Source: Escherichia phage vB_EcoM_LNA1. Taken from it: DNA of 64,000 nt. The notes under the pieces were generated by a model. It was not told where the DNA came from. It searched no databases and worked only from the letters and a program-made list of their open reading frames with translations. The translations under genes were made by a program, and so were the position numbers. Of the stretch, positions 1-64,000 are shown in pieces; the first letter of the stretch is position 1, and every line of letters begins with the position of its first letter. The DNA lies in the sequence record MZ311863.1; one strand, given 5' to 3'.

Positions 1-1602
1 ATGGACTTAAATGCTGTTAAGCAGAAGCGAGTGGAAGATGTTAGGAAAGTCCTAGCTGGAGAGTTGGGGCTTTCTGATGAAGTAAAAGAAATTATCAAAT
101 CATTCGGTAAAGACCCCTCTAAATTCCTTCCAACTCAAATTCTGACTTTATTAAGATACACACCAGACCAAGTTCGCCTTATCTTTAAATTGATGACTGA
201 TAAGAACTATGTAGCCCCTCAGCCGGGTTCTCAAGAGGTCTTTTTAAACACTAATGCTGACTTGGTTCTCTATGGTGGTGCTGCTGGTGCTGGTAAGACT
301 GCCGCATTGTTAATGGACTCTTTAAGATTTATTGAAGACCCTAACTATAATGCTGTATATTTCCGTCGAAATACAACACAGTTACAAGGTGGTTTATGGC
401 CTGCTGCAAAGAAACTATTTGGTAAGTTTGGTGGGATTCCTCACGAGCAGAAAATGACTATCACATTCCCTTCTGGGGCGACTATCAAGTTTACCTACCT
501 AGAACTTGAAAAGCACGCTGAAGGTCATCAGGGTATTGAATACTCAGCTATTTACTTTGACGAAGGTACACACTTCTCTGCTTCACAGATTTCATACCTA
601 CAAACCCGTCTACGTTCTGGTGCTGAAGGTGATTCATACATGAAGATTTCCATGAACCCAGACAGAGACCACTTTATTTATGATTGGGTGGAGCCATTCT
701 TAGATGAAGAAGGTTATCCAGACCCTGAGAAGTGTGGTCGTATTCGTTGGTATGTTATGAATGATGGTGTGATGGTTTCTGATTGGGAAAGAGACAAGAT
801 TCTGGAAATGTTCCCTCTTGAGATTCCTCAGACATACACCTTCATCTCTGGTACGATTGATGATAACCCAATTCTTGACTTCTTAGAACCTAAATATCGT
901 GGTAAGTTGGAAAACAACACGCCTGTAAACGTTGCAAGACTTCGTTTTGGTAACTGGAAGGCTCGTGCAGAAGGTTCAAACTATTGGCAAAGACAATGGT
1001 GTGAAATTGTTGATTCACTCCCAGAGGATGTGTTTGATGTCAGAGCATGGGACTTAGCAGCAACTTTACCATCTGAAATTAACCCTAACCCAGACTGGAC
1101 AGCGGGTGTTAAGATGGGTAAATCTAAAAAAGACGGTTGCTATTATATCATTGATGTAGTAAGATTTAGAGATAGACCCTCTGGAGTCGAAACACAAATT
1201 AATTTGACTGCTGAAAGTGACGGTAAGCGAACTGGTATTTTTATCCCTCAAGACCCAGGCGCTGCTGGTAAATCCTATGCAACATCCCTCATCAGGAAAC
1301 TTGCCGAGAAAGGTTATCGCGCAAGAGCTAAACCAACAAATAAAGATAAAGTTACCCGCTTTGCGGGATTTTCTGCTGCTTCTGAAGCTGGACTTGTAAA
1401 AGTCTTGAGAGGCAGTTGGAACGAAGCTTACTTTCAAGAACTTGAAGGCTTTTGTGGTGATGGCAAAACTAAAGATGACCAAGTGGATGCTACCAGTGAT
1501 GCTTTCAACAGTCTTAACGAAGTTAAATTATTCAAGCCACCATCAATGGGTGCTCACACAGACTTAGTGAGAGGAAATCCATATGAGGGGCTTAGACGTT
1601 GA
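1..1602 (+). CDS. terL: terminase large subunit
   Basis: 533-aa ORF with Walker A-like LVLYGGAAGAGKT near N-terminus; first gene of the head module; may be 5'-truncated by window edge. Confidence 0.8.
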   Translation: MDLNAVKQKRVEDVRKVLAGELGLSDEVKEIIKSFGKDPSKFLPTQILTLLRYTPDQVRLIFKLMTDKNYVAPQPGSQEVFLNTNADLVLYGGAAGAGKTAALLMDSLRFIEDPNYNAVYFRRNTTQLQGGLWPAAKKLFGKFGGIPHEQKMTITFPSGATIKFTYLELEKHAEGHQGIEYSAIYFDEGTHFSASQISYLQTRLRSGAEGDSYMKISMNPDRDHFIYDWVEPFLDEEGYPDPEKCGRIRWYVMNDGVMVSDWERDKILEMFPLEIPQTYTFISGTIDDNPILDFLEPKYRGKLENNTPVNVARLRFGNWKARAEGSNYWQRQWCEIVDSLPEDVFDVRAWDLAATLPSEINPNPDWTAGVKMGKSKKDGCYYIIDVVRFRDRPSGVETQINLTAESDGKRTGIFIPQDPGAAGKSYATSLIRKLAEKGYRARAKPTNKDKVTRFAGFSAASEAGLVKVLRGSWNEAYFQELEGFCGDGKTKDDQVDATSDAFNSLNEVKLFKPPSMGAHTDLVRGNPYEGLRR

Positions 1603-1609
1603 TAGCTAG

Positions 1610-3085
1610 GTGAGAAGAATGGCAGATATTACAGAAACACAAGAAAGCTTACCACCATTTAGAATGGGTGAAGTAGGTTCTTTGGGTCTGAAGGTTAAGA
1701 ATGGAAGAATCTATGAAGAACCTCGTCAGGCACTAAGGTTCCCCGAAAGTATTAAAACTTTCCAATTAATGATGCGTGACCCTGCTGTAGCAGCATCTGT
1801 AAATATTATTAAGATGTTTGTCAGAAAAGTCAACTGGAGATTCGTACCTCCAAAGGGAAAAGAGCAAGACCCTAAAATGCTTGAAAGAGCAGACTTCTTT
1901 AATTCTTTAATGGATGACATGGAGCATGATTGGGCAGATTTTATTAACTCTGTAATGTCATTCTGCACTTATGGGTTCTGTGTTAATGAAAAGGTTTATA
2001 AGAAACGTCAGGGTAAGAAAGGAAAGTACCAGTCAAAATTTGATGATGGTCTGATTGGATGGGCTAAGTTACCAATCAGAAACCAATCAACGCTTGATAA
2101 GTGGTATTTTGACGAAGACTTTAGAAAAGTTACAGGTGTTAGGCAGAATCTGAGAAATGTTTCACATATTGCTGGAGCAATTAATCTTGGAGAAAGACCG
2201 CTAACAAGAAAACTGCCACGAGCTAAATTCATGCTGTTTAAGTATGATGATGAATATGGAAACCCAGAAGGTCGTTCACCATTACTTAATGCCTATGTAC
2301 CGTGGAAGTATAAAGTCCAGATTGAAGAGTACGAAGCTGTTGGTGTTTCAAGAGACTTGGTAGGTATGCCAAAGATTGGTTTACCACCAGATTATCTGGA
2401 TGAAAATGCAGAACCTGAAAAGAAAGCTTTCGTACAATACTGCAAAACTGTTGTTAATGATATGATTGCTAATGACAGAGCAGGTTTAATCTGGCCTAGA
2501 TATATCGACCCAGATACTAAAGAGGATATTTTTGAGTTCTCATTAGTTTCTAGACAGGGTGCTAAAGCATACGATACAGGTTCTATTATTGACAGATATT
2601 CCAAGCAGATTATGATGGCATTTATGTCAGATGTTCTTGCTATGGGTCAGTCAAAATATGGTTCATTCTCTCTTGCAGATTCTAAGACAAGCTTACTAGC
2701 AATGTCAGTAGATATTCTGCTGAAGCAAATTAAGAACGTAATTAACCGTGATTTAGTTGCACAGACTTATGCTCTTAATATGTGGGATGATGAAGAACAT
2801 GTACAAATCACATATGATGATATCGAAACCCCAGACCTTGAAGTAATTGGTTCTTATATTCAGAAGACTGTTGCAGTAGGTGCTTTGGAAGTTGACAAAG
2901 AGCTATCTAACAAGCTTAGAGAGCATATTGGTCTTCCTCCTGCTAATGAGTCTCAGCCAGTATCTGAAAAGCTTTCTCCAAATAGCCAAAGCCGTTCAGG
3001 AGATGGTTATAAGACCGCTGGAGAAGGTACTGCAAAGACACCTTCAGCGAAAGACCCAAGCACAGCAAATAAGGCAAATAAATAA
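1610..3085 (+). CDS. portal protein (putative)
   Basis: 491-aa ORF directly after TerL, before protease/capsid genes; call by size and synteny only. Confidence 0.6.
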   Translation: MRRMADITETQESLPPFRMGEVGSLGLKVKNGRIYEEPRQALRFPESIKTFQLMMRDPAVAASVNIIKMFVRKVNWRFVPPKGKEQDPKMLERADFFNSLMDDMEHDWADFINSVMSFCTYGFCVNEKVYKKRQGKKGKYQSKFDDGLIGWAKLPIRNQSTLDKWYFDEDFRKVTGVRQNLRNVSHIAGAINLGERPLTRKLPRAKFMLFKYDDEYGNPEGRSPLLNAYVPWKYKVQIEEYEAVGVSRDLVGMPKIGLPPDYLDENAEPEKKAFVQYCKTVVNDMIANDRAGLIWPRYIDPDTKEDIFEFSLVSRQGAKAYDTGSIIDRYSKQIMMAFMSDVLAMGQSKYGSFSLADSKTSLLAMSVDILLKQIKNVINRDLVAQTYALNMWDDEEHVQITYDDIETPDLEVIGSYIQKTVAVGALEVDKELSNKLREHIGLPPANESQPVSEKLSPNSQSRSGDGYKTAGEGTAKTPSAKDPSTANKANK

Positions 3086-3585
3086 TGGCTGAAGTTATCT
3101 CTATTTCAAATGCTACACGAGTGCATTCGTATAGAGGTGTTCTTATTATCACTGACAAATTATCTGTAGAGGCTGGCTCAAGGGTTAGCCTTTCAGGTTA
3201 TGTAAGTGATGGTGGAGCCTCTGACGTTTTCACTATTTGCAGGTTACTTGATGCTCCAATGAGTGGAAAACCGTTTATTTCAGGAAATTGTAGTGAAATT
3301 GTTAAAATTCCATTTGACAGTTCATGCCTTTTGGGTGTAAAGTTATATAACTGCGAGAATAAACGTATCAATGTTAATAGCATTGAAGCCGCTTTCATTA
3401 CCCTCGACACTGCATTTCAATCTCCAATGACAGTTAATAAAGAAACAAACAGACTTGAATACATTTTTTCACAAAATGATTACAAAGTACTTGTCAAAGG
3501 CAAAGTTTATGATATGATTGTAAATGTGGTAGATGAATCTGGTAACCATTCAACAGTCCTTAAACAAAAAGTAAGGTTTAATTAA
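3085..3585 (+). CDS. hypothetical head-module protein
   Basis: 166-aa ORF, start overlaps portal stop (ATGA coupling). Confidence 0.3.
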   Translation: MAEVISISNATRVHSYRGVLIITDKLSVEAGSRVSLSGYVSDGGASDVFTICRLLDAPMSGKPFISGNCSEIVKIPFDSSCLLGVKLYNCENKRINVNSIEAAFITLDTAFQSPMTVNKETNRLEYIFSQNDYKVLVKGKVYDMIVNVVDESGNHSTVLKQKVRFN

Positions 3586-3917
3586 TGGGAACATTAACTA
3601 TTGATGGTAAGAATAAAATCCTCGCCACGCTAACCCCAACGACTATTATTTTACACAATGTAGACCCAACGGCAGACCCTACAGCAAATAAGGTTACTCA
3701 GCCAGTGGCTATTTATTTTTCTGAACCGGATAATGGCTTAATTGCCTCAGAAGACACAGTTAATATTACTGTCCCAGCTTCTGCAACGGTCTCACACTAT
3801 AGCTTGTGGGATGCTAACGATAAATGCGTGGCAACTGGTGCTCTTAGCAAACCTCAATTCTTTGCTGAAGAAGGTATCTATGTTATCTCTTCAGTCTCTG
3901 TAGATTTAAACAAATAG
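3585..3917 (+). CDS. hypothetical head-module protein
   Basis: 110-aa ORF translationally coupled to upstream gene. Confidence 0.3.
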   Translation: MGTLTIDGKNKILATLTPTTIILHNVDPTADPTANKVTQPVAIYFSEPDNGLIASEDTVNITVPASATVSHYSLWDANDKCVATGALSKPQFFAEEGIYVISSVSVDLNK

Positions 3918-3928
3918 GGTGAGTAAAA

Positions 3929-5275
3929 ATGAGTTCGAATATCTTCAGACTTGCTGATAGATTATTCAACCAACCTTTGCTAGCCACTGAATCATTAGCT
4001 CACTCAGCAGCAACTTATGTGAATAACAGATTGCTGGGTGATGTCCAAGCAGCAGTAAACTTTGATAAACCCAAAGGTGAAGCAAGAAGTCTTTTAAAAG
4101 TGAAAGATGACATTGCTATTATCCCTATTATGGGTGGTTTAACCCATCGCATGACATTCATTGATGCCATGTGTACAGGTGGATTAAGCTCTTATGAAGG
4201 TTTGCGTAGAGGCTTTGACGAAGCTTTAGCAGATGAGTCAATCAAGACTATTGTTCTGCACATCGATTCTGGTGGTGGTGAAGCTTCAGGTTGCTTTGAA
4301 TTAGCACGTCACATTATGGCTTCAAGAGGCCAAAAGAAAATTATTGCTTATGTAGATGAGTTCGCTTGTTCCGCTGCATACGCTCTTGCATCTTCTGCTG
4401 AAGAAATTATTGCATCACCAGATGCAGATGTTGGTTCTATTGGTGTAATTATGGTTCATCAGGAATTAACTAAAGCATTTGAAAAGAATGGCGTGACAAT
4501 TAACGTCATCAAAGCTGGTGAGTTTAAAGGTATGGGTTCACCATTCCAAGCACTCTCAGAAGAAAGCAAAGAAAGACTTCAAAAGAGAATTAATGATACC
4601 TACGCAACCTTTACAGGTTTTGTAGCCGAATCTCGTAATCTCTCTGAAGAAGCTGTAAAGAATACTGAGGCGAATGTTTATTCTGCTCAGGAAGCTCTTG
4701 AACTTGGTTTAATTAACTCAATCATGTCTCAAGATGATTTCTTAAATTACTTACAAGGTTCTGAAGAGGCTCCTGTAAGTTTAAACGTTAACAATTCAGG
4801 TGAAGAAATGACTGAACAAGAAAAGCAAGAACTAGAAGCTTTGCGTCTTCAGGTTGCTCAAATGAAAGCTAAAGAACAGGAAGCTGCTTTGTCAGATTTG
4901 ACTAATAAGATTTCTGCTTCTGCTGAAGCTTTTGGATTTGATGCAAAAGAAGCTGCAACGACTATTTTAGGTGCTGGTCTTGATAACCCTCTGAGTGTTC
5001 TGTTTATGAATGCTCTGGAAGGTGCTAACCAGAAACTTAATGAAACTATCGCGTCCCATGCTTCTGCAATGGAAGAAAAAGAATCAGAAATTACCAAGCT
5101 GAAAGAAACTGCTGGTGCTGTTCTTGAACATTCCAACGCTATGGAAGAAATGGGTAATGACGGCGAAGCTGATTTGGTTGAAGAAGAAAAAGAACCAGCT
5201 AAGAATGCTTCCGAAGACACCGCTGAACAACGCAAACTGGCTCTCCAGAATGCTCTAAAATCTCTTATCAAATAA
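3929..5275 (+). CDS. prohead protease (S49/ClpP-like) with C-terminal scaffold-like coiled-coil domain
   Basis: N-terminal two thirds resemble S49/SppA-ClpP fold proteases (IDSGGGE, GSIGVIMVHQ); C-terminal third is Ala/Glu/Lys-rich coiled coil; lambda C/Nu3-like position. Confidence 0.65.
   Translation: MSSNIFRLADRLFNQPLLATESLAHSAATYVNNRLLGDVQAAVNFDKPKGEARSLLKVKDDIAIIPIMGGLTHRMTFIDAMCTGGLSSYEGLRRGFDEALADESIKTIVLHIDSGGGEASGCFELARHIMASRGQKKIIAYVDEFACSAAYALASSAEEIIASPDADVGSIGVIMVHQELTKAFEKNGVTINVIKAGEFKGMGSPFQALSEESKERLQKRINDTYATFTGFVAESRNLSEEAVKNTEANVYSAQEALELGLINSIMSQDDFLNYLQGSEEAPVSLNVNNSGEEMTEQEKQELEALRLQVAQMKAKEQEAALSDLTNKISASAEAFGFDAKEAATTILGAGLDNPLSVLFMNALEGANQKLNETIASHASAMEEKESEITKLKETAGAVLEHSNAMEEMGNDGEADLVEEEKEPAKNASEDTAEQRKLALQNALKSLIK
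4808..5275 (+). CDS. possible nested in-frame scaffold protein (Nu3-like internal start)
   Basis: In-frame ATG at 4808 preceded by AGGTGA Shine-Dalgarno 5 nt upstream; downstream region is coiled-coil scaffold-like. Confidence 0.3.
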   Translation: MTEQEKQELEALRLQVAQMKAKEQEAALSDLTNKISASAEAFGFDAKEAATTILGAGLDNPLSVLFMNALEGANQKLNETIASHASAMEEKESEITKLKETAGAVLEHSNAMEEMGNDGEADLVEEEKEPAKNASEDTAEQRKLALQNALKSLIK

Positions 5276-5286
5276 GGAACACAATA

Positions 5287-5664
5287 ATGGCATATCAAGG
5301 TTTTACTAAGTTAGGTAAAAGAGAACCTCTGAATGATATCATTCTTTGGGAACAGGTTACCCCAACAGGCCACTCTCGTAAAGAGTACACTCCGGTTGCT
5401 TCAACAGAATACCGTGTAGGTGAAGTTCTGAAAGCAGACGGTACTAAAGTTACAGCAGGACAAGAAGCTCAGGCTGATTCTGTATGTATCGTTAACTTTT
5501 ATGCAGACTCACAACTGTCTTATCACGGTCAGTTGAAAGTGGTAGGTATTTACCGCGACGCAGAACTGAAAGACATGCTTACTCTTGAGTCTGGTGTTAA
5601 TGCCGAGAACGTCAAGAAAGCTCTGGCTGCTAAAGGTATTGATTTCGTACCAACTGGCCTGTAA
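5287..5664 (+). CDS. head decoration-like protein (putative)
   Basis: 125-aa ORF between protease/scaffold and major capsid gene, as lambda gpD. Confidence 0.4.
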   Translation: MAYQGFTKLGKREPLNDIILWEQVTPTGHSRKEYTPVASTEYRVGEVLKADGTKVTAGQEAQADSVCIVNFYADSQLSYHGQLKVVGIYRDAELKDMLTLESGVNAENVKKALAAKGIDFVPTGL

Positions 5665-5697
5665 TAACAATAATAAGACATTCTGGAGAATTTTACA

Positions 5698-6804
5698 ATG
5701 TTGACTAATTCTGAAAAAAGCAGATTTTTCCTTGCTGACCTGACTGGTGAAGTCCAGTCTATCCCAAATACTTATGGGTATATTTCCAACTTAGGTCTGT
5801 TCCGTTCAGCACCAATCACCCAAACTACTTTCCTGATGGACTTGACTGATTGGGATGTTAGCTTGCTTGATGCGGTAGACCGTGATAGCCGTAAAGCAGA
5901 GACTAGCGCACCTGAGCGTGTTCGTCAAATCAGCTTCCCAATGATGTACTTCAAAGAAGTTGAAAGCATTACTCCTGATGAGATTCAGGGTGTACGTCAG
6001 CCAGGAACTGCAAACGAACTGACTACTGAAGCTGTAGTACGTGCTAAGAAGCTGATGAAGATTCGTACCAAGTTCGATATTACTCGTGAGTTCCTGTTTA
6101 TGCAAGCTCTGAAGGGTAAAGTTGTTGATGCTCGCGGTACTCTGTACGCTGACCTGTACAAGCAGTTCGACGTTGAGAAGAAGACTATTTACTTCGACCT
6201 TGACAACCCTAATGCTGACATCGACGCTTCTATCGAAGAACTGCGTATGCACATGGAAGACGAAGCTAAGACTGGCACTGTAATCAACGGTGAAGAAATT
6301 CACGTAGTTGTTGACCGTGTATTCTTCAGCAAACTGACCAAGCATCCTAAGATTCGTGACGCTTATCTTGCACAGCAGACTCCACTGGCTTGGCAACAGA
6401 TTACTGGTTCTCTGAGAACTGGTGGTACTGACGGCGTTCAGGCTCACATGAACACTTTCTACTACGGTGGTGTTAAGTTTGTCCAGTACAACGGTAAGTT
6501 CAAAGACAAGCGTGGTAAGGTTCATACTCTGGTGAGTATTGATAGTGTAGCAGCAACTGTTGGTGTAGGACATGCTTTCCCTAACGTTTCTATGCTGGGT
6601 GAAGCAAACAACATCTTCGAAGTGGCATATGGCCCATGTCCTAAGATGGGTTATGCGAATACACTTGGTCAGGAACTATACGTATTCGAATACGAAAAAG
6701 ACCGTGACGAAGGTATCGACTTTGAAGCTCACTCTTACATGCTGCCATACTGTACTCGTCCTCAGTTGCTGGTAGATGTTCGTTCTGACGCTAAACCAAA
6801 CTAA
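5698..6804 (+). CDS. major capsid protein (putative)
   Basis: 368-aa ORF after protease and decoration genes; codon usage typical of highly expressed genes (ctg, cgt, gct, aaa rich); strong SD. Confidence 0.65.
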   Translation: MLTNSEKSRFFLADLTGEVQSIPNTYGYISNLGLFRSAPITQTTFLMDLTDWDVSLLDAVDRDSRKAETSAPERVRQISFPMMYFKEVESITPDEIQGVRQPGTANELTTEAVVRAKKLMKIRTKFDITREFLFMQALKGKVVDARGTLYADLYKQFDVEKKTIYFDLDNPNADIDASIEELRMHMEDEAKTGTVINGEEIHVVVDRVFFSKLTKHPKIRDAYLAQQTPLAWQQITGSLRTGGTDGVQAHMNTFYYGGVKFVQYNGKFKDKRGKVHTLVSIDSVAATVGVGHAFPNVSMLGEANNIFEVAYGPCPKMGYANTLGQELYVFEYEKDRDEGIDFEAHSYMLPYCTRPQLLVDVRSDAKPN

Positions 6805-6825
6805 TATTCTTAAGGAGGGTTATGA

Positions 6826-7275
6826 ATGTGTTATACAGGCGACCCAGCCAATAACCCTCTTGATAGAGTAAGAATCCTCTGCACAGACACTAATAATGAT
6901 GAAATTCTTATTGAGCAGTCTGTGCTAGAGTGGTTCTATCTAGAGTCTGGAAAGGATGAAAAGAAAGCAGCCATCAAAGCTCTTAAATATTTACTCTTTC
7001 AGGTAGCCAAGATGGGGGATGAGAAGGTTGGTGGTGTTTATTTACGTAACTCTTCCAGATTCAAGTCTCTGAAAGCTGTTTATGACGACCTTGTTAAAAG
7101 CTCTGTTTCAGGACTACCCTATGCAGGTGGTATTAATCAGTGTGATATTGACATGCGTCGTCAGAATCCTTGCTCTGTCAAGAAATACACAGAATATGGT
7201 GATGCTGCCAGATACGAAGGCAGAGATTACTGCAACCGTGTTAATGGCGTATTTATTATCGAGCGAGATGAATAA
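6826..7275 (+). CDS. hypothetical head-tail joining protein
   Basis: 149-aa ORF with strong SD (AAGGAGGG) in head-tail connector region. Confidence 0.3.
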   Translation: MCYTGDPANNPLDRVRILCTDTNNDEILIEQSVLEWFYLESGKDEKKAAIKALKYLLFQVAKMGDEKVGGVYLRNSSRFKSLKAVYDDLVKSSVSGLPYAGGINQCDIDMRRQNPCSVKKYTEYGDAARYEGRDYCNRVNGVFIIERDE

Positions 7276-7757
7276 TGGTTAAAAGGGTTATTCACCCCGC
7301 TAGAGCAAAATTAGTCGGGGCTATGAAGAACTTGCAAACGGCTAATGCTCAAGTTGGGTATTTTCAAGAACAAGGTCAACATAGCTCTGGTTTTTCTTAT
7401 CCTGCTTTAATGTATTTGCAAGAAGTTATTGGGGTTCCTTCAGCTTCTGGTAAAGTATATCGTAGGTTGTTTGAAATCACTATGATGCTAAACAAACAGA
7501 CCTTGTTAGAGCAGACTAAGAAGAATCTATATAAGCAACTTAGCAGTCTCAACACAGACCCTTCAAATACCTTAGAAGCATTTGCAAAGAATGCTCAAAA
7601 GGCAATTAAAAGAGGTTTTGGTAACTCTGCTATCCTCCCTCCTAACGCACCTTCCACAGTCAAGAAAAAAGGCTTTAACGCACCTCTTGTTGAGACAGGT
7701 GACTTAAGAGATAACCTTGCTTATAAAATTTCTACTAAGAAGGGTATTAAGAAATGA
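7275..7757 (+). CDS. hypothetical structural protein
   Basis: 160-aa ORF, coupled starts. Confidence 0.3.
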   Translation: MVKRVIHPARAKLVGAMKNLQTANAQVGYFQEQGQHSSGFSYPALMYLQEVIGVPSASGKVYRRLFEITMMLNKQTLLEQTKKNLYKQLSSLNTDPSNTLEAFAKNAQKAIKRGFGNSAILPPNAPSTVKKKGFNAPLVETGDLRDNLAYKISTKKGIKK

Positions 7758-8155
7758 GACTCTTAAACAGACACAGCTTTGTAGTAAAGCGTAAAGTCTC
7801 TGAAGACGGTTATTATAATGATGATGGTGATTGGGTAGCTTCACAAGATATTGTAGAGGTTAACTGTAAAGGTAATATCCAGCCATATATCAAAGGTTCT
7901 GTAAAGAATGGTACACAGATTGCTTTACCGGAAGGTATCAGGCTTACCGATACAAGAATCCTGTATACCACATATAAACTTAGAACTTCAGATGATGTAG
8001 AGTGGAATGAGTCTGATATTGTTATGATTGATGGTCATGAGTATGAAGTATTTATGACTATGGATTGGTCACAGCAATTAGCCCATACGTCCCATTATGA
8101 ATATATCATTATTAGAAGGGATAAAATGAATGCAGTTAGAAACAGCAGAACTTGA
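7754..8155 (+). CDS. hypothetical structural protein
   Basis: 133-aa ORF overlapping neighbours by 4 nt. Confidence 0.3.
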   Translation: MRLLNRHSFVVKRKVSEDGYYNDDGDWVASQDIVEVNCKGNIQPYIKGSVKNGTQIALPEGIRLTDTRILYTTYKLRTSDDVEWNESDIVMIDGHEYEVFMTMDWSQQLAHTSHYEYIIIRRDKMNAVRNSRT

Positions 8156-8729
8156 AAAAGGTCTAGTTAGAACCTTAGTGGATGTTATTGGTCACAGACT
8201 GGCTCGTGATAAAAATAATAGACCAAATGTAATTAGAGCTTACCCTTCTGATAACTCAAATGACAAAGGTTTAAAACCTGACCAGCCATTTATTACCGTA
8301 TACTGTCAAGATGCTGCAACACCTTATGGTTGGGTTCTTGATAAGTTTGTTGAGGATGATGTAGTTTGCTACAGAATTGCTTTTCAGATTCCAGTATTAA
8401 TTACGGTAAATGGTAAAGGTGCTCACAGTATTATGCTTGAGCTTAAACAACGATTAGAGATGAGTTCAGTCAGAGATTTAATCCTTGAAGAAACAGGAGC
8501 TACAGTATTAGACACTGGAGCTATCCCGAATGACTATACTTATCTCAATACAGATTTCGAAAATTCTGCACCTCTTGTTGTAACTCTTATAAAAAACTCA
8601 GTCCTGAAAGATGAACGTGGAAGTATTATTGAGCGTGTCATTGTTGATGGTGAGTTGGTTTATGAAGAAGGACAAGAGCCACCAGAATATACTATCCATC
8701 TAGATGTAGACTCCAAAGGGGTAAAATAA
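8130..8729 (+). CDS. hypothetical structural protein (tail completion?)
   Basis: 199-aa ORF preceding sheath-like gene. Confidence 0.3.
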   Translation: MQLETAELEKGLVRTLVDVIGHRLARDKNNRPNVIRAYPSDNSNDKGLKPDQPFITVYCQDAATPYGWVLDKFVEDDVVCYRIAFQIPVLITVNGKGAHSIMLELKQRLEMSSVRDLILEETGATVLDTGAIPNDYTYLNTDFENSAPLVVTLIKNSVLKDERGSIIERVIVDGELVYEEGQEPPEYTIHLDVDSKGVK

Positions 8730-10082
8730 ATGTGGAATCCAATTGTTAATGTAGATATTACATTGAACACCGCAGGAACTACAAGAGAAGGTTTTGGTTT
8801 GCCACTATTCTTAGCTTCAACAGATAACTTTGAAGAAAGAGTGCGTGGTTACACTTCCTTAACTGAAGTTGCTGAAGATTTCGATGAGAATACTGCTGCA
8901 TATAAGGCTGCTAAACAACTTTGGAGTCAGACTCCTAAAGTAACTCAGCTTTATATTGGTAGACGTGCTATGCAGTACACTGTATCAATTCCTAATGCTG
9001 TTGCTGAAAGTACAGACTACTCAATTACTGTAGCTGTTGGTGGTGGAGTCTCTCAACCATTCCAGTACACAGCACAAGATTCAGACACTGCTGAGGTAGT
9101 GTTGCAACAGTTTAAAACACAGATTGAAGCTGACCCAACAATCAAAGATAAGGTTTCTGTGAATGTAACTGGTAGCAATGGCTCTGTCACAATGATTATT
9201 ACCAAAGCTGGTGATAATGACTTTGTGAAAGTAACAACCACAGCACAGACTGTATATATTGCAAGTACAACTGCTGATACAGCAGCAACTGCTCTGGCAG
9301 CTATCGAAGCTTACTCTACTGACTGGTATTTCATTGCAGCAGAAGACAGAACTCAACAGTTTGTCTTAGCAATGGCTTCTGAGATTCAGGCTCGTAAGAA
9401 AATCTTCTTTACGGCTAACTCCGATGTAACAGCCCTACAAGGTACAGAATTAGCCAGTGCAAATGATGTTCCAGCACAGCTTGCTAAGAATATGTACACT
9501 CGTACAGTTTGCTTGTGGCATCACGCAGCAGCAGAAGATTATCCAGAGATGGCATACATTGCTTATGGTGCTCCATATGATGCAGGCTCAATTGCTTGGG
9601 GTAATGCTCAGCTAACTGGCGTAGCAGCTTCTCTACAACCATCTAATCAGAGACCTCTGACAAGTATTCAGAAGTCTGCTTTAGATGTACGTCACTGTAA
9701 CTTTATTGACCTTGATGGTGGTGTTCCAGTGGTTCGTAGAGGGATTACTTCTGGTGGGGAATGGATTGATATCGTCCGTGGCGTTGACTGGTTAGAATCA
9801 GACCTGAAAACTTCTCTGAGGGACTTGCTAATTAACCAGAAGGGTGGTAAGATTACTTATGATGATACTGGTATTACCCGTATTCGTCAAGTCATTGAAA
9901 CCTCTCTACAAAGAGCAGTCAACAGAAACTTCCTGTCATCTTACACAGTTAATGTTCCTAAAACCTCTCAAGTTGCTTTGGCAGACAAGAAAGCTCGTAT
10001 CCTGAAAGATGTTACCTTCGCAGGTATCTTAGCAGGGGCTATCTTGGATGTTGACTTGAAAGGTACAGTGGCTTACGAATAA
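8730..10082 (+). CDS. tail sheath protein (putative)
   Basis: 450-aa ORF immediately upstream of tube-like gene, chaperones and tape measure; synteny-based. Confidence 0.45.
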   Translation: MWNPIVNVDITLNTAGTTREGFGLPLFLASTDNFEERVRGYTSLTEVAEDFDENTAAYKAAKQLWSQTPKVTQLYIGRRAMQYTVSIPNAVAESTDYSITVAVGGGVSQPFQYTAQDSDTAEVVLQQFKTQIEADPTIKDKVSVNVTGSNGSVTMIITKAGDNDFVKVTTTAQTVYIASTTADTAATALAAIEAYSTDWYFIAAEDRTQQFVLAMASEIQARKKIFFTANSDVTALQGTELASANDVPAQLAKNMYTRTVCLWHHAAAEDYPEMAYIAYGAPYDAGSIAWGNAQLTGVAASLQPSNQRPLTSIQKSALDVRHCNFIDLDGGVPVVRRGITSGGEWIDIVRGVDWLESDLKTSLRDLLINQKGGKITYDDTGITRIRQVIETSLQRAVNRNFLSSYTVNVPKTSQVALADKKARILKDVTFAGILAGAILDVDLKGTVAYE

Positions 10083-10097
10083 TAGAGGTAAATTGGA

Positions 10098-10544
10098 ATG
10101 GCTATGTATCAGCAATATTCCCCTAAAGACGTTGTATGTAGCTGGAATGGTATTGCCATTGAAGGCTTTGCCCCAGATTCATTCTTGCGTCTACAGAGAA
10201 CATCACCGCTTGTGACACCAGTTGTTGGTGCAGGTGGTCAGGTTGCTCTGACAAGAAATGCAGACAAGACAGGTACTATTGAGATTGAGTTAATGCAGAC
10301 TTCTCTCTCTAACCAGATGCTTTCTGCAATTCAAGCTAAACAAGACAATATGGAACTTGAAGAAGATATCTCTTCTAACTTCGTAATCTACGACCCATCA
10401 GGCTCTGTTCTGGCAACTGGTATTAATGCTTGGTTGCAGGAGTTACCACAGATTGAACTTGGTCGTGACCAGAACTCTAAAACTTGGATTTTTGGTTGTG
10501 AGAAGCTAGAATACACTTCTACAATTCCAGCGTCAAGTGTTTAA
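10098..10544 (+). CDS. tail tube protein (putative)
   Basis: 148-aa ORF between sheath-like gene and chaperone pair; followed by strong terminator. Confidence 0.45.
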   Translation: MAMYQQYSPKDVVCSWNGIAIEGFAPDSFLRLQRTSPLVTPVVGAGGQVALTRNADKTGTIEIELMQTSLSNQMLSAIQAKQDNMELEEDISSNFVIYDPSGSVLATGINAWLQELPQIELGRDQNSKTWIFGCEKLEYTSTIPASSV

Positions 10545-10556
10545 TAAATCCTATAA

Positions 10557-10588
10557 GGGGGAGACTTTAAAAGGTCTTCCCCTTTTTT
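10557..10588 (+). terminator. rho-independent terminator
   Basis: GGGGGAGAC / GTCTTCCCC 9-bp stem (one G.U), 8-nt loop, then TTTTTT. Confidence 0.7.
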
Positions 10589-10617
10589 GTTTCTTTTAAA
10601 AGTATTAAGGAATCACA

Positions 10618-11016
10618 ATGAAAACAGAATCTAGAGTAATTAACGGTAAGAAAGTGAATATCATTCTGCTTGGGGCAAGAGATGGTATTAAGATGTCTAT
10701 GAAGTTGGGTAAAATTGTTGTTCCAACTTTTGCACAGATGCTATCAAGTCTGACTGACAAGGGTAAGAAAGAAGCTCCAATGGTTCCATTTAAAGAGCTT
10801 GTTGAAGCTTGTTTTGACAGAATTGAAGAAATTAACCTTGAAGAAATGGCAACTCTGTTATTTCAAGGGGCAACTGTTGACGACTTCCCACTTAATATTG
10901 ATACGTACTTCCAAGCAAACTACGGTGAATTTATTGATTACTTAGCATTTGCGCTGGAGGCAAACTTCGGAAGTTTTTTCGAAGCAAGCATTTTCAAAAG
11001 CCTAACTTCTCAGTAA
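10618..11016 (+). CDS. tail assembly chaperone (gpG-like)
   Basis: 132-aa ORF upstream of tape measure; ends just after a TTTTTTC slippery heptamer. Confidence 0.5.
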   Translation: MKTESRVINGKKVNIILLGARDGIKMSMKLGKIVVPTFAQMLSSLTDKGKKEAPMVPFKELVEACFDRIEEINLEEMATLLFQGATVDDFPLNIDTYFQANYGEFIDYLAFALEANFGSFFEASIFKSLTSQ

Positions 11017-11257
11017 ACATGGGTAACACTCTACAGACACCACTAACTGATGCTGCTGTAGAGGCAACCTATGAAGAAGCAGACGAGATGAAATTTGTGC
11101 TTGCTATTTATGGTATGGAAGGGTGTAAAGAAACACTTGACCAACTCTTTGCTATGACATTCTCTGATTTATTATCATTGAGACAATTTCTTGAGATTCA
11201 GAGGTCGTATAAAGAGGAAATTGCTTACAACGAACTTAGAAGAGCAGGAAAAATGTA

Positions 11258-11258
<1 letters not shown>
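10618..11258 (+). CDS. tail assembly chaperone frameshift fusion product (gpGT-like), predicted
   Basis: Joining 10618..10979 to 10980..11258 after a -1 shift gives a continuous ~213-aa product; canonical position between tube and tape measure. Confidence 0.4.
10974..10980 (+). other. -1 programmed ribosomal frameshift slippery site (T TTT TTC)
   Basis: X XXY YYZ heptamer in the 0 frame of the chaperone ORF; the -1 frame is open from here through the downstream ORF 11019..11258. Confidence 0.5.
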
Positions 11259-19289
<8,031 letters not shown>

Positions 19290-19291
19290 TA

Positions 19292-20440
19292 ATGGCAGTA
19301 GGTGAAATTCAAATTAGTGCCTTGCCTCAAGCAGCCTTACCAATTGACCTTAGTGATATCTTCCATCTTAAACAGGGTATCGAGGATAAGAGATGCACTC
19401 TTGAGCAATTACTTGCTCCACACTCAAGCCTAAGAAATAACCCTCATGGTGTTACTAAGACACAAATTGGTTTAGATAACGTTATTAATGCTCTCCAGTT
19501 AGTTGCTGAAAATAACTTATCAGACATTGTTAATGTAGCTGAGGCAAGAGCAAATCTACAGATTATGTCTTCAGAAGAGGTTAATAATCTTATTCAACAA
19601 CATATTGATGATAAGAGCAACCCACACAATACCACTAAGGCACAGGTTGGGTTAAGTAATGTTCAGAACTGGGTGACATCTAACCTTTATAACGAGGATG
19701 CAGATAAGTATGCTACAGCAAGAGCAGTAAATAACTTGTACAAGGCTGTTCAGGCTTCTTATCCAGTAGGTACTATCCATCTCTCTATGAATCCTGCAAA
19801 CCCTTCTACATATTTAATTTGTGGAGGTACTTGGGAGTTAGTTTCAAAAGGAAGAGCACTTGTAGGTTATGATAGTGCTTCTAGGCCAGTTGGCTCAACG
19901 TTTGGTTCGCAGACTACTGCACTGACAGTTAACAACATTCCTGCACATACTCACTCAGTATACGTCACTGGTGGTGGTCACACACACGGTGCAACGGCCT
20001 CTATCAGTGCTTTTGACTACGGTACTAAAGGGACTACAACGTTTGACTATGGAACAAAGACTGTATCTACTTATGACTATGGTAACAGAACAACCAGTGC
20101 TGCTGGTTTAACACAAACAACATTCATTAATCGTGGTTATGCTGATGGTGGTTGGAGAGGTTTATCAGTTGAGGGGGCAAGCTATGACCCAAGAGCTACG
20201 CTGACAACAGCTAACAACCACACTCACTCTGTAGCAATTGGTGCGCATAATCACACAGTTGGTATTGGTGCTCACAGTCATTCTGTTGCAATTGGCTCCC
20301 ACAACCACTCAGCAACAGTAACAGTAACCGGAGCAGGTGAGCATTCGCACTCTGGCACAACTGGCACAACTGGTTCTGGTCAAGCATTTAGCGTTGAACA
20401 GCCATCCTTCGTATTGTATGTATGGCAGAGAACAGCTTAA
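19292..20440 (+). CDS. tail fibre protein with His-rich (HxH) C-terminal tip
   Basis: N-terminal repeated NPH..TK.Q.GL.NV motifs; FDYGTK triplet repeat; C-terminal HTHSV/AHNHTV/AHSHSV/SHNHS boxes and ...GSGQAFSV...W.RTA end shared with next gene. Confidence 0.6.
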   Translation: MAVGEIQISALPQAALPIDLSDIFHLKQGIEDKRCTLEQLLAPHSSLRNNPHGVTKTQIGLDNVINALQLVAENNLSDIVNVAEARANLQIMSSEEVNNLIQQHIDDKSNPHNTTKAQVGLSNVQNWVTSNLYNEDADKYATARAVNNLYKAVQASYPVGTIHLSMNPANPSTYLICGGTWELVSKGRALVGYDSASRPVGSTFGSQTTALTVNNIPAHTHSVYVTGGGHTHGATASISAFDYGTKGTTTFDYGTKTVSTYDYGNRTTSAAGLTQTTFINRGYADGGWRGLSVEGASYDPRATLTTANNHTHSVAIGAHNHTVGIGAHSHSVAIGSHNHSATVTVTGAGEHSHSGTTGTTGSGQAFSVEQPSFVLYVWQRTA

Positions 20441-20450
20441 TTTCTTTACA

Positions 20451-20470
20451 GGGGCTATACAGCCCCTTTT
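20451..20470 (+). terminator. rho-independent terminator
   Basis: GGGGCT-ATAC-AGCCCC hairpin followed by TTTT, 10 nt after fibre gene stop. Confidence 0.6.
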
Positions 20471-20486
20471 AAGAGGAAAATTTATA

Positions 20487-22838
20487 ATGGCAGATTACAA
20501 GTTGAGTGAATTAAACTCAATTGATACAATTCGTTCAGACGACCTCCTTCATGTCAGGGTTAAAAAGAGACCTGAAATGCTGGGCGATGAAGACCGTCGA
20601 ATGACCTATCAAGACTTCTTAGCATCTTTTAAACTAGAAAGATTTGTCCAGATTGCTGGTAGCACTATGACGGGTGACTTAGGAATTGTCAAGTTACTTT
20701 ATGGTGGTAAGGCAGTATTTGACCCTACAGGTGCTTCTGAGATTGCTGTTGGGGATGTTTTAAAGACTTTTAAAATCAACGCAAACGGCCTTAGACTAAC
20801 TATTGCAGATGCTTCAAGGTCAGCAACTGTTTATCATACTCTGAATAAGCCAAGTCCTAATGAACTTGGGATGAGAACTAATGAAGAGAATGACGCAAGA
20901 TACTCAAGATTAGCTGTAAATAACACATTTAGAGGTACTCAAGCTATTCTCTCTGACAATGAAGCTCTTATTGTTAAGAATATTACACAAGGAATGCCGC
21001 TGTATATTCGTGGTCAAGATGCAGATGGTACTAATAGGTGGTATCTAGGCAATGATAATAGGGGTACAGATAATCTGGTTATCAAAAATGTCAAATCCGG
21101 TGCGTATTTAGCTATTTTGGATAACCTAATCTCTGTGAACAAATCAATCCAAATCACTGGTCAAGTTCAACCTTCTAACTTCTCTAACTTAGATGCTAGA
21201 TACTTTACTCAGACAGCAGCTAATCAGAGATTTGCGCAGCTAGTTGGTAATAACACATTCAGTGGTTTAAACACATTCAACCAACTAAGTGTTTTCAAAA
21301 AAGATGGTGAAGCAATTAGGCTACAGAATGCCAATGCTGCACAACCATTGTACATTAAGGCGATTGATAGCACAGGTGTCAACAGATGGTACATTGGTAA
21401 TAGTAACGAAGGTGATAACGTAGCTCTAGAAAACTACAAAACTAGTGGCAAGATTACTGTAGGGACAAGTGTTAATATCAATAAAACACTAACTGTAACT
21501 GGTCAAGTTCAACCTTCTGACTGGACTAACATTGACTCTCGTTATGTTCTTATCGGTTCATACGCAAATCTTGCTAAGAAGAATGAAGCTAACACATTCA
21601 CTTTACAGCAGAATATTCAATCTGATGGTGAAGCATTAAGAATCTACAGCAAGGCTCAGAATAATTCTTCTTACATTGTTGGTAAGAATACTGATAACAC
21701 AAATAAGTGGTTTATCGGTTGTGGTACTAATGGTTCTGGTACGGCATCATTCCATAACTACTTGACTGGTGCAAGACTCGATTTAGCTGACGAAGTTCTT
21801 CTGTCTAAATCTCTACAGATTACTGGACAGGTAAAACCTTCTGATTGGTCTAACTTAGATGCTAGATACTTCACTCAGTCAGCAGCTAATCAGAGATTCA
21901 TGGTTGCAGGTTCTACAGGAGAAGCTACAGAGCAGAATGCAGATGGTGTGGCATGGAACGCTAAAACAGGCTTATATAATGTAACCTCAACAAATGCTGA
22001 TTACACAGCACTTGTGTTTCAAATGTATCAGGCGGTGCCATCTTCTACTGCCTGTGCGCAACTAAAGTTCCAGTATAAAAATGGTGGGATGTGGTACAGA
22101 ACATCTGTAGACAGTAAAGGTTTTGAGGCTAAGTGGTCTAAGGTTTACACAGAGGCTCAGAAGCCAACCCCTTCAGAGCTTGGTGCATACACTAAAACTG
22201 AAACTGACCAGAAGATTGCACAGGCAGTAAGTGACTCTACAGACCTTAACAAAATCTATCCAGTAGGTATTGTAACGTGGTTTAACAGTAATGTTGACCC
22301 TAATACAGCACTTCCTGGTCTAACTTGGACGTACCTCAACAATGGTGTTGGTAGAACTATCAGAATTGCAGCAGCAAACGGTTCAGATGTTGCTACAACT
22401 GGTGGTTCAGACTCTGTGACGTTAGCTGTTGGGAACTTGCCTTCACACACTCACAGTTTTTCTGCTACCACTTCATCTTTTAACTACGGTACAAAATACA
22501 CTAACACAACTGGTGCTCACGCTCACTCTGTAAGTGGCTATACTTCATCTGCTGGTCACCACAACCACGCTATCTCGTGGATTGGTCAGAACTCTACACA
22601 CTATTCTGGTGGTGGTGGTGGTAGAATCGGTACAGGTCCGGGTTACACTGATGGGGGTGGTGACCACGCGCATTCAATTAGTGGTACTGCCGCCTATGCT
22701 GGTGACCATGCTCACAGTGTTGGTATTGGTGCTCACAGCCACACAGTTAGTGGTAACACTGGTGGTACAGGTTCTGGTTCAGCATTTAGTGTTACTAACC
22801 AGTTCTACAAGTTAATGGCTTGGGTAAGAACTGCTTAA
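20487..22838 (+). CDS. long tail fibre protein with three ~110-aa tandem repeats and His-rich (HxH) tip
   Basis: Start moved to ATG at 20487 (AAGAGG SD); the track's upstream extension overlaps the previous gene and the terminator. Repeats at about 21153, 21495, 21819; C-terminal HxH boxes. Confidence 0.65.
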   Translation: MADYKLSELNSIDTIRSDDLLHVRVKKRPEMLGDEDRRMTYQDFLASFKLERFVQIAGSTMTGDLGIVKLLYGGKAVFDPTGASEIAVGDVLKTFKINANGLRLTIADASRSATVYHTLNKPSPNELGMRTNEENDARYSRLAVNNTFRGTQAILSDNEALIVKNITQGMPLYIRGQDADGTNRWYLGNDNRGTDNLVIKNVKSGAYLAILDNLISVNKSIQITGQVQPSNFSNLDARYFTQTAANQRFAQLVGNNTFSGLNTFNQLSVFKKDGEAIRLQNANAAQPLYIKAIDSTGVNRWYIGNSNEGDNVALENYKTSGKITVGTSVNINKTLTVTGQVQPSDWTNIDSRYVLIGSYANLAKKNEANTFTLQQNIQSDGEALRIYSKAQNNSSYIVGKNTDNTNKWFIGCGTNGSGTASFHNYLTGARLDLADEVLLSKSLQITGQVKPSDWSNLDARYFTQSAANQRFMVAGSTGEATEQNADGVAWNAKTGLYNVTSTNADYTALVFQMYQAVPSSTACAQLKFQYKNGGMWYRTSVDSKGFEAKWSKVYTEAQKPTPSELGAYTKTETDQKIAQAVSDSTDLNKIYPVGIVTWFNSNVDPNTALPGLTWTYLNNGVGRTIRIAAANGSDVATTGGSDSVTLAVGNLPSHTHSFSATTSSFNYGTKYTNTTGAHAHSVSGYTSSAGHHNHAISWIGQNSTHYSGGGGGRIGTGPGYTDGGGDHAHSISGTAAYAGDHAHSVGIGAHSHTVSGNTGGTGSGSAFSVTNQFYKLMAWVRTA

Positions 22839-22845
22839 TCCCTTA

Positions 22846-22874
22846 TTGACTGATTGTTAAGATGGTGTTAATAT
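22846..22874 (+). promoter_or_regulatory. sigma70-like promoter (TTGACT-N17-TAATAT)
   Basis: Hexamers read directly; 9-bp inverted repeat AAGATGGTG/CACCATCTT (22859..22867, 22891..22899) brackets the -10. Confidence 0.45.
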
Positions 22875-22917
22875 TCTTTATGGGTATTCTCACCATCTTG
22901 GCTGATGAGGTGATTAA

Positions 22918-23112
22918 ATGCCTACAATCCTAGCAATTCTTCTAAAAAATCTAGGTAGCTTCTTCTGGAAACTCATTTTATCCCTTCTGAGTGAATACAT
23001 GATTGAGAAAGTGTTCTTTAGGCTTGCAAGATATCTTGCGAGTAAAACAGACACACCTATTGATGATGAGTTCGTAGATAACTTAGAAAAAGCTTTTAAG
23101 GGGGAGAAATAA
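22918..23112 (+). CDS. small membrane protein (holin-like candidate)
   Basis: 64-aa ORF with hydrophobic N-terminal segment; downstream of tail fibres, own promoter. Confidence 0.3.
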   Translation: MPTILAILLKNLGSFFWKLILSLLSEYMIEKVFFRLARYLASKTDTPIDDEFVDNLEKAFKGEK

Positions 23113-23484
23113 ATGAAGTGGCTAGAGGAAGCTTTTAAAAATAATATTGGTGCAATTGTAGTTGGTATTTTTAGTGTTATTGGAATGTATACCACCATGC
23201 AAGTTTCGGAAGGTAAACAAGAAGTGTCTATCACAACAAAGTTACAGCAGTTAGATAATTATTCCAAAAGTAATTATTCAGCTATTCGTGATTTACAGTC
23301 TGATATGAGGCTGCTTCAGCTAGGGATGGAGAACCAGAAAGTCCAGTTAGAGAATGTTAAGGGTGAGAACGCAAAACTTACCAAAACCCTTGATAAATTC
23401 TCTGATAGCGTGAACAATCTGGCTCAATCAGTATCAGCCCTCCAAGCTATTACTGAAAAGAACACAAAGAATACTGAAAAGTAA
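23113..23484 (+). CDS. membrane-anchored coiled-coil protein (holin/spanin-like candidate)
   Basis: 123 aa; one N-terminal TM segment (IGAIVVGIFSVIGMY) then coiled coil. Confidence 0.3.
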   Translation: MKWLEEAFKNNIGAIVVGIFSVIGMYTTMQVSEGKQEVSITTKLQQLDNYSKSNYSAIRDLQSDMRLLQLGMENQKVQLENVKGENAKLTKTLDKFSDSVNNLAQSVSALQAITEKNTKNTEK

Positions 23485-23489
23485 AGTTT

Positions 23490-23518
23490 AAGGCTCCTTT
23501 TTACGGGAGCCTTTTTTG
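23490..23518. terminator. rho-independent terminator between convergent gene blocks
   Basis: GGCTCC / GGAGCC stem, loop TTTTTACG, then TTTTTT; sits between plus-strand structural block and minus-strand thyA. Confidence 0.65.
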
Positions 23519-23520
23519 TT

Positions 23521-24420
23521 TTATTTACCTACTGACAAAGGTGCTTCAATCTTTCCTGCATGTTGGTAGTTGTTAATTCCACCGATAAAGTCACTTGCAG
23601 TGAGATGTTTTAGGTCACTTAAAGTATTAAGTTGTAAACCAATCTCAAAAGTAGGTGCATGAAACTCTTCATTGTTCATCAGTTCATAAACCTGCTTCAT
23701 ATGATTCTGATAAATCTGAGTATCTCCAAAGACACCTATCAAGTACCGTGGAGTGTATCCAGTCATCTTACAAAGAACTTCCAGAATAAAACCATAAGAT
23801 GCAATATTAAACGGGAGTCCTAAAAAGGTGTCTACTGAACGTTGATACCATTGTAAGTCAACTTCACCTTCGTTAGTGATATAAATCTGAAACAGAACAT
23901 GACAAGGTGCTAAAGCCATTGAGTTAGCTGCAATATCTGCTGCATTCCAAGCATTAACAAGCATGTAACGGTCTGTGATATCACCTTTCATCTTCGTTAC
24001 TAAGGTCTCTAACTGGTCTACAACACAACCATTATGGCCTTCAAAGTTTCTCCACTGAACCCCGTAGATTCTCCCACCTGCATCTTCTAACCAATCTTGT
24101 TCAGAAGAATAGTTAGAGCTTAACCAGCGTTTAAAATCATCTGACCAGATAGTCCAGCGTTCTCCATCATTTTCACCCCAAGTACGGTAACGGAGTTCAC
24201 CAAGCTTATTCTCACCATTCAGGAACCATAAAGCTTCCCCAATAACTTGCCGTGTAAACACCTGTTTAGATGTTAAGAGTGGGAAACCAGTACGCATGTC
24301 AAAACGAAACTTCGGTGGAGCAAATGCAGAGATAACATCTCCAGTTCGTGTAGTACGCAGTTCACCAACTGATAAAACATGGTTCAGGATATTTTTGTAG
24401 CTTGTATCTGCTTGTGACAT
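23521..24420 (-). CDS. thyA: thymidylate synthase
   Basis: Motifs RIYGVQWRNF and active-site ALAPCHVLFQ (PCH cysteine); 299 aa. Confidence 0.85.
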   Translation of the reverse strand: MSQADTSYKNILNHVLSVGELRTTRTGDVISAFAPPKFRFDMRTGFPLLTSKQVFTRQVIGEALWFLNGENKLGELRYRTWGENDGERWTIWSDDFKRWLSSNYSSEQDWLEDAGGRIYGVQWRNFEGHNGCVVDQLETLVTKMKGDITDRYMLVNAWNAADIAANSMALAPCHVLFQIYITNEGEVDLQWYQRSVDTFLGLPFNIASYGFILEVLCKMTGYTPRYLIGVFGDTQIYQNHMKQVYELMNNEEFHAPTFEIGLQLNTLSDLKHLTASDFIGGINNYQHAGKIEAPLSVGK

Positions 24421-24421
24421 A

Positions 24422-24967
24422 TTAAAAGTGCCCTTTTACTTGTGGAACATAAATTTCAAAGGTTGCTTTACCATCCTCTGATGGTTTTGACTGTACCTTT
24501 GTAAATACACGGTTATCATACAGCTTCTCAAAGAAGTTTTCAAAAGGTAAATACACAGTGGCCTCTTCAGTAACTTTATGGAAAACAGTATGGAACACCA
24601 CACTAGCATACGGTAAAGCATTGACAAGGATACCTGCACCACCAATTACAAAGACATCTTCATCAATAGAGCTATCAAGATACTTCAAAAATGCTCCAAA
24701 TGACTCTTTACTGGCTTTAGCATACATTACATCATCTTTTCCAAAGTCTATGCCTAAGTATGGTACAGAATTTGTTAAGATGAGGTTTGCACGTTCTGGT
24801 AAAGGTTTACTACCCAGAGTCTTAAAAGTCTCATTACCCATAACTACTAAGTTATTTTTAGTGAGTCTCTTAAACTCTTGCATGTCCTGTTTGTGTCGAG
24901 GCCACGGCATACCAGTCGGTGTACCAAATTCACCGTTTTCACCACTTGCAAATATTAGTTTAATCAT
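24422..24967 (-). CDS. frd: dihydrofolate reductase
   Basis: VVMGNETFKTL and VIGGAGIL motifs typical of DHFR; 181 aa; adjacent to thyA. Confidence 0.8.
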   Translation of the reverse strand: MIKLIFASGENGEFGTPTGMPWPRHKQDMQEFKRLTKNNLVVMGNETFKTLGSKPLPERANLILTNSVPYLGIDFGKDDVMYAKASKESFGAFLKYLDSSIDEDVFVIGGAGILVNALPYASVVFHTVFHKVTEEATVYLPFENFFEKLYDNRVFTKVQSKPSEDGKATFEIYVPQVKGHF

Positions 24968-25224
24968 TTTGTAAACCCTTTCTTAATGAACCAGTTGATG
25001 ACACTCTTCACAAATTTACTACGATGGTAGATAAAATGTGGAGAGGGTTGGTATGAACCATAAGCCCAGAAAGCGATAATTTCATTACACCCTGTGCATC
25101 GGGTACTTTCTTCAGCAATATGACCGTTGACTATTTCACTTACCTCACCTTGTAAGTCTGTACACCCACAATGTGGACATCGGATAGGTGTTCCATCAGA
25201 CTCATAGCAGTGTTCAATTTTCAT
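24964..25224 (-). CDS. zinc-ribbon protein (hypothetical)
   Basis: 86 aa with CPHCGC ... CTGCNE cysteine pairs. Confidence 0.35.
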   Translation of the reverse strand: MKIEHCYESDGTPIRCPHCGCTDLQGEVSEIVNGHIAEESTRCTGCNEIIAFWAYGSYQPSPHFIYHRSKFVKSVINWFIKKGFTK

Positions 25225-25740
25225 TTATTTAACCTCAAAAACTGGCTCAAGAACCAATATAAAGTCTACACAGTCATCTTCTTCATCCAGAATACCATCA
25301 AAGTTCTTAGGAACGAAGTCGAAGAGGCTCATAACAAAGCAGTCAGAAGTGACCTTGATAGTCCCTCCCATGTTCTCTACAGTCAACACTGTACGACTTT
25401 CTTTTACCTCCCTCAGAAGATTACCCACAAAGTCGTCTAAGAAGTACTTCATCAGTGACTTGAAACCTTTAGGGTAATCTGTACCAGAGTATGTTTCAAT
25501 CTGAGGAACAAGCTCAACATTTATACTAGTCTTTGTTAAGAACGTTTTAGAGAACATACTATCAGGTAACTTACAAACAGTCTTTCCAGTACCTTCATGC
25601 TCAATCTCAACAAAACCAGCTTCGTCGCCACATGTAACTATTTTAAAAGATGCTTCATTCTCATACTGTGAAGCCATAAACTTTTTAAGCATCTCTTTAA
25701 GGAAGTCTGCATGAGCATCTTGTAAGAAGATATCAATCAT
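25225..25740 (-). CDS. hypothetical protein
   Basis: 171-aa ORF, coupled to neighbours. Confidence 0.35.
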   Translation of the reverse strand: MIDIFLQDAHADFLKEMLKKFMASQYENEASFKIVTCGDEAGFVEIEHEGTGKTVCKLPDSMFSKTFLTKTSINVELVPQIETYSGTDYPKGFKSLMKYFLDDFVGNLLREVKESRTVLTVENMGGTIKVTSDCFVMSLFDFVPKNFDGILDEEDDCVDFILVLEPVFEVK

Positions 25741-25753
25741 AGTTAATCACCTA

Positions 25754-26113
25754 TTATGGGAACAAACACTTAATGTCATCGTTTTTGAAAACAAAACTTG
25801 TGTAATTATGACCATCAACATCCAGCCAAACAGCCTGAACATCTACACCATCAAGATTTTGGTAAAGCTCTTTGATGAAGTGGTCTTTTACAATCTGACT
25901 GCTAGTTGTTTCCAGCTTAATATTTGAGATTGCTGAACCTACAGCCATATAGCCCATGACACGTTTCTTCTCAGTATGCTTAATCTTACCATCTTTGTAA
26001 GCCATAATGAGATTGGAAAGAATCTTCACACCATAATACTTTTCAAGGTGAGTAGGTACACCATAAAAGCCTAATGCGAAGTTTTCAGAGTGGATAATGT
26101 TTTCACGTTTCAT
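25754..26113 (-). CDS. hypothetical protein
   Basis: 119-aa ORF. Confidence 0.35.
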   Translation of the reverse strand: MKRENIIHSENFALGFYGVPTHLEKYYGVKILSNLIMAYKDGKIKHTEKKRVMGYMAVGSAISNIKLETTSSQIVKDHFIKELYQNLDGVDVQAVWLDVDGHNYTSFVFKNDDIKCLFP

Positions 26114-26114
26114 A

Positions 26115-26447
26115 TTAATCTACCAGCCTTAAATTAAAATTAACACCAAATTTTTCACATACTTCCAACATATACTCAAGGGAGACATTGCCAGTGAGGT
26201 GGATTATGTTGGATACACGAGCCTGAGAGATACCACAAATTTTAGCAACTTGCTCTTGAGAAAGACCTCTTGATTTAATCTCTCTCTTAAAACGATGTGC
26301 AACGAAGTCTCTCATTTCGTCTACATCCATTGGACAAATATAACTCTCCATTTCAGCCTCTCTGTCAGCCTCCCAATCATCTTGTGGAGCATAAGGGTCA
26401 AAAACCTCATTCATCTTTCTTCTTCTTCCGTTTGCGTGAAGTATCAA
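26115..26447 (-). CDS. HTH (XRE-like) DNA-binding protein
   Basis: C-terminal LSQEQVAKICGISQARVSNIIHLTGNVSLEYMLEVCEKFGV resembles Cro/C1-type HTH; acidic N-terminus. Confidence 0.45.
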   Translation of the reverse strand: MILHANGRRRKMNEVFDPYAPQDDWEADREAEMESYICPMDVDEMRDFVAHRFKREIKSRGLSQEQVAKICGISQARVSNIIHLTGNVSLEYMLEVCEKFGVNFNLRLVD

Positions 26448-26622
26448 TTAATGAATCTATGTTTGTAGCCCTAACCTTTTCACGTTCATCATTAAGATAA
26501 TCGTCAAGAGCCTTTTCAATCTGTGAATCATCTTGACAGATAACTGTAAAGACTGTAAAGCCGTCTGTATCATCAATTATCTTACCATAACCGCTTCTGG
26601 GATGTAACTTTTTAAGAGCCAT
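26407..26622 (-). CDS. hypothetical protein
   Basis: 71-aa ORF overlapping downstream gene start; basic C-terminus. Confidence 0.25.
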   Translation of the reverse strand: MALKKLHPRSGYGKIIDDTDGFTVFTVICQDDSQIEKALDDYLNDEREKVRATNIDSLIDTSRKRKKKKDE

Positions 26623-26623
26623 A

Positions 26624-27007
26624 TCAAATACCTGTGCAGCTTCTGTTTTCTAAGAAATACTCAACACCATACATAGCTTTTTGCATCAAATCTTCTTTAA
26701 ACTGGATACGATGGTTGAGCATAGCCTGTACATCAATATCATCACGGTGTTTCTCTTTAATGTTTGCAGATTGCAGGAAATACTCTGCAAGAACACGATA
26801 CTGGTAGTCAGTTACCTTATCAGTCATCTCTGTTAAAGACTCTTCAGAGGTTGGTTTAAGTAACTCACCATTAGCCAGAGCAACACCTTTAACAATCTGA
26901 CAAGTATCTTCTGGAACACCGGATAAGTCCACATTTGGGAGTTCTGTTGCATTGACTGGTAAATTCATTGCCATGACCATTGCAGCAGCTAATAAAATCT
27001 TTTTCAT
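26624..27007 (-). CDS. secreted/periplasmic protein (hypothetical)
   Basis: N-terminal signal-peptide-like MKKILLAAAMVMAMNLPVNA; 127 aa. Confidence 0.4.
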   Translation of the reverse strand: MKKILLAAAMVMAMNLPVNATELPNVDLSGVPEDTCQIVKGVALANGELLKPTSEESLTEMTDKVTDYQYRVLAEYFLQSANIKEKHRDDIDVQAMLNHRIQFKEDLMQKAMYGVEYFLENRSCTGI

Positions 27008-27294
27008 AATGACCTCAAAGTTATATTAAATTTTGTATTACGTTGAGTATAAAAATAAGCTATAACACCTGACTTGTCAACAGATTTTATAGCTTATTTG
27101 GCAGATTTTTTATAAGGCTACTGCCATCCTTCCATACCAAACCACACCAAACCCTGCCAAACCAGAGCCTACTAGACCATACCGAACCAAACATCACTTA
27201 AAAACCCTTTTAAAAGGCTCTTAAGTGATGCTGGTGAGTACCCGTTGGTTTATGCTGCTCAGTATACTCACCAGATTATCTATGTCAACAACTT

Positions 27295-28395
27295 TTATTC
27301 ATAATCCCTAATAATTAGCCCTACAGGGAACTGTAAAGACCCCTTACGAGTCATCTTCTGGAACTGAACCGTTAAAGGTTTCCCGATAAACTCTTCAGGG
27401 TGTTCAGCAAGATACTGTTTCTTCTCGTGAGTAGTCTTCCATGAGACATCTACAAAGACGTTAGGAAGAGTCTCTACAACGAACTTGCCATGACCACGTT
27501 TATCGGTCTTTACACCAGTCACTTTAAACTCTTCAGTGTGCATCTTCTTGTGCTTAATCAAGAAGTATGAACGGTGACAACACTCATAGAAGGAGTCTTC
27601 AGAGATTGAACGGTACATTGCACCTTCAAACTTAGCTTCAACCCACTTATCATGAGCTTCATCAAACTCTTCCCAAGAATTTACACGGATAGTCTGTACA
27701 GGAACCACTCTACAGGTATCCCCAAGCTCAACAATAGGTGAACTATCAATAACTTCACGACGCTCAGGCCAAGATTTTGAATTGTCACAGATATCATACC
27801 AGTAGAATTTAAGAAGGTGACGGTCTGGATTGTCAGCATTCTTAATCATAGAGACAATATCTTCTAAGTCCCAACCATGAGCATAAATCTCACCATCAAA
27901 GTCTTCAACTTGTGGATGTAATTTAAGCAACAAAAGTAAGTCTGGGATTAGTTCTGCTGGAACGTTGTAAACAGTATTCTCACGAGAATAAGCCGTGAAA
28001 CTAACTGAATCATCATCTCTTGAAATCCTACAACGGACACCATCAAGTTTCGGTTGAGCATCAGCAGGGAACTTCAGATACTTTGCATGGCTAACCTTTG
28101 CAGCATCGTGAGCAAGCTGTACACCTACCTTCTCAGTATTCTGTGCAGACTCTTTTGTGTAAGCATAACCTTTGCGGTCAACTTGCTTTTTATACTTAGC
28201 AGCAACTTCAAAGAGAGCTTGCTGTTCAGCGTTACGCTCATTCTTTTTACCGATGTTTTTAGGCTCTGCTGTGTACTCTTCAAACATCATCTTGCCATTT
28301 TCTTTACCGTAGGTTGTAATAACTTTGTCACCTACAGCAACGCATGACCAAACGTTGAAGGAACCATCTTTATTTTGTTTGTACAGAATTGTCAT
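27295..28395 (-). CDS. ATP-dependent DNA ligase
   Basis: Motif I KxDG (PKLDGVRC) with adenylation lysine; 366 aa, T7 ligase-like size. Confidence 0.8.
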   Translation of the reverse strand: MTILYKQNKDGSFNVWSCVAVGDKVITTYGKENGKMMFEEYTAEPKNIGKKNERNAEQQALFEVAAKYKKQVDRKGYAYTKESAQNTEKVGVQLAHDAAKVSHAKYLKFPADAQPKLDGVRCRISRDDDSVSFTAYSRENTVYNVPAELIPDLLLLLKLHPQVEDFDGEIYAHGWDLEDIVSMIKNADNPDRHLLKFYWYDICDNSKSWPERREVIDSSPIVELGDTCRVVPVQTIRVNSWEEFDEAHDKWVEAKFEGAMYRSISEDSFYECCHRSYFLIKHKKMHTEEFKVTGVKTDKRGHGKFVVETLPNVFVDVSWKTTHEKKQYLAEHPEEFIGKPLTVQFQKMTRKGSLQFPVGLIIRDYE

Positions 28396-28649
28396 TTTCT
28401 CTTACCACCAATCTCTACGTCGATAACTTGAACATCGCCAGCAACATCAAACTTATGAATGATGCTTTCCACAGTGTAAGTCCAACCCTCAATGCGAACC
28501 AACTCACCTTCTCGTGGGACGATTGGATTACGTTGAGCTACGGTTGTAGTGGAGTGAACAACATCATAACAATAGATGTAGTTTACTAAGACTTCCATCG
28601 AGAAAACCTCACTCAATAACCGTAGTGTGTGATTGTCCATTTTTGCCAT
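28392..28649 (-). CDS. hypothetical protein
   Basis: 85-aa ORF coupled to ligase start. Confidence 0.3.
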   Translation of the reverse strand: MAKMDNHTLRLLSEVFSMEVLVNYIYCYDVVHSTTTVAQRNPIVPREGELVRIEGWTYTVESIIHKFDVAGDVQVIDVEIGGKRK

Positions 28650-28866
28650 AGTTGTAAGATGTTGTTGTTTGAGAATTTGGACATCTTACAACAACAATAT
28701 CTCTGCTTATAGCATCACCATTGAGTTTGTAGATTTTGCAGTCTTGCATCTCTGGAGGGAGGCTGTAAGAAGCATCTTTGTTTTCATAAGATGGGTTGCA
28801 TCCAGCCAGAAAAATTACTCCAAGTGCAACCATTGCTTTCACACAAATCTTAACCTTATTGTTCAC
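28609..28866 (-). CDS. putative lipoprotein
   Basis: Signal peptide with lipobox LAGC (MNNKVKICVKAMVALGVIFLAGCNP); 85 aa, 4 Cys. Confidence 0.4.
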   Translation of the reverse strand: MNNKVKICVKAMVALGVIFLAGCNPSYENKDASYSLPPEMQDCKIYKLNGDAISRDIVVVRCPNSQTTTSYNYGKNGQSHTTVIE

Positions 28867-28998
28867 GATAGTCTACCTCTCTGTATGTTTTTAAATAGTG
28901 AGTGATGAGTTCTGGTAATTCACTACGTTTAACGTTTGAACGAAGAAGTGTCCAGTCAAAACCTTTACCAACCCTTCCCCAGAGACTGTACAGTTTCT

Positions 28999-29232
28999 TC
29001 ATATCAACTCCAGAATATCAATACGTTCACCCTTAAGGACTCCTGTACGGTCTCTTGCAATCTTACCGTCAACGATAAGGATATGCGCGACCTTTAAAGC
29101 CTCACGATTAAAACCTTTTAAGAACTTGCTAGGCATCACGACAATGGACATCTCCTGAATCAACTCTGGAGTATAGCAATTGTCATGAAGTTGCTGAATA
29201 ACGTCTGCAAGTGTCATTTTTGGTGTCTCCAA
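28999..29232 (-). CDS. hypothetical protein
   Basis: 77-aa ORF. Confidence 0.3.
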   Translation of the reverse strand: METPKMTLADVIQQLHDNCYTPELIQEMSIVVMPSKFLKGFNREALKVAHILIVDGKIARDRTGVLKGERIDILELI

Positions 29233-29423
29233 TACTCAATGTCAATAAGTTCTTGTGCAATGCTTTTCAGATTACCTTTCAAGAAAACCTTCTCAGAACC
29301 TGAAAGAGATGAATTGTCAATTAACCTGTTCATTCTCTCAAACAACTTATGCTTACGGTTCTTGATAGTTTCCTTTGAAGCACCTTTCATCATCGCTGCA
29401 TGGGTTCTTCCACGGTGGCTCAT
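29214..29423 (-). CDS. hypothetical protein
   Basis: 69-aa basic ORF. Confidence 0.3.
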   Translation of the reverse strand: MSHRGRTHAAMMKGASKETIKNRKHKLFERMNRLIDNSSLSGSEKVFLKGNLKSIAQELIDIEYWRHQK

Positions 29424-29474
29424 AAGCCCTCCTATACAAGATATAGTATAAGGTACTCTTCCCTGAGCACCTTG

Positions 29475-30026
29475 TCAACTTAGTTTTGCAAACTCTCCGT
29501 GGAGTTTAATAGCAGCTTCACAGTAAGCTTTATGGGCTTCTTCAGGGGTGTCAAACATACCAAGATGATAGTTTTTACCTTGTAAACGTATCATTGCTCG
29601 AAACCTTTTACTTATCTTCTGTACACCTTTTGGCAACCCAGATGGGGACTCTCTTGACCGATTGCAAGAGTTTTGTGAAGCTGTACAAACCCTTAAATTC
29701 AAGTACCTGTTGTCCCAACCGTCCCCATTCTTATGGTCAACCTGTAAGGTTTTATCAGGTAGATATCCATCCATATACAAGATAACTAAACGATTTGCTT
29801 GGTAACCCCTTCCATCAATCAGCAACTGAACTGACTTGTGTCCATCAGTATTTGTTCTGTAGTTTCCAGCCCTCTTACCTCCAAATCTAGAGTTAAAGTT
29901 TGCATTACCTTCTCTAAACTTCCAAGTAAAGACCCCTGTTTCGGGGTCGTAGTCCAATAGCTCCTTAAGACGAATTTCTGTAATCATTTCAACACCATCA
30001 ATGTACCTCATACCAGCTCTTACCAA
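29475..30026 (-). CDS. HNH homing endonuclease with AP2-like DNA-binding domain (free-standing)
   Basis: HNH motif LQVDHKNGDGWDNRYLNLRVCTASQN; C-terminal AP2-like GKNYHLGMFDTPEEAHKAY; start overlaps the 3' end of DNA polymerase exon 2. Confidence 0.7.
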   Translation of the reverse strand: MVRAGMRYIDGVEMITEIRLKELLDYDPETGVFTWKFREGNANFNSRFGGKRAGNYRTNTDGHKSVQLLIDGRGYQANRLVILYMDGYLPDKTLQVDHKNGDGWDNRYLNLRVCTASQNSCNRSRESPSGLPKGVQKISKRFRAMIRLQGKNYHLGMFDTPEEAHKAYCEAAIKLHGEFAKLS

Positions 30027-30554
30027 CCTTTGCTGTACCAGTTACAAGTGTTTCTTTCCTCAAACCTAAGTTTTTTGAAGCTTGTCCATACATCCAGTCA
30101 GCAATTGCTTTCATATCCTGTGTCATACCCTCTGGACATTCCCAACTATTTTCATCGTGATATGCCAGAAGTAACCTTGCTCCGATAGCTGGTTTTCGAG
30201 CATTCAGTTTTGTCAGGCCATCTTCACAGGCTTTTCTTGCTGCTAGGTTGATGGCCTCATTCTGAATCTGTGCTTCCGAACTCATCAGGAGGTAGTTCAG
30301 GAGTTTATGTGGAGATTTGCACCATATCCATGCTCCAGCGACCCTGATATAACCACCTTTAGCAATTGAAGAATTCTTCCCAAAAACCTCTTCCAGAGCC
30401 TTTTTAGACGCCTTAAAATCGGCTTCTAAGCTGTCAAGTAACTTCTTAATCTTCGGTAGACGCATATAGTAAGTCTGCTTAGTCAATGCACCTTCTTCTG
30501 TAGATGATGCCTTGATAGTTTTTGCAAACTTCTCATCACCTGCACCGAACAATA
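29998..30554 (-). CDS. DNA polymerase (family A), exon 2
   Basis: Encodes remainder of motif B (LFGAGDEK) and motif C (LAYHDE); reading frame opens just after a stop; joins exon 1 in frame when intron 30555..30822 is removed. Confidence 0.75.
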
Positions 30555-30822
30555 CATCTGGTCAATACACTCGCAAGGTGTACCAGTTCTCTTATGAACT
30601 TCTCCGCATTTCTACGGAGTGTCGGACTATATCACGTAGTAGTAATACTACCGTTGCACTTGGGAATGGTCATTAGCTTACCACCCTACTCTACTCAGTT
30701 CATACATTAAGTATGCTTTTCGATAGTCTCTGAACGTTCCTCTCAAGAGGCTTCGCTGCTGATTACCGTATCTTCTCAGACTTAGGCTTCCAGCAATTCA
30801 CAACGTTTTACATGCGCCACTG
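30555..30822 (-). ncRNA. group I self-splicing intron (ORF-less, 268 nt) in DNA polymerase gene
   Basis: Exon 1 ends in U; P1 pairs exon ATGCGU with intron GCGCAT (U.G at splice site); P/Q/R/S-like elements AATTGCTGGAA, AATCAGCAGCG, GTTCAGAGACTATCG, GATATAGTCC; terminal G before exon 2. Confidence 0.7.
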
Positions 30823-32965
30823 ACGCATAAATGCCATTTTTGGCTTTCTTACGACCTTTTGTAATCTCGTGAAGAAGTTCCTCGTCCTGTGTCCCCCTAC
30901 AACGAACAATATCTTCTTCCTTGTTCAGACCAAAGTAAATACTGTTCAGTGTGTGTGCATCAGTACCTGTGTAGACTTCGTAGAGGTCATTCTCAGCATC
31001 ATAACGAAGATACTTATCAGTTTCTGGATTGAGGTACTTATCAAGATGCTTGCAATAGTATCTCCCATCATCTTGCTTAGTAAATTCTACAAACTCTTTA
31101 CCTTCAGTTACCGCTTTGGTGAAGTCTTTATCACCCATAAAGTTACACAGTAAAACAAGCTGTGCAGAGTTCTGGTCAACAGAAACAATGTTAGTACCCT
31201 CTTCACAAATCCACACTTCCCTCATAGGTGCTCCATAGACAGCAGCACCAGATGGTACGTTTACAATACCATATTGTGTCATACGTCCAGTTGAAGTACC
31301 AAATACCATTGCACCAGCACTAAGGCGACCATCGGGACGAATCTGGTTCAACCAACCTTTTTCATCATCCTTTGAGTTCTCAATAGTTCTGCGTCGGTGC
31401 ATCAAAGTATAGTACTTAGCAATCTTCTGTCCAAGCTCACCTTCAATCGTATCATAAGATGATTCAGTAAGCTTTGGTGAAGTACGGATTAAGCAAGGCT
31501 CAAGCAAATCTGTGTATTTCTTCACAGACCAGTTATGCTCAATGTACTGTACACCTTCATGTTCAACATAGCTCAAACCACACCGCTCAACCATTTCCTG
31601 CCACTTAGGATGTTTTGTAATCATCTTTTTATTGTCTTTGAAACGACAAACTTTGACAGGGCGACCATCTGAGTCTTTCTTGTAGTTCCAGTCATCTGGA
31701 ATCCAACCAACTGATTTCAAGTAATCTTTAACAACTGCTACCTGAGTCATACGAGAAACTTCGAACTCAATTGGTGTATAAGGTGCATCAATCAAACCTG
31801 TGTAGCGACTTGACTCAAGCTCAAAGTGATTAACAACATGGCTGTTATAGTACTTCACAGTTTTAACTGTTTTTACTGGCTTCCAGTCTTTGCATTTCTT
31901 ACCAATCTTTGCATTCAACTCATTACAAATTGCACGAGCATCCTTCATTGCTACAAAACCTTCCTTGTACTCTTCACCAGTTACAGAGTTGGTTGGTGTA
32001 TAGCAATTTCTCTTTTCAATGTTAAAAATCTTTGTAGTTGGCTTACCAAATGGTTTGATTTCATAAGTCTGCATCTCACCATTACGTACCTGCTGACGAT
32101 ACTTTGTCTTAGGATACTTGGTAATTCTCTTCAGTCCATCTGCATGACCAAATGTTTCAACATACTCATTCCAAGCTTTTGCAAACTCTTCTCCAGTGAC
32201 TTTACCTTTAGTCTTAATAGTTGGAGGAAGATGTGGTTCAACTTCTGAAGCAAGCTCATTAGTCAACTTGTCAAGTTCCTTTACATGGAACTCCATAAGC
32301 TCTTTATCAGCTTTCCAACCATTGATAGCCTGTTGACTCATCCAGAAAGATGTTTCTTTAGCTCGCATGTAGGTTTCATAAGTATCTACGCCACACTTCT
32401 TTAGCTTGAGATATTCATTATCCAGTGCGCGTTTAGTTTTGGCGTTAATACGGATATCTTCCACAACACGAGTGAAGATTTCTGCATTCCACACACCCCA
32501 ATGTTCAATCTCTGGTTTACGTACACCAACACGAGCACCCCATGCAGCCAAGCCATGAGCACCTTTATAACCTTTTGGAGTTGGTCTATCCATCCACTGA
32601 ACACGGGACTGGATAAGAGAATCCTGAAAGAAATTACTCCACGGTTTACACTTTGGATTATCAAAGTTCCATAAATCCGGTGCAATGTGATTGAAAACCC
32701 ACCAGTCATAACCGAGACCGTTATGGATACAAAGACGTTTTGCCTTTAACGCAAACTCAACACCTTCACGTAAGCCACCCTTAATGTACTTAGTGTACTT
32801 GTGACCGAGGATAGGCTCATCTGTAAAGACCCATACAGGTGGCTCTTCATCGTCAGATTTATAGTCTGCAAAGGCCATTACGTGAACTTTAGTGAACTCA
32901 AGGAGTAAACCATCAGTTTCTGTATCACCAACCAAATGTAAGTTTTTAAAATCTACGTTTTCCAT
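30823..32965 (-). CDS. DNA polymerase (family A, T7 gp5-like), exon 1
   Basis: 3'-5' exonuclease motif DTETDG near N-terminus; motif B start RKKAKNGIYA interrupted; the ORF-track stop at 30782 lies inside the intron. Confidence 0.8.
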
Positions 32966-33223
32966 TTTTTACTCCCTCTAAAACCATTAACCTCATACAC
33001 TACTGCAAAAAATTATAAAAAGCAAGTTGACAATGCACTTGACAAGGTGTTAATCTTTGCGAAGTGGGTTTTTACTTAAAAGGTTACTTAACAGTTTAAC
33101 TATACAGATACTTTAAAACTCTTAAAAGATTATTTAATAGCTTTTAAAAAGCTTTAAAGTATAACGTATAGAATACGTTAAGATAAAAGATTAAAACTTA
33201 ATAGTTACTTAAAAGAGGCTTAC

Positions 33224-33646
33224 ATGCAGAAAATGTTTGTTCACCCAGACATAGCTGACTTTGTTAGAGCTTTGCAGAAGTTGGAAGAACTTGACATTGC
33301 TGCTCAACGGGAATATGCTCACCATCACAGGAGAATGGTTGATATACAACATGAAATAGAGTTGTCTGAAAACTATGAAGATGACTTAAAATGCTCTGTA
33401 TTTGAGCATATGAAAGATGTTGCTACAGCTAGACGTAAAGCTAAAGACACAGTTGCTTTACTAGATTCTCTTAAAAAGAGGTTGCAAAGTGGTACAGACC
33501 TGTGTAATCTAGCGTCACTGATTAATGATGTTGAAACTTCTTGGGATAGACATTACTATCCACGTTCTGAAAAGACACTTGACTTTTCTTCATCCGAAAA
33601 CTTAAAATGTTCTAGAAAGAAACTTAACCAACTGAGAGAGAAATAA
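33224..33646 (+). CDS. hypothetical protein
   Basis: 140-aa ORF, first gene after AT-rich divergent intergenic region. Confidence 0.35.
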   Translation: MQKMFVHPDIADFVRALQKLEELDIAAQREYAHHHRRMVDIQHEIELSENYEDDLKCSVFEHMKDVATARRKAKDTVALLDSLKKRLQSGTDLCNLASLINDVETSWDRHYYPRSEKTLDFSSSENLKCSRKKLNQLREK

Positions 33647-33647
33647 T

Positions 33648-34460
33648 ATGAATACTACTGTAGACCAGATGCTTGAAGAAAAAGGTATTGACGAAGCTTT
33701 CTTAATCAATGCCGTAGAAAGCATGGCTATGATTCTTCGTGGAAACAACTACACAGAACAGTTTATGCCTGCAAGCTATAACCTGCCTAAAGACAAGTCT
33801 GATAACGGTGCTTTTGCAGAACAGGTTAATATGATGCTGTGTGACAAAAAACTTGCTTTAGCATCTATTGTTGTAGGTGTTGATGCTCTTGCAGAGTTCA
33901 TTTTTTATGAGATGCAGAAAAATGACTATATTGCCATGACCTCTGAAGAAAAAGACTCGCTATTGCTCTTAGATAATAATGAGCTAGTTGACCTGTTAAT
34001 TTCGTCAACGAGTGCTGTTATGGCTGCTCTTGAGAAGCGCATGGAAGAGAAGCTGTCACGATATGAAAAACTTGATTGGGGTGTAGAAGAGTTAAGCCCA
34101 CGAATCAAAGAGATTATCCAGCAAACCAAAGACTCTTTAGCAGAAGCTGTGAAAGATGATTCTGTAGCTGATGTAGAACCACTACAGGTGAAGGTTGCTC
34201 TGATGATTCCAGCTATCTCTACGATGATGAATATCGTTGCACTAATCCAGCTTTCACAGATGATGGGTGCAAGCATTGAGTTCATTGAGAGCATGACTGG
34301 TGGTGTGAGTATGCAAGCAATCAATGATGTTTTGGTAAGCATCGGTGCTTCAATCATTGAAGAGAAGCTGCGCACTAACTTTGGTGATGATTTTGTGAAG
34401 CAAATCTCAGCTATGGCTGAAAAAGAACACTCACAGATTACCAGTGACCAACTGCACTAA
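33648..34460 (+). CDS. hypothetical protein
   Basis: 270-aa ORF. Confidence 0.35.
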   Translation: MNTTVDQMLEEKGIDEAFLINAVESMAMILRGNNYTEQFMPASYNLPKDKSDNGAFAEQVNMMLCDKKLALASIVVGVDALAEFIFYEMQKNDYIAMTSEEKDSLLLLDNNELVDLLISSTSAVMAALEKRMEEKLSRYEKLDWGVEELSPRIKEIIQQTKDSLAEAVKDDSVADVEPLQVKVALMIPAISTMMNIVALIQLSQMMGASIEFIESMTGGVSMQAINDVLVSIGASIIEEKLRTNFGDDFVKQISAMAEKEHSQITSDQLH

Positions 34461-34477
34461 GTCTTTATAAATCTTAC

Positions 34478-34502
34478 AAGCCTCCTTAGTTGGGGGCTTT
34501 TT
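34478..34502 (+). terminator. rho-independent terminator
   Basis: AAGCCTCC / GGGGGCTT stem with one U.G, then T-run. Confidence 0.55.
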
Positions 34503-34521
34503 AGTAATTAAGGGAGATAAA

Positions 34522-35265
34522 ATGAGTAGTATTATCGCATTTACTGGAAAGGCACGTTCTGGAAAAGATACCTCATGTTCTATTGTGAAGAACATCTTAG
34601 AGGATGAATACGGCTATAATGTTGAAGTAATGGCCTTTGCAGACAACCTTAAGCTATCTGCATCAAAGATATTTGACCTGACTTGGAATGACCTGTATGG
34701 TGAAACTAAAGAGACTTCACAGGTTTTTGACTTATCATATCCTGAACTGATGTTCAAAGTCACAGAAGCTATGGAGTTTACGTTCAAAGATGAACGTTAC
34801 CATATGGATTTTAAACTTATGTCAGAACTAACCGGACGATTAATCATGGAGCTTAAGAAGGTTGCTAAACCGACTCTATTGACACGTCTAGGGTTTAGTA
34901 AAAAGTATAAATTCTCATCAAGACAAATTCAACAGATTTGGGGCACTGAAGTAATCCGTAAAGTTATGGGTGACAAATTCTGGGCTAAAGACCTTGAAAA
35001 ACGAATGGCTCGCTTCTTTGAATCTTGTTCACTTATGAATCAAGAGGGTGTTGTTTTAATCAGTGACTTAAGGTTTGACTCTGAAGCTGAGTGGTTGAGC
35101 AGATTTGCACACCAAATTATTGAAGTAAAAAGAGACAATGTGGATAAGGTTTCATCACATGTTTCAGAAAATGGAATTTCTACCAAATATGCGCGTGACA
35201 TTATCCATAATAATGGTACTCTTGAAGACCTTGAAAGCAAGCTAAGAGCTATCCTGAAGATTTAA
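34522..35265 (+). CDS. deoxynucleoside monophosphate kinase-like protein
   Basis: N-terminal P-loop IIAFTGKARSGKDT resembles T4 gp1 dNMP kinase (GVKRSGKDT). Confidence 0.55.
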   Translation: MSSIIAFTGKARSGKDTSCSIVKNILEDEYGYNVEVMAFADNLKLSASKIFDLTWNDLYGETKETSQVFDLSYPELMFKVTEAMEFTFKDERYHMDFKLMSELTGRLIMELKKVAKPTLLTRLGFSKKYKFSSRQIQQIWGTEVIRKVMGDKFWAKDLEKRMARFFESCSLMNQEGVVLISDLRFDSEAEWLSRFAHQIIEVKRDNVDKVSSHVSENGISTKYARDIIHNNGTLEDLESKLRAILKI

Positions 35266-35273
35266 AAGAGAGA

Positions 35274-35474
35274 ATGAAGATGAGAGTAAAAGACAATTTT
35301 AAAGTTATTGACCACCGTTTAGTGGAACTCTCATCTCTTTCCAATGAGGTAATGATTGAACGTCTTAAGAGAGTTGAATCACGAAGGAAAGAGATTGCAG
35401 ATGAAATTCATGAACTGGACAAGATTGAAAATGGATTGAAGGCAGAACTACAACGAAGAGGTGCTAATGTCTAA
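35274..35474 (+). CDS. hypothetical coiled-coil protein
   Basis: 66-aa ORF. Confidence 0.3.
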   Translation: MKMRVKDNFKVIDHRLVELSSLSNEVMIERLKRVESRRKEIADEIHELDKIENGLKAELQRRGANV

Positions 35475-37452
35475 AGGTCGTAAATTGAAAGAGGCTGGTC
35501 AGTTTATTGGTCATTGTGCATGTCCACGTTGTGGTTCATCAGATGCTGGTTCAATCTACCACCATGACGATGATTCTTATTCGATGACTTGCTTTAGCTG
35601 TAACAAAGGTTTCCCAGAGTGGGATTTTGATAAAGGACAAATCGTGAGCACTTATTCTACTGGTTCAGATAATAAAAACCGTACTTTCCGTGGGATGGAT
35701 TTAGATGATGTAAAAGAAAACCTAGAAGCAATGGACTTGAAAGACAGGAAGATTCCTGCAAAAGTTCTTGAACGCTTAGGTATCAAGGTTGACATTGATA
35801 GTGATGGTGAAATTGATGCACATTTCTATCCAACTTACAAACGTAATGAAGATGGCAAGCTAGAACATGTTGGCTACCGTGTTCGTCACCGTTACCCAGA
35901 AGACCATCCAAAAGAACACCTACGTGGTAAGCTAAAAGACTTTTCAGGTGGTGTTGGAGATATTAAAGGTGAACTGGCAATGTTCGGTTCATGGATTGCT
36001 CCAGAAGGTGGTAACCGTCTATTCATCTGGGAAGGTGAGATGGAATGCGCTACAGCAATCTACATGACTTCTCTGGCAATTAAAGATAAGTCTCGTCGTA
36101 AGAATTACTGTCACGTATCTGTTCCATCAGGTGCAAACATTAAGTCTATCAAAGACAACTATCAGTACATCACATCATTTGATGAGATTTACTTGTGCTT
36201 TGATAACGATGAAGCAGGTGCTAAAGCTACCAAAGAGGCTGCTGGTATCCTTCCTATTGAGAAGGTTCGCTTATTCCAGTACCCAGAGGGTGTAAAAGAC
36301 CTTAACGAATGGTGGACAAAGTTCTATAAAGAGAAAGATACAGTTCTGGAAGGATTTAAGCAGCGTATCTACAACGCACCTCGTTACTGTCCTGCTGGTA
36401 TCAAGAACTTTGCAGATGGTTTTGAGGCAATGAAGAATCGTGGTCAGATTCCATTGATTCCTTTCCCAGAATCTTTCGGAGACTTGAACAGGCTAACTTA
36501 CGGTGGTTACGGTTTAGGTGAGATTACGACTATTGCAGCACCATCTTCAGTAGGTAAGTCAGCTTACACCCGTGAGATGATTTATTCAGCTTGGAAAGAA
36601 ACTGATTATAATATCGGTGTAATTCCTGTAGAAGATACCTATGAAGAGTTGATGGAGATGCTCTGTGCAATCCACCTAAGCAAGCAGATTTCCGAGATTC
36701 CTTATGATGAACGAGATTGGGATGAATTAAAGGGAGCACACGCCGAGCTTTCAAAAGGTCGTCGCATTCATATCGTTGACCATCAAGGGGCAATTGACCA
36801 AGATAACCTGCTGGAGTTTGTTGACTATCTTGTTAATAGTTTAGACTGTAAGATTATCATTCTTGACCCTATTACGTTGGCTCTGTCACGTTCAGATACG
36901 GATGAAGAGGAAGTTTTATCTGAGCTATTGCGTCGTTGCAAACGCTACCAGTATGCACAGGTGAACGTCTGTCACGTTCGTAAGAGTGCAGGTGGTCAGA
37001 AGGCTAACTCCGAAGGTGGAGATATCTCTGAAGAGGATATTAAAGGTTCTGGTGCGTATTTCCAGATTTCTATGAACAACATTCTGTTAATGCGTAACAA
37101 GGTTGACCCAGACCCTGTTAAGAAAAACTTGACAAAAATCAAGTTAACTAAATGCCGTCGTCACGGTAAGTCAACAGGTATTGCTGGTCATACTTGGTAC
37201 AATCCAGATACAGGGCGTCTCATTAAAGCCTCTGGTTGTGGAGTTGACATTGATGGTGCAGCAGAAAATATTCGCCAACAGTTTGGTATTGGTGAAGCTG
37301 AAGACCATTACGATGACTCTTTGCCACATTATGAGGATGAAGTGTTTGACCGTGAGACTGGTGAAGTCTATACTGAAGAGCAGCGTCAAAGCTCAACGAT
37401 TCCACCTGTATTAAGTGAGGATGCAGATGACTGCCCGTTCGAAACTGAGTGA
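35461..37452 (+). CDS. DNA primase-helicase (T7 gp4-like)
   Basis: N-terminal Cys4 zinc ribbon (CACPRCG ... CFSCNKG), central TOPRIM-like region, C-terminal DnaB-like Walker A (APSSVGKSAYT). Confidence 0.8.
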   Translation: MLMSKGRKLKEAGQFIGHCACPRCGSSDAGSIYHHDDDSYSMTCFSCNKGFPEWDFDKGQIVSTYSTGSDNKNRTFRGMDLDDVKENLEAMDLKDRKIPAKVLERLGIKVDIDSDGEIDAHFYPTYKRNEDGKLEHVGYRVRHRYPEDHPKEHLRGKLKDFSGGVGDIKGELAMFGSWIAPEGGNRLFIWEGEMECATAIYMTSLAIKDKSRRKNYCHVSVPSGANIKSIKDNYQYITSFDEIYLCFDNDEAGAKATKEAAGILPIEKVRLFQYPEGVKDLNEWWTKFYKEKDTVLEGFKQRIYNAPRYCPAGIKNFADGFEAMKNRGQIPLIPFPESFGDLNRLTYGGYGLGEITTIAAPSSVGKSAYTREMIYSAWKETDYNIGVIPVEDTYEELMEMLCAIHLSKQISEIPYDERDWDELKGAHAELSKGRRIHIVDHQGAIDQDNLLEFVDYLVNSLDCKIIILDPITLALSRSDTDEEEVLSELLRRCKRYQYAQVNVCHVRKSAGGQKANSEGGDISEEDIKGSGAYFQISMNNILLMRNKVDPDPVKKNLTKIKLTKCRRHGKSTGIAGHTWYNPDTGRLIKASGCGVDIDGAAENIRQQFGIGEAEDHYDDSLPHYEDEVFDRETGEVYTEEQRQSSTIPPVLSEDADDCPFETE

Positions 37453-37708
37453 TAGCTATAAAAGAGAGGGGTTCACACCCTTATTTGAAGAAAAAAGTTT
37501 AAATAAATTTCATGAAGAGTGTTTGACAAAGATTGATAGGTTCTATAGAATGCTCCACATGAAATGCGATGGAGAAGTTGAAATAGAACAGCAGTTCCAT
37601 CAAAGTATGATTACAGTCATCATTACACTGCCTCAGCATAATATTGGTTGGCTGTTTATAATGAAAGAAAATGTGTTTGAATATCAAGTATATCGGAGAA
37701 TATCATGA
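37415..37708 (+). CDS. hypothetical protein (uncertain)
   Basis: 97-aa ORF overlapping 3' end of primase-helicase gene; may be spurious. Confidence 0.2.
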   Translation: MRMQMTARSKLSDSYKREGFTPLFEEKSLNKFHEECLTKIDRFYRMLHMKCDGEVEIEQQFHQSMITVIITLPQHNIGWLFIMKENVFEYQVYRRIS

Positions 37709-37854
37709 AACACTCTAAAGCATTTGAAAAAGTTTTTGGGGATTCCTTAAAAGCCACTGCTGGTAAACCAGCAAAATACTATGAAGAGAAGCGTGTAAGA
37801 ACTGGAAAAACTGCACGTAAAGCAGCTTCTAAAGATAAGCACAACTTCCAGTAA
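37705..37854 (+). CDS. small lysine-rich protein (49 aa, below ORF-track cutoff)
   Basis: ATG at 37705 with GGAGA SD; translated by hand: MKHSKAFEKVFGDSLKATAGKPAKYYEEKRVRTGKTARKAASKDKHNFQ. Confidence 0.3.
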   Translation: MKHSKAFEKVFGDSLKATAGKPAKYYEEKRVRTGKTARKAASKDKHNFQ

Positions 37855-37861
37855 TTAATGT

Positions 37862-37890
37862 TTGACAATAGAGTATCAACAAATTAGAAT
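37862..37890 (+). promoter_or_regulatory. sigma70-like promoter (TTGACA-N17-TAGAAT)
   Basis: Hexamers read directly upstream of the SSB-like gene; short inverted repeat GAGTA/TACTC flanks the -10. Confidence 0.5.
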
Positions 37891-37926
37891 TGGTACTCTT
37901 CATAAATTGAGATAGAGGTTTAAATA

Positions 37927-38784
37927 ATGTCTAAAGTTGTCAAAATGAAAGCTCCGGTAGAGAAGTACAATGGTACTGAACGTCAAACTCTGCGTTACCT
38001 TCTGAAAGATGTTTGGTTCTATTACCTGAACACTTCACCACGTCCGGGAAAAGGTAAATCCATCGATAAGAAATTCCCAGGCAAAGACTGTAACTACAGT
38101 GTTTCAATTCTGGCAGAAGATGGTAACAAGCTGTTTAAAGAGTTTACTAAGTCTAAGAAAAACCCAGAAGGTTGGGATAAAGTTACCACTGAAGCAGTTG
38201 ATGCAGATGACTTCGAAGAGAAGTTTGGTTGCAAACCACCATTTGAAGCAGACACTTACTACATCTTGAAAGTAAGTCGTGCAGCAGCTTATAAAGATGG
38301 TGCTGTGTGGACAGCTAAACAGTCATTCCCTGTAATGCTGATTGAAGAAGTAAACGGTAAGCGTGTAGCTGTTAAACAGCCGATGAAGAAAATCAAAGCT
38401 CAAGCATCTGACAAACATGAAGATGACAAAAACTATGATGTAATTCATCCAGATATTGCAGTTGGTAACGGTTCTTTTGGTAGTGTGATTCTTTCTACTC
38501 ACTTCTACACTTTTGAGAACAATGTTCTGACAAAACCTATTCAGGAACAGTTTATCATTGATACTCTTGTACCTTACACTGGTGGTAACGGTGCTAACGG
38601 TGAACCTGAACTGGATGAAGACGAACTGGCTATGCTTGGTCTTGATGGCGTTGAAGATAATGGTGAAATCACTGAAGAAGACGCAAAAGACCACAAACCT
38701 TCGAATGATTCTGATGATGGTGACGATGAAGACTTGCCAGACCCAGATGACGAAGAAGATGAAGACTTCGATACAGAAGACTAA
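37927..38784 (+). CDS. single-stranded DNA-binding protein (T7 gp2.5-like, putative)
   Basis: 285 aa with highly acidic C-terminal tail (DDGDDEDLPDPDDEEDEDFDTED); strong promoter and SD; sits between primase-helicase and exonuclease. Confidence 0.45.
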   Translation: MSKVVKMKAPVEKYNGTERQTLRYLLKDVWFYYLNTSPRPGKGKSIDKKFPGKDCNYSVSILAEDGNKLFKEFTKSKKNPEGWDKVTTEAVDADDFEEKFGCKPPFEADTYYILKVSRAAAYKDGAVWTAKQSFPVMLIEEVNGKRVAVKQPMKKIKAQASDKHEDDKNYDVIHPDIAVGNGSFGSVILSTHFYTFENNVLTKPIQEQFIIDTLVPYTGGNGANGEPELDEDELAMLGLDGVEDNGEITEEDAKDHKPSNDSDDGDDEDLPDPDDEEDEDFDTED

Positions 38785-38801
38785 TCTCTAAAAGTTACTT
38801 T

Positions 38802-38830
38802 AAAGCCCTGTACTTAGTATGGGGCTTTTT
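38802..38830 (+). terminator. rho-independent terminator (weak)
   Basis: AAGCCC / GGGCTT stem with long loop, then TTTTT. Confidence 0.4.
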
Positions 38831-38846
38831 CATATGGAGAGTCACA

Positions 38847-39887
38847 ATGGAGAAGTACACGCTAACAAAACTTCCCGATTCAGTTACACATGTCTTTATT
38901 GACTCTGATAGTATTGCCTATAAAGGTGCTTGTGTAGTTGAGAAAGCAAAATATAAGTATGTCAATAAACTCACAGCAGAAGAATCTGAACCATTTGATA
39001 ATGCAAAAGATGCGGCAAGATGGTTAGCAGACCAGAGAATCCTTGTGGAAGAACTTGGCCTGACATTTAATGAAGATGAATGGGAAAGACAGACTTGGAA
39101 AGAAGCTAAGAGTGAAAAAGAAGCTATCATGGCTACTCAGCAGGTTCTTCAGGAATGGCTTAAGGTTGTTGGTAAAGAAAGAACTTGGGTAGGTTATTTA
39201 ACAGAGAAGGGTGTACACAAACATAAAGACGTTAAAGGTCTTGAGCACCAATATCAAGGTAACCGTAAAGATGCTGTCACACCAACACACTTAGTTGCTT
39301 GTCGTGAATATCTTCTATCAAGACCAGAGTTCAAACTCTTAAAGGGAGGCTTCGAAGCCGATTCCATCGTAATTGCTAAAGCTGAAAAGATGGGTAAGAA
39401 GGCTGCTCTTATGAGTATTGACAAAGACCTTCGACAAGCTGAAGGGACTTATTGTATTGATATGACTTATGAAAAGTCACCACTAATTTTTATTGCTGAC
39501 AATAATGTTGGTGATATCTGGGATTGCCCTATCAAATCAAAACCAAAAGCTGCAAAAACAGTTGGTGTAGGTTTTAAATTTTTGTGTTATCAGGCTGTTG
39601 CTGGAGATAATGCAGACAACTACTTCGGCCTTAAAGGTGCTGGCAAAGTAGCTGTGATGAATGCTTTAGATGGTAAAGAGACCTATAAAGAGTGTCTTGA
39701 CGCTATCTATGAACTCTATGCTAAAAAAGAGTCTTACACCTATGTGTCATGGGATGGACAGACTGTCACAAAGACACCATTAGAACTAATGGAACAGCAT
39801 TTCTGGATAGCATATCAAGAGAGAAATCCAAAAGATAATTTCTCTTTTAAGAAATATAATTGGGAGCCGTGTATGAATGAAGATTAA
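38847..39887 (+). CDS. 5'-3' exonuclease (FEN family, T7 gp6/T5 D15-like)
   Basis: H3TH-like motif AGDNADNYFGLKGAGKVAV; N-terminal acidic cluster FIDSDSIAYKGA. Confidence 0.5.
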   Translation: MEKYTLTKLPDSVTHVFIDSDSIAYKGACVVEKAKYKYVNKLTAEESEPFDNAKDAARWLADQRILVEELGLTFNEDEWERQTWKEAKSEKEAIMATQQVLQEWLKVVGKERTWVGYLTEKGVHKHKDVKGLEHQYQGNRKDAVTPTHLVACREYLLSRPEFKLLKGGFEADSIVIAKAEKMGKKAALMSIDKDLRQAEGTYCIDMTYEKSPLIFIADNNVGDIWDCPIKSKPKAAKTVGVGFKFLCYQAVAGDNADNYFGLKGAGKVAVMNALDGKETYKECLDAIYELYAKKESYTYVSWDGQTVTKTPLELMEQHFWIAYQERNPKDNFSFKKYNWEPCMNED

Positions 39888-40374
39888 AGGATTTGGCAAT
39901 TGTCCCACCTATGGTCATTGGGTATCTTTATGTGGGGAAGTTGACCCCACTAAACATTTTGGTTTTGTCTATTTAGTACACTGTAAGAAGACCGGACAAT
40001 ATTATATTGGAAAGAAACAGCTTAATAGTGTGACCAAAAGAAAAGTTGCTGGTAAGACTCGGAAGAAGGTAGTCACTAAGGAGAGTGATTGGATGACTTA
40101 TGAGACATCTTCTGAGTATATCAAAAAAGATATCGAGAACTTTGGAAAAGAATTTTTTGACTTTTACATTATCCAAACCTACTACACAAAAGGTGGTCTA
40201 GTTTATGGCGAAGCAAACCTTCAACATAAATTCGATGTAATGACAAAAAGAATTGACTCAAAGCTCAGACTCTTCTACAATGCCAATATTGCAGCAATTA
40301 AGTTTATCACTAAAGAAACTTATGAAGATGCTGAAAAAAGAATCCATAAGGTAATGAAAGCAAATTGTGCTTGA
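39877..40374 (+). CDS. GIY-YIG nuclease domain protein (putative homing/Seg-like endonuclease)
   Basis: GFVYLVHCKKTGQYYIGKK matches GIY-(x10)-YIG spacing; downstream YGEAN; 165 aa. Confidence 0.4.
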   Translation: MKIKGFGNCPTYGHWVSLCGEVDPTKHFGFVYLVHCKKTGQYYIGKKQLNSVTKRKVAGKTRKKVVTKESDWMTYETSSEYIKKDIENFGKEFFDFYIIQTYYTKGGLVYGEANLQHKFDVMTKRIDSKLRLFYNANIAAIKFITKETYEDAEKRIHKVMKANCA

Positions 40375-40395
40375 TAACTATTGAGAGAGAATAAA

Positions 40396-40644
40396 ATGTT
40401 TAACAAAAGTAAAGCTGTGAGTCATGTAGCAAAGGTTGACAGCAAGATTGAAGAACTTGAGCGCACTCTTGCAAATGCCAGAGAGTCAATAATTAAAGAA
40501 GTTGAAGCTGTTGAATCTCAAATGCAGCACCTAATGCTTAAACGTCAAGAGTTACGTGAGCATCTGGAATATATTGAAACACGAGAGCTAAAGGTTAACA
40601 GATATTTTAAGGAGTCCAAATGTTTAACTCAAGAGAATCAGTAA
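40396..40644 (+). CDS. hypothetical coiled-coil protein
   Basis: ATG at 40396 with GAGAGAG SD (track start at 40381 is TTG). Confidence 0.3.
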   Translation: MFNKSKAVSHVAKVDSKIEELERTLANARESIIKEVEAVESQMQHLMLKRQELREHLEYIETRELKVNRYFKESKCLTQENQ

Positions 40645-41375
40645 AAAACTGGAATCTTCGTTGTGGAAACACTCAAAAGCAACCCTACAGCAATGAGTAT
40701 TGGGAATCTTTGAAATCTCAATCTCTATGTATGCTTGAAGAAGCAAAAGAGCTTGTAAAAGCAATTGAAGAGAAAGACCCTATTGAGACACTGGATGCTC
40801 AGGCAGATTTGCAATATGTTCTTGACGGTCTGATTTATCTGTCACAGCATGACCACAATGGCGCTATGGAAGCCGTTTGCCATAATAATGACCTGAAGTA
40901 CACAGACGACTATGAAGAAGCTTTAAAACGTCTTGCAGACATTGAAAAGCGTACTGGTCAAGAGTGTATTATCAGAATGTCAGTAGTTGATGGTAAAGAG
41001 TGGTATGCTATTGTTCGTGCAGACGATGGGAAGATTATGAAGCAATCAAATCTCCCTAAAGTACAGCTTGGTGAATACATTGTAGAACTTGAAAGCCAAG
41101 AACTTTTTGTGGTAGTATCTGAGACATGCGTTATCTGCAAAGGTATTGTAGGTAGCTTAAAGGATTTGGGTGTAGATGGTTTTGTAGAAGTTAATCCAAT
41201 TACCTCTAAAGCAGATAAAGACTTCTGTAAAGAGAACGGACTATGGATTGCAGATATTGTCTACTATGATGGTGAGCAGTTCCATGTAACCTCATACCCG
41301 AAACTGAATTATGATGCTAATAACCTGAAGTGCTGGTTAAAAGGGGTTGGTTATAATGGATTCACAGAACATTAA
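40620..41375 (+). CDS. hypothetical protein
   Basis: 251-aa ORF. Confidence 0.35.
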   Translation: MFNSRESVKNWNLRCGNTQKQPYSNEYWESLKSQSLCMLEEAKELVKAIEEKDPIETLDAQADLQYVLDGLIYLSQHDHNGAMEAVCHNNDLKYTDDYEEALKRLADIEKRTGQECIIRMSVVDGKEWYAIVRADDGKIMKQSNLPKVQLGEYIVELESQELFVVVSETCVICKGIVGSLKDLGVDGFVEVNPITSKADKDFCKENGLWIADIVYYDGEQFHVTSYPKLNYDANNLKCWLKGVGYNGFTEH

Positions 41376-41679
41376 TAAAGAGGGTGTGGCTCAGAAGAGC
41401 CACTTCTCAAACTACAATATTTCTATGACGGTGTTTATGAATGACCCGTTACTAGAAAAATATGGTGAGACTCCAGATACACTTCTGGACAATGAACAAG
41501 TTTTAAAAGCAGTCCTGTACAAATACGGTATTGATATTGAGAAAGAGTATTCTTTTGAAATCTGCCAACACAGAAACACTTTTGGTAAAGTTGTGATGGC
41601 TCCACTCTTTATGGGCGTAGAAAGGACTGACTATGGCTGGTTGTATCTGAAAAGAAACTTGGAGAAATACCGTGTCTAA
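41347..41679 (+). CDS. hypothetical protein
   Basis: 110-aa ORF. Confidence 0.3.
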   Translation: MVIMDSQNINKEGVAQKSHFSNYNISMTVFMNDPLLEKYGETPDTLLDNEQVLKAVLYKYGIDIEKEYSFEICQHRNTFGKVVMAPLFMGVERTDYGWLYLKRNLEKYRV

Positions 41680-42007
41680 AGCAAAAAAGCTATCTTATGA
41701 TGACATTATCTCAGGTGCTAAGTTAGGTGTTGATAGTATCGGACAAGATGTTAAGCACGGAGACACAGTCATGTACTGTGATGACCGAAGAGGTAGAAGT
41801 GCAATCTTGTTTGGAAGAATTGTTTGCAAGATGAGAGGTAATTACGTTGTTGCAGACATGGATGTGAACGTTACACAAAAACTTGAAACAATTATGGATG
41901 CTAGCGCACCATCATGGTTCCTAAATTGTATGCACACCTCGTCAGTCACAAAAGTAAGTGATAAGTTTTACGATATGTGGCAGAATGAGCAAATTTTCAA
42001 GATTTAA
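41672..42007 (+). CDS. hypothetical protein
   Basis: 111-aa ORF. Confidence 0.3.
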   Translation: MSKAKKLSYDDIISGAKLGVDSIGQDVKHGDTVMYCDDRRGRSAILFGRIVCKMRGNYVVADMDVNVTQKLETIMDASAPSWFLNCMHTSSVTKVSDKFYDMWQNEQIFKI

Positions 42008-42013
42008 ACTATG

Positions 42014-42035
42014 GAGCCTCTTCGGAGGCTCTTTT
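42014..42035 (+). terminator. rho-independent terminator
   Basis: GAGCCTC-TTCG-GAGGCTC hairpin (UUCG tetraloop) then TTTT. Confidence 0.65.
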
Positions 42036-42053
42036 CATCTGTAGGATTCAAAA

Positions 42054-44288
42054 ATGATTAAGACAATTAAAAAATCAAACGGCACAGTAGTAAGCTTTGA
42101 CCCAGAAAGACTGAATAAGTGGGCATCATGGGCAGATAAACGTGGGATTATCTGGTCAGAAGTCACTATGGAAGCCATGAAACGTGTCTATGAGGGTTGC
42201 ACTACAAAAGAGATGCACCAAGCCATGATTGATGTTTGTGTTGATAAACAAACTCAAGAGTACTCAGATATGGCTGGACGACTGCTTTTGGGTATTATCT
42301 ACAAAGAAGCCTTTGGAGGCTTTACTAAGGTTCCTACGCTGGTTACCTTCGTTAAAAATATGGAGAGAGCAGGACTTTGGGAGAAGATGGATTATTCACA
42401 GGAAGAGCTTGAATACCTGCAAGGTTACATCGTACACTCAAAAGATATCTCTTACGGTTATGCAGTCTTGAAACAGTTCAGAGACAAGTATGGTATCCGT
42501 GATATTAAAACGGGAAGACTTTTTGAGTCACCACAATTTATGTTTATGGGTATGGCTATGAAAGCTTTTGAGAAGCAACCAAAGCACCGTAGACTGCAAG
42601 ATGTTATCAAGCTGTACACTTATCTATCTGACCTGAAGATTAATGCTCCCACACCTTATTTAAACGGTTTAAGAGCTACTAAATCAGGTTATGCGTCATG
42701 CTGTTTGATTAAGGCGAATGATACTGCTGAATCTCTAGGTATTGCTGCAAAGGTTGCCTATGACATGACCACAAAGCAAGCTGGTATTGGGATGCTGATG
42801 GAGACTCGCACTATTGGTGATGGCATCCGTCAAAATACTATTGAACACATGGGTAAGCTGCCTTATTATAAGCTTGTACGTTCATCTGTAGAGGCAAACA
42901 AACAGAAGAGTCGTGGTGGTTCAGCTAATAACTTCTACACTGCTCTAGACCCGCAGATTGAAGATTTACTGCGTTTGAAGCACCCTACAACGGTTCCTTC
43001 TAAACGTATTAATGAGATGGACTACTCATTCGGCACAAACGATTATTTCTGGCAGTGTGTTCAGTATGATACAGATTGGTTGCTATTCTCTTACAAAGAT
43101 GCACCAAAACTCTATGACATGTTCTACACAGCATCTGCTGATGAGTTTGCTATGGCAGTTGGTCACGCAGTACATACAGGAGTTAAGCACAGACGAGTAA
43201 AGGCTCGTGAAATTGCTAAGCTGTTTATTCAACAGCGTTATGCTACAGGTCGTGTGTATCCATTCTTCACTAACAATGCAAACACACATACACCATTTAA
43301 AGAACCATTGAAGATGTCAAATCTTTGTATGGAAATTGTATTGCCAGTGTATGGTTTTGAGAAAGAGACAGACCTTTACAGAGACGATGCTGTGAAAGAG
43401 GATGGTGAGGTGGCTCTTTGCTTCCTAGCTAGTTTGGTTGCAGGGAGAATTTCAGAAGATGAATACGCTGACGTTGCTTATTATGCTCTTGCAATGGTTG
43501 ACTCCGTTATTGACCTTATGGATTATCCGTATCCGTCGATGCGTAACCATGTTCAGAAGCGTCGTTCTGTTGGGATTGGCCTTACAAATGTGGCTCATTA
43601 CCTTGCGAAGAACTACGTGAACTACTCTTCACGAGCAGGTAAAACGAAACTTCATGAACTTGCAGAGATGCACTCTTACTATCTGCATGAAGCCTCTCTG
43701 AGACTTGCTAAAGAGCGTGGCGTTCCAGAGTACATGAAGTTCACTAAGTATCCTGAAGGCTGGGTTCCTCCAAAGACAGCTAACAAGAAGATTGATGAAA
43801 AGCATGATGCAAAACTACGATATGATTGGGATGACTTAGCACAACGTATCAAAGAAAATGGTGGAATCCGAAACTCTGTATTAGAAGCTTACATGCCTAA
43901 TGAGAGTTCTTCACTAGCAACTAATACGACAAACGGCTTGTACCCAATTCGTGACTTTATTTTAACTAAAAAGTCTGCAACCGGTAACGTACTGTTTATT
44001 GTTCCAGATTATGAAGAACTGAAGTATGTCTATGAAATTGCTTGGGATATTGACACCTTTGATATGATTGATTGTTATGCAATTGTTCAAAAGTTCACTG
44101 GTCAGGCTATCTCTTCAGACTTCTATGTTGACTATGCAAAGTCTAAGAAGGTATCATTGGCTCAAGCTTTGAAGTACATGATTTATGCCAACTCGGTAGG
44201 TATGAAAACCATGTACTACCTTAACAGTCGCATTGGTGTAGGTAAATCTGCACTGCAAGATGCTTATTGCGAGGGTTGTGGTGTTTAG
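42054..44288 (+). CDS. nrdA: ribonucleotide reductase class Ia large subunit
   Basis: N-terminal ATP-cone (IKKSNGTVVSFDPERLNKW); active-site NLCMEIVL; C-terminal YCEGCGV cysteine pair; 744 aa. Confidence 0.85.
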   Translation: MIKTIKKSNGTVVSFDPERLNKWASWADKRGIIWSEVTMEAMKRVYEGCTTKEMHQAMIDVCVDKQTQEYSDMAGRLLLGIIYKEAFGGFTKVPTLVTFVKNMERAGLWEKMDYSQEELEYLQGYIVHSKDISYGYAVLKQFRDKYGIRDIKTGRLFESPQFMFMGMAMKAFEKQPKHRRLQDVIKLYTYLSDLKINAPTPYLNGLRATKSGYASCCLIKANDTAESLGIAAKVAYDMTTKQAGIGMLMETRTIGDGIRQNTIEHMGKLPYYKLVRSSVEANKQKSRGGSANNFYTALDPQIEDLLRLKHPTTVPSKRINEMDYSFGTNDYFWQCVQYDTDWLLFSYKDAPKLYDMFYTASADEFAMAVGHAVHTGVKHRRVKAREIAKLFIQQRYATGRVYPFFTNNANTHTPFKEPLKMSNLCMEIVLPVYGFEKETDLYRDDAVKEDGEVALCFLASLVAGRISEDEYADVAYYALAMVDSVIDLMDYPYPSMRNHVQKRRSVGIGLTNVAHYLAKNYVNYSSRAGKTKLHELAEMHSYYLHEASLRLAKERGVPEYMKFTKYPEGWVPPKTANKKIDEKHDAKLRYDWDDLAQRIKENGGIRNSVLEAYMPNESSSLATNTTNGLYPIRDFILTKKSATGNVLFIVPDYEELKYVYEIAWDIDTFDMIDCYAIVQKFTGQAISSDFYVDYAKSKKVSLAQALKYMIYANSVGMKTMYYLNSRIGVGKSALQDAYCEGCGV

Positions 44289-44343
44289 TTTTAATAACTA
44301 TGAGGGTCGTAAAAGACCCTCTAAAAATAACTTTGGAGAGACC

Positions 44344-44601
44344 ATGAAAGATTTAATAGAAAAACATGAGCGACCTATATACTTGCTCCACAAGCCTCGG
44401 AAAACGATGTACTATGTGAGTAGCACAGACATGATGATAAAACAAAAGGATGACTCATGGGTTGCTGGTATATCTTACATCTCTACAGCAGATGGTAAAA
44501 TCTACGCAAGACCTTATGAGATGTTCAATGAAGAAAATTGGGAAGTTTTAGACAGAAAACAAGCCTTAGAAATGATAAAGAAAGGAGAAATCACACTATG
44601 A
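44344..44601 (+). CDS. hypothetical protein
   Basis: ATG at 44344 with GGAGAG SD; lies between nrdA and nrdB after a stem-loop (44302..44321). Confidence 0.3.
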   Translation: MKDLIEKHERPIYLLHKPRKTMYYVSSTDMMIKQKDDSWVAGISYISTADGKIYARPYEMFNEENWEVLDRKQALEMIKKGEITL

Positions 44602-45671
44602 TTAACCAGCACCCAATCTTTTTAGGCGGTGAGAGAAAAACTTTTGACTCACTTAATAAGCACTACCCAAAAATCTTTGAACTTTATAAACAACAAAAAG
44701 CACAAGACTGGTCAGAAGATGAGTTCCCTTTTGAGCAATCACGTCTTGATTTTGAGAGTGTGCCAGCATCAATGTCAGGTGTAATGCTTGAGATTCTTAA
44801 GTGGCAGTGGGAAGCAGATACCCAAGTTGCTAAGAGCTTGGCATTCGCCTTTGCACCATTCATCTCTGATGATATTTATGCAACTGCAATTATGAAGCAG
44901 TCTGAGATTGAAAACCTACATGCTCTAACTTACTCGGAGATTGTAAGGCAATGTATTAAAAATCCTGAAACAATCTTAGATGAGATTAACCAGAACGTTG
45001 CTGTACAAGACCGATTAAAAACTGTGAATCGTGTTCTTGAAGAATTACTAGATGAAGGTATAAACTACCGACTGAGTTATGTCCGTGGCTCACTTCTGGA
45101 CAAAGACCCTTTACACTTCCATAAAGTGATTCTGAAAGGTCTATTTGCAGTGACTGCACTGGAAGGTATATCTTTTATGGCATCCTTTGCATGTACTTTT
45201 GCACTTGATGCTCAAGATAAATTTCAGGGTATTGCTCAAGCGGTACAGAAAATTATGCTTGACGAAATCCTTCACACTAAAATTGATATTGAAGTTTTAA
45301 AAGAAACTTTAAGAGATGATGAGTGGCAGAAAGCTTTTCAACAAATTCTTCCAGAGATTAAAGTAATCTTAGATGAAGTAGTTGAAAGTGAAGAGAAATG
45401 GTCGTATTATATCTTCTCCGAAGGACGTGCTGTAGTTGGCTTAAATACAAAGCTTCTTCATGAGTGGGTTTACTATAATGCTGCCCCGCTGTATGACATG
45501 TTTGGCATTCAAAGAGATTTTGTAGCTCCTAAAGAACCACCTTTGAAGTACATGATTAAGAAGATGGAAATTGATAAAGAGCAGAATGCTAATCAGGAGC
45601 AACAGAACGGTGCGTACCTGTTGAATACTGTTGTAGACGATTTGAATAGTGGATTTTTAGAGGTTCCTTAA
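44598..45671 (+). CDS. nrdB: ribonucleotide reductase class Ia small subunit
   Basis: Start set at ATG 44598 (AAAGGAGAAA SD), beginning MINQHPIFLGG; ferritin-like diiron protein by position and size (357 aa). Confidence 0.75.
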   Translation: MINQHPIFLGGERKTFDSLNKHYPKIFELYKQQKAQDWSEDEFPFEQSRLDFESVPASMSGVMLEILKWQWEADTQVAKSLAFAFAPFISDDIYATAIMKQSEIENLHALTYSEIVRQCIKNPETILDEINQNVAVQDRLKTVNRVLEELLDEGINYRLSYVRGSLLDKDPLHFHKVILKGLFAVTALEGISFMASFACTFALDAQDKFQGIAQAVQKIMLDEILHTKIDIEVLKETLRDDEWQKAFQQILPEIKVILDEVVESEEKWSYYIFSEGRAVVGLNTKLLHEWVYYNAAPLYDMFGIQRDFVAPKEPPLKYMIKKMEIDKEQNANQEQQNGAYLLNTVVDDLNSGFLEVP

Positions 45672-45913
45672 TGACTTATGTAATTTACTCCAAAACTGGA
45701 TGCCCTCAGTGTGAGACTGCAAAGAATTTTGCAAAAGCTCGTGGTATTGACCACGTTGTGAGAATGTTAGGGCAGGATTATGAGCTATCAGACCTGATGG
45801 ATATTGCACAGATGCCAGTTCGTCAGATGCCATTCATCATGAAAACTGATGGACAAAACCTAAAACCTGTTGGTACGCTACAGAATTTTATGGCAGAGGT
45901 GAATAATGCTTAA
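45671..45913 (+). CDS. glutaredoxin-like protein (NrdH/Grx)
   Basis: Redox motif CPQC near N-terminus (YSKTGCPQCETAK); 80 aa; follows nrdB. Confidence 0.7.
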   Translation: MTYVIYSKTGCPQCETAKNFAKARGIDHVVRMLGQDYELSDLMDIAQMPVRQMPFIMKTDGQNLKPVGTLQNFMAEVNNA

Positions 45914-46112
45914 ACGCCTTTGGGAAGGTTTGGTTGTTGATGCACCAGCTATTGTGATTGGTATGCTTATTGTTAACCTATTTACTGACTTTGAACAAGG
46001 TTCATTGTTTGGAGCCATGTTACTATGGGTTATCTTTGAAATATTAGAGATACAGTTAGGTATCACTGAAAAACTAAGAGAACTCTTTGCGAAGTTTTCT
46101 AAAAAGATTTAA
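45906..46112 (+). CDS. small membrane protein (hypothetical)
   Basis: 68 aa, hydrophobic. Confidence 0.3.
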   Translation: MLKRLWEGLVVDAPAIVIGMLIVNLFTDFEQGSLFGAMLLWVIFEILEIQLGITEKLRELFAKFSKKI

Positions 46113-46120
46113 AATGAAAG

Positions 46121-46141
46121 GGTCTCTTCGGAGACCTTTTT
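46121..46141 (+). terminator. rho-independent terminator
   Basis: GGTCTC-TTCG-GAGACC hairpin then TTTTT. Confidence 0.6.
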
Positions 46142-46160
46142 AGCATGTAAAGGGGCAATA

Positions 46161-47357
46161 ATGAACAAAGTACAGATTATTAAAAAGAATGGCTCACTTG
46201 AAGAACCTGATATCAAAAAAGTTTTAGCAGCAGTCACTAAGTCAGCTAATAGGGTTGGGTATAAAGAACTACCACCAGATGTTACCCAAGCTCTTGAGTC
46301 AGCATTTATGAGGATTCTGGTAAAATCCACTAAGCAGAATAATTTACTCATTTCAGTAAATGATATTCACAGTATTGTTGAGGGTGCTTTGGCAGAAGTC
46401 AATCACGAGATTTATGAGTCTTACTCAACATATAGAAATTACCGTAAAGAAGTTGCTCAAAATTGGGATGAACTCTACCAGAAGACCAAAGATACACTCT
46501 TCTTAGGTGACAGAGAGAATGCTAACTTTGACAGCAGTTTAATTTCTACAAAAGGCTCAATTATTCGTGGTTACCTGACTAAAGAAATCTTTAAACAGTA
46601 CCATTTAACACCAGAGGAACTTGAAGCCATTGAAAAAGGGTTTATCTATATCCATGATTTAAGAGACCTGATTTTTGGTGGTATCAACTGTTGCCTGTTT
46701 GACATTGGCAAAGTGCTGAAAGGTGGCTTTGAAATGTCTGGCATTGAATACTGTGAACCGAAGTCTGTACTGTCAGCCTTACAGGTTATTGGTGATGTAG
46801 TTCTTTCAGCAACTGCACAGCAATTTGGTGGCTTTACTTTAGCAGAGATTGATAAGGTACTTGTACCGTATGCTAAAAAATCTTTAGTGTACCACTCAGA
46901 GAAAGCTGAAGAGTACGGAATCCCTAAAGAGCAACACTATAATTACGTAATGGAGCAATTACAGAATGAGTTAACACAAGGTTTCCAATCTCTTGAAATG
47001 AAACTTAACACTGTTCCTTGCAGTCGCGGTGATTTTGCATTTACTACTCTGACATTTGGTCTGTTGGAACCAGATATGCACAATGAAGATAACCGTCTTC
47101 AGTTTATGATTGCCAATACAATCCTTAACGTAAGGATGAACGGGCAAGGAAAAAGCAAAAAACCTGTTGTGTTCCCTAAACTTGTTTATATCTATGAAGA
47201 AACGAGACATAAGCTTGATGTATGCCAAGCAAGGTTGTTTGAAAAAGCTATTGAGTGTTGCTCTAAAGCGATGTATCCAGATTTCTTAAGTGTGTCTGGT
47301 CATGGTGCTGTAGCAGAGGCTTTTGAGCGTTCTGGTAAGGTAATTTCACCGATGGGT
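46161..47357 (+). CDS. nrdD: anaerobic ribonucleotide reductase (class III), exon 1
   Basis: ATP-cone at N-terminus; ends ...ISPMG immediately before intron; the in-frame TAA at 47358 is intronic. Confidence 0.75.
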
Positions 47358-48099
47358 TAACAAGCTCTATAGCTCATCTAAAACGTGCCTAAACAGGGAA
47401 ACTCTACAGATGTAGATAATCCTGTGCTAAATGATGTAAGATGTAAGAAACTATATAACATAGGAGTATTACATGCCAAATTATCATGTTACTGAAGACG
47501 GAAGAGTCTTTAGAGAAAATGGTGTAGAGCTTACACAGTGGAAATCCAACACTGGGTATATGAAAGTAAAGTTTTACGGTAAGAAGAATCGTGACATGTA
47601 TGTCCATAGGTTAGTTGCTGAGAAATATGTACCTAACCCAAACAATCTTCCAATTGTAAAACACAAAGATGATAACAAACTGAACAACCATGCTTCTAAC
47701 TTAGAATGGGGAACTCATTCTGAGAATGTTAAAGAAGGTTATGAGAACGGTTGCTACAAGTTTTGTAAGCGTTCATATGCTGTGAAGGCTACACACAAAG
47801 TGACAAAAGAAGTTATTGCTGCCAAGTCAATACGAGAGTTATCCAACATACTCGGATATAATCGCAAGACTATCTCTTCAATATTGAAGGGTGTAAAAGA
47901 GCATAATAACTTTGAACATGAATTTGAATACATCTAAATGCCGAACGACTAACCGTGATGAATGTAGCGGTGTAGGGTCAAGCGACTCGAAATGGTACGC
48001 TACTTAGAAATAAGTAGAAGATATAGTCTGGACTTACTGGTGACAGTAAGCAGCTTGGATAAAGCGGGGTAAGCGTAGCGAACTTACCTGAACAACAAG
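47358..48099 (+). ncRNA. group I intron in nrdD carrying an HNH endonuclease ORF
   Basis: Exon 1 ends in U, intron ends in G; P/Q-like CAGGGAAA (47394) and AATCCTG (47418); R/S-like TCAAGCGACTC (47978) and GAAGATATAGTCTGG (48018); P8-like hairpin with GTGA loop; removal fuses PMG-CRAFL in frame. Confidence 0.6.
47473..47937 (+). CDS. intron-encoded HNH homing endonuclease
   Basis: HNH motif HKDDNKLNNHASNLEWGTHSEN; 154 aa; lies in the loop between the Q-like and R-like intron elements. Confidence 0.7.
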   Translation: MPNYHVTEDGRVFRENGVELTQWKSNTGYMKVKFYGKKNRDMYVHRLVAEKYVPNPNNLPIVKHKDDNKLNNHASNLEWGTHSENVKEGYENGCYKFCKRSYAVKATHKVTKEVIAAKSIRELSNILGYNRKTISSILKGVKEHNNFEHEFEYI

Positions 48100-49047
48100 T
48101 GTAGAGCGTTTTTATCACCATACCATAACGAAGATGGTGAAGAGTTTTATGTAGGTCGTGCTAACATTGGTGCTGTATCTTTGAACTTACCAATGATTTA
48201 CCAGTATTCTAAAGAGAATGGCTTAGATTTCTGGAAAGAGCTTGATAAGTACCTAGAAATGATTCGCAGCTTCCACAAGAAACGTTACGAAATGATTGCT
48301 AATATGCCAGCAAGTTCTAACCCTCTTGCATTCACACAAGGTGGCCTGTACAAAGGGAATAAGAAACCTACTGACAAGGTTGGCTGGGATATCGTGAAGT
48401 CCTTCACAGCTTCTTTTGGGGTTACTGCGCTTGATGAGCTATCTGTTCTTGCTGAAGGTAAACGACTTCATGAAGTTGGAAGCTGTAGTTTTGCATATGA
48501 TGTTCTGGAATATATCAACATGAAGACTGAAGAGTTTAAAAATGAAGATGGCTTCTTATATGCAGTCTATGGCACTCCAGCAGAATCACTTTGTGGAACT
48601 CAGCTAAAACAGTTCAGAGATATGTTTGGCGTTATCAAAGGCGTTTCTGACAAGGAATACTTTACAAACAGTTTCCATATGAATGTTGCAGCAGACATTA
48701 CACCATTTGAGAAGCAGGACTTAGAAGAACCTTTCTTCCATATCTGTAGAGGCGGCAGAATCCAGTATGTAAGAGTGGCTAATCCAGAAAACTTATCAGC
48801 ACTTAAGAGTTGTATTACAAGAGGGATGTTGAAAGGTTTCTATCAGGGACTTAACTTTGACTTAGCAATCTGTGAACATTGTGGTAACAGACCAAAGGCT
48901 GATGTTGAAGAATGTGATGTTTGCCATTCACATGATATTTCTGTGATTAACAGGGTGTGCGGATATCTGGGATGGACTAAGATTAAAGGTGAATCCCGAA
49001 TGAACGATGCAAAAATCGCTGAGATTCGTGACAGAATTTCTATGTAA
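48100..49047 (+). CDS. nrdD: anaerobic ribonucleotide reductase (class III), exon 2
   Basis: Begins CRAFLSPY...; contains glycyl-radical motif RVCGYLG near C-terminus; frame opens 8 codons upstream after a TAG. Confidence 0.75.
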   Translation, partial: CRAFLSPYHNEDGEEFYVGRANIGAVSLNLPMIYQYSKENGLDFWKELDKYLEMIRSFHKKRYEMIANMPASSNPLAFTQGGLYKGNKKPTDKVGWDIVKSFTASFGVTALDELSVLAEGKRLHEVGSCSFAYDVLEYINMKTEEFKNEDGFLYAVYGTPAESLCGTQLKQFRDMFGVIKGVSDKEYFTNSFHMNVAADITPFEKQDLEEPFFHICRGGRIQYVRVANPENLSALKSCITRGMLKGFYQGLNFDLAICEHCGNRPKADVEECDVCHSHDISVINRVCGYLGWTKIKGESRMNDAKIAEIRDRISM

Positions 49048-49056
49048 AACTTGACA

Positions 49057-49096
49057 AGGTGATGCGGGTCTTGATAGGCTTGCATCACCTTTTTAT
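49057..49096 (+). terminator. rho-independent terminator
   Basis: AGGTGATGC / GCATCACCT 9-bp stem, 16-nt loop, then TTTTT. Confidence 0.55.
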
Positions 49097-49109
49097 TTGG
49101 AGTTACATT

Positions 49110-49334
49110 ATGGACTTGTGGCTTTATGTAGCAGTTTGTGGGATTGTATGTCTGATAATCTTATTTATTCTTGGAGTAATGCGATTTAGAGATATTATAC
49201 AGTCAGATTTTTTGCCTGAGTTTGCCATGATAGTTGGGGTTATTACCCTTTGTGTCTTGGCGGTGTTCTATTCATACAAAACTGTGATATGGATGGAGGC
49301 AAACAATTGTGTAAAAAACTCATCAGCACCGTGA
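49110..49334 (+). CDS. small membrane protein (2 TM, hypothetical)
   Basis: ATG at 49110 with GGAG SD; the track's upstream extension covers the terminator. Confidence 0.3.
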   Translation: MDLWLYVAVCGIVCLIILFILGVMRFRDIIQSDFLPEFAMIVGVITLCVLAVFYSYKTVIWMEANNCVKNSSAP

Positions 49335-49433
49335 GGTTACTTATTATGTGAGTGTACTTAGTGGTAGCACTACTATACTTGTCCCACAAACTTCTGTAGA
49401 GTATCTTTACACATGTGATAATGGTAAAACTAT

Positions 49434-49649
49434 ATGGTGGAATTAACAATGACAACACTCTTAAAAGTATTGATACCCATACTACATATAGCAGTCTTCT
49501 TCTTTGGTGTTAGTGTTATGGTATGGGGCTTTTCAGACCCACAATGGAGTTTCTCATATCATGGTCAGATGGACTTATGGTCATGCTTCAAACCATTTTT
49601 AGGGTTAGCTATAGCATTCAGTGCATTACCAACTAAGGTGAGATTATGA
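49434..49649 (+). CDS. small membrane protein (2 TM, hypothetical)
   Basis: 71-aa hydrophobic ORF. Confidence 0.3.
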   Translation: MVELTMTTLLKVLIPILHIAVFFFGVSVMVWGFSDPQWSFSYHGQMDLWSCFKPFLGLAIAFSALPTKVRL

Positions 49650-50041
49650 TTAAGTTGAACCAAAAACAGTCAGAGTGGATTAAAGATTACGCCTCAGAGT
49701 GTGGCTCTTGCGAAAAGAATCACGTAAGATACTCAACATTCCATACGACCTTCACACTGTATATCAGTGAAAATGTTCTAAGTGATTCTGTAGAAGATGG
49801 TGTAGCATTGCCTAATGAATTACTTGATAAACTAGCTGTAGTCTATGGAACTTGGTCTGAGGAAGATGGTCACGAACTGTCTGATGATGTTGTCTTCTAC
49901 ACCCTTGAAAACATCATGAACCCAGAGTACATTATGCTAATGACTTGCGCACAAGATTGTGTACCTTTACAAAGATTTATTAAAGAGCACTGTGAAGAGT
50001 TTATTACCAAACAGGTTCCTTGTCAGGTGGTATTTGAATGA
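49646..50041 (+). CDS. hypothetical Cys-rich protein
   Basis: 131-aa ORF. Confidence 0.3.
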   Translation: MIKLNQKQSEWIKDYASECGSCEKNHVRYSTFHTTFTLYISENVLSDSVEDGVALPNELLDKLAVVYGTWSEEDGHELSDDVVFYTLENIMNPEYIMLMTCAQDCVPLQRFIKEHCEEFITKQVPCQVVFE

Positions 50042-50337
50042 GCAAAACAATTCGAAGAAAAGGTTTAAAGAACGTTCATGGACTTTATGAGTGGAGAAAT
50101 GAGGTACGTAACAGAGAAAATGCTTCAGAGGTCTACTACCACTCTGACATGATGTCTAGAAAAGGTGGCTCTTACGACTTCACAAGCCAGCCTTGTAGAG
50201 AGATTAAGAAGGCTACTAAACGTCTTACAAGAACACAAATAAGGCAGCTTCCTAAGACATCCTTCTTAGATGAAGACTTTGACATTGATAGTAAGTCTCC
50301 AAAGAAAGCTGCTAAGAATACTTATATGTATTGGTGA
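50038..50337 (+). CDS. hypothetical protein
   Basis: 99-aa basic ORF. Confidence 0.3.
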   Translation: MSKTIRRKGLKNVHGLYEWRNEVRNRENASEVYYHSDMMSRKGGSYDFTSQPCREIKKATKRLTRTQIRQLPKTSFLDEDFDIDSKSPKKAAKNTYMYW

Positions 50338-50346
50338 GGTAACTAG

Positions 50347-50832
50347 ATGAATTACATGGAGATTAGACCATTTGATACAGCTAATGGTGAAGGGGTTCGT
50401 GTAAGCCTCTTCGTAGCTGGTTGTAAGCATCACTGTGAAGGCTGCTTTAACAGGGAGTCTTGGAAGTTTAATGCTGGTAAAGAGTTTACTTATGCAAACC
50501 TATACGGAATCATCCAGTTAATGGGTGACGATGCTGTCAGTGGGTTGTCAATACTTGGTGGAGAACCTCTGGATGATAGAAATATTCAAGAGGTTACCGA
50601 CATATGCAAACGTGTTAAAACTGTTTACCCAGAGAAGACTATATGGCTCTGGACAGGTTTTCAACTACACGAAAAAATTCACCTAGATGTGATGAAATAT
50701 GTTGACGTGGTGATTGATGGTAAGTATGATTCATCTAAACCAACAGTTAAACCATATCGTGGTTCTGATAACCAAAACCTCTGGAGAAAAGAGTATGGGT
50801 GGCAAGGTGATTGTCAGTGGAGAGCCGAGTAA
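50347..50832 (+). CDS. nrdG: anaerobic ribonucleotide reductase activating enzyme (radical SAM)
   Basis: Radical-SAM cysteine triad CKHHCEGC (Cx3Cx2C); 161 aa; downstream of nrdD. Confidence 0.75.
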   Translation: MNYMEIRPFDTANGEGVRVSLFVAGCKHHCEGCFNRESWKFNAGKEFTYANLYGIIQLMGDDAVSGLSILGGEPLDDRNIQEVTDICKRVKTVYPEKTIWLWTGFQLHEKIHLDVMKYVDVVIDGKYDSSKPTVKPYRGSDNQNLWRKEYGWQGDCQWRAE

Positions 50833-51172
50833 GTCTCGTCGTAAAGTAGGTTACGGAAAAGGTGAAATCATGGTTCTTTCTTTTAACAGTGCTTTATTAG
50901 GTACTTACAAAGTTAAGACCGAACTACTTGATGAATGGAGAAAGTATACAAACTCACTTTTCGGTAATGTTGGAATGGAAGCCTTAGCAGAGATTGAGAA
51001 GGCTGGAACATTTGAAGTTGTCGGTAAAGGTAACTACACAATGTTCTACAAAACAAATTTAAACGTTGGCGACAGTATTGTTGGTGTCACTGAAGAAGAA
51101 CTTAAAACATTTTGTGAAAAGATTGAGAGAGATACGAAATGGGACTCTGGAACAGTTTTAAATCAAAAGTAA
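50795..51172 (+). CDS. hypothetical protein
   Basis: In-frame ATG at 50795 with GGAGAAAAGAG SD; overlaps nrdG 3' end. Confidence 0.3.
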   Translation: MGGKVIVSGEPSKSRRKVGYGKGEIMVLSFNSALLGTYKVKTELLDEWRKYTNSLFGNVGMEALAEIEKAGTFEVVGKGNYTMFYKTNLNVGDSIVGVTEEELKTFCEKIERDTKWDSGTVLNQK

Positions 51173-51396
51173 AAGCAGCACTAGCTTCATTAGGTATGCT
51201 CACTGGTGTTGATGTGACTCATCTTATGCAGAACTTTAAGATGGATGAGGAGCTGACTAATGAGATTATGAAAAGTATCTATGTAGGCCGTGGCAAAGGT
51301 GGTAAGAAACAAGCCCACCGCCCGTCTGGTGCAGCAGCTATTAAACGAGCAGCTAAGAAAGCTCGTAACCGTAAACGTAATAAGAAGGCTAAATAA
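51139..51396 (+). CDS. hypothetical protein with basic C-terminal tail
   Basis: 85 aa ending KRAAKKARNRKRNKKAK. Confidence 0.3.
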   Translation: MGLWNSFKSKVKAALASLGMLTGVDVTHLMQNFKMDEELTNEIMKSIYVGRGKGGKKQAHRPSGAAAIKRAAKKARNRKRNKKAK

Positions 51397-51398
51397 TC

Positions 51399-51719
51399 AT
51401 GAGCAAAGTTTATAACACTCGCAAATTACAGATTTTCGTACTGTGTCAGTTTATGGCTAAAGAATATAATTTCTACTATTGTGGCACAGGTTTCATTAGC
51501 GATGATGATGGCTCATACCTACCATTTAAAGAAGCTGTGAAGCTCTTTAATGAAGAGAAAAACTCTAAGAAAGATATTGAAAAGGTTAAGCTAACCTACA
51601 GCAAGAAAGATAAGAAGATTATCTGCCTAGATAACTTTGTAAAAGTTACTGGAGAAGCAAAAGAGTTTATGGATGAGAGTGAGATTTCATTCACAAGCAT
51701 CTTGAAAGTAGCTCAGTAA
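51399..51719 (+). CDS. hypothetical protein
   Basis: 106-aa ORF. Confidence 0.3.
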   Translation: MSKVYNTRKLQIFVLCQFMAKEYNFYYCGTGFISDDDGSYLPFKEAVKLFNEEKNSKKDIEKVKLTYSKKDKKIICLDNFVKVTGEAKEFMDESEISFTSILKVAQ

Positions 51720-51770
51720 ACAGATACTATAAGGGGACTGTAAAGGTTCCCTTTTTATTTTGGAGATAAA

Positions 51771-52286
51771 ATGTATCTGTCAAACCTGAAACGTTCGGCT
51801 GCAATGTCAGTTCTAAGACTCAGCTTTGAGGAACGTCAAGAGTTCATTGACTCCCACCAATACGACCCTTCTAACTCGAATCACATGGTTCTTTGGAATC
51901 GTGATAGTACTCGTGAAAGAGCACTATTCCGCTACTACCCACATTACACCGTAGACAACCTGTATGAATGTTTTGTTGTGAAGAACACCATTACAGTACT
52001 CAATAAACTTTGCAGATACACAGGTAGTCAATCCTTCACATTAGGACATCACAAACCTGTTACAAAGGGTGGTGAGCATCACTGTGCAAACTGGTTTATC
52101 CAGACTAGACTCGATAACCAGAGGCAAGGTGATAGTCTTTTAAGTACCCCTAAGATGTCCTATGAAGAGCAAGAGAAATATATCAAAAATAATATGCCAG
52201 ATGTGCTTGACAACAACTATACAGATTTGGCAATATCTCTCCTGTTGAAGTTCGAGACAGTTTATAGGGCAACTTATAATGGCTAA
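51771..52286 (+). CDS. hypothetical protein with HNH-like motif
   Basis: LGHHKPVTKGGEHHCANWFIQTRLDNQ resembles an HNH nuclease core; weak. Confidence 0.3.
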   Translation: MYLSNLKRSAAMSVLRLSFEERQEFIDSHQYDPSNSNHMVLWNRDSTRERALFRYYPHYTVDNLYECFVVKNTITVLNKLCRYTGSQSFTLGHHKPVTKGGEHHCANWFIQTRLDNQRQGDSLLSTPKMSYEEQEKYIKNNMPDVLDNNYTDLAISLLLKFETVYRATYNG

Positions 52287-52557
52287 AGAGAAGTGGGAGA
52301 TTTTACCATTAGTCAGTGAAGGCGGTAATGGTTGTGAAATGTACATGATACGTGGTCATGTTCCAGAACCAATTGCACTTGAGATGGTAAACAACTTTAC
52401 AGATGGCTCTTACAAAGACTTAGGGGAGCCAAATATAAAGCAGCAATGGGTAAAGCCTGTACCAGACAGCACAGGTAACTGTAGTGTACTTTATCACGTT
52501 GTAGACCCTGCAAAATGCAAATCTGCAATGGCAGTAACAAACGTAACTTTTGATTGA
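52279..52557 (+). CDS. hypothetical protein
   Basis: 92-aa ORF. Confidence 0.3.
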   Translation: MAKEKWEILPLVSEGGNGCEMYMIRGHVPEPIALEMVNNFTDGSYKDLGEPNIKQQWVKPVPDSTGNCSVLYHVVDPAKCKSAMAVTNVTFD

Positions 52558-52568
52558 GAGAGAAAACT

Positions 52569-53450
52569 ATGAAAACTGTTATTGAAGCCGTCGTCACCGC
52601 TCAAGAGAAATTCTTCCACACAGAAAAATTTAATATCATTCAATTCCCATCTGGAGAAATTGGTGGAAACTTCTCTGAAGATTTTGTTAAGTTTACTGAG
52701 CGTAATGCTGGTAAGATTGATAATGTTATAATTACTGTACAGGGATATGACAAAGATACACTGTTTGCATTAGCTTTGGCTAAGGATGCCGTTGACAGTC
52801 TTGTTCCCCAGAAATCAGCGATGAAAACCGTTGTTTTCGGGTTCTTACCAAATGCTCGATATGACCGCCACATGTTCAAAGGTGATGCAGCAGCACTGAA
52901 AGTCTTTGCCAACCTAGTTAATGCAATGGGTTTTGATGCAGTATGTGCTCTTGACCCTCACAGTAATGTTGCAGAAAACTTATTTAAGTGCTTTCAAAGC
53001 ATGAAGCAAAAAGATGTGGCAGTACACTTTGCAAGTGACCCACGCATTGATTTCTTGGTAGCCCCAGATGCAGGTGCAGCTAAGAAGACTGAAGATACCG
53101 CTAAAGAGGTGGATAAACCGTATATCACAATGTCTAAGGTGCGCAATCTTAAGACTGGAGAAATCACTGGTATGCGAATCCTTGACGATGTTGATTTGAC
53201 CGATAAAACTGTCATGATTCTTGATGATATCTGTGATGGTGGTCGAACCTTCGTAGAGGCAGCTAAACACCTACGTGAAGCAGGTGCAAAACGTGTGGAA
53301 CTCTATGTAACTCATGGTATTTTCTCTAAAGGTGTTGAAAACTTGCTTGACAACGGTATTGACCATATCTACACTACAAACACTTTAGGTGAAGCTAAAG
53401 ACCGTGGCTTAACACATTACGCCCAAGTTACTGTAGCAACCATTGATTGA
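52569..53450 (+). CDS. PRPP synthetase-family enzyme; candidate ADPR-pyrophosphate synthetase (Adps) of NARP1
   Basis: Prs-like motifs NARYDRH and PRPP-binding loop VMILDDICDGGRTF; ATG at 52569 (track start is TTG 52554); adjacent to NAMPT-like gene, no NMNAT nearby. Confidence 0.6.
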   Translation: MKTVIEAVVTAQEKFFHTEKFNIIQFPSGEIGGNFSEDFVKFTERNAGKIDNVIITVQGYDKDTLFALALAKDAVDSLVPQKSAMKTVVFGFLPNARYDRHMFKGDAAALKVFANLVNAMGFDAVCALDPHSNVAENLFKCFQSMKQKDVAVHFASDPRIDFLVAPDAGAAKKTEDTAKEVDKPYITMSKVRNLKTGEITGMRILDDVDLTDKTVMILDDICDGGRTFVEAAKHLREAGAKRVELYVTHGIFSKGVENLLDNGIDHIYTTNTLGEAKDRGLTHYAQVTVATID

Positions 53451-53459
53451 AACTTTATA

Positions 53460-53480
53460 GGGGCTTGAAAGCCCCATTTT
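53460..53480 (+). terminator. rho-independent terminator
   Basis: GGGGCT-TGAA-AGCCCC hairpin then ATTTT. Confidence 0.55.
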
Positions 53481-53495
53481 GAGAGAGATTAAAAG

Positions 53496-55277
53496 ATGAC
53501 TAAATCGCTTTACGCAGTACCAGCAGGTTTAAACGCAGATGCTTACAAATCTGGTCATGTTTACCAGTACCCTAGTGCAACAGAATACTTGATGTTCAAC
53601 CTGACACCACGTAGTGACAAATGGTTTAACAGCCCCTTAGCAATTGATGGTGTAGTAGCTTTTGGTATTCAACGTTTCGTTAAAGATTACCTGATAGACC
53701 ACTGGAACGCCACTTTCTTTGAACGTGATAAAAAAGAAGCAGTTGACGAAATCTTAGAAGTCATGAATGGTGTTCTGGGTAAAGATGCTATCGGTCGAGA
53801 GCATTGGGAAGCACTTCACGATTTAGGCTATCTACCAGTTGAAGTATACGCTGTAGAAGAAGGTACAGTTGTTCCTATGCGTGTTCCAATGATTGTCTTC
53901 CAGAACACTGTTTCAGGTTTCCATTGGGTAGCAGGTTATCTGGAAGATGCTTTCTCTGCTGAGATTTGGAAGACTTGCACCATTGCAACTATTGCATTGC
54001 ACTACAAACGTATCTGTAAGAAGTGGGCTGACCTTACTTGCGACAATGACTTACATTTACCTTATCAGTGCCATGACTTTGCTATGCGTGGTATGTCCGG
54101 CTTTACCGATGACGCATTTAATGCTGTAGGTCACTTAACCAGCTTTAAAGGAACTGATAGCTTCCCTGCTGTATACACGGCTAAACGCATCTATGGACAG
54201 TCTTACCCAATTTCTGATATTGGTAGTTCTGTACCAGCCACTGAACACTCTGTAATGTGTGCAAACATTGCTTGGGAAGGTGGTAATGAATTGATTGAAG
54301 AGGAAAGACGCTTTAAAGGTGAGTTGCAAACCTTCCGTCGTTTCTTAACAGAAACTTACCCAACTGGTATTGCAAGTATTGTTTCAGATACTTATAACTT
54401 CTGGAGAACTGTGTCAGAAATCTTACCAGCACTTCGTAAAGAAATTATGGAACGTGATGGTAAGCTGGTAATTCGCCCTGACTCTGGAGACCCTGTACAT
54501 ATTGTCACAGGCTATAAAGCAATCCACTTAGAGTGTGCTAAGAAGACTTATTATGAGCACCTAAGCAAGCTGGAAGCTAGTGACACAATGTTGAATGCTG
54601 TTCTGAACATGAAGCTTGAAAACATCAACTATGGTATTGCTGGATGGCTACTGTCAGAAGGCTACGAAATGGTTGTTGACAGAGAAGACTTTGAAGTTGC
54701 TGATACAGTGATGTTGAAAAATGCTTATATGGTTGGCTCTGCAAACGTTGTAACACGTCCTGTAGCAGAGATTGATGGAGCTATTAAGACCCTGTACAAC
54801 ATCTTCGGAGGGACTATTAACTCTAAAGGGTTTAAGGTACTGGATGAGCACATCGGCCTTATCTATGGTGACTCTATCACGCTGGAACGTGCAAACGAAA
54901 TCCTGAAGCGTCTGTATGAAATGGGTTTTGCAAGCTCTAACGTAGTGTTTGGTGTAGGCTCTTACACTTACCAGTACATGACTCGTGACACCTTTGCATT
55001 TGCTGTCAAAGCAACTCTTGCAAGCATTGGTGGTAAAGAGATTATGCTTGCAAAAGACCCTAAAACAGATAGTGGTGTTAAGAAATCTGCCTTTGGTGGT
55101 GTAGCACCTATGTGGGATGGTGATAAGCTGAAAGCTGTAGATGGCTATGGATTCCAGAGTTTTGCAGATGTACTTGACCACCAAGCTTGTGCTTTACGTT
55201 TAGTCTTTAGCGACTCTGAGCAGTTCGGTTATACAACTCTTGGAGATATTCGAAATAATATTGACAAGCAGCTTTAA
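53496..55277 (+). CDS. NAMPT-family phosphoribosyltransferase; candidate nicotinamide ADPR transferase (Namat) of NARP1
   Basis: NAMPT-like motifs ADAYKSGHVYQYP, FAMRGMSGF, LVIRPDSGDP, IYGDSI; 593 aa (longer than typical NadV). Confidence 0.6.
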   Translation: MTKSLYAVPAGLNADAYKSGHVYQYPSATEYLMFNLTPRSDKWFNSPLAIDGVVAFGIQRFVKDYLIDHWNATFFERDKKEAVDEILEVMNGVLGKDAIGREHWEALHDLGYLPVEVYAVEEGTVVPMRVPMIVFQNTVSGFHWVAGYLEDAFSAEIWKTCTIATIALHYKRICKKWADLTCDNDLHLPYQCHDFAMRGMSGFTDDAFNAVGHLTSFKGTDSFPAVYTAKRIYGQSYPISDIGSSVPATEHSVMCANIAWEGGNELIEEERRFKGELQTFRRFLTETYPTGIASIVSDTYNFWRTVSEILPALRKEIMERDGKLVIRPDSGDPVHIVTGYKAIHLECAKKTYYEHLSKLEASDTMLNAVLNMKLENINYGIAGWLLSEGYEMVVDREDFEVADTVMLKNAYMVGSANVVTRPVAEIDGAIKTLYNIFGGTINSKGFKVLDEHIGLIYGDSITLERANEILKRLYEMGFASSNVVFGVGSYTYQYMTRDTFAFAVKATLASIGGKEIMLAKDPKTDSGVKKSAFGGVAPMWDGDKLKAVDGYGFQSFADVLDHQACALRLVFSDSEQFGYTTLGDIRNNIDKQL

Positions 55278-55292
55278 AAGTATATGATAAGA

Positions 55293-55313
55293 GGCTCCTA
55301 CGGGAGCCTTTTT
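55293..55313 (+). terminator. rho-independent terminator
   Basis: GGCTCC-TACG-GGAGCC hairpin then TTTTT. Confidence 0.65.
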
Positions 55314-55330
55314 AATTTCTGGAGAAGATT

Positions 55331-55666
55331 ATGAAAATCAAAGAAATGAACATTAACGTTGTCCTAGAAGAACGTTGGGAGAACATTAAGAAACCTGAAG
55401 ATGGTAAAAAGTTCCTTAACAAAATTTTAGTAGCAGCTAAAGAAGAACTGACTGGCAAGATTGCAGCAGCAATCACAATAAAAATCTGTGTAAAAGGTCT
55501 TCCACAACATCACCAATTTGCACTTGACGAGTTTAAAGAAAGCTTCTACAATCCAAACAAACAGATGCTTGAAAGTAACTTTGCAGTGTCTACAAGTATC
55601 GTCCATGACAGAAGCTTTATCCTTTACAAGAATATGAGAGGTGAGTCATGCAAGCATATTGGATAG
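55331..55666 (+). CDS. hypothetical protein
   Basis: 111-aa ORF. Confidence 0.3.
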   Translation: MKIKEMNINVVLEERWENIKKPEDGKKFLNKILVAAKEELTGKIAAAITIKICVKGLPQHHQFALDEFKESFYNPNKQMLESNFAVSTSIVHDRSFILYKNMRGESCKHIG

Positions 55667-55824
55667 AAATTTTACTGTCACTTGGTAGTGTAGCAGTATT
55701 TGTTTACCTTCTTTGCAAGTACTATGCAGAGCACAAGAAGTGTGATTACTGCAACGGGGAAGGGTACACAAGAGCAGGTTGTTGCCCTATTTGTGGTGGT
55801 TCTGGTAAAATGTTTAATAAGTAA
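55648..55824 (+). CDS. small membrane-anchored zinc-finger protein (58 aa, below ORF-track cutoff)
   Basis: ATG 55648 with AGGTGA SD; hand translation shows N-terminal TM segment then two CxxCxGxG repeats (CDYCNGEG, CPICGGSG). Confidence 0.35.
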   Translation: MQAYWIEILLSLGSVAVFVYLLCKYYAEHKKCDYCNGEGYTRAGCCPICGGSGKMFNK

Positions 55825-55852
55825 TTTAACAGTAAACTAAGAGGAAAGTATT

Positions 55853-58219
55853 ATGCGCATGGTAAATGACCACGCAGAAGTGATTAAGAGTTCAACTTCT
55901 TTAGAGACGTCTCAAGCACAGATTACAATGACACCTGAGATGTTCAGCCTTTTGAGTTCAGGTGTATACACATTCAAAGAAAGGGCAGTGATTCGTGAAC
56001 TGTCATGTAACGCAGTAGATGCTCAAAAAGAAGCTGGAAAAGAGAACATCCCATTCCATGTGCATTTACCTACTCGATTTGAGCCTTACTTTGAAGTCCG
56101 TGACTTTGGAACTGGTTTAACCCATGATAAAGTAATGAGTTTGTATCTGAACTATGGGGCTTCTACGAAGAATGACTCCAATGATTACATTGGTGCAATG
56201 GGTATCGGCTCAAAATCCCCATTTGCAATTGCTCAGTCATTCACAGTATCTAGCTATGTTGATGGTGTTGTTAATAAGTACTCTGTTTACCTTGAGAATG
56301 GTATCCCTCAAGTAACTAAGCTTACTACCAACCCAACAAATGAACCCAATGGTTTAGCTGTACGTGTGGCAGTTGCTGACCATCGTATTTCAAAGTTCTT
56401 TGAAGAGGCTGGTCACGTATACTCATACTTTGCTGTAAAACCAGAAAGTAACATTGTATATGATGATGTATTAGCAGATATGAATGTCATTGCCCGTGAA
56501 GAGGGTGTTTATGATGCTATGATTCATAAGCAAAGCTGGCGTTCTAGTGGCAACAGGACAGAGTTTAATGTGGTGATGGGTAATATTGCCTACCCAGTGA
56601 ACATGGAAGCATTACTTGGTGATGATTTCTTCAAAGTCTTGCCAGAGTTTTTCCGTAGGAGCGTAGACCTTGTAAACATCTACATGCCTATTGGTTCAGT
56701 TGCTATTGCAGCTTCTCGTGAAGCATTGCAGATGAATGACACGACAAAAAATGTTATCATTGAGGCTACTAAAAAGATAACTGAAGCCATTACAAAGGAT
56801 GTTATCAAGAAAGTTAATAGCCAACCTACACTCATGGATGCTGCACAGGCCTATGCTGAGTTACGTTTGAACTCACGAGAGATGTTTAATGCTGTGTGTC
56901 CAAAGCTAGAGTGGGGTGGCGTTAAGCTTGATTCTCTGGAAGAAGAATTGCTAAACATTCGTCGTGGAATTATCTACGCAGAAGACGGCTCAGTCATTTA
57001 CGAACGTGACGGTAAAGGTAATATTAAGGTTGATAGGAACGGGAACAATATCCCTAAAGTAGATTATCTTTATGACCCAGTTGCTTATGTCAAGTTTAAC
57101 TCTTTAGAGAGTAAGATTCGTGCAACAGCACTATCCTACACTCAAGAGGCGAGCATGTTCAACATCTTTGGTGCAATGCGCAAAAGCCAGATTGGACAGT
57201 TTTTGTTCGTGATTAATGACCGCCGAAATAAAAATGGCACTGAGAAGACTGTTGGGCGTAACCAAATCTTGCGTGGTGCATGTCGAGACTATGCAAGTGA
57301 GTCTAGTCTGTTTCACAGATACAATGGTATTGTCTTTGTATTCTCGACTGAAAAAGAGTTAGATGACTTAATCAATCTGCACAAACTTGATAAAAGCTTG
57401 CTAAAGATTGTGAAAATGTCTGATAAGGAACACCATTACCAGCGTAAAGAAGCTGTAAGAGGTGTTGTAAAACTCTGGAAAGCTGTTCCAGCAGAAGGTG
57501 TAGCCTCCTACAAAGAGGTGTCAGAGGACTTAGACACAATTGAAGAACCTCAGCTTTACATTAAGGCAATTGGTGACACAGTTGATGGCGAATGTTTTTG
57601 CTCATCTCCAGAAGATGTAGCTAAGTCAGTTGCCAATGTCATTGAAAAGACAGTCTATGTTTTCCGAAAAGCAAATTGGAAAAAGATACCAGAAGACTGG
57701 ATTGAAGTAGATGAGAAGCTCTTGAGCAACAGCTTAACTAATGTTCACTGGATTAATCATAACAGGTATATGACACGTATCTATATGAATGGTGTCCTAG
57801 ACCTGACAAGCAGTTGGATTATTGCCAGAAACTTTACGTTCAATAACAGGAAGATTTCTCGTGGCTATTGCTATTCACGGGATACAAACAAAACTATCTT
57901 CCTAGAAGGTAATGAAGAGGCTGTAGAGGCAATGTTTGGTAAAATCCAGTATGTTGCTGCACCATTTGCATACACTTACACTATTAGTGTGTTGAAAACT
58001 TTGAAAGATTGTCTTGACAACGATACAAAGCTTTACAAGAAAATTAAGAAAGCTGGTGACCGTATGGTTATTAAGGTGACAAACTACCTTTCAAAAAGAA
58101 AACAAGAAAACTTCTTGCTTTCCCATTTAGATTGGAATAAAGTGTCACCCATCGAAGTGAGTAAGTTCTTAGGTTTTGATGTGAAGTGTGTTCCAGAAGG
58201 AACTACAGTTTACGATTAA
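55853..58219 (+). CDS. rIIA: rIIA-like protein (GHKL ATPase N-terminal domain)
   Basis: 788 aa; N-terminal Bergerat/GHKL-like motifs (ELSCNAVDA, VRDFGTGL, GIGSKS); followed by rIIB-like gene. Confidence 0.55.
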   Translation: MRMVNDHAEVIKSSTSLETSQAQITMTPEMFSLLSSGVYTFKERAVIRELSCNAVDAQKEAGKENIPFHVHLPTRFEPYFEVRDFGTGLTHDKVMSLYLNYGASTKNDSNDYIGAMGIGSKSPFAIAQSFTVSSYVDGVVNKYSVYLENGIPQVTKLTTNPTNEPNGLAVRVAVADHRISKFFEEAGHVYSYFAVKPESNIVYDDVLADMNVIAREEGVYDAMIHKQSWRSSGNRTEFNVVMGNIAYPVNMEALLGDDFFKVLPEFFRRSVDLVNIYMPIGSVAIAASREALQMNDTTKNVIIEATKKITEAITKDVIKKVNSQPTLMDAAQAYAELRLNSREMFNAVCPKLEWGGVKLDSLEEELLNIRRGIIYAEDGSVIYERDGKGNIKVDRNGNNIPKVDYLYDPVAYVKFNSLESKIRATALSYTQEASMFNIFGAMRKSQIGQFLFVINDRRNKNGTEKTVGRNQILRGACRDYASESSLFHRYNGIVFVFSTEKELDDLINLHKLDKSLLKIVKMSDKEHHYQRKEAVRGVVKLWKAVPAEGVASYKEVSEDLDTIEEPQLYIKAIGDTVDGECFCSSPEDVAKSVANVIEKTVYVFRKANWKKIPEDWIEVDEKLLSNSLTNVHWINHNRYMTRIYMNGVLDLTSSWIIARNFTFNNRKISRGYCYSRDTNKTIFLEGNEEAVEAMFGKIQYVAAPFAYTYTISVLKTLKDCLDNDTKLYKKIKKAGDRMVIKVTNYLSKRKQENFLLSHLDWNKVSPIEVSKFLGFDVKCVPEGTTVYD

Positions 58220-58224
58220 AGTGT

Positions 58225-58254
58225 TTGACAAGGGGCTTCAAAGCCCCTTAGAAT
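58225..58254 (+). promoter_or_regulatory. sigma70-like promoter (TTGACA-N18-TAGAAT) with hairpin in spacer
   Basis: Spacer contains AGGGGCT-TCAA-AGCCCCT stem-loop; upstream of rIIB-like gene. Confidence 0.4.
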
Positions 58255-58298
58255 ATCCTTACAAAATGATTTATTAACTAACAAGAGAGAGTAATAAG

Positions 58299-59408
58299 AT
58301 GACTACTAAAACTAAAGCACAGATTGACGCAGAAATTTACAAACTGGTTAAAGAGGGTAAGCTGACTAAAACAGCTATTGCACAGAAATTTAACACTTCA
58401 ACCCGTTCAGTTGGTCGTGCTGTAGAGCGTCATGAAGCAACCTTAAAAGGTAAGAAAAAGGTAGCTTCTAAACCAGCTACGAAGACTTTGAAGCAAGTTG
58501 CTAAGTCAGTTAAAAAGAAAGCTGGAAAATCAGTTGAAAAGGTTGTTAAAGAGCCTGTACAGAAGGCTCCGGTAAATAAACTACACGAAGCTATGCAGAA
58601 TGGTAACCAGATTGAGTATATGATTACTGGCGATTCTGTTATCATGACTTTCGGTGCAGATTCTGAAATCGTTGAGTCTACCCATCCGAACTACAAAGAA
58701 ATCGTAATGGCTGTTGTAGGCGGTGAGTATAAGAAAGCTTTCGAACTGATGAACATTCGTAAGTCTATCGAAAACTTCACTCAGGGTGCTATCACCATCA
58801 AAGGTGACAAGTTATTCTACGGTGCTGTTGAGATGCGTTCTACTCTGGTTGACCGTATTCTTCACATGATGAAGACTGGAGATAAAGGTTTCGAACGCCT
58901 TGTGATGTTCTTCGAAAAACTGATGGAAAACCCATCTAAAGATTCCGTAGAACAACTTTGGGGCTTCGTATCTCACCTTGATGTTGAAATTGATGAAGAA
59001 GGCTACATCATTGGTTGGAAGAAAGTCTCTACTCGTGAAGGAAAGCTGGTTGACTCCCACACCTACAGAGTACCTAATGATTTGGGTAACATTGTAGAAA
59101 TGCCACGTTGGATGGTTGATAATAACCGTAACGTGACTTGCTCTCAAGGTCTTCACGTTGGTGCTTGGGATTATGTTCGTTGCTTCTCAGGTGATACAAT
59201 CCTGAAGGTTCGTGTCCACCCACGAGATGTTGTATCTGTTCCAACTGATTACAACGATATGAAGATGCGTTCATCTCGTTATGAAGTTGCAGCAATCGTT
59301 GATAACCAACGTAAAGTGCTGAAAGAATGGGATGGCAAGACTGAAGCTTTGCATGTCATCGTTGGCACTGCTGGAGAACTTATCTCTCAGCGTAAACGTG
59401 AAATCTAA
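58299..59408 (+). CDS. rIIB: rIIB-like protein
   Basis: 369 aa immediately downstream of rIIA-like gene; N-terminal HTH-like segment; assignment by synteny and architecture. Confidence 0.45.
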   Translation: MTTKTKAQIDAEIYKLVKEGKLTKTAIAQKFNTSTRSVGRAVERHEATLKGKKKVASKPATKTLKQVAKSVKKKAGKSVEKVVKEPVQKAPVNKLHEAMQNGNQIEYMITGDSVIMTFGADSEIVESTHPNYKEIVMAVVGGEYKKAFELMNIRKSIENFTQGAITIKGDKLFYGAVEMRSTLVDRILHMMKTGDKGFERLVMFFEKLMENPSKDSVEQLWGFVSHLDVEIDEEGYIIGWKKVSTREGKLVDSHTYRVPNDLGNIVEMPRWMVDNNRNVTCSQGLHVGAWDYVRCFSGDTILKVRVHPRDVVSVPTDYNDMKMRSSRYEVAAIVDNQRKVLKEWDGKTEALHVIVGTAGELISQRKREI

Positions 59409-59423
59409 TAAGTAATTTCTTAA

Positions 59424-59447
59424 AAGGCTGCTTCGGCGGCCTTTTTT
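59424..59447 (+). terminator. rho-independent terminator
   Basis: GGCTGC-TTCG-GCGGCC hairpin (one U.G) then TTTTTT. Confidence 0.6.
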
Positions 59448-59508
59448 ATTTGTATTTTGTGCAGAGTGCTGTATAATTGTTGTCACGATAAACTAAACAG
59501 GAGAACCA

Positions 59509-60057
59509 ATGAAGAATTTGATTCTAGGTTTGTGCTTAATGTTTACAGCACACTTATCTTATGCAGTTGACTGCCCAGAGCTATCAATTAGCCAAAAAGT
59601 AAACATGTTAAAAGCTTACCAGTATGGTGAGAATAATATGGGTAAAGGTTGGGGTATCACTCTAGCTGCTATAGCCTTACAAGAGTCAGAGTTAGGTCTG
59701 AAGGTAGAGAATAAAAAGACCCATGACTATGGTATTTTCCAGAATCACTTGAAGACTGTTGTAAAGCGTAACAAAATCAGCCCTAATGTGGCTAAAAAGA
59801 AACTCTTAAAAGACTTTGACTATGCTGCAAAAGAAACACACAAAGAGCTTGAGTTTTGGACGAAGGTGCATGGTCACCCAAAGTCAAAGAAGGCTTTACA
59901 AAAAGTTTTAGCGTCATATAATGCTGGGTATTCGTACAAAATCCCTAAAGCTAAGAAATACTCTCAAGATGTCTATAACAATATGAAAGTTATCGCTCAA
60001 TGTGAATTTGCAACAAACATTTCTAAGGTAAATCATGAAAAAATTAAGAAAGTTTGA
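59509..60057 (+). CDS. secreted lytic transglycosylase-like protein (SLT domain), candidate endolysin
   Basis: N-terminal signal peptide (MKNLILGLCLMFTAHLSYA); SLT-like catalytic region ITLAAIALQESELG; 182 aa. Confidence 0.45.
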   Translation: MKNLILGLCLMFTAHLSYAVDCPELSISQKVNMLKAYQYGENNMGKGWGITLAAIALQESELGLKVENKKTHDYGIFQNHLKTVVKRNKISPNVAKKKLLKDFDYAAKETHKELEFWTKVHGHPKSKKALQKVLASYNAGYSYKIPKAKKYSQDVYNNMKVIAQCEFATNISKVNHEKIKKV

Positions 60058-60730
60058 CGAAGTGCTGTGTCATGCTTATGACTTACATCCCCATGAATTA
60101 GGTATTGATACTGACATATGGACTCCAGAGCAGTGTAGAGACTTTGAAGATACTGCAAGGGAGGTTGTATGCTCACTTGAAGAGTTCCACACACCGGAGC
60201 CAATTGTGAATGCTGTCGATAAAGAGACTGGGAAAGCCATAGGTGTAAGACGTGATAGCCTAGTCATAGTCAATAAAGACCTTGTAGAGAAAGGAAATCT
60301 TATCCTAGCAGATATTGATGGTGTTCTAACATATTTTAATCACGAAGCTTACTCAGCAGAGTTGACTGATGGGTCATTTTCACAGTACACCAACTTACTT
60401 GATGCTGTAAGAGCAAAACCAACATATGTTTTCCACATCATTGATGCAATTGCAAATCATGCAGCAGTTGGGTTCTTGACAGCAAGAGGTGAGACTCAGA
60501 GAATACCTACTGAGATGTTTTTAAGACACAATATAGAACATGATTACTTGCTTTTTATGCGTGGCTTTGGAACAAATTCTCTAAGTGCAGAAAGTTTAAA
60601 GGTTAGGATGATTCAGTCTTGCATTCTTCCTTATTTTAATATAGTATGCTTTATAGAAGATACAGAGAAGAATGTGCAGAAGGTGAACAGAATCCTTCCA
60701 CACATCAAAACCATGTTAGTTAAACATTGA
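60035..60730 (+). CDS. HAD-like phosphatase (putative)
   Basis: HAD motif I-like LILADIDGVLT; 231 aa; weak. Confidence 0.3.
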   Translation: MKKLRKFDEVLCHAYDLHPHELGIDTDIWTPEQCRDFEDTAREVVCSLEEFHTPEPIVNAVDKETGKAIGVRRDSLVIVNKDLVEKGNLILADIDGVLTYFNHEAYSAELTDGSFSQYTNLLDAVRAKPTYVFHIIDAIANHAAVGFLTARGETQRIPTEMFLRHNIEHDYLLFMRGFGTNSLSAESLKVRMIQSCILPYFNIVCFIEDTEKNVQKVNRILPHIKTMLVKH

Positions 60731-60740
60731 GAGAAAACTT

Positions 60741-61205
60741 ATGAACAATATCATTACGGTAGCACTGGACGTTACGGCAAACAAATCTGAAGTAGTTCGT
60801 AACATTATCAAGAACAACTTTGAGGGTAAAATCTTCCGTGCTGTCAACGTAAAAGCAGATGGTAACATTCGAGAGTATCGCGCTCTTTTGAATGTTAAGA
60901 AACACGTAAAAGGTTCTGGCTCAACGACAGCACACAAAGAAAACCTGATGACTATCTATGATATGGGGATGGCTTCAGAATTAGGTGCTGAAGGTATTGT
61001 TAAAGAAGGTGCTCCGTATCGCTCTTTCAATCTGGAAACTGCTCTCATGCTTTCCTTTACAAGTGGTTCTAAAACAACTACTTATCTCTTTACTGATGCT
61101 GCAACGGTATCTGCTATCAAGGATAGCACCGTCAAAGCTGGGGTAGCTGCTGCTGCAAAAGCTTCTTCGATGGCTGCAAATGTCCTTGCTAAAGTCCTCG
61201 GTTAA
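60741..61205 (+). CDS. hypothetical protein
   Basis: 154-aa ORF. Confidence 0.35.
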   Translation: MNNIITVALDVTANKSEVVRNIIKNNFEGKIFRAVNVKADGNIREYRALLNVKKHVKGSGSTTAHKENLMTIYDMGMASELGAEGIVKEGAPYRSFNLETALMLSFTSGSKTTTYLFTDAATVSAIKDSTVKAGVAAAAKASSMAANVLAKVLG

Positions 61206-61216
61206 GGTTAAGATAC

Positions 61217-61238
61217 AGGCTCCTTCGGGAGCCTTTTT
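61217..61238 (+). terminator. rho-independent terminator
   Basis: GGCTCC-TTCG-GGAGCC hairpin then TTTTT. Confidence 0.7.
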
Positions 61239-61255
61239 AAATTCAAGGAGTATTA

Positions 61256-62140
61256 ATGAAACCAATGTTTAAGTATCTTGGTGGTAAAACAAGAATACTG
61301 AAAGAATATGAGCGTTTAGGTGTCTTTCCAGACAAATGTGAAAACTTCTATGACCTGTTTTCAGGTGGTGGTTCAGTAGCTATTTGGGCTTATAACAGAT
61401 ACCCAGAGGCAAAAGTGTTTATTAATGAGATAAATAAACATATTATAGGTCTTTACACAACTTTCAGAGATGACTATGAAAACTTCATGGAAGAATTTGA
61501 GTACCTGTCAAAAAGGTACTTAGCCTTACCTATGCAGGAAGAGTATGCCGTGAAAGGCCAGCGTCATAACCGTCTACGCTATAAAATGTATTACAGTGTA
61601 AGAGAGGAACTTCTTTTGCTTGGTGAAGAAGGAGCATATGACTACAGGTACTATGCCAGACAGTTTTTCCTTCAAAAACTAAGTTTTGGTGGTGTATGGC
61701 AGACTACTAAAGAGATGAAAGGTCACTATGCAACACCTTGCGGGTATTTGCTGGAAGAAGAGATTTTCTTCACAAAAACTAAGAAGTCACTGTCTGAGTT
61801 CTACAGTTTTATCACTGATGAGAGGGTGATACTTAGCAGTGAACCTTATAACAGGGTTGACATAAAACATGGAGAAGGCACAGTTATCTACTGTGACCCC
61901 CCGTATATCAACACCAACCAGAAATATGGTGCAAAGTTTGACATTGAGATGTCTGTAAAATTATGCGAAGATATGATTTCTTGGGGGGAGTTAGGCTCTA
62001 AAGTTTTGATGTCAAACTCTCAGTGGGATGGATGGGCAAACCTAATTCCTGAAAATTTTAACTTGACAGAGGTTAGCCATTCATACACAATACATGCACA
62101 GAGAAGCAAAGATATTAACGAAGTAATTATTCACAACTAA
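61256..62140 (+). CDS. dam: DNA adenine methyltransferase (Dam family)
   Basis: N-terminal YLGGK, AdoMet motif DLFSGGGSVA, catalytic DPPY; 294 aa. Confidence 0.8.
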   Translation: MKPMFKYLGGKTRILKEYERLGVFPDKCENFYDLFSGGGSVAIWAYNRYPEAKVFINEINKHIIGLYTTFRDDYENFMEEFEYLSKRYLALPMQEEYAVKGQRHNRLRYKMYYSVREELLLLGEEGAYDYRYYARQFFLQKLSFGGVWQTTKEMKGHYATPCGYLLEEEIFFTKTKKSLSEFYSFITDERVILSSEPYNRVDIKHGEGTVIYCDPPYINTNQKYGAKFDIEMSVKLCEDMISWGELGSKVLMSNSQWDGWANLIPENFNLTEVSHSYTIHAQRSKDINEVIIHN

Positions 62141-62151
62141 GGTATCAAGTT

Positions 62152-62964
62152 ATGGCAAACAGCATCAATGTAGCACTGAATGGCAAGGTTGTTAAAATTC
62201 ACACTAAGATTATCAGTGTCGAGGATTTTCTTAATGAAAAACGTTACAAAGAAAACCCTCGTCAACGAAATACACTTAAGCGTCTGAAAAGCAAACACCT
62301 TAATGGTGACGTATCACCAGACCAAACAGTAGTCCATGTGGCTAAGTTCGGGAGTTCACTGTTCATCATTGATGGGCACTCACGTAGAGAGGCATGGAAA
62401 GTTGGTAACCTGACACGACCAGAAAACTTGATTGCAGTTATATACCATGTGAACTCTATATTGGATGTCACAGATTTGTATACACATTTTGACTCTGAGT
62501 TAGCAAGAGAGAAGCCTTCAGAAGTTTATTACGGAAATATGAAGATGATTTCTTTCAACCCAGAGTCAGAACTGATGAAAGCATCTTGGGCAACTGCTAT
62601 TAAATATGTTGCTGCATACTACGGTGTACAACAGGTCTCTAACACTGAAACAGTTAAATATCTTAATGACTTTAAAAATGAGCTGGAACAAATTGATTCT
62701 CTTGAAGTACAGCTTAAAGGTGTAGTAAACGCAAAACGGAAATATTCTTCTGGGATTCGTGCAGCAATGTTAATTACACTACGCCTATATGGTGATGCTG
62801 CATTTTCCTTTTGGGAAGACTATAATGATTACTGTGAAGGTATGTCTAACAAATATGTTACAGAGGTATACCAACTGGCATTACAAGCTGGTCGCGGAGC
62901 ACAGGCTGATAAGTTGTTGATGAATCAAGCGATTTCACTTGTCAACTATTACAGTCAAGAATAA
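62152..62964 (+). CDS. ParB-like nuclease domain protein
   Basis: FIIDGHSRREAW resembles the ParB/sulfiredoxin DGxHR motif; 270 aa. Confidence 0.4.
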   Translation: MANSINVALNGKVVKIHTKIISVEDFLNEKRYKENPRQRNTLKRLKSKHLNGDVSPDQTVVHVAKFGSSLFIIDGHSRREAWKVGNLTRPENLIAVIYHVNSILDVTDLYTHFDSELAREKPSEVYYGNMKMISFNPESELMKASWATAIKYVAAYYGVQQVSNTETVKYLNDFKNELEQIDSLEVQLKGVVNAKRKYSSGIRAAMLITLRLYGDAAFSFWEDYNDYCEGMSNKYVTEVYQLALQAGRGAQADKLLMNQAISLVNYYSQE

Positions 62965-62969
62965 TACAC

Positions 62970-62991
62970 AGGCTCCTTCGGGAGCCTTTTT
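62970..62991 (+). terminator. rho-independent terminator
   Basis: GGCTCC-TTCG-GGAGCC hairpin then TTTTT (same sequence as at 61218). Confidence 0.7.
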
Positions 62992-63010
62992 CATTTCAGG
63001 AGATTGTTAA

Positions 63011-63358
63011 ATGACATTTAAAGAGTTCTGTCAAGCTACTTTCATAATTGTTTTCTTAGTTGGGGCAGGTGTCTGGGGAGGATACTCTTATAGAGACTAC
63101 CAAGTTGCTGAAGCTGAGCTAAATAATGAGAAACTGATAAGTGTTGCTAAAGATGCTTATCAGGAAGGTTTAGTCACACTCAGCACTAATTACAAAAATG
63201 ATTTGAAAGATGTGCTTGCTAAGAATAAGCATACAAAAGAGGTATTAACATATGAAAAAACTAAGCCAGAGTTTTATAATGTTTGTGTTACTGATAACTA
63301 TGTCAGGGTGTTCAACGAACAAAGTGAACAGTACATTCAAAAACTCCCAAGTAAGTGA
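63011..63358 (+). CDS. i-spanin-like protein (Rz-like)
   Basis: N-terminal TM segment (FIIVFLVGAGVWGGY) then coiled-coil periplasmic region; 115 aa; overlapped by lipoprotein ORF in another frame. Confidence 0.45.
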   Translation: MTFKEFCQATFIIVFLVGAGVWGGYSYRDYQVAEAELNNEKLISVAKDAYQEGLVTLSTNYKNDLKDVLAKNKHTKEVLTYEKTKPEFYNVCVTDNYVRVFNEQSEQYIQKLPSK

Positions 63359-63521
63359 GAGTGATAAGTACACTCAAGAAGAATCACGGTATATCATCAA
63401 AGGTAACACAGGCAGTGATGTAGCAGCAGCACTTGAGTTCTACCGTGACGGCTTTTACCAGTGTACAATTAAAGCTAATAACCTTATTGACATGATTTTA
63501 TTAGGAAATAAACAGCAATGA
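63252..63521 (+). CDS. o-spanin-like lipoprotein (Rz1-like)
   Basis: Signal peptide with lipobox-like ...LLITMSGC (Cys20); starts inside the i-spanin-like gene in a different frame. Confidence 0.45.
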   Translation: MKKLSQSFIMFVLLITMSGCSTNKVNSTFKNSQVSESDKYTQEESRYIIKGNTGSDVAAALEFYRDGFYQCTIKANNLIDMILLGNKQQ

Positions 63522-63787
63522 CAGAGCATGAAGATACTTTTTACGTAGAAGGGTACTTACTGTTACCGCGACCAAAAGAAACTTATATGCGAATTGACTT
63601 CATACCAACCATTATGGATAATGTGATGTGCCATATCTTTATGCAAGGTGTCACAGCGCAACTTAAGCATGTTGGTAAAGAGTGCAAAATAAAGGTTGAC
63701 ACTCATCCAGAAATCAAAGAGAATCACTACACATGGTTCTTACCAGATTCTAAAGAAATCTTAGCAGTTCTCAAAACGAGGAAGTAA
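63518..63787 (+). CDS. hypothetical protein
   Basis: 89-aa ORF. Confidence 0.3.
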   Translation: MTEHEDTFYVEGYLLLPRPKETYMRIDFIPTIMDNVMCHIFMQGVTAQLKHVGKECKIKVDTHPEIKENHYTWFLPDSKEILAVLKTRK

Positions 63788-63789
63788 CT

Positions 63790-64000
63790 ATGCAGATTAA
63801 TGGAAGAGATTTTGTAGCCGTTTACTATGAGAAAGATAAAGAGGTTGGTGTAGCACAAGTAACCTATGGCAACGGTAAGTGGTTATATGGAACAATCGCA
63901 GTAGTAGGCACAAGAAGTGATACAAAAACTTTTAAAGATTGTGTTGACCTTCTTGAAGAATCCATTCAGAATCATTGGTGTCTGATATGGATGACTGATA
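63790..64000 (+). CDS. hypothetical protein (3' partial, runs off window)
   Basis: ATG at 63790, open frame to window end (MQINGRDFVAVYYEKDKEVG...). Confidence 0.3.
   Translation, partial: MQINGRDFVAVYYEKDKEVGVAQVTYGNGKWLYGTIAVVGTRSDTKTFKDCVDLLEESIQNHWCLIWMTD

Follow-up and report, generated by a model that had tools for sequence, protein, structure and literature searches.

The class III RNR gene nrdD of this phage is interrupted, immediately before the codon for its catalytic cysteine, by a 742-nt insert that is, by its sequence and predicted fold, a T4-type self-splicing group I intron of subclass IA2, related to the T4 sunY intron, without a P2 helix and with P7.1 and P7.2. The stretch of DNA analysed, which we refer to as the window, comprises 64,000 nucleotides of Escherichia phage vB_EcoM_LNA1 (MZ311863.1), a Felixounavirus that is 97% identical to phage Tribble. 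In the full reading, to which we assign a probability of about 93%, nrdD is transcribed as one RNA containing the intron, splicing would yield a 714-aa NrdD, and an HNH endonuclease encoded within the intron would drive its mobility.

The gene and its borders are arranged as follows.
46087 to 46115, plus strand: weak sigma-70-like promoter match upstream of nrdD (TTGCGA-17-TAAAAT, 9/12)
46161 to 47357, plus strand: nrdD exon 1, 399 codons, ATP-cone and N-terminal half of the NrdD barrel, ending ...ISPMG
47358 to 48099, plus strand: group I intron (IA2, T4 sunY-like), 742 nt, phase 0, its bases 1-3 forming an in-frame stop TAA
48100 to 49047, plus strand: nrdD exon 2, 315 codons and stop, its first codon TGT encoding the catalytic Cys400
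49056 to 49091, plus strand: terminator-like hairpin, 16 pairs and a T-run, directly 3' of the nrdD stop

The exon-1 reading frame (46161-47360) encodes 399 aa ending in ISPMG before the TAA, with a Pfam ATP-cone at residues 5-97 (E 3.8e-12) and coverage of NRDD profile positions 1-250. Exon 2 (48100-49044 translated) matches positions 264-560 of the same profile (E 2.7e-64), the two halves adjoining at positions 250 and 264, and carries a Gly_radical match with the glycyl-radical motif RVCGYLG at 48952-48972. Exon base T47357 borders the insert on its 5' side and G48099 is its last base; in six intron-less Felixounavirus alleles the bases equivalent to 47357 and 48100 are direct neighbours, reading CCGATGGGT/TGCAGAGC. 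Joined without the insert, the exons give an in-frame protein of 714 aa (...SPMG/CRAFLSPY...), the same length as the uninterrupted NrdD of phage warpig (CDS 2145 nt). The fused protein is collinear with T4 NrdD (PDB 1H78, E 1.5e-78) over residues 118-697. In this alignment SPMGC lies on T4 SPMG-C290, so that Cys400 corresponds to T4 Cys290, and RVCGYLG lies on RRTCAYLG of the crystallised T4 protein; the number Cys290 rests on a count on the 1H78 alignment, with Logan et al. 1999 as background, and our literature search found no open-access citation for it. The conserved finger-loop cysteine and Gly580 of NrdD are confirmed in published work (PMC4493059). With the intron removed, the NRDD barrel, the finger-loop cysteine and the C-terminal glycyl-radical motif all lie on one polypeptide. 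A preliminary description of this DNA, made from the letters and reading frames alone, had proposed a split gene with an ISPMG part and an RVCGYLG part, a 742-nt insert between an exon U and a terminal G, an in-frame fusion, and a PMGC junction near the active-site cysteine; all of these stand, the boundaries being matched by the intron-less alleles and by uninterrupted NrdD, and the cysteine by the alignment to T4.

The spliced coding sequences are intact and their changes mostly synonymous (65 to 10 against phage momo, 122 to 38 against phage REP8), and the nrdD exons of intron-bearing phages are, judging from their sequences, under purifying selection. That a terminator-like hairpin is found only after exon 2 suggests a single transcription unit for nrdD. 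The region upstream of the gene holds fewer sigma-70-like matches than its shuffles, and the match at 46087-46115 is a mere consensus match. The genes nrdA and nrdB lie directly upstream of nrdD.

The intron can be assigned to the following structural elements.
47351 to 47357, plus strand: 5' exon strand of P1, GAUGGGU, 7/7 pairs in all nine sequences
47364 to 47378, plus strand: internal guide, P10 strand GCUCUAUA (47364-47371) and then P1 strand GCUCAUC (47372-47378)
47384 to 47389, plus strand: P3 5' strand CGUGCC, pairing with 47994-47999; 100% paired, three pairs changed on both sides
47393 to 47425, plus strand: P4-P5 domain, P4 ACAGGG 47393-47398 / UCCUGU 47420-47425 and P5 UCUAC 47403-47407 / GUAGA 47412-47416
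47426 to 47438, plus strand: P6 5' side, GC 47426-47427 and GAUGUA 47433-47438, with the ORF looped out of P6
47929 to 47941, plus strand: P6 3' side, UACAUC 47929-47934, ORF stop UAA 47935-47937 and GC 47940-47941
47945 to 47951, plus strand: P7 5' strand ACGACTA, as A-(C bulge)-GACUA, the true 'R' element, pairing with 48024-48029
47952 to 47988, plus strand: P7.1 and P7.2, the IA2-specific extension, ACCG 47952-47955 / CGGU 47968-47971 and GGGUC 47975-47979 / GACUC 47984-47988
47994 to 48017, plus strand: P3 3' strand GGUACG 47994-47999 and P8 CUACUUA-GAAA-UAAGUAG 48000-48017
48024 to 48029, plus strand: P7 3' strand UAGUCU, within the conserved GAAGAUAUAGUCU ('S' element)
48033 to 48088, plus strand: P9 48033-48050 with a GUGA loop, P9.1 GCUU 48053-48056 / AAGC 48062-48065, and P9.2 GGUAAG 48068-48073 / CUUACC 48083-48088
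48099, plus strand: terminal G (omega-G) at the 3' splice site, G-ending in 9/9 homologous introns

This fold is conserved by compensatory change. In a sample of nine homologous sequences, from one of which the structure was derived, 97.7% of 512 pair cells are canonical, versus 33-43% when the partners are slid; 22 pairs are changed on both sides, versus 1-4 in the slid controls; and the covariation score is 0.412 versus about 0.06, a score reached by 0 of 500 shuffles. A hand-read helix table has 508 of 509 pairs canonical, every helix of the window intron is fully paired, and the unconstrained minimum-energy fold of an ORF-less allele recovers P10, P3, P4, P5, P6, P7.1, P7.2, P8, P9, P9.1 and P9.2 (z = -3.4). 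U47357 pairs with G47372 as a U.G wobble at the 5' splice site, while the outermost P1 pair covaries with the exon codon as G-C, C-G or U.G. The P10 strand pairs 8/8 with UGUAGAGC of exon 2 (48100-48107), and in Vibrio phage F97 P10 covaries (AUUGGCA / UGCCGAU) with the Arg codon of exon 2. The P7.1 and P7.2 hairpins covary as well. The guanosine-binding P7, A-(C bulge)-GACUA / UAGUCU, fits the bulge expectation and is invariant in 9/9 sequences, and covariation is therefore silent on it either way.

Covariance-model searches agree with this assignment. On the natural ORF-less alleles of REP8 and momo, whose cores are near-identical to that of the window intron, Rfam RF00028 scores 55.4 and 54.4 bits, respectively, with a gathering score of 50 bits. 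In the whole window, the search at gathering threshold missed the nrdD intron and found only a DNA polymerase intron, and a permissive scan gave two sub-threshold matches flanking the ORF (38.3 bits, E 5.6e-8, and 17.6 bits), because a 484-nt loop carrying the ORF in P6 breaks the alignment. We rejected an intein as the nature of the insert, since intron bases 1-3 form an in-frame TAA and further stops lie in all frames. The group I identity put forward earlier is thus upheld by the Rfam scores of the ORF-less alleles and by covariation, and some of its landmarks persist under other names: the P/Q-like CAGGGAAA and AATCCTG correspond to P4, one strand each, and the hairpin with a GTGA loop is P9. 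Of the proposed R/S-like pair, GAAGATATAGTCTGG does contain the P7 3' strand, but TCAAGCGACTC is the loop and 3' strand of P7.2 and not R. The candidate guide GCCTA at 47384 was misplaced: it comprises the end of P3 and J3/4, with P3 covarying with 47994-47999, and the true guide lies upstream at 47364-47378. Both errors concern sub-assignments only and leave the overall conclusion unchanged.

The loop of P6 holds a reading frame with its own translation signal.
47462 to 47466, plus strand: ribosome-binding site AGGAG, 6 nt upstream of the HNH start, read directly from the sequence
47473 to 47937, plus strand: intron ORF, I-HmuI-like HNH, 154 aa, in the P6 loop, its last codons being the P6 3' strand

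The product matches Pfam HNH_3 (E 2.6e-10, 40.2 bits against a cut-off of 24.8), PHROG 59 (E 8.6e-44) and, over near its full length, I-HmuI (PDB 1U3E; E 1.1e-9, residues 3-145), an alignment that confirms the HNH frame already recognized in the preliminary description. His64, Asn76 and Asn85 align with I-HmuI His75, Asn87 and Asn96. Lys63 stands in place of I-HmuI Asp74, a metal ligand, so that the activity of the predicted enzyme could differ. A C-terminal DNA-binding module is weakly suggested by matches to NUMOD1 (E 0.0079; 16.9 bits, under the Pfam cut-off of 22.8) and to PHROG 3855 (HTH, E 0.00095). In T4 introns the ribosome-binding site upstream of the ORF start is sequestered; a search for such a hairpin at the HNH start gave a weak local fold (-5.7 kcal/mol, z = -0.83, with 41/200 shuffles as good), and a sigma-70-type scan for an internal promoter of the ORF found no plus-strand match inside the intron. 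Kinship with the free-standing endonuclease downstream of nrdD in warpig was considered and rejected (E 0.72). In four other phage groups, introns at this nrdD site carry homologous ORFs (40-55% identity) in the corresponding loop.

Among Felixounavirus nrdD alleles the intron occurs with its ORF, occurs without it, or is absent, with flanks that are about 90-97% identical. It is present in about 93 of some 225-240 related records, and its core is at least 95% identical among the carriers. In phage ST11 a deletion removes the intron together with the Cys-Arg-Ala codons and leaves the junction 8 nt short, unless this is an assembly error. Intron presence is linked to a short stretch of exon 2.
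48102 to 48138, plus strand: exon-2 tract tied to intron presence, with fixed differences at +3, +9, +18, +24, +26, +33 and +39

All seven of these fixed intron-linked differences fall between +3 and +39 of exon 2, and the PMBT20 allele is recombinant just past the tract. The tract is probably a co-conversion tract, the endonuclease target region, or both, though selection for P10 pairing or simple hitch-hiking could account for it instead of endonuclease-driven co-conversion.

The same Gly/Cys site of nrdD is occupied by introns in at least four other phage groups, with examples in Krischvirus phiS, phi92, Phapecoctavirus nepoznato, Vequintavirus navn and Vibrio phage F97. These introns share the identical insertion (...AUGGGU/intron/UG(U/C)...), the same architecture and homologous HNH ORFs, the phi92 intron being ORF-less. 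Their cores, in contrast, are 70-80% identical, the sequences of P6, P8 and P9.1 are entirely different, and the P1 and P10 guides are fitted to the codons of each host gene. Both I-HmuI and I-HmuII are enzymes that nick a single strand and promote the inheritance of flanking exon markers (PMC2988022), a pattern that the exon-2 tract of the window resembles. Together, the data favour a history in which one pair of intron and I-HmuI-like endonuclease crossed between at least five phage lineages at a single site, excluding competitors' exon-2 markers as I-HmuI and I-HmuII do.

We propose the following course of events for nrdD, which encodes the catalytic subunit of the anaerobic class III RNR. 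The gene would be transcribed as a single unit containing the 742-nt IA2 intron, and the 5' exon end GAUGGGU would form P1 with the guide GCUCAUC, with the U.G wobble marking the splice site. An external guanosine held in P7 would attack on the 3' side of U47357. Exon 2 would pair through its first eight bases, UGUAGAGC, with the adjacent guide segment GCUCUAUA to make P10, G48099 would take the guanosine's place, and ligation would join the Gly399 codon to the Cys400 codon at a predicted junction of ...CCGAUGGGU/UGUAGAGCG... The spliced mRNA would encode the 714-aa NrdD with its finger-loop cysteine and C-terminal glycyl-radical motif in the same chain, and on unspliced RNA ribosomes would halt at the TAA made by intron bases 1-3. 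The putative HNH enzyme would be made from the P6 loop, using the AGGAG site. In a mixed infection it may introduce a nick or a cut into intron-less nrdD close to where the intron inserts, at a recognition sequence lying mainly within exon 2, and repair from an intron-bearing genome would copy the intron along with about 40-50 nt of exon 2.

Several well-studied elements resemble this intron. The T4 nrdD (sunY) intron lies in the same host gene and has a clearly homologous IA2 ribozyme that likewise lacks P2, and the two share the guide GCUCAU(G/C), the J1/3 sequence UAAAA, the P7.1 loop UGAUGAAUGUA, P7.2, P9 and P9.2, as well as a UAA in frame directly at the 5' splice site. They differ in that the T4 intron splits the Tyr180 codon (AYE/YEVNT), 110 codons upstream of Cys290, whereas the window intron separates the codons of Gly399 and Cys400, which correspond to T4 Gly289 and Cys290; and in that T4 I-TevII is a GIY-YIG enzyme of 258 aa encoded 3' in the P9 region, whereas the 154-aa HNH protein of the window is encoded in the loop of P6. 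These differences, in site, in endonuclease family and in the place of the ORF, led us to reject orthology with the sunY/I-TevII element. The 3' half of the window intron is 70.7% identical over about 160 nt to the T4 td intron, which carries I-TevI; in both, the ORF is looped out of P6 with its 3' end overlapping ribozyme sequence, and the td exon ends in ...GGGU, as in the window. The td intron, however, has a P2 helix, its host gene encodes thymidylate synthase, and its enzyme is of the GIY-YIG family. I-HmuI, the HNH nicking enzyme of the phage SPO1 DNA polymerase intron, is likewise encoded by a phage group I intron that interrupts a gene of DNA metabolism within a conserved motif, but it has another target gene, comes from another host phage lineage and is only about 25-30% identical to the window ORF.

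The arrangement of an HNH gene between two parts of an RNR gene also has a precedent that involves no splicing, namely nrdA of Aeromonas phage Aeh1, a catalytic-subunit gene split by mobE into two polypeptides with no ribozyme, as recounted in PMC3653736, which cites that work. We consider it extremely improbable that nrdD follows this model, with its halves translated apart and assembled into an active enzyme, even though most GenBank records annotate two NrdD coding sequences and an HNH gene, and one paper (PMC4837284) terms the nrdD of phage UAB_Phi87 a 'split gene', with a homing endonuclease as the interruption. Here the non-coding parts of the insert form a complete, conserved and covarying group I ribozyme, which is retained even in alleles whose ORF is deleted, and P1 and P10 tie the guide to both exon ends and covary with them. 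Moreover, there is no start codon at Cys400 or close to it; in this frame, translation could first begin at a TTG at 48181, 27 codons downstream, so that the second half translated alone would be without the catalytic cysteine. Only slightly less remote is the idea that the intron splices poorly and nrdD is in effect a decaying pseudogene, tolerated because aerobic NrdAB suffices. The adjacent nrdA and nrdB would fit it, and the ST11 deletion, if real, indicates that nrdD can be lost; yet fully paired intron helices, intact exons under apparent purifying selection, and the persistence of the element with its core at such high identity in so many records all run against decay.

Splicing could instead proceed as we propose with the HNH protein playing no part in homing, either inactive or a splicing helper, and the distribution of the intron reflecting ordinary recombination and loss. 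This view is unlikely, but it draws on the Lys at the I-HmuI Asp74 position and on the many phages that retain ORF-less introns, a persistence that itself implies that the ribozyme needs no protein. It has to contend with a 154-codon ORF that is intact in every ORF-bearing record examined, with the identity of its homologues and their catalytic His and Asn across distant phage groups, and with an exon tract that is sharply asymmetric and lies within 40 nt of the insertion, as expected from endonuclease-initiated repair. A further reading, highly speculative and in our judgement very unlikely, is that the intron acts as a conditional switch controlling the anaerobic synthesis of dNTPs. In T4 introns, splicing efficiency depends on translation and on guanosine nucleotides. 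Because the window intron opens with a stop codon and the codon for the catalytic Cys comes immediately after its end, a 399-aa protein with the ATP-cone and without the catalytic cysteine would be made from unspliced RNA. If the switch were real, splicing efficiency would set the ratio of active NrdD to truncated protein, and the latter could bind allosteric effectors or poison dimers.

Mobile introns paired with homing endonucleases are well known as selfish elements, and our preferred reading, a spliced nrdD carrying such an element, leaves current understanding unchanged; the nrdD Gly/Cys site, on the other hand, lacks a formal description. GenBank annotates the nrdD of Bas63 and phi92 as a join, the phi92 record including a 'spliced variant', and our literature search found no paper that describes this nrdD intron as a ribozyme. 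In the paper on Felix O1, no insertions are reported for the nrdD of that phage, and the BASEL preprint sets intron boundaries by comparative genomics and says nothing further on introns. The exact splice junction permits one correct annotation of a 714-aa NrdD in roughly 90 Felix O1-like carriers, most of which list nrdD as two genes and a stray endonuclease. Several of these phages serve in biocontrol of Salmonella and E. coli, where "fragmented" gene annotations raise questions. With this intron, phage nrdD has a second intron site, independent of the first and located precisely at the codon for the catalytic cysteine, an example of the rule that the most conserved codons are where homing elements settle. 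The genus contains alleles that carry the intron and its ORF, alleles that have lost the ORF, empty sites and perhaps one imprecise loss, and it thereby provides a natural series in which the homing cycle and the target of an I-HmuI-type enzyme can be studied.

The nrdD region shares 97% identity with Escherichia phage vB_Eco_Tribble and 93-97% with many further Felixounavirus phages (Felix O1-like myoviruses); the split gene itself lies within a nucleotide-metabolism block. Our ORF, Pfam and translation checks all match the preliminary description in how the gene is split, where the insert ends and what each exon encodes. ORF 46161-47360 (399 aa) carries an ATP-cone at residues 5-97 and NRDD profile positions 1-250, and ends in ISPMG followed by TAA. 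Translation from 48100 begins CRAFLSPY and covers NRDD profile positions 264-560 plus the glycyl-radical domain; the motif RVCGYLG is at 48952-48972. The 742-nt insert is preceded by T and ends in G, and its excision yields a single 714-aa reading frame. Between a small membrane-protein gene and nrdD, a GC-rich hairpin at 46121-46136 (GGTCTCTTCGGAGACC) has T-runs beside it on each strand and resembles a bidirectional terminator, just after a promoter-like site.

Features of the nrdD region
42054-44288, nrdA
44538-45671, nrdB
45671-45913, glutaredoxin
46161-47357, plus strand, nrdD exon 1
47358-48099, plus strand, intron
48100-49047, plus strand, nrdD exon 2
50347-50832, nrdG

Used as a query against close relatives, the predicted spliced junction finds three types of allele: a match split by 742 nt, one split by ~316 nt, and one that is uninterrupted. 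In six intron-less phages (warpig, heid, garuso, CL1, Barry and DaR-2019b), CCGATGGGT runs directly into TGCAGAGC across the site, and these natural alleles bear out the exact boundaries first proposed. The anticipated in-frame fusion of ~714 aa also holds, as the intron-less NrdD of warpig is likewise 714 aa. We take residue 290 to be the catalytic cysteine of T4 NrdD. T4 NrdD aligns collinearly with the fused product (PDB 1H78, E 1.5e-78), and in this alignment, with the residue counted by hand, ISPMG-C falls on T4 VSPMG-C290; the intron is thus a phase 0 insertion directly 5' of the catalytic Cys codon, and the PMGC junction sits at the active site as suggested. The conserved NrdD cysteine and Gly580 have been confirmed (PMC4493059).

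At the gathering threshold, Rfam gives no match at the nrdD insert in the window, while a permissive scan matches RF00028 twice, once on each side of the ORF. In alleles that lack the ORF, whose core is contiguous, RF00028 scores 55.4 and 54.4 bits against a curated threshold of 50; together with covariation, these scores confirm group I identity. Helices of the window intron were assigned by hand, and P2 is absent.

Model matches and helices of the intron
47393-47490, RF00028 match to P4-P6, 17.6 bits
47870-48050, RF00028 match to P7-P9, 38.3 bits, E 5.6e-8
47351-57 and 47372-78, P1, exon GAUGGGU with GCUCAUC
47364-71 and 48100-07, P10, GCUCUAUA with exon 2 UGUAGAGC
47384-89 and 47994-99, P3, CGUGCC with GGUACG
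P4, ACAGGG with UCCUGU
P5, UCUAC with GUAGA
47433-38 and 47929-34, P6, GAUGUA with UACAUC
47945-51 and 48024-29, P7, A(C)GACUA with UAGUCU
47952-47988, P7.1 and P7.2, IA-type extension
P8, GAAA loop
P9, GUGA loop
48053-48088, P9.1 and P9.2, 3' peripheral hairpins
48099, omega-G (G48099)

Two elements picked out in the preliminary description find other places in this fold: GCCTA, its candidate guide, spans the P3 end and J3/4, the P1 guide strand being GCUCAUC, and its R-like TCAAGCGACTC forms the P7.2 hairpin.

We compared the introns of the window, momo and REP8 with T4 sunY and with same-site introns from phiS (Krischvirus), phi92, nepoznato, navn and Vibrio phage F97, aligning the cores after cutting out ORF loops. 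Of 509 pairs in the helix table read by hand, 508 are canonical. Column-wise scoring gives 97.7% paired cells in register versus 33-43% with partners slid 1-3 columns; pairs changed on both sides number 22 versus 1-4 in these controls, and the covariation score is 0.412 versus ~0.06, a value reached by none of 500 shuffles. The outer P1 pair follows the exon codon (G-C with CCG, Pro; C-G or U.G with AGC or AGU, Ser), and P10 pairs GCUCUAUA with UGUAGAGC in the window versus AUUGGCA with UGCCGAU in F97, where the Arg codon is CGA rather than AGA; the splice-site helices thus covary with host gene codons. An unconstrained minimum-energy fold of the REP8 allele (z = -3.4) recovers P10, P3, P4, P5, P6, P7.1, P7.2, P8, P9, P9.1 and P9.2. 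These tests say nothing on P7, because it is invariant among homologues and pseudoknotted.

The HNH ORF of the preliminary description is confirmed. ORF 47473-47937 (154 aa, with AGGAG 6 nt before its start) lies in the P6 loop, and its last codons supply the 3' strand of that helix; the product matches Pfam HNH_3 (E 2.6e-10) and PHROG 59 (E 8.6e-44). Residues 3-145 align with I-HmuI (PDB 1U3E, E 1.1e-9), placing His64, Asn76 and Asn85 on I-HmuI His75, Asn87 and Asn96, although Asp74 of I-HmuI is replaced by Lys63; enzymes of this type nick one strand (PMC2988022). Intron and endonuclease appear to travel together, since the same-site introns of phiS, nepoznato, navn and F97 hold homologous ORFs (40-55% identity) in the same loop. 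Momo, REP8 and others carry a short form of this intron that lacks an in-frame 426-nt ORF segment and retains a 12-codon remnant. The deletion is identical in momo and REP8 (intron nt ~116-154, CCAAAT joined to AAC), in E. coli and Salmonella phages, implying a single origin and later spread; the start codon of the remnant has also changed from ATG to ATA in momo.

The intron occurs at >=95% identity in ~93 records, among ~225-240 related nrdD genes. Comparing 250 nt on each side in 7 intron-bearing and 6 intron-less alleles, we find fixed differences only at seven exon 2 positions (+3, +9, +18, +24, +26, +33 and +39). Endonuclease-initiated repair with co-conversion would leave such a short, asymmetric tract (PMC2988022), which suggests that exon 2 contains most of the predicted enzyme's recognition site; the change at +3 may also improve P10 pairing. 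Intron-bearing Salmonella phage PMBT20 has the intron-less haplotype (GAGTTCTACGTTGG) at +40 to +60, just past +39, a switch that marks the edge of the intron-linked tract as a recombination breakpoint. At the nrdD junction of Salmonella phage ST11 (MF370225, ~position 400) the sequence is GGT TAA TTTTTATCACC: intron bases 1-3 and the intron-type exon 2 haplotype are kept, but all later intron bases and the Cys-Arg-Ala codons that open exon 2 (9 nt) are missing; this is either imprecise intron loss that killed nrdD or an assembly error.

Could the two parts function unspliced, as Aeh1-style genes in pieces? This reading fails: the ribozyme is complete and persists even without the ORF, and the earliest in-frame start of exon 2 lies 27 codons past the catalytic Cys. 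In-frame stop codons rule out an intein. That the intron is decaying and does not splice seems unlikely, as the helices are fully paired and the exons are under purifying selection: spliced coding sequences are intact in intron-bearing phages, with synonymous versus other codon differences of 65 to 10 and 122 to 38. A strong hairpin resembling a terminator lies after exon 2; between the exons, none was found on the plus strand.

The window and its relatives contain further introns, endonuclease genes and insertions. A second, ORF-less group I intron (30558-30828, minus strand; RF00028 at 30602-30885, 61.5 bits, above the gathering score) splits a family A DNA polymerase gene within motif B. 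By our reading the exons would join KAKNGIY to VLFGAGDEK (5' exon last base T30829, intron last base G30558, 271 nt); the downstream piece matches Pfam DNA_pol_A weakly (E 6.5e-6). Directly after DNA polymerase exon 2 (29998-30552), slightly overlapping its end, lies a free-standing 183-aa HNH_3 and AP2-domain endonuclease ORF (29475-30026, minus strand), an arrangement of ORF-less intron and free-standing endonuclease for which 'collaborative homing' has been proposed. In warpig, a free-standing putative homing endonuclease gene (2856-3362) is inserted immediately after nrdD, where the window has no counterpart; NUMOD3 is its only motif, and it has no relation to the intron HNH. Extra nrdD insertions lie upstream of the Cys-site intron in navn (1383-1692, ~308 nt) and F97 (224-1384, HNH-containing).

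The nearest ribozyme relative is the T4 sunY (nrdD) intron. However, that intron interrupts codon Tyr180, 110 codons upstream, and the enzyme encoded in its 3' region is I-TevII, of the GIY-YIG family, so the Felixounavirus intron is not its orthologue by position or cargo; it belongs instead with nrdD introns that at least four further phage groups carry between the same Gly and Cys codons. Among them, the phi92 copy bears the annotation 'spliced variant', and Felixounavirus nrdD itself is annotated as a join in BASEL phage Bas63. We found no paper analysing this ribozyme; the Felix O1 paper describes no insertion in the nrdD of that phage, and the UAB_Phi87 paper (PMC4837284) terms nrdD only a split gene. 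The nrdD intron is real and was correctly interpreted in the preliminary description. Mobile group I introns with homing endonucleases in phage ribonucleotide reductase genes are already very well known; what is new here is a formally undescribed intron of that kind, placed at the catalytic codon.

Follow-up and report, generated by a model that had tools for sequence, protein, structure and literature searches.

The NARP1 system was discovered in the genes bas63_0079 and bas63_0080 of phage JohannRWettstein (Bas63), where the adps-namat pair was handled as one two-gene operon and was tested by deletion (Osterman et al., bioRxiv 10.1101/2024.02.11.579819). On SIR2-HerA cells, deletion of the Bas63 operon reduced plaque numbers ~20-fold and deepened the depletion of NAD+, the rescue of NAD+ against SIR2-HerA being partial, and ADPR-PP was detected by mass spectrometry only when the wild-type phage was combined with the defence system (10.1101/2024.02.11.579819). 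The use of a double-mutant host showed the effect to be independent of host pncC and nadR. The Bas63 Adps purified poorly in the same study, and the two reactions of the pathway, ADPR + ATP to ADPR-PP and then ADPR-PP + nicotinamide to NAD+, were demonstrated in vitro with homologues from the Bacillus phage SpbetaL1, in enzyme assays that included the K162A and R306G mutants (Osterman et al.). The SpbetaL1 Adps and Namat have been characterised both biochemically and structurally (PDB 9w5w and 9w5x; Lan et al., NAR 2026, PMC12774641), and the SpbetaL1 Namat was found to keep some ability to form NMN from nicotinamide and PRPP in vitro.

Several related systems are known. NARP2 of Vibrio phage KVP40 (Nampt/NadV plus Nmnat) likewise restores NAD+ against NAD+-depleting defences through an enzyme of the Nampt family, but in that case PRPP is the substrate, NMN is formed, a phage NMNAT is needed and there is no Adps. 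The same Adps/Namat core is extended in NARP1-AP of Vibrio phage Gary, which encodes Adps, the Macro-domain phosphatase Adpp and Namat, and in the RyDEP-containing NARP1 of phage DyoEdafos. Plain NARP1 does not overcome aRES (Osterman et al. 2026). The cellular enzymes Prs and Nampt/NadV share folds and catalytic motifs with Adps and Namat; however, ADPR takes the place of ribose-5-phosphate, and ADPR-PP that of PRPP, as substrates of the phage enzymes.

The locus studied here lies in a 64,000-nucleotide stretch (the window) of the genome of Escherichia phage vB_EcoM_LNA1, a Felixounavirus. Its two genes are adjoining and co-directional in the list of open reading frames, with 45 nt between them (Table 1). 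The initial annotation had described an adjacent, co-directional pair of Prs-like and NAMPT-like genes, and this description was borne out by the position of both ORFs on the + strand and by their Pfam and PHROGs families; every motif that it had quoted was located in the translations. The first protein matched Pribosyltran and Pribosyl_synth in Pfam and phrog_619 in PHROGs (E 2e-99), and the second matched NAPRTase and NAMPT_N and phrog_448 (E 3e-202). Comparison with Bas63 gave 291/293 identical residues for the first protein (gp79) and 585/593 for the second (gp80).

Table 1. Features of the adps-namat locus (window coordinates)
Feature	Position	Strand	Remark
Ribosome-binding site GAGAGAG	52556-52562	+	6 nt upstream of adps ATG; read from sequence
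adps, ADP-ribose pyrophosphate synthetase (Prs family), 293 aa	52569..53450	+	orthologue of bas63_0079
Intergenic hairpin GGGGCU-UGAA-AGCCCC, then AUUUUG	53460..53475	+	between adps and namat
Second GAGAGAG, same heptamer	53481-53487	+	precedes namat ATG
namat, nicotinamide ADP-ribose transferase (Nampt family), 593 aa	53496..55277	+	orthologue of bas63_0080
Start of selectivity-clamp loop (SCL), S40-D41-K42-W43	53613..53624	+	K42 aligns with SpbetaL1 R40
ATEHSVM, with H251	54237..54257	+	H251 aligns with SpbetaL1 H245 (9w5x alignment)
Catalytic-core strand IRPDSGDP	54471..54494	+	R327 = SpbetaL1 R306, D329 = D308
Lineage-specific insertion subdomain, 86 aa (aa 342-427)	54519..54776	+	small alpha/beta fold
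Selectivity-clamp helix (SCH) GSYTYQYMTRD, aa 488-498	54957..54989	+	Y490, Y494 = adenine-stacking aromatics
Intrinsic-terminator-like hairpin, 10-bp stem then UUUUUAAUUU	about 55289..55312	+	ends operon; terminator scan

The resemblance to Bas63 extends beyond the proteins. Both phages are of the same genus, and the pair sits at the same genomic site, flanked by the NrdG block and rIIA, with the same gene order, intergenic hairpin and ribosome-binding site, in a syntenic neighbourhood of 96.8-98.6% identical DNA. The 10 amino-acid substitutions that separate the two proteins from those of Bas63 include none at mapped catalytic, NAD+-contact or selectivity residues (0/10). Bas63 differs in having an extra 345-nt ORF, bas63_0081, just downstream of namat, which is absent from the window and from phage Andreotti.

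The start of adps had been placed at TTG 52554, which is the first start codon only in a mechanical sense and which overlaps the preceding stop codon. The gene almost certainly starts at ATG 52569 instead, because of the position of the GAGAGAG heptamer and because the same ATG is annotated in Bas63 and Andreotti. It had also been proposed that each gene is followed by its own hairpin terminator. Both hairpins were confirmed, each folding more stably than shuffled sequence, but only the second is of terminator grade. The downstream hairpin (-17.2 kcal/mol, z -3.05) was picked up by the terminator scan and is followed by a proper U-tract, while the intergenic segment (-12.6 kcal/mol, z -2.9), which is invariant in Bas63 and Andreotti, fails the U-tract rule of that scan and would at most terminate weakly or partially, or stabilise the RNA. 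Two independent transcription units were therefore rejected; more probably the two genes form one operon, with an attenuating or stabilising hairpin inside it.

The Prs homologue carries NARYDRH (aa 95-101, numbered from ATG 52569), DPHS (129-132) and ILDDICDGGRTF (217-228), the last containing the ribose-phosphate loop DDICDGGRT (219-227), and its flexible-loop residues K190 and R192 align with K194 and R196 of human PRPS1. When it was placed against NCBIfam profiles, as had been suggested, only the subfamily model TIGR01251 was passed (139 vs 113 bits), and the score was far under every Prs equivalog cut-off, the best being NF002095 (114 vs 296 bits). No structure of an Adps was found in the PDB, nor was any motif discriminating Adps from Prs found in the literature searched, and the assignment thus rests on these failed equivalogs together with the identity to the Bas63 Adps, which is itself one of the query sequences defining the Adps clade. 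By this measure the protein is predicted to belong to the phage Adps clade and not to cellular Prs.

The best PDB sequence matches of the second protein were the crystals of SpbetaL1 Namat, 9w5w and 9w5x (E 1e-128). An AF2 model (pLDDT 93.4, pTM 0.91) gave 9w5x as its top fold match, with a TM-score of 0.95 on the target. The motifs DAYKSGH (aa 15-21), HDFAMRGMSGF (193-203), IRPDSGDP (326-333) and IYGDSI (456-461) are present, and residues H251, R327, D329, F195, R198, D221, G458 and D459 map to contact or catalytic residues of the SpbetaL1 enzyme and are invariant in 38 homologues. The position occupied by SpbetaL1 H245 and by H251 here corresponds to human Nampt H247. In reported mutagenesis, R306G/A abolished the activity of SpbetaL1 Namat. 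All 20 NAD+-contact positions of the SpbetaL1 crystal map to an aligned position in the present Namat, and 15/20 are identical; the exchanges are F392 to Y490, S190 to A196, A362 to S460 and R40 to K42 with W43 (I305 to I326-type neighbours aside). Most of the NAD+-contact positions are invariant in the 38 homologues.

Two elements of Namat bear on the choice of substrate. The SCL provides an adenine-stacking residue, either an R in third place or the residue that comes after a K or Y in that place. Where the third residue of the SCL is Lys, it is the next residue that stacks, and Bas63 is the named example of this arrangement (Lan et al., PMC12774641). The SCL sequence of the present protein is identical to that of Bas63, and W43 is accordingly predicted to be its adenine-stacking residue. 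The SCH fits the Namat consensus GS-X-Phi-X-Phi-X-Phi-TRD of the same authors, its positions 3 and 7 being aromatic; the corresponding region is GSFTYQYNTRD in SpbetaL1, whereas the true Nampts HdNadV (GAQTYQRNTRD) and Xcc (GGALLQKVDRD) are without the aromatics. The Namat signature for selecting ADPR-PP over PRPP is intact. The clamp logic, the SCH signature, the catalytic core and the two-enzyme pathway are held in common with SpbetaL1, although the two Namat proteins are only 38-39% identical, SpbetaL1 stacks via R40 in place of K42-W43, and position 3 of its SCH is F where Y is found here.

It had been noted that the NAMPT homologue is about 100 aa longer than typical, and that this could reflect an extra insertion or domain. 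Alignment with the 491-aa SpbetaL1 Namat crystal sequence supported both points, revealing two insertions that the SpbetaL1 protein lacks, one of ~85 aa that covers aa 342-427 and a shorter one of ~15 aa that covers aa 258-272. The longer of these folds confidently in the predicted structure, is present in Bas63 and occurs in relatives of the long form (about 590-610 aa) as distant as 46% identity. It is alignable across relatives at 20-91% identity. It evolves faster than the Namat core, yet it is kept in the long-form phage proteins. No structural homologue of it was found in the PDB, and no discussion of it in the NARP1 literature searched. An origin as an intein or mobile element was rejected, as there are no intein or endonuclease motifs, the boundaries are those of in-frame protein secondary structure, and the segment can be aligned across relatives.

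The two-gene locus is best read as the Felixounavirus NARP1 operon, encoding Adps and Namat, with a probability of about 95%. The initial annotation had proposed an NMNAT-free NARP1 pair active against NAD+-depleting defences, and this proposal holds, with 99% identity to Bas63 genes 79 and 80 and with the signature residues intact; no sequence feature contradicting it was found. The novelty that the proposal implied does not hold, because a locus 99% identical at the protein level to the discovery operon is an orthologue of the published type example. The system at this locus is already described, and the locus is a near-identical copy of the operon in which NARP1 was first found. During infection, host defences such as SIR2-HerA/Nezha, type I Thoeris, DSR1/2 and SEFIR would cleave NAD+ to ADP-ribose and nicotinamide. 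Adps, using ATP, would then pyrophosphorylate the terminal ribose of ADPR to give ADPR-PP, and Namat would swap the pyrophosphate for nicotinamide, yielding NAD+ directly and with no need for an NMN intermediate or an NMNAT. Namat would in this scheme be a Nampt catalytic core provided with an adenine-binding clamp (W43, Y490, Y494) that chooses ADPR-PP over PRPP. For the Felixounavirus enzymes this chemistry is inferred by analogy with the SpbetaL1 homologues. Namat may also have a minor NMN-forming side reaction, since the SpbetaL1 Namat retains some such activity.

Classical salvage would assign the genes differently, with a phage Prs making PRPP, a phage NadV making NMN and the host NadR/PncC routes completing NAD+. 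The public gene names imply as much, the pair being labelled 'ribose-phosphate pyrophosphokinase' and 'nicotinamide phosphoribosyltransferase' in >250 phage records, and Namat does pass the NCBIfam equivalog 'nicotinate phosphoribosyltransferase' (470 vs 405 bits). The NMN-forming activity of SpbetaL1 Namat points the same way; note, however, that this enzyme prefers ADPR-PP and that the SpbetaL1 Adps homologue yielded no PRPP-synthase product. Against salvage stand also the position of Adps below the Prs equivalogs and the presence in Namat of selectivity aromatics that true Nampts are missing. For the 99%-identical Bas63 operon, salvage is refuted by the finding that the phage still beats SIR2-HerA in the pncC/nadR double-mutant host, and for the present locus it is very improbable.

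It could also be that the pair works together with a further enzyme, either an NMNAT as in NARP2, a Macro-domain ADPR-1''-phosphate phosphatase as in NARP1-AP, or a RyR cADPR glycosidase as in RyDEP, given that accessory genes of such kinds occur in other phages. The statement that no NMNAT is visible in the window was upheld at the Pfam level. Among the Pfam matches listed, none of the 89 window ORFs matched CTP_transf_like/NMNAT, Nudix, Macro or RyR; for the first 44 ORFs, 25 of 34 families were listed, and plausible enzyme-sized ORFs were rescanned individually. Neither Macro nor RyR was found at Pfam E <= 1 in the two genes on each side of the operon or in the third upstream gene (51399..51719). 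An NMNAT elsewhere in the genome had been named as a point to check; none is present in the Bas63 whole-genome annotation and none was detected by Pfam in 20 Bas63 ORFs, most of them past the window end. The locus thus differs from NARP2 in having Adps and a Namat with the ADPR-PP clamp aromatics and no NMNAT match among the 89 window ORFs, and from the NARP1-AP and RyDEP systems in having no Macro- or RyR-domain gene in or adjoining the operon. The only Macro match was bas63_0095, a 'putative phosphatase' (PF01661, 32 bits), which in Bas63 lies about 7.8 kb downstream of NARP1, just past the window end. This gene favours an extended system, but it is outside the operon, its link to NARP1 is putative, and the two-gene deletion in Bas63 produces the phenotype on its own. 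A pair that depends on such a partner is therefore improbable, and the plain two-gene NARP1 is preferred.

Beyond this two-gene reading, one further suggestion is that the 86-aa insertion gives Namat an additional role, for instance in regulation, in binding Adps or a host factor, or in evading a host inhibitor of Namat, and that, separately, the distal Macro protein acts in trans as an ADPR-1''-phosphate phosphatase. Taken jointly, these ideas are speculative and unlikely. If the second were true, the trans-acting Macro protein would confer a NARP1-AP capability that a search of +-2 genes would miss, and the distal gene might matter for resistance to defences of the aRES type.

The recent discovery of NARP1 is an important one, in that phages restore NAD+ from exactly those compounds that NAD+-depleting immunity produces. 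As an orthologue of the discovery operon, the locus described here adds no new biology. Its value is one of annotation, as the labels of those phage records that carry the salvage names should be Adps and Namat.

The two genes that the initial annotation had read as a NARP1 pair, an ADP-ribose pyrophosphate synthetase gene (adps) and a nicotinamide ADP-ribose transferase gene (namat), were both found as described, and all of the motifs quoted from them were present in the translated ORFs. The NARP1 reading was supported by comparison with Escherichia phage JohannRWettstein (Bas63), in whose operon the system was found: Adps was identical to bas63_0079 at 291 of 293 residues, and Namat to bas63_0080 at 585 of 593. 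Judged by sequence, the pair is an already known system, a copy of the NARP1 type example. The NARP1 study of Osterman et al. is reportedly also published in Nature (2024). That study set out from the Bas63 operon (genes 79-80), deletion of which cut plaque numbers on SIR2-HerA cells ~20-fold and deepened NAD+ depletion, while ADPR-PP (m/z 720.010) was seen only with wild-type Bas63 plus the defence system (bioRxiv 10.1101/2024.02.11.579819). The effect was retained when the host was mutated in both pncC and nadR, which rules out an NMN route. According to the same preprint, the in vitro chemistry was established with SpbetaL1 homologues, because the Bas63 protein purified poorly, and NARP1 counters type I Thoeris, DSR1, DSR2, SEFIR and SIR2-HerA, and not type II Thoeris.

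A mechanical ORF call began the first gene at TTG 52554 (298 aa), the start initially annotated; this codon overlaps the stop of the preceding ORF. The start was moved to ATG 52569, because a GAGAGAG Shine-Dalgarno lies 6 nt ahead of it (an identical heptamer precedes the second gene) and because the 882-nt CDS from the equivalent ATG is annotated in both Bas63 and the related Escherichia phage Andreotti. The first product matched Pribosyltran and Pribosyl_synth (Pfam) and phrog_619, and the second NAPRTase and NAMPT_N and phrog_448. Each gene had been credited with its own hairpin terminator, and both 3' hairpins did fold better than shuffled controls; only that after namat (55289-55312), however, has a U-tract and passed the terminator scan. 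The adps-namat hairpin (53460-53475), followed by AUUUUG and kept in relatives, appears to be a weak terminator or a stabilising element inside one operon.

Coordinates of genes and ORFs, and Namat signature and NAD+ contact residues
Feature	Source	Position	Strand	Detail
adps	window	52569..53450	+	293 aa, from ATG
namat	window	53496..55277	+	593 aa
Intron-split polymerase locus ORFs	window	30782..32965, 29998..30552, 29475..30026	-	
bas63_0095	Bas63 MZ501086	63278..64063 (L004:7279-8064)		just past window end, ~7.8 kb downstream of NARP1
Clamp helix	window Namat (Namat)	aa 488-498		GSYTYQYMTRD
Clamp helix	SpbetaL1 Namat (Namat)			GSFTYQYNTRD
Clamp helix	HdNadV (true Nampt)			GAQTYQRNTRD
Clamp helix	Xanthomonas (Xcc) Nampt (true Nampt)			GGALLQKVDRD
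NAD+ contact	window Namat	D15 / Y17		SpbetaL1 D13 / Y15
NAD+ contact	window Namat	F195 / A196 / R198		SpbetaL1 F189 / S190 / R192
NAD+ contact	window Namat	D221		SpbetaL1 D215
NAD+ contact	window Namat	A248		SpbetaL1 A242
NAD+ contact	window Namat	R327 / D329		SpbetaL1 R306 / D308
NAD+ contact	window Namat	G458 / D459 / S460		SpbetaL1 G360 / D361 / A362
NAD+ contact	window Namat	G488 / S489 / Y490 / Y494		SpbetaL1 G390 / S391 / F392 / Y396
NAD+ contact	window Namat	T496 / R497 / D498		SpbetaL1 T398 / R399 / D400

Megablast of 52000-56000 returned 258 phage records, nearly all Felixounavirus and related genera, with Andreotti as the top match (98.6%) and Bas63 also matched (96.8%). Gene order is syntenic with Bas63 (NrdD, NrdG, small ORFs, gene 79, gene 80, small ORFs, rIIA, rIIB), and the remainder of the window is collinear with it, starting at the large terminase. 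Directly 3' of namat, Bas63 has an additional 345-nt ORF, bas63_0081, which the window and Andreotti lack (55278-55330 vs 6279-6681 of comparison stretch L001); its absence from the window explains why the Bas63 match came in two pieces. Upstream, past a terminator-like hairpin (51731-51753), two tightly packed small genes adjoin adps (51771-52557) and may be co-transcribed with NARP1. The product of one (171 aa, phrog_3500) shows a GHHKP...H...N motif and weakly matches an HNH endonuclease; that of the other (92 aa, phrog_4726) has no recognised domain.

Three other loci were observed. A group I intron (RF00028, 30602-30885, minus strand; 61.5 bits, E 4e-13; Rfam) divides the family-A DNA polymerase gene into 727-aa and 184-aa ORFs, with an HNH_3+AP2 homing-endonuclease ORF just downstream; the Bas63 gene is annotated as uninterrupted (2730 nt). 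The stretch 61256-62964, which separates the bas63_0088 homologue from the i-spanin gene, holds a D12-class (Dam-like) N6-adenine methyltransferase ORF (294 aa, PF02086, E 3e-23) together with a 270-aa ORF that has no Pfam match; Bas63 has no counterpart of either, and the segment is therefore a strain-specific insertion. Anaerobic ribonucleotide reductase NrdD (46161-49047) lies in two ORFs (399 and 288 aa, both Pfam NRDD) separated by a 154-aa ORF, with no intron called there by Rfam at gathering threshold; Bas63 NrdD is annotated as a two-piece join.

The catalytic apparatus of Prs is retained in Adps: NARYDR, DPHS, the ribose-phosphate loop DDICDGGRT, and flexible-loop K190/R192, which align with human PRPS1 K194/R196. 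Its score fell far under the cut-off of every NCBIfam Prs equivalog. For Namat, structures of the SpbetaL1 protein with nicotinamide and with NAD+ have been described, together with a two-part selectivity clamp: a helix with the signature GS-X-Phi-X-Phi-X-Phi-TRD, aromatic at positions 3 and 7, and a variable loop giving a stacking residue (Lan et al., NAR 2026; PMC12774641). Loop residues K42-W43 of the window Namat align with SpbetaL1 R40-V41; this is the 'Lys then stacking residue' layout for which Lan et al. give Bas63 as their example. The SpbetaL1 NAD+ contacts were carried over through a HMMER alignment; most mapped positions were invariant among 38 homologues, and none of the substitutions relative to Bas63 (8 in Namat, 2 in Adps) falls at a mapped contact or signature position. 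H251 aligns with SpbetaL1 H245, which is outside the contact list. Chromosomal homologues of ~496 aa from Klebsiella, Cronobacter, Erwinia, Phytobacter and Kosakonia (P0069, P0073, P0083 and others), annotated as nicotinate phosphoribosyltransferase, bear the Namat-type GS[FY]TYQYNTRD, which suggests bacterial Namat and not NadV, in line with Lan et al., who report NARP1 homologues in bacteria.

Alternative pathways would each need a further enzyme: NMNAT for NARP2, the Macro-domain phosphatase Adpp for NARP1-AP, or a RyR-domain glycosidase for a RyDEP-extended operon. Among the Pfam matches listed for the 89 window ORFs there was no NMNAT, bearing out the earlier statement, and likewise no Nudix, Macro or RyR domain; the two genes on each side of the operon also had none of the four. 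NMNAT was absent, too, from the Bas63 annotation and from a scan with Pfam of 20 Bas63 ORFs, mostly past the window end. All three alternatives were rejected since no NMNAT, Macro or RyR partner turned up among the listed matches of the window ORFs or in the operon flanks, which leaves a plain two-gene NARP1. The scan of 20 Bas63 ORFs did give a Macro domain (PF01661, 32.3 bits) in bas63_0095 ('putative phosphatase', 261 aa), which weakly resembles OARD1/TARG1 and coronavirus Mac1. By analogy with Adpp of NARP1-AP, this protein might be a trans-encoded ADPR-1''-P phosphatase. The aRES preprint confined its partner survey to within two genes of NARP1, so a trans-acting Adpp may yet exist in Felixounaviruses.

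The ~100 aa of extra length noted for Namat was traced to two insertions relative to SpbetaL1 Namat, at aa 342-427 and, shorter, at ~aa 258-272. Relatives down to ~46% identity share the long form (about 590-610 aa), among them phiSUSP1, Silverhawkium, Yersinia phage vB_YenM_P778, Pectobacterium phage Arno162 and Salmonella phage SB18; other phage Namats have unrelated insertions at the same site, and the 496-aa bacterial homologues only ~8 residues. Divergence in the aa 342-427 insertion outpaces that of the core (55% identity vs 80% overall in homologue P0029). This insertion is confidently predicted to be a small alpha/beta subdomain, with block-mean pLDDT ~94-97 within the full-length model (overall mean 93.4, pTM 0.91) and 87 when folded alone; the full model best matched Namat crystals (TM 0.95 on target). 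Separately, phrog_16547 matches only aa 1-320 of Namat and phrog_15800 only aa 268-593, half-length families which imply that some phages carry the gene in a split or interrupted form; in several relatives (LinBro, ekra) an HNH endonuclease gene is inserted at some position within the 52000-56000 region. The word 'insertion' is absent from Lan et al. (PMC12774641) and occurs once in Osterman et al. (bioRxiv 10.1101/2024.02.11.579819). Set against these two papers, the insertion subdomain appears to be the one element here that goes beyond existing description, and the leads that remain are this subdomain and the distal Macro-domain gene.

Follow-up and report, generated by a model that had tools for sequence, protein, structure and literature searches.

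The 64,000-nucleotide stretch of DNA analysed here (the window) belongs to a Felixounavirus, a Felix O1-like myovirus, and is approximately 96% identical to Escherichia phage dune. Two adjacent genes on its plus strand, rIIA followed by rIIB, are separated by an intercistronic gap of 79 bp that holds promoter-like hexamers and a stem-loop (Table 1). Together they form the rIIA/rIIB locus of a Felix O1-like phage, already annotated as such: hundreds of near-identical GenBank records name these genes rIIA or rIIB, and many large virulent phages carry an rII locus. A previous sequence-only reading of the window had delimited the two open reading frames, with coordinates that proved exact, and had assigned them to rIIA and rIIB, an identity borne out by both the GenBank annotations and the profile searches.

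Table 1. Features at and around the rIIA-rIIB junction, in window coordinates
Feature	Position	Strand	Basis
Upstream composite: sigma70-like TTGACA-16-TATGAT (55261-55288) abutting a UACG-loop terminator hairpin and T-run (55289-55312)	55261..55312	+	
rIIA, 788 aa	55853..58219	+	PHROG 612, E 9e-188
-35 hexamer TTGACA	58225..58230	+	sequence and consensus scan
Stem-loop AAGGGGCT-TCAA-AGCCCCTT filling the promoter spacer	58230..58249	+	fold energy, conservation
-10 hexamer TAGAAT	58249..58254	+	sequence and consensus scan
Shine-Dalgarno-like GAGAGAG, 7 nt 5' of the rIIB ATG	58285..58291	+	sequence; kept in relatives
rIIB, 369 aa	58299..59408	+	PHROG 609, E 7e-88
Canonical intrinsic terminator 3' of rIIB: UUCG-loop hairpin and T-run	59422..59445	+	terminator scan

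The rII proteins

Residues 1-770 of the rIIA product align with positions 1-716 of the 725-position PHROG 612 profile (E 8.8e-188). An N-terminal GHKL-type ATPase signature had also been ascribed to this protein. As a single sequence, full-length rIIA gave no Pfam match at E<0.01 (HATPase_c appeared below threshold, E 0.077) and only noise in a search of the PDB; the GHKL assignment required a profile. A profile of 26 rIIA homologues matched the N-domains of TRAP1, Hsp90 and HtpG in the PDB (E 6e-12) with motifs I-III aligned, which upholds the signature. The GHKL (Bergerat-fold) domain spans approximately residues 10-190 (nt ~55880-56420), with motif I as E49-x3-N53-A-x-D56, motif II as D84-x-G-x-G88 and motif III as G114-x2-G117-x-G119. 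These motif residues are invariant or near-invariant across the homologues, many of which contain PF13589 or PF02518, and a GHKL domain has been stated for the T4 rIIA orthologues (PMC7824862).

The rIIB product matches PHROG 609 (E 7.2e-88) and PHROG 3803 (E 4e-51), and tblastn finds homologues in 2870 phage records. At 369 aa it is longer than T4 rIIB (312 aa); it carries a Lys-rich N-terminal extension and is about 35% identical to homologues from T4-like phages. The locus thus resembles that of T4 in that the proteins are orthologous by profile, the gene order is identical and the GHKL N-domain is present. Protection against RexAB exclusion and the rapid-lysis mutant phenotype are known only for T4 (PMC8594841), and the long-standing question of rII protein function is not addressed by the junction described below.

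Predicted promoter and stem-loop in the intercistronic gap

The rIIA stop codon (TAA, 58217-58219) is followed after 5 nt, in a stretch that is not clearly AT-rich, by the -35 hexamer, from which the spacer AGGGGCTTCAAAGCCCCT (58231-58248, 18 nt) leads to the -10 hexamer; rIIB opens with ATG at 58299. The arrangement TTGACA-N18-TAGAAT reads as had been proposed and scores 11/12 in the consensus scan. An identical 30-bp site is annotated 'promoter' in phages vB_EcoM_ASO1A (MZ726791) and vB_EcoM_AYO145A (KR014248), with the wording 'similar to TTGACA(N15-18)TATAAT with 1 bp mismatch'. Those annotations agree with the promoter call made here, although neither record mentions the spacer hairpin, and the listings of the Felix O1 paper include no promoter or terminator for the rIIA-rIIB junction. 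Although an 18-bp spacer is suboptimal for sigma70, we infer from the hexamers that the site has sigma70 promoter activity; standard sigma70 geometry would then place the transcription start near A58261. The literature yielded no Felixounavirus transcriptome and no transcript start or end data. In RT-PCR on Felix O1, ORF2 (rIIB) peaks at 10 min and ORF1 (rIIA) at 25 min. It is probable that rIIB is served by a separate early promoter.

The hairpin in the spacer had been described as perfect, with a 7-bp stem. It is indeed perfect, but the stem (AAGGGGCT/AGCCCCTT) comprises 8 bp; its final T is common to the -10 hexamer, and its core, GGGGCT-N4-AGCCCC, occupies 58232-58247. Folded as RNA, the bare 20-mer has a predicted energy of -12.5 kcal/mol; set within 40 nt of sequence, it reaches -13.3 kcal/mol. 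When 300 Markov-1 versions of the window were scanned for promoter-like sites (at least 9/12) with a stem of at least 7 bp within the spacer, such sites averaged 0.017 per sequence and were present in 5 of the 300 simulations, compared with one in the window itself; the promoter-hairpin arrangement is more than chance. No second perfect hairpin inside a promoter spacer was found in the window or in the complete Felix O1 genome, and Rfam, searched at a permissive threshold, returned no family at the junction.

By several measures the hairpin departs from the canonical intrinsic terminators of this genome. The sequence 3' of the stem, UUAGAAUAU, has 2 T in its first 8 nt, against 5-7 for the canonical terminators, and its T-weight is 0.2-1.9 against 3.3-4.9. 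No U-tract directly follows the stem, and the terminator-like scan that detected the hairpins at 55289, 59422, 61217 and 62970 did not report this one; efficient intrinsic termination is therefore unlikely. Phages Ea21-4 and Wc4 bear on the same point. In both, the junction holds a hairpin that no promoter follows; rIIB expression must then rely on read-through, and the hairpin is accordingly not a strong terminator in those phages. On these two grounds, the missing U-tract and the need for read-through in promoter-less lineages, we rejected the idea that the hairpin is an efficient intrinsic terminator.

The junction across lineages

The block TTGACA-(A)GGGGCT-N4-AGCCCC-T-TAGAAT(A) is kept in approximately 45 loci, while the loop (TCAA, TTGA, GAAA or GCAA) and both flanks diverge. 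These loci include the Moogle-like ones and L087, where the spacer is 17 nt, and the hexamers and stem are kept across Felixounavirus, the Mooglevirus-like phages and one more metagenomic lineage. TTGACA is found in all Felixounavirus and Moogle-like loci as well as in L087, L032 and Yersinia phage P778, the -10 being weaker in the last two; TTGACT replaces it in the L026/L084 contig, and the sole -10 variant seen is TAAAAT. The metagenome scan contributed two informative lineages, L087 and L088, and a scan of IMG/VR with the rIIB alignment added only Kolesnikvirus-like loci.

This pattern bears on whether the hairpin is simply an intrinsic terminator of rIIA, the hexamers being incidental AT-rich sequence without promoter activity. 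A hairpin directly after a stop codon is a common terminator layout in this genome, and a related copy at 20451 corresponds to terminator t76 of the Felix O1 paper. We nevertheless regard this explanation as very unlikely: TTGACA and TAGAAT or TAAAAT are held 17-18 nt apart even though their flanks have diverged, TTGACA persists beside the weaker -10 sequences of P778 and L032, the U-tract is absent, and the expression peaks of rIIA and rIIB differ in time.

In other Ounavirinae lineages the junction is occupied by a hairpin of another sequence, which shows compensatory or G.U changes; some of these lineages lack a promoter there. The hairpin is GGGCTG-GAAA-CAGCCC in Ea21-4, GGGGTG-GGAA-CACCCC in L088 and GTGGTGGC-N7-GCCACCAT in Wc4; in L032 a 9-bp stem lies over the -10, and in P778 a 15-bp stem encloses it. 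GNRA loops occur in several lineages. In an alignment registered by hand on the hairpin and containing few independent lineages, 96.7% of cells are paired, three of the six pairs change on both sides, and none of 500 shuffles reaches the observed score. Comparison of the aligned junctions thus shows compensatory evolution of the stem. A stem mismatch in two loci (L010 and L031) and in L083 indicates that some loss of pairing is tolerated. The hairpins of P778, L032 and a further element at 37862 in the window contain G.U pairs; since these would be C.A mismatches on the opposite strand, the structure appears to work on the sense RNA.

The same comparisons weigh on two explanations that place the function in DNA. 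GGGGCT-N4-AGCCCC could be an operator at which a dimeric phage or host regulator, bound in the spacer, switches the rIIB promoter off or on. The perfect inverted repeat lies exactly between the -35 and -10, its stem sequence is kept across genera, and among the annotated genes of Felix O1 is a transcriptional regulator, ORF85. Moreover, identical half-sites recur between genes at two further points, 20451 and 53460, and with up to two mismatches the window contains six matches where 0.39 would be expected by chance. Both of those copies, however, lie outside promoters, loop sequences flip or change freely, and elsewhere the same junction carries unrelated hairpin sequences, some containing G.U pairs, which break the palindrome at the DNA level. 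As the compensatory changes keep pairing and not sequence, an operator seems quite unlikely.

An inverted repeat that fills the entire spacer might also render the promoter supercoiling-sensitive, cruciform extrusion destroying the -35/-10 geometry; Horwitz and Loeb (1988) reportedly described a synthetic promoter in which extrusion affects that geometry. At the rIIA-rIIB junction such a switch would be highly improbable, as the G.U hairpins of sister lineages are mismatched as DNA and the hairpin persists without a promoter in some lineages. The arms here are just 8 bp and GC-rich around a 4-nt centre, and a repeat of that build extrudes poorly at physiological superhelicity.

Relation to PeSL elements and proposed working of the junction

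Promoter-early stem-loop elements (PeSLs) are composite promoter/terminator cassettes described in the T4-type phages RB49, phi1, PST and nt-1 (Arbiol et al. 2010, PMC2839356; Comeau et al. 2014, PMC4122927). Five positional subclasses of the stem-loop relative to the promoter are defined; in RB49 and phi1 the stem-loop most commonly lies between the -35 and -10 or over the -10, and reporter assays with PeSLs of these phages detected both promoter and terminator activity (PMC2839356, PMC4122927). The likeness to the junction studied here is close. In each case an intergenic promoter of sigma70 consensus is combined with a G-rich/C-rich stem-loop, which sits between the -35 and -10 or else over or 3' of the -10; the stop codon of the upstream gene lies just 5' of the -35, and a Shine-Dalgarno sequence and ATG follow; and the stem-loop is read as a terminator or attenuator of upstream transcription. 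The 58225 site itself has the sigma70 boxes, the stable stem-loop in the spacer, and the flanking stop codon and Shine-Dalgarno/ATG. The two differ in setting. PeSLs form a repeated sequence family of about 100 bp whose members gather in hyperplastic ORFan regions and have been linked to recombinational shuffling (PMC2839356, PMC4122927), whereas sites are few here and that at 58225 separates two conserved genes. The phage here is also a member of the Ounavirinae and not T4-like, and the activity of its element is predicted from sequence. The ORFan region of Felix O1 (genes 15-21, with 57-bp and 39-bp repeats; Felix O1 paper) lies outside the window, and literature searches turned up nothing on PeSLs in Felix O1-like phages. 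The rIIA/rIIB junction of an RB49-like phage has no such element, stop and start codons overlapping there as ATAATG; the T4 record retrieved for the same comparison is an rIIA-rIIB fusion mutant. The junction is real but largely ordinary, since promoter/stem-loop combinations of this kind were already known from T4-type phages.

Hairpins overlap promoters at three sites in the window, 58225, 55261 and 37862, whose sequences are unrelated except for shared GGGGCT/AGCCCC stems. The 55261 composite is kept in Felix O1 and in Mooglevirus Sf13, and its promoter is likely the start of an ORF130-ORF131-rIIA transcription unit.

We favour, with a probability of roughly 0.6, the reading that the rIIA-rIIB junction is a PeSL-like promoter/stem-loop composite in which the hairpin acts on RNA reading through from rIIA and the promoter drives rIIB. 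Host sigma70 RNA polymerase would recognise TTGACA-N18-TAGAAT and initiate rIIB mRNA near 58261. As this predicted start lies downstream of the hairpin, transcripts from the promoter would never include it, and the hairpin would form only in read-through RNA from rIIA. Transcripts arriving from upstream (from the 55261 promoter through ORF130, ORF131 and rIIA) would carry the 8-bp GC hairpin right after the rIIA stop codon, where it could serve as a partial terminator or attenuator, protect the 3' end of rIIA mRNA, or both. Read-through into the rIIB promoter would be damped, and the net outcome would be that rIIB expression is uncoupled from that of rIIA and rIIB gains early expression of its own. 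The sequence-only reading had tentatively suggested such a dual attenuator/promoter role, and the conservation, the compensatory changes, the sense-only G.U hairpins, the RT-PCR timing and the PeSL precedent all fit it. A hairpin that lacks a U-tract and fails the terminator scan is nevertheless unlikely to terminate efficiently, and the design is not new.

Promoter and hairpin could instead be two conserved elements packed together by genome compaction, neither influencing the other. Where the hairpin lies with respect to the -10 varies by lineage (in the spacer, over the -10, or promoter-less), which suggests two separable elements. We consider a functionless overlap unlikely, because the combination recurs at three strong promoters in the window, 5' of rIIA in Sf13 and as a rule in PeSLs, and because in every promoter-bearing case the start falls within the 3' arm or downstream of it, leaving only upstream transcripts to fold the hairpin.

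A wider and more tentative extension of the PeSL-like reading is that Ounavirinae, which have no relation to the T4-like phages, may use such cassettes in general, the hairpin acting only on incoming transcripts and the embedded promoter restarting transcription, with cassettes gained, lost or remodelled at junctions. Turnover of this kind is suggested by a composite 5' of rIIA that Mooglevirus Sf13 has and the window lacks, by the promoter-less hairpins of Kolesnikvirus and Wc4, and by loops that flip between TCAA and TTGA. If the extension is true, early transcription in large virulent phages would be organised by a principle, convergent or shared, of terminate-and-restart modules, which would possibly also underlie modular exchange.

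In practical terms, the rIIA/rIIB pair is now correctly delimited for annotation; this and the probable separate early promoter of rIIB are relevant to engineering Felix O1-like phages for biocontrol of Salmonella and E. coli or to knocking down rIIA or rIIB. The junction would extend the design of a promoter with an embedded stem-loop beyond T4-like phages, and it offers a small, well-conserved test case whose natural compensatory and loop-flip variants are suited to asking what a promoter hairpin devoid of a U-tract does to read-through, to the 3' ends of mRNA and to promoter occlusion. At the far end of the locus, the canonical terminator 3' of rIIB corresponds to t2 of Felix O1 (Table 2 of the Felix O1 paper) and is likewise kept in Sf13.

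Gene content around the junction

The region 55300-59600 of the window matches 276 phage records, led by Escherichia phage dune (96.6%), that carry annotations for rIIA, rIIB and neighbouring genes; by this sequence the source is a segment of a Felixounavirus genome. ORFs of 788 and 369 aa in a rIIA-rIIB architecture had been proposed from the sequence alone. Both lengths agree exactly, and PHROG profile searches assign the ORFs to the rIIA and rIIB families (Table), an identification that is already known. Searched against Pfam, rIIA yields no family at E<0.01, only a sub-threshold HATPase_c match at aa 45-100. PF13589 or PF02518 is frequent in homologues of the N-terminal 330 aa; in a 26-sequence rIIA alignment E49, N53, D56, D84, G86, G88, G114, G117 and G119 are invariant or nearly so, and a profile built from this alignment matches the ATPase N-domains of TRAP1, Hsp90 and HtpG at E 6e-12 and aligns motifs I-III, bearing out the suggested N-terminal GHKL signature. 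T4 rIIA orthologues are described as having a GHKL ATPase at the N-terminus and a C-terminal domain that varies (PMC7824862). The rIIAB locus is widespread and poorly understood, and protects against RexAB in T4 (PMC8594841).

The Felix O1 RefSeq rIIA begins at the codon that corresponds to M26 in the 788-aa ORF (window 55853-55927), because this is the point at which that genome was opened. A good RBS precedes the long form, whose PHROG profile match begins at position 1 and which agrees with the annotation of Shigella phage Sf13. In rIIB, a weak, sub-threshold helix-turn-helix-like Pfam match (HTH_Tnp_ISL3, E 0.0014) at aa 10-45 precedes a Lys-rich low-complexity linker at about aa 50-95 (N-terminus, window 58299-58600). 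Two phages with unrelated named hosts carry similar sequences: Campylobacter phage A132 (MG065664) has Felix O1-like rIIA/rIIB at ~93% DNA identity, and Staphylococcus phage SA1 (GU169904) encodes a closely similar rIIB (tblastn). Both probably stem from contamination or from chimeric assembly.

Predicted promoter and hairpin between rIIA and rIIB

Features of the rIIA-rIIB junction and of related sites in the window
Feature	Position	Strand	Detail
rIIA	55853-58219	+	788 aa; phrog_612, E 8.8e-188, full length (PHROG profiles)
rIIA stop codon	58217-58219	+	read from sequence
-35 TTGACA	58225-58230	+	read from sequence
Spacer AGGGGCTTCAAAGCCCCT	58231-58248	+	read from sequence
-10 TAGAAT	58249-58254	+	read from sequence
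SD-like GAGAGAG	58285-58291	+	read from sequence
rIIB ATG	58299	+	read from sequence
rIIB	58299-59408	+	369 aa; phrog_609, E 7.2e-88 (PHROG profiles)
GGGGCT-N4-AGCCCC hairpin	20451-20466		between stop codon and next RBS; Felix O1 terminator t76
GGGGCT-N4-AGCCCC hairpin	53460-53475		between stop codon and next RBS; kept in Sf13, different loop
TTGACA-16-TATGAT, near-consensus promoter	55261-55312		adjoins UACG-loop terminator hairpin 55289-55312; kept in Felix O1 and Mooglevirus Sf13
TTGACA-17-TAGAAT	37862-37899		10-bp hairpin (37870-37879 with 37890-37899) encloses -10

The hairpin described in the spacer between TTGACA and TAGAAT is present; its stem reaches 8 bp (58230-58249) with a fold energy of -12.5 to -13.3 kcal/mol, and the TTGACA-N18-TAGAAT site scores 11/12 in a promoter scan. 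Of 300 sequences simulated from the window with a Markov-1 model, 5 contained a promoter-like site whose spacer encloses a stem of 7 bp or more, an expectation of 0.017 such sites per sequence. The original Felix O1 paper places neither promoter nor terminator at the junction and puts the t2 terminator after rIIB. In the related phages ASO1A and AYO145A, a GenBank promoter feature already marks exactly this site. By RT-PCR in Felix O1, ORF2 (rIIB) peaks at 10 min, and ORF1 (rIIA), ORF129 and ORF130 at 25 min, which is consistent with an independent rIIB promoter, a role that the sequence-only reading had suggested as possible.

For the same hairpin, a possible attenuator/terminator role had been suggested. 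Directly 3' of the stem lies UUAGAAUAU, with 2 T in its first 8 nt, versus 5-7 T in the same 8 nt of the window's T-run terminators (55289, 59422, 61217, 62970, 51731), and a terminator-like scan of the window did not report the hairpin; we therefore rejected a canonical terminator. In lineages that keep a hairpin and lack the promoter, rIIB could be expressed by read-through only, so that the hairpin is at most an attenuator or a 3'-end/stability element. The predicted sigma70 start, ~58261, lies downstream of the hairpin, and in Yersinia phage P778 and L032 (a related locus) it falls inside the 3' arm; either way the hairpin would fold only in transcripts arriving from rIIA. The most likely mechanism, to which we give a probability of roughly 0.6, is predicted to have two parts: as an RNA structure in transcripts that read through from rIIA, the hairpin would serve in attenuation or in stabilising 3' ends, and the promoter would provide sigma70-dependent re-initiation for rIIB.

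Conservation of the junction

Comparison of 30 loci from IMG/VR, 16 from metagenomes and several GenBank genomes shows a constant block, TTGACA-(A)GGGGCT-N4-AGCCCC-T-TAGAAT-A, with variation in the loop (TCAA, TTGA, GAAA, GCAA), in the 3 nt that follow the -10 and in both flanks. Hexamer variants are limited to TTGACT and TAAAAT, three loci (L010, L031, L083) have a single stem mismatch, and Mooglevirus/Suspvirus-like loci and L087 show a 17-nt spacer with unrelated flanks. More distant Ounavirinae keep a hairpin of different sequence at the same junction. It stands without a promoter in Erwinia phage Ea21-4 (GGGCTG-GAAA-CAGCCC) and Pectobacterium phage Wc4 (GTGGTGGC-CTAACAA-GCCACCAT), and with one degenerate at best (CTGACA; not scored) in locus L088 (GGGGTG-GGAA-CACCCC). 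TTGACA is present in L032, with a 9-bp stem over a TCTAAT -10, and in P778, where a 15-bp stem (-22.7 kcal/mol) encloses TTAAAT. Hafnia phage SarahDanielle, with a 20-nt gap, has neither hairpin nor promoter.

Ten hairpins built of a 6-bp stem and a 4-nt loop were registered by hand in a structure-fitted alignment with few independent events; 96.7% of its cells are paired and three of the six pairs changed on both sides, and no shuffle or slid register approaches this pairing. G.U pairs occur in the hairpins of P778 and L032 and would be mismatches on the opposite strand or in duplex DNA, and several lineages have GNRA loops; both features favour structure in sense-strand RNA.

The Felixounavirus loop (58238-58241) reads TCAA in some genomes and the reverse complement, TTGA, in the others, with no intermediates (L003-L031, L075-L086) and with both forms intermingled among genomes that are nearest neighbours. 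The pattern resembles recurrent inversion of the loop via hairpin-mediated template switching, or recombination.

Relation to PeSLs and other composite sites

Promoter-early stem-loops (PeSLs) of RB49 and phi1 join sigma70-consensus early promoters to G-rich/C-rich stem-loops, and reporter assays gave evidence of both promoter and terminator activity (Arbiol et al., PMC2839356); Comeau et al. extended them to further T4-like phages. The junction element shares this architecture. It belongs to no evident repeat family, and its phage is of a different subfamily; the RB49-like rIIA/rIIB junction itself is without such an element. In the literature searched, no paper connected PeSLs with Felix O1-like phages. 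The hairpin-in-spacer is conserved and is probably a functional PeSL-like composite.

Three exact copies of the core GGGGCT-N4-AGCCCC lie in the window (20451, 53460, 58232), each shortly after a stop codon, and only the one at 58232 sits within a strong promoter. Besides the junction, two strong intergenic promoters overlap hairpins, at 55261 and 37862. The -35 of the former lies within the last part of the nadV reading frame and, as this promoter adjoins a terminator, its own transcripts would begin in the 5' arm and evade termination. The 37862 stem is perfect in Felix O1; an A-to-G change in the window makes a sense-strand U.G wobble. Just upstream of rIIA, Sf13 has TTGACA-18-TATAGT and a hairpin GTGGCA...TGCCAC; this element is missing from the window, which holds only a short remnant-like TTTAACAGT (55825-55852), and by this comparison junctions seem to gain or lose composite promoter/hairpin elements.

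After the rIIB terminator, 59446-59508 contains a perfect -10 TATAAT (~59474-59479) with a weak -35, conserved in Sf13 and probably the promoter of the next gene, a lysozyme-like ORF (59509-60057). The Felix O1 paper describes 57-bp and 39-bp direct repeats between early ORFan genes 15-21 (8.3-11 kb, outside the window), which contain TTTACA with a GGGGCTTA...TAAGCCCC hairpin, and TTGACA-N17-TAAATT; these might form a true PeSL-like repeat family.
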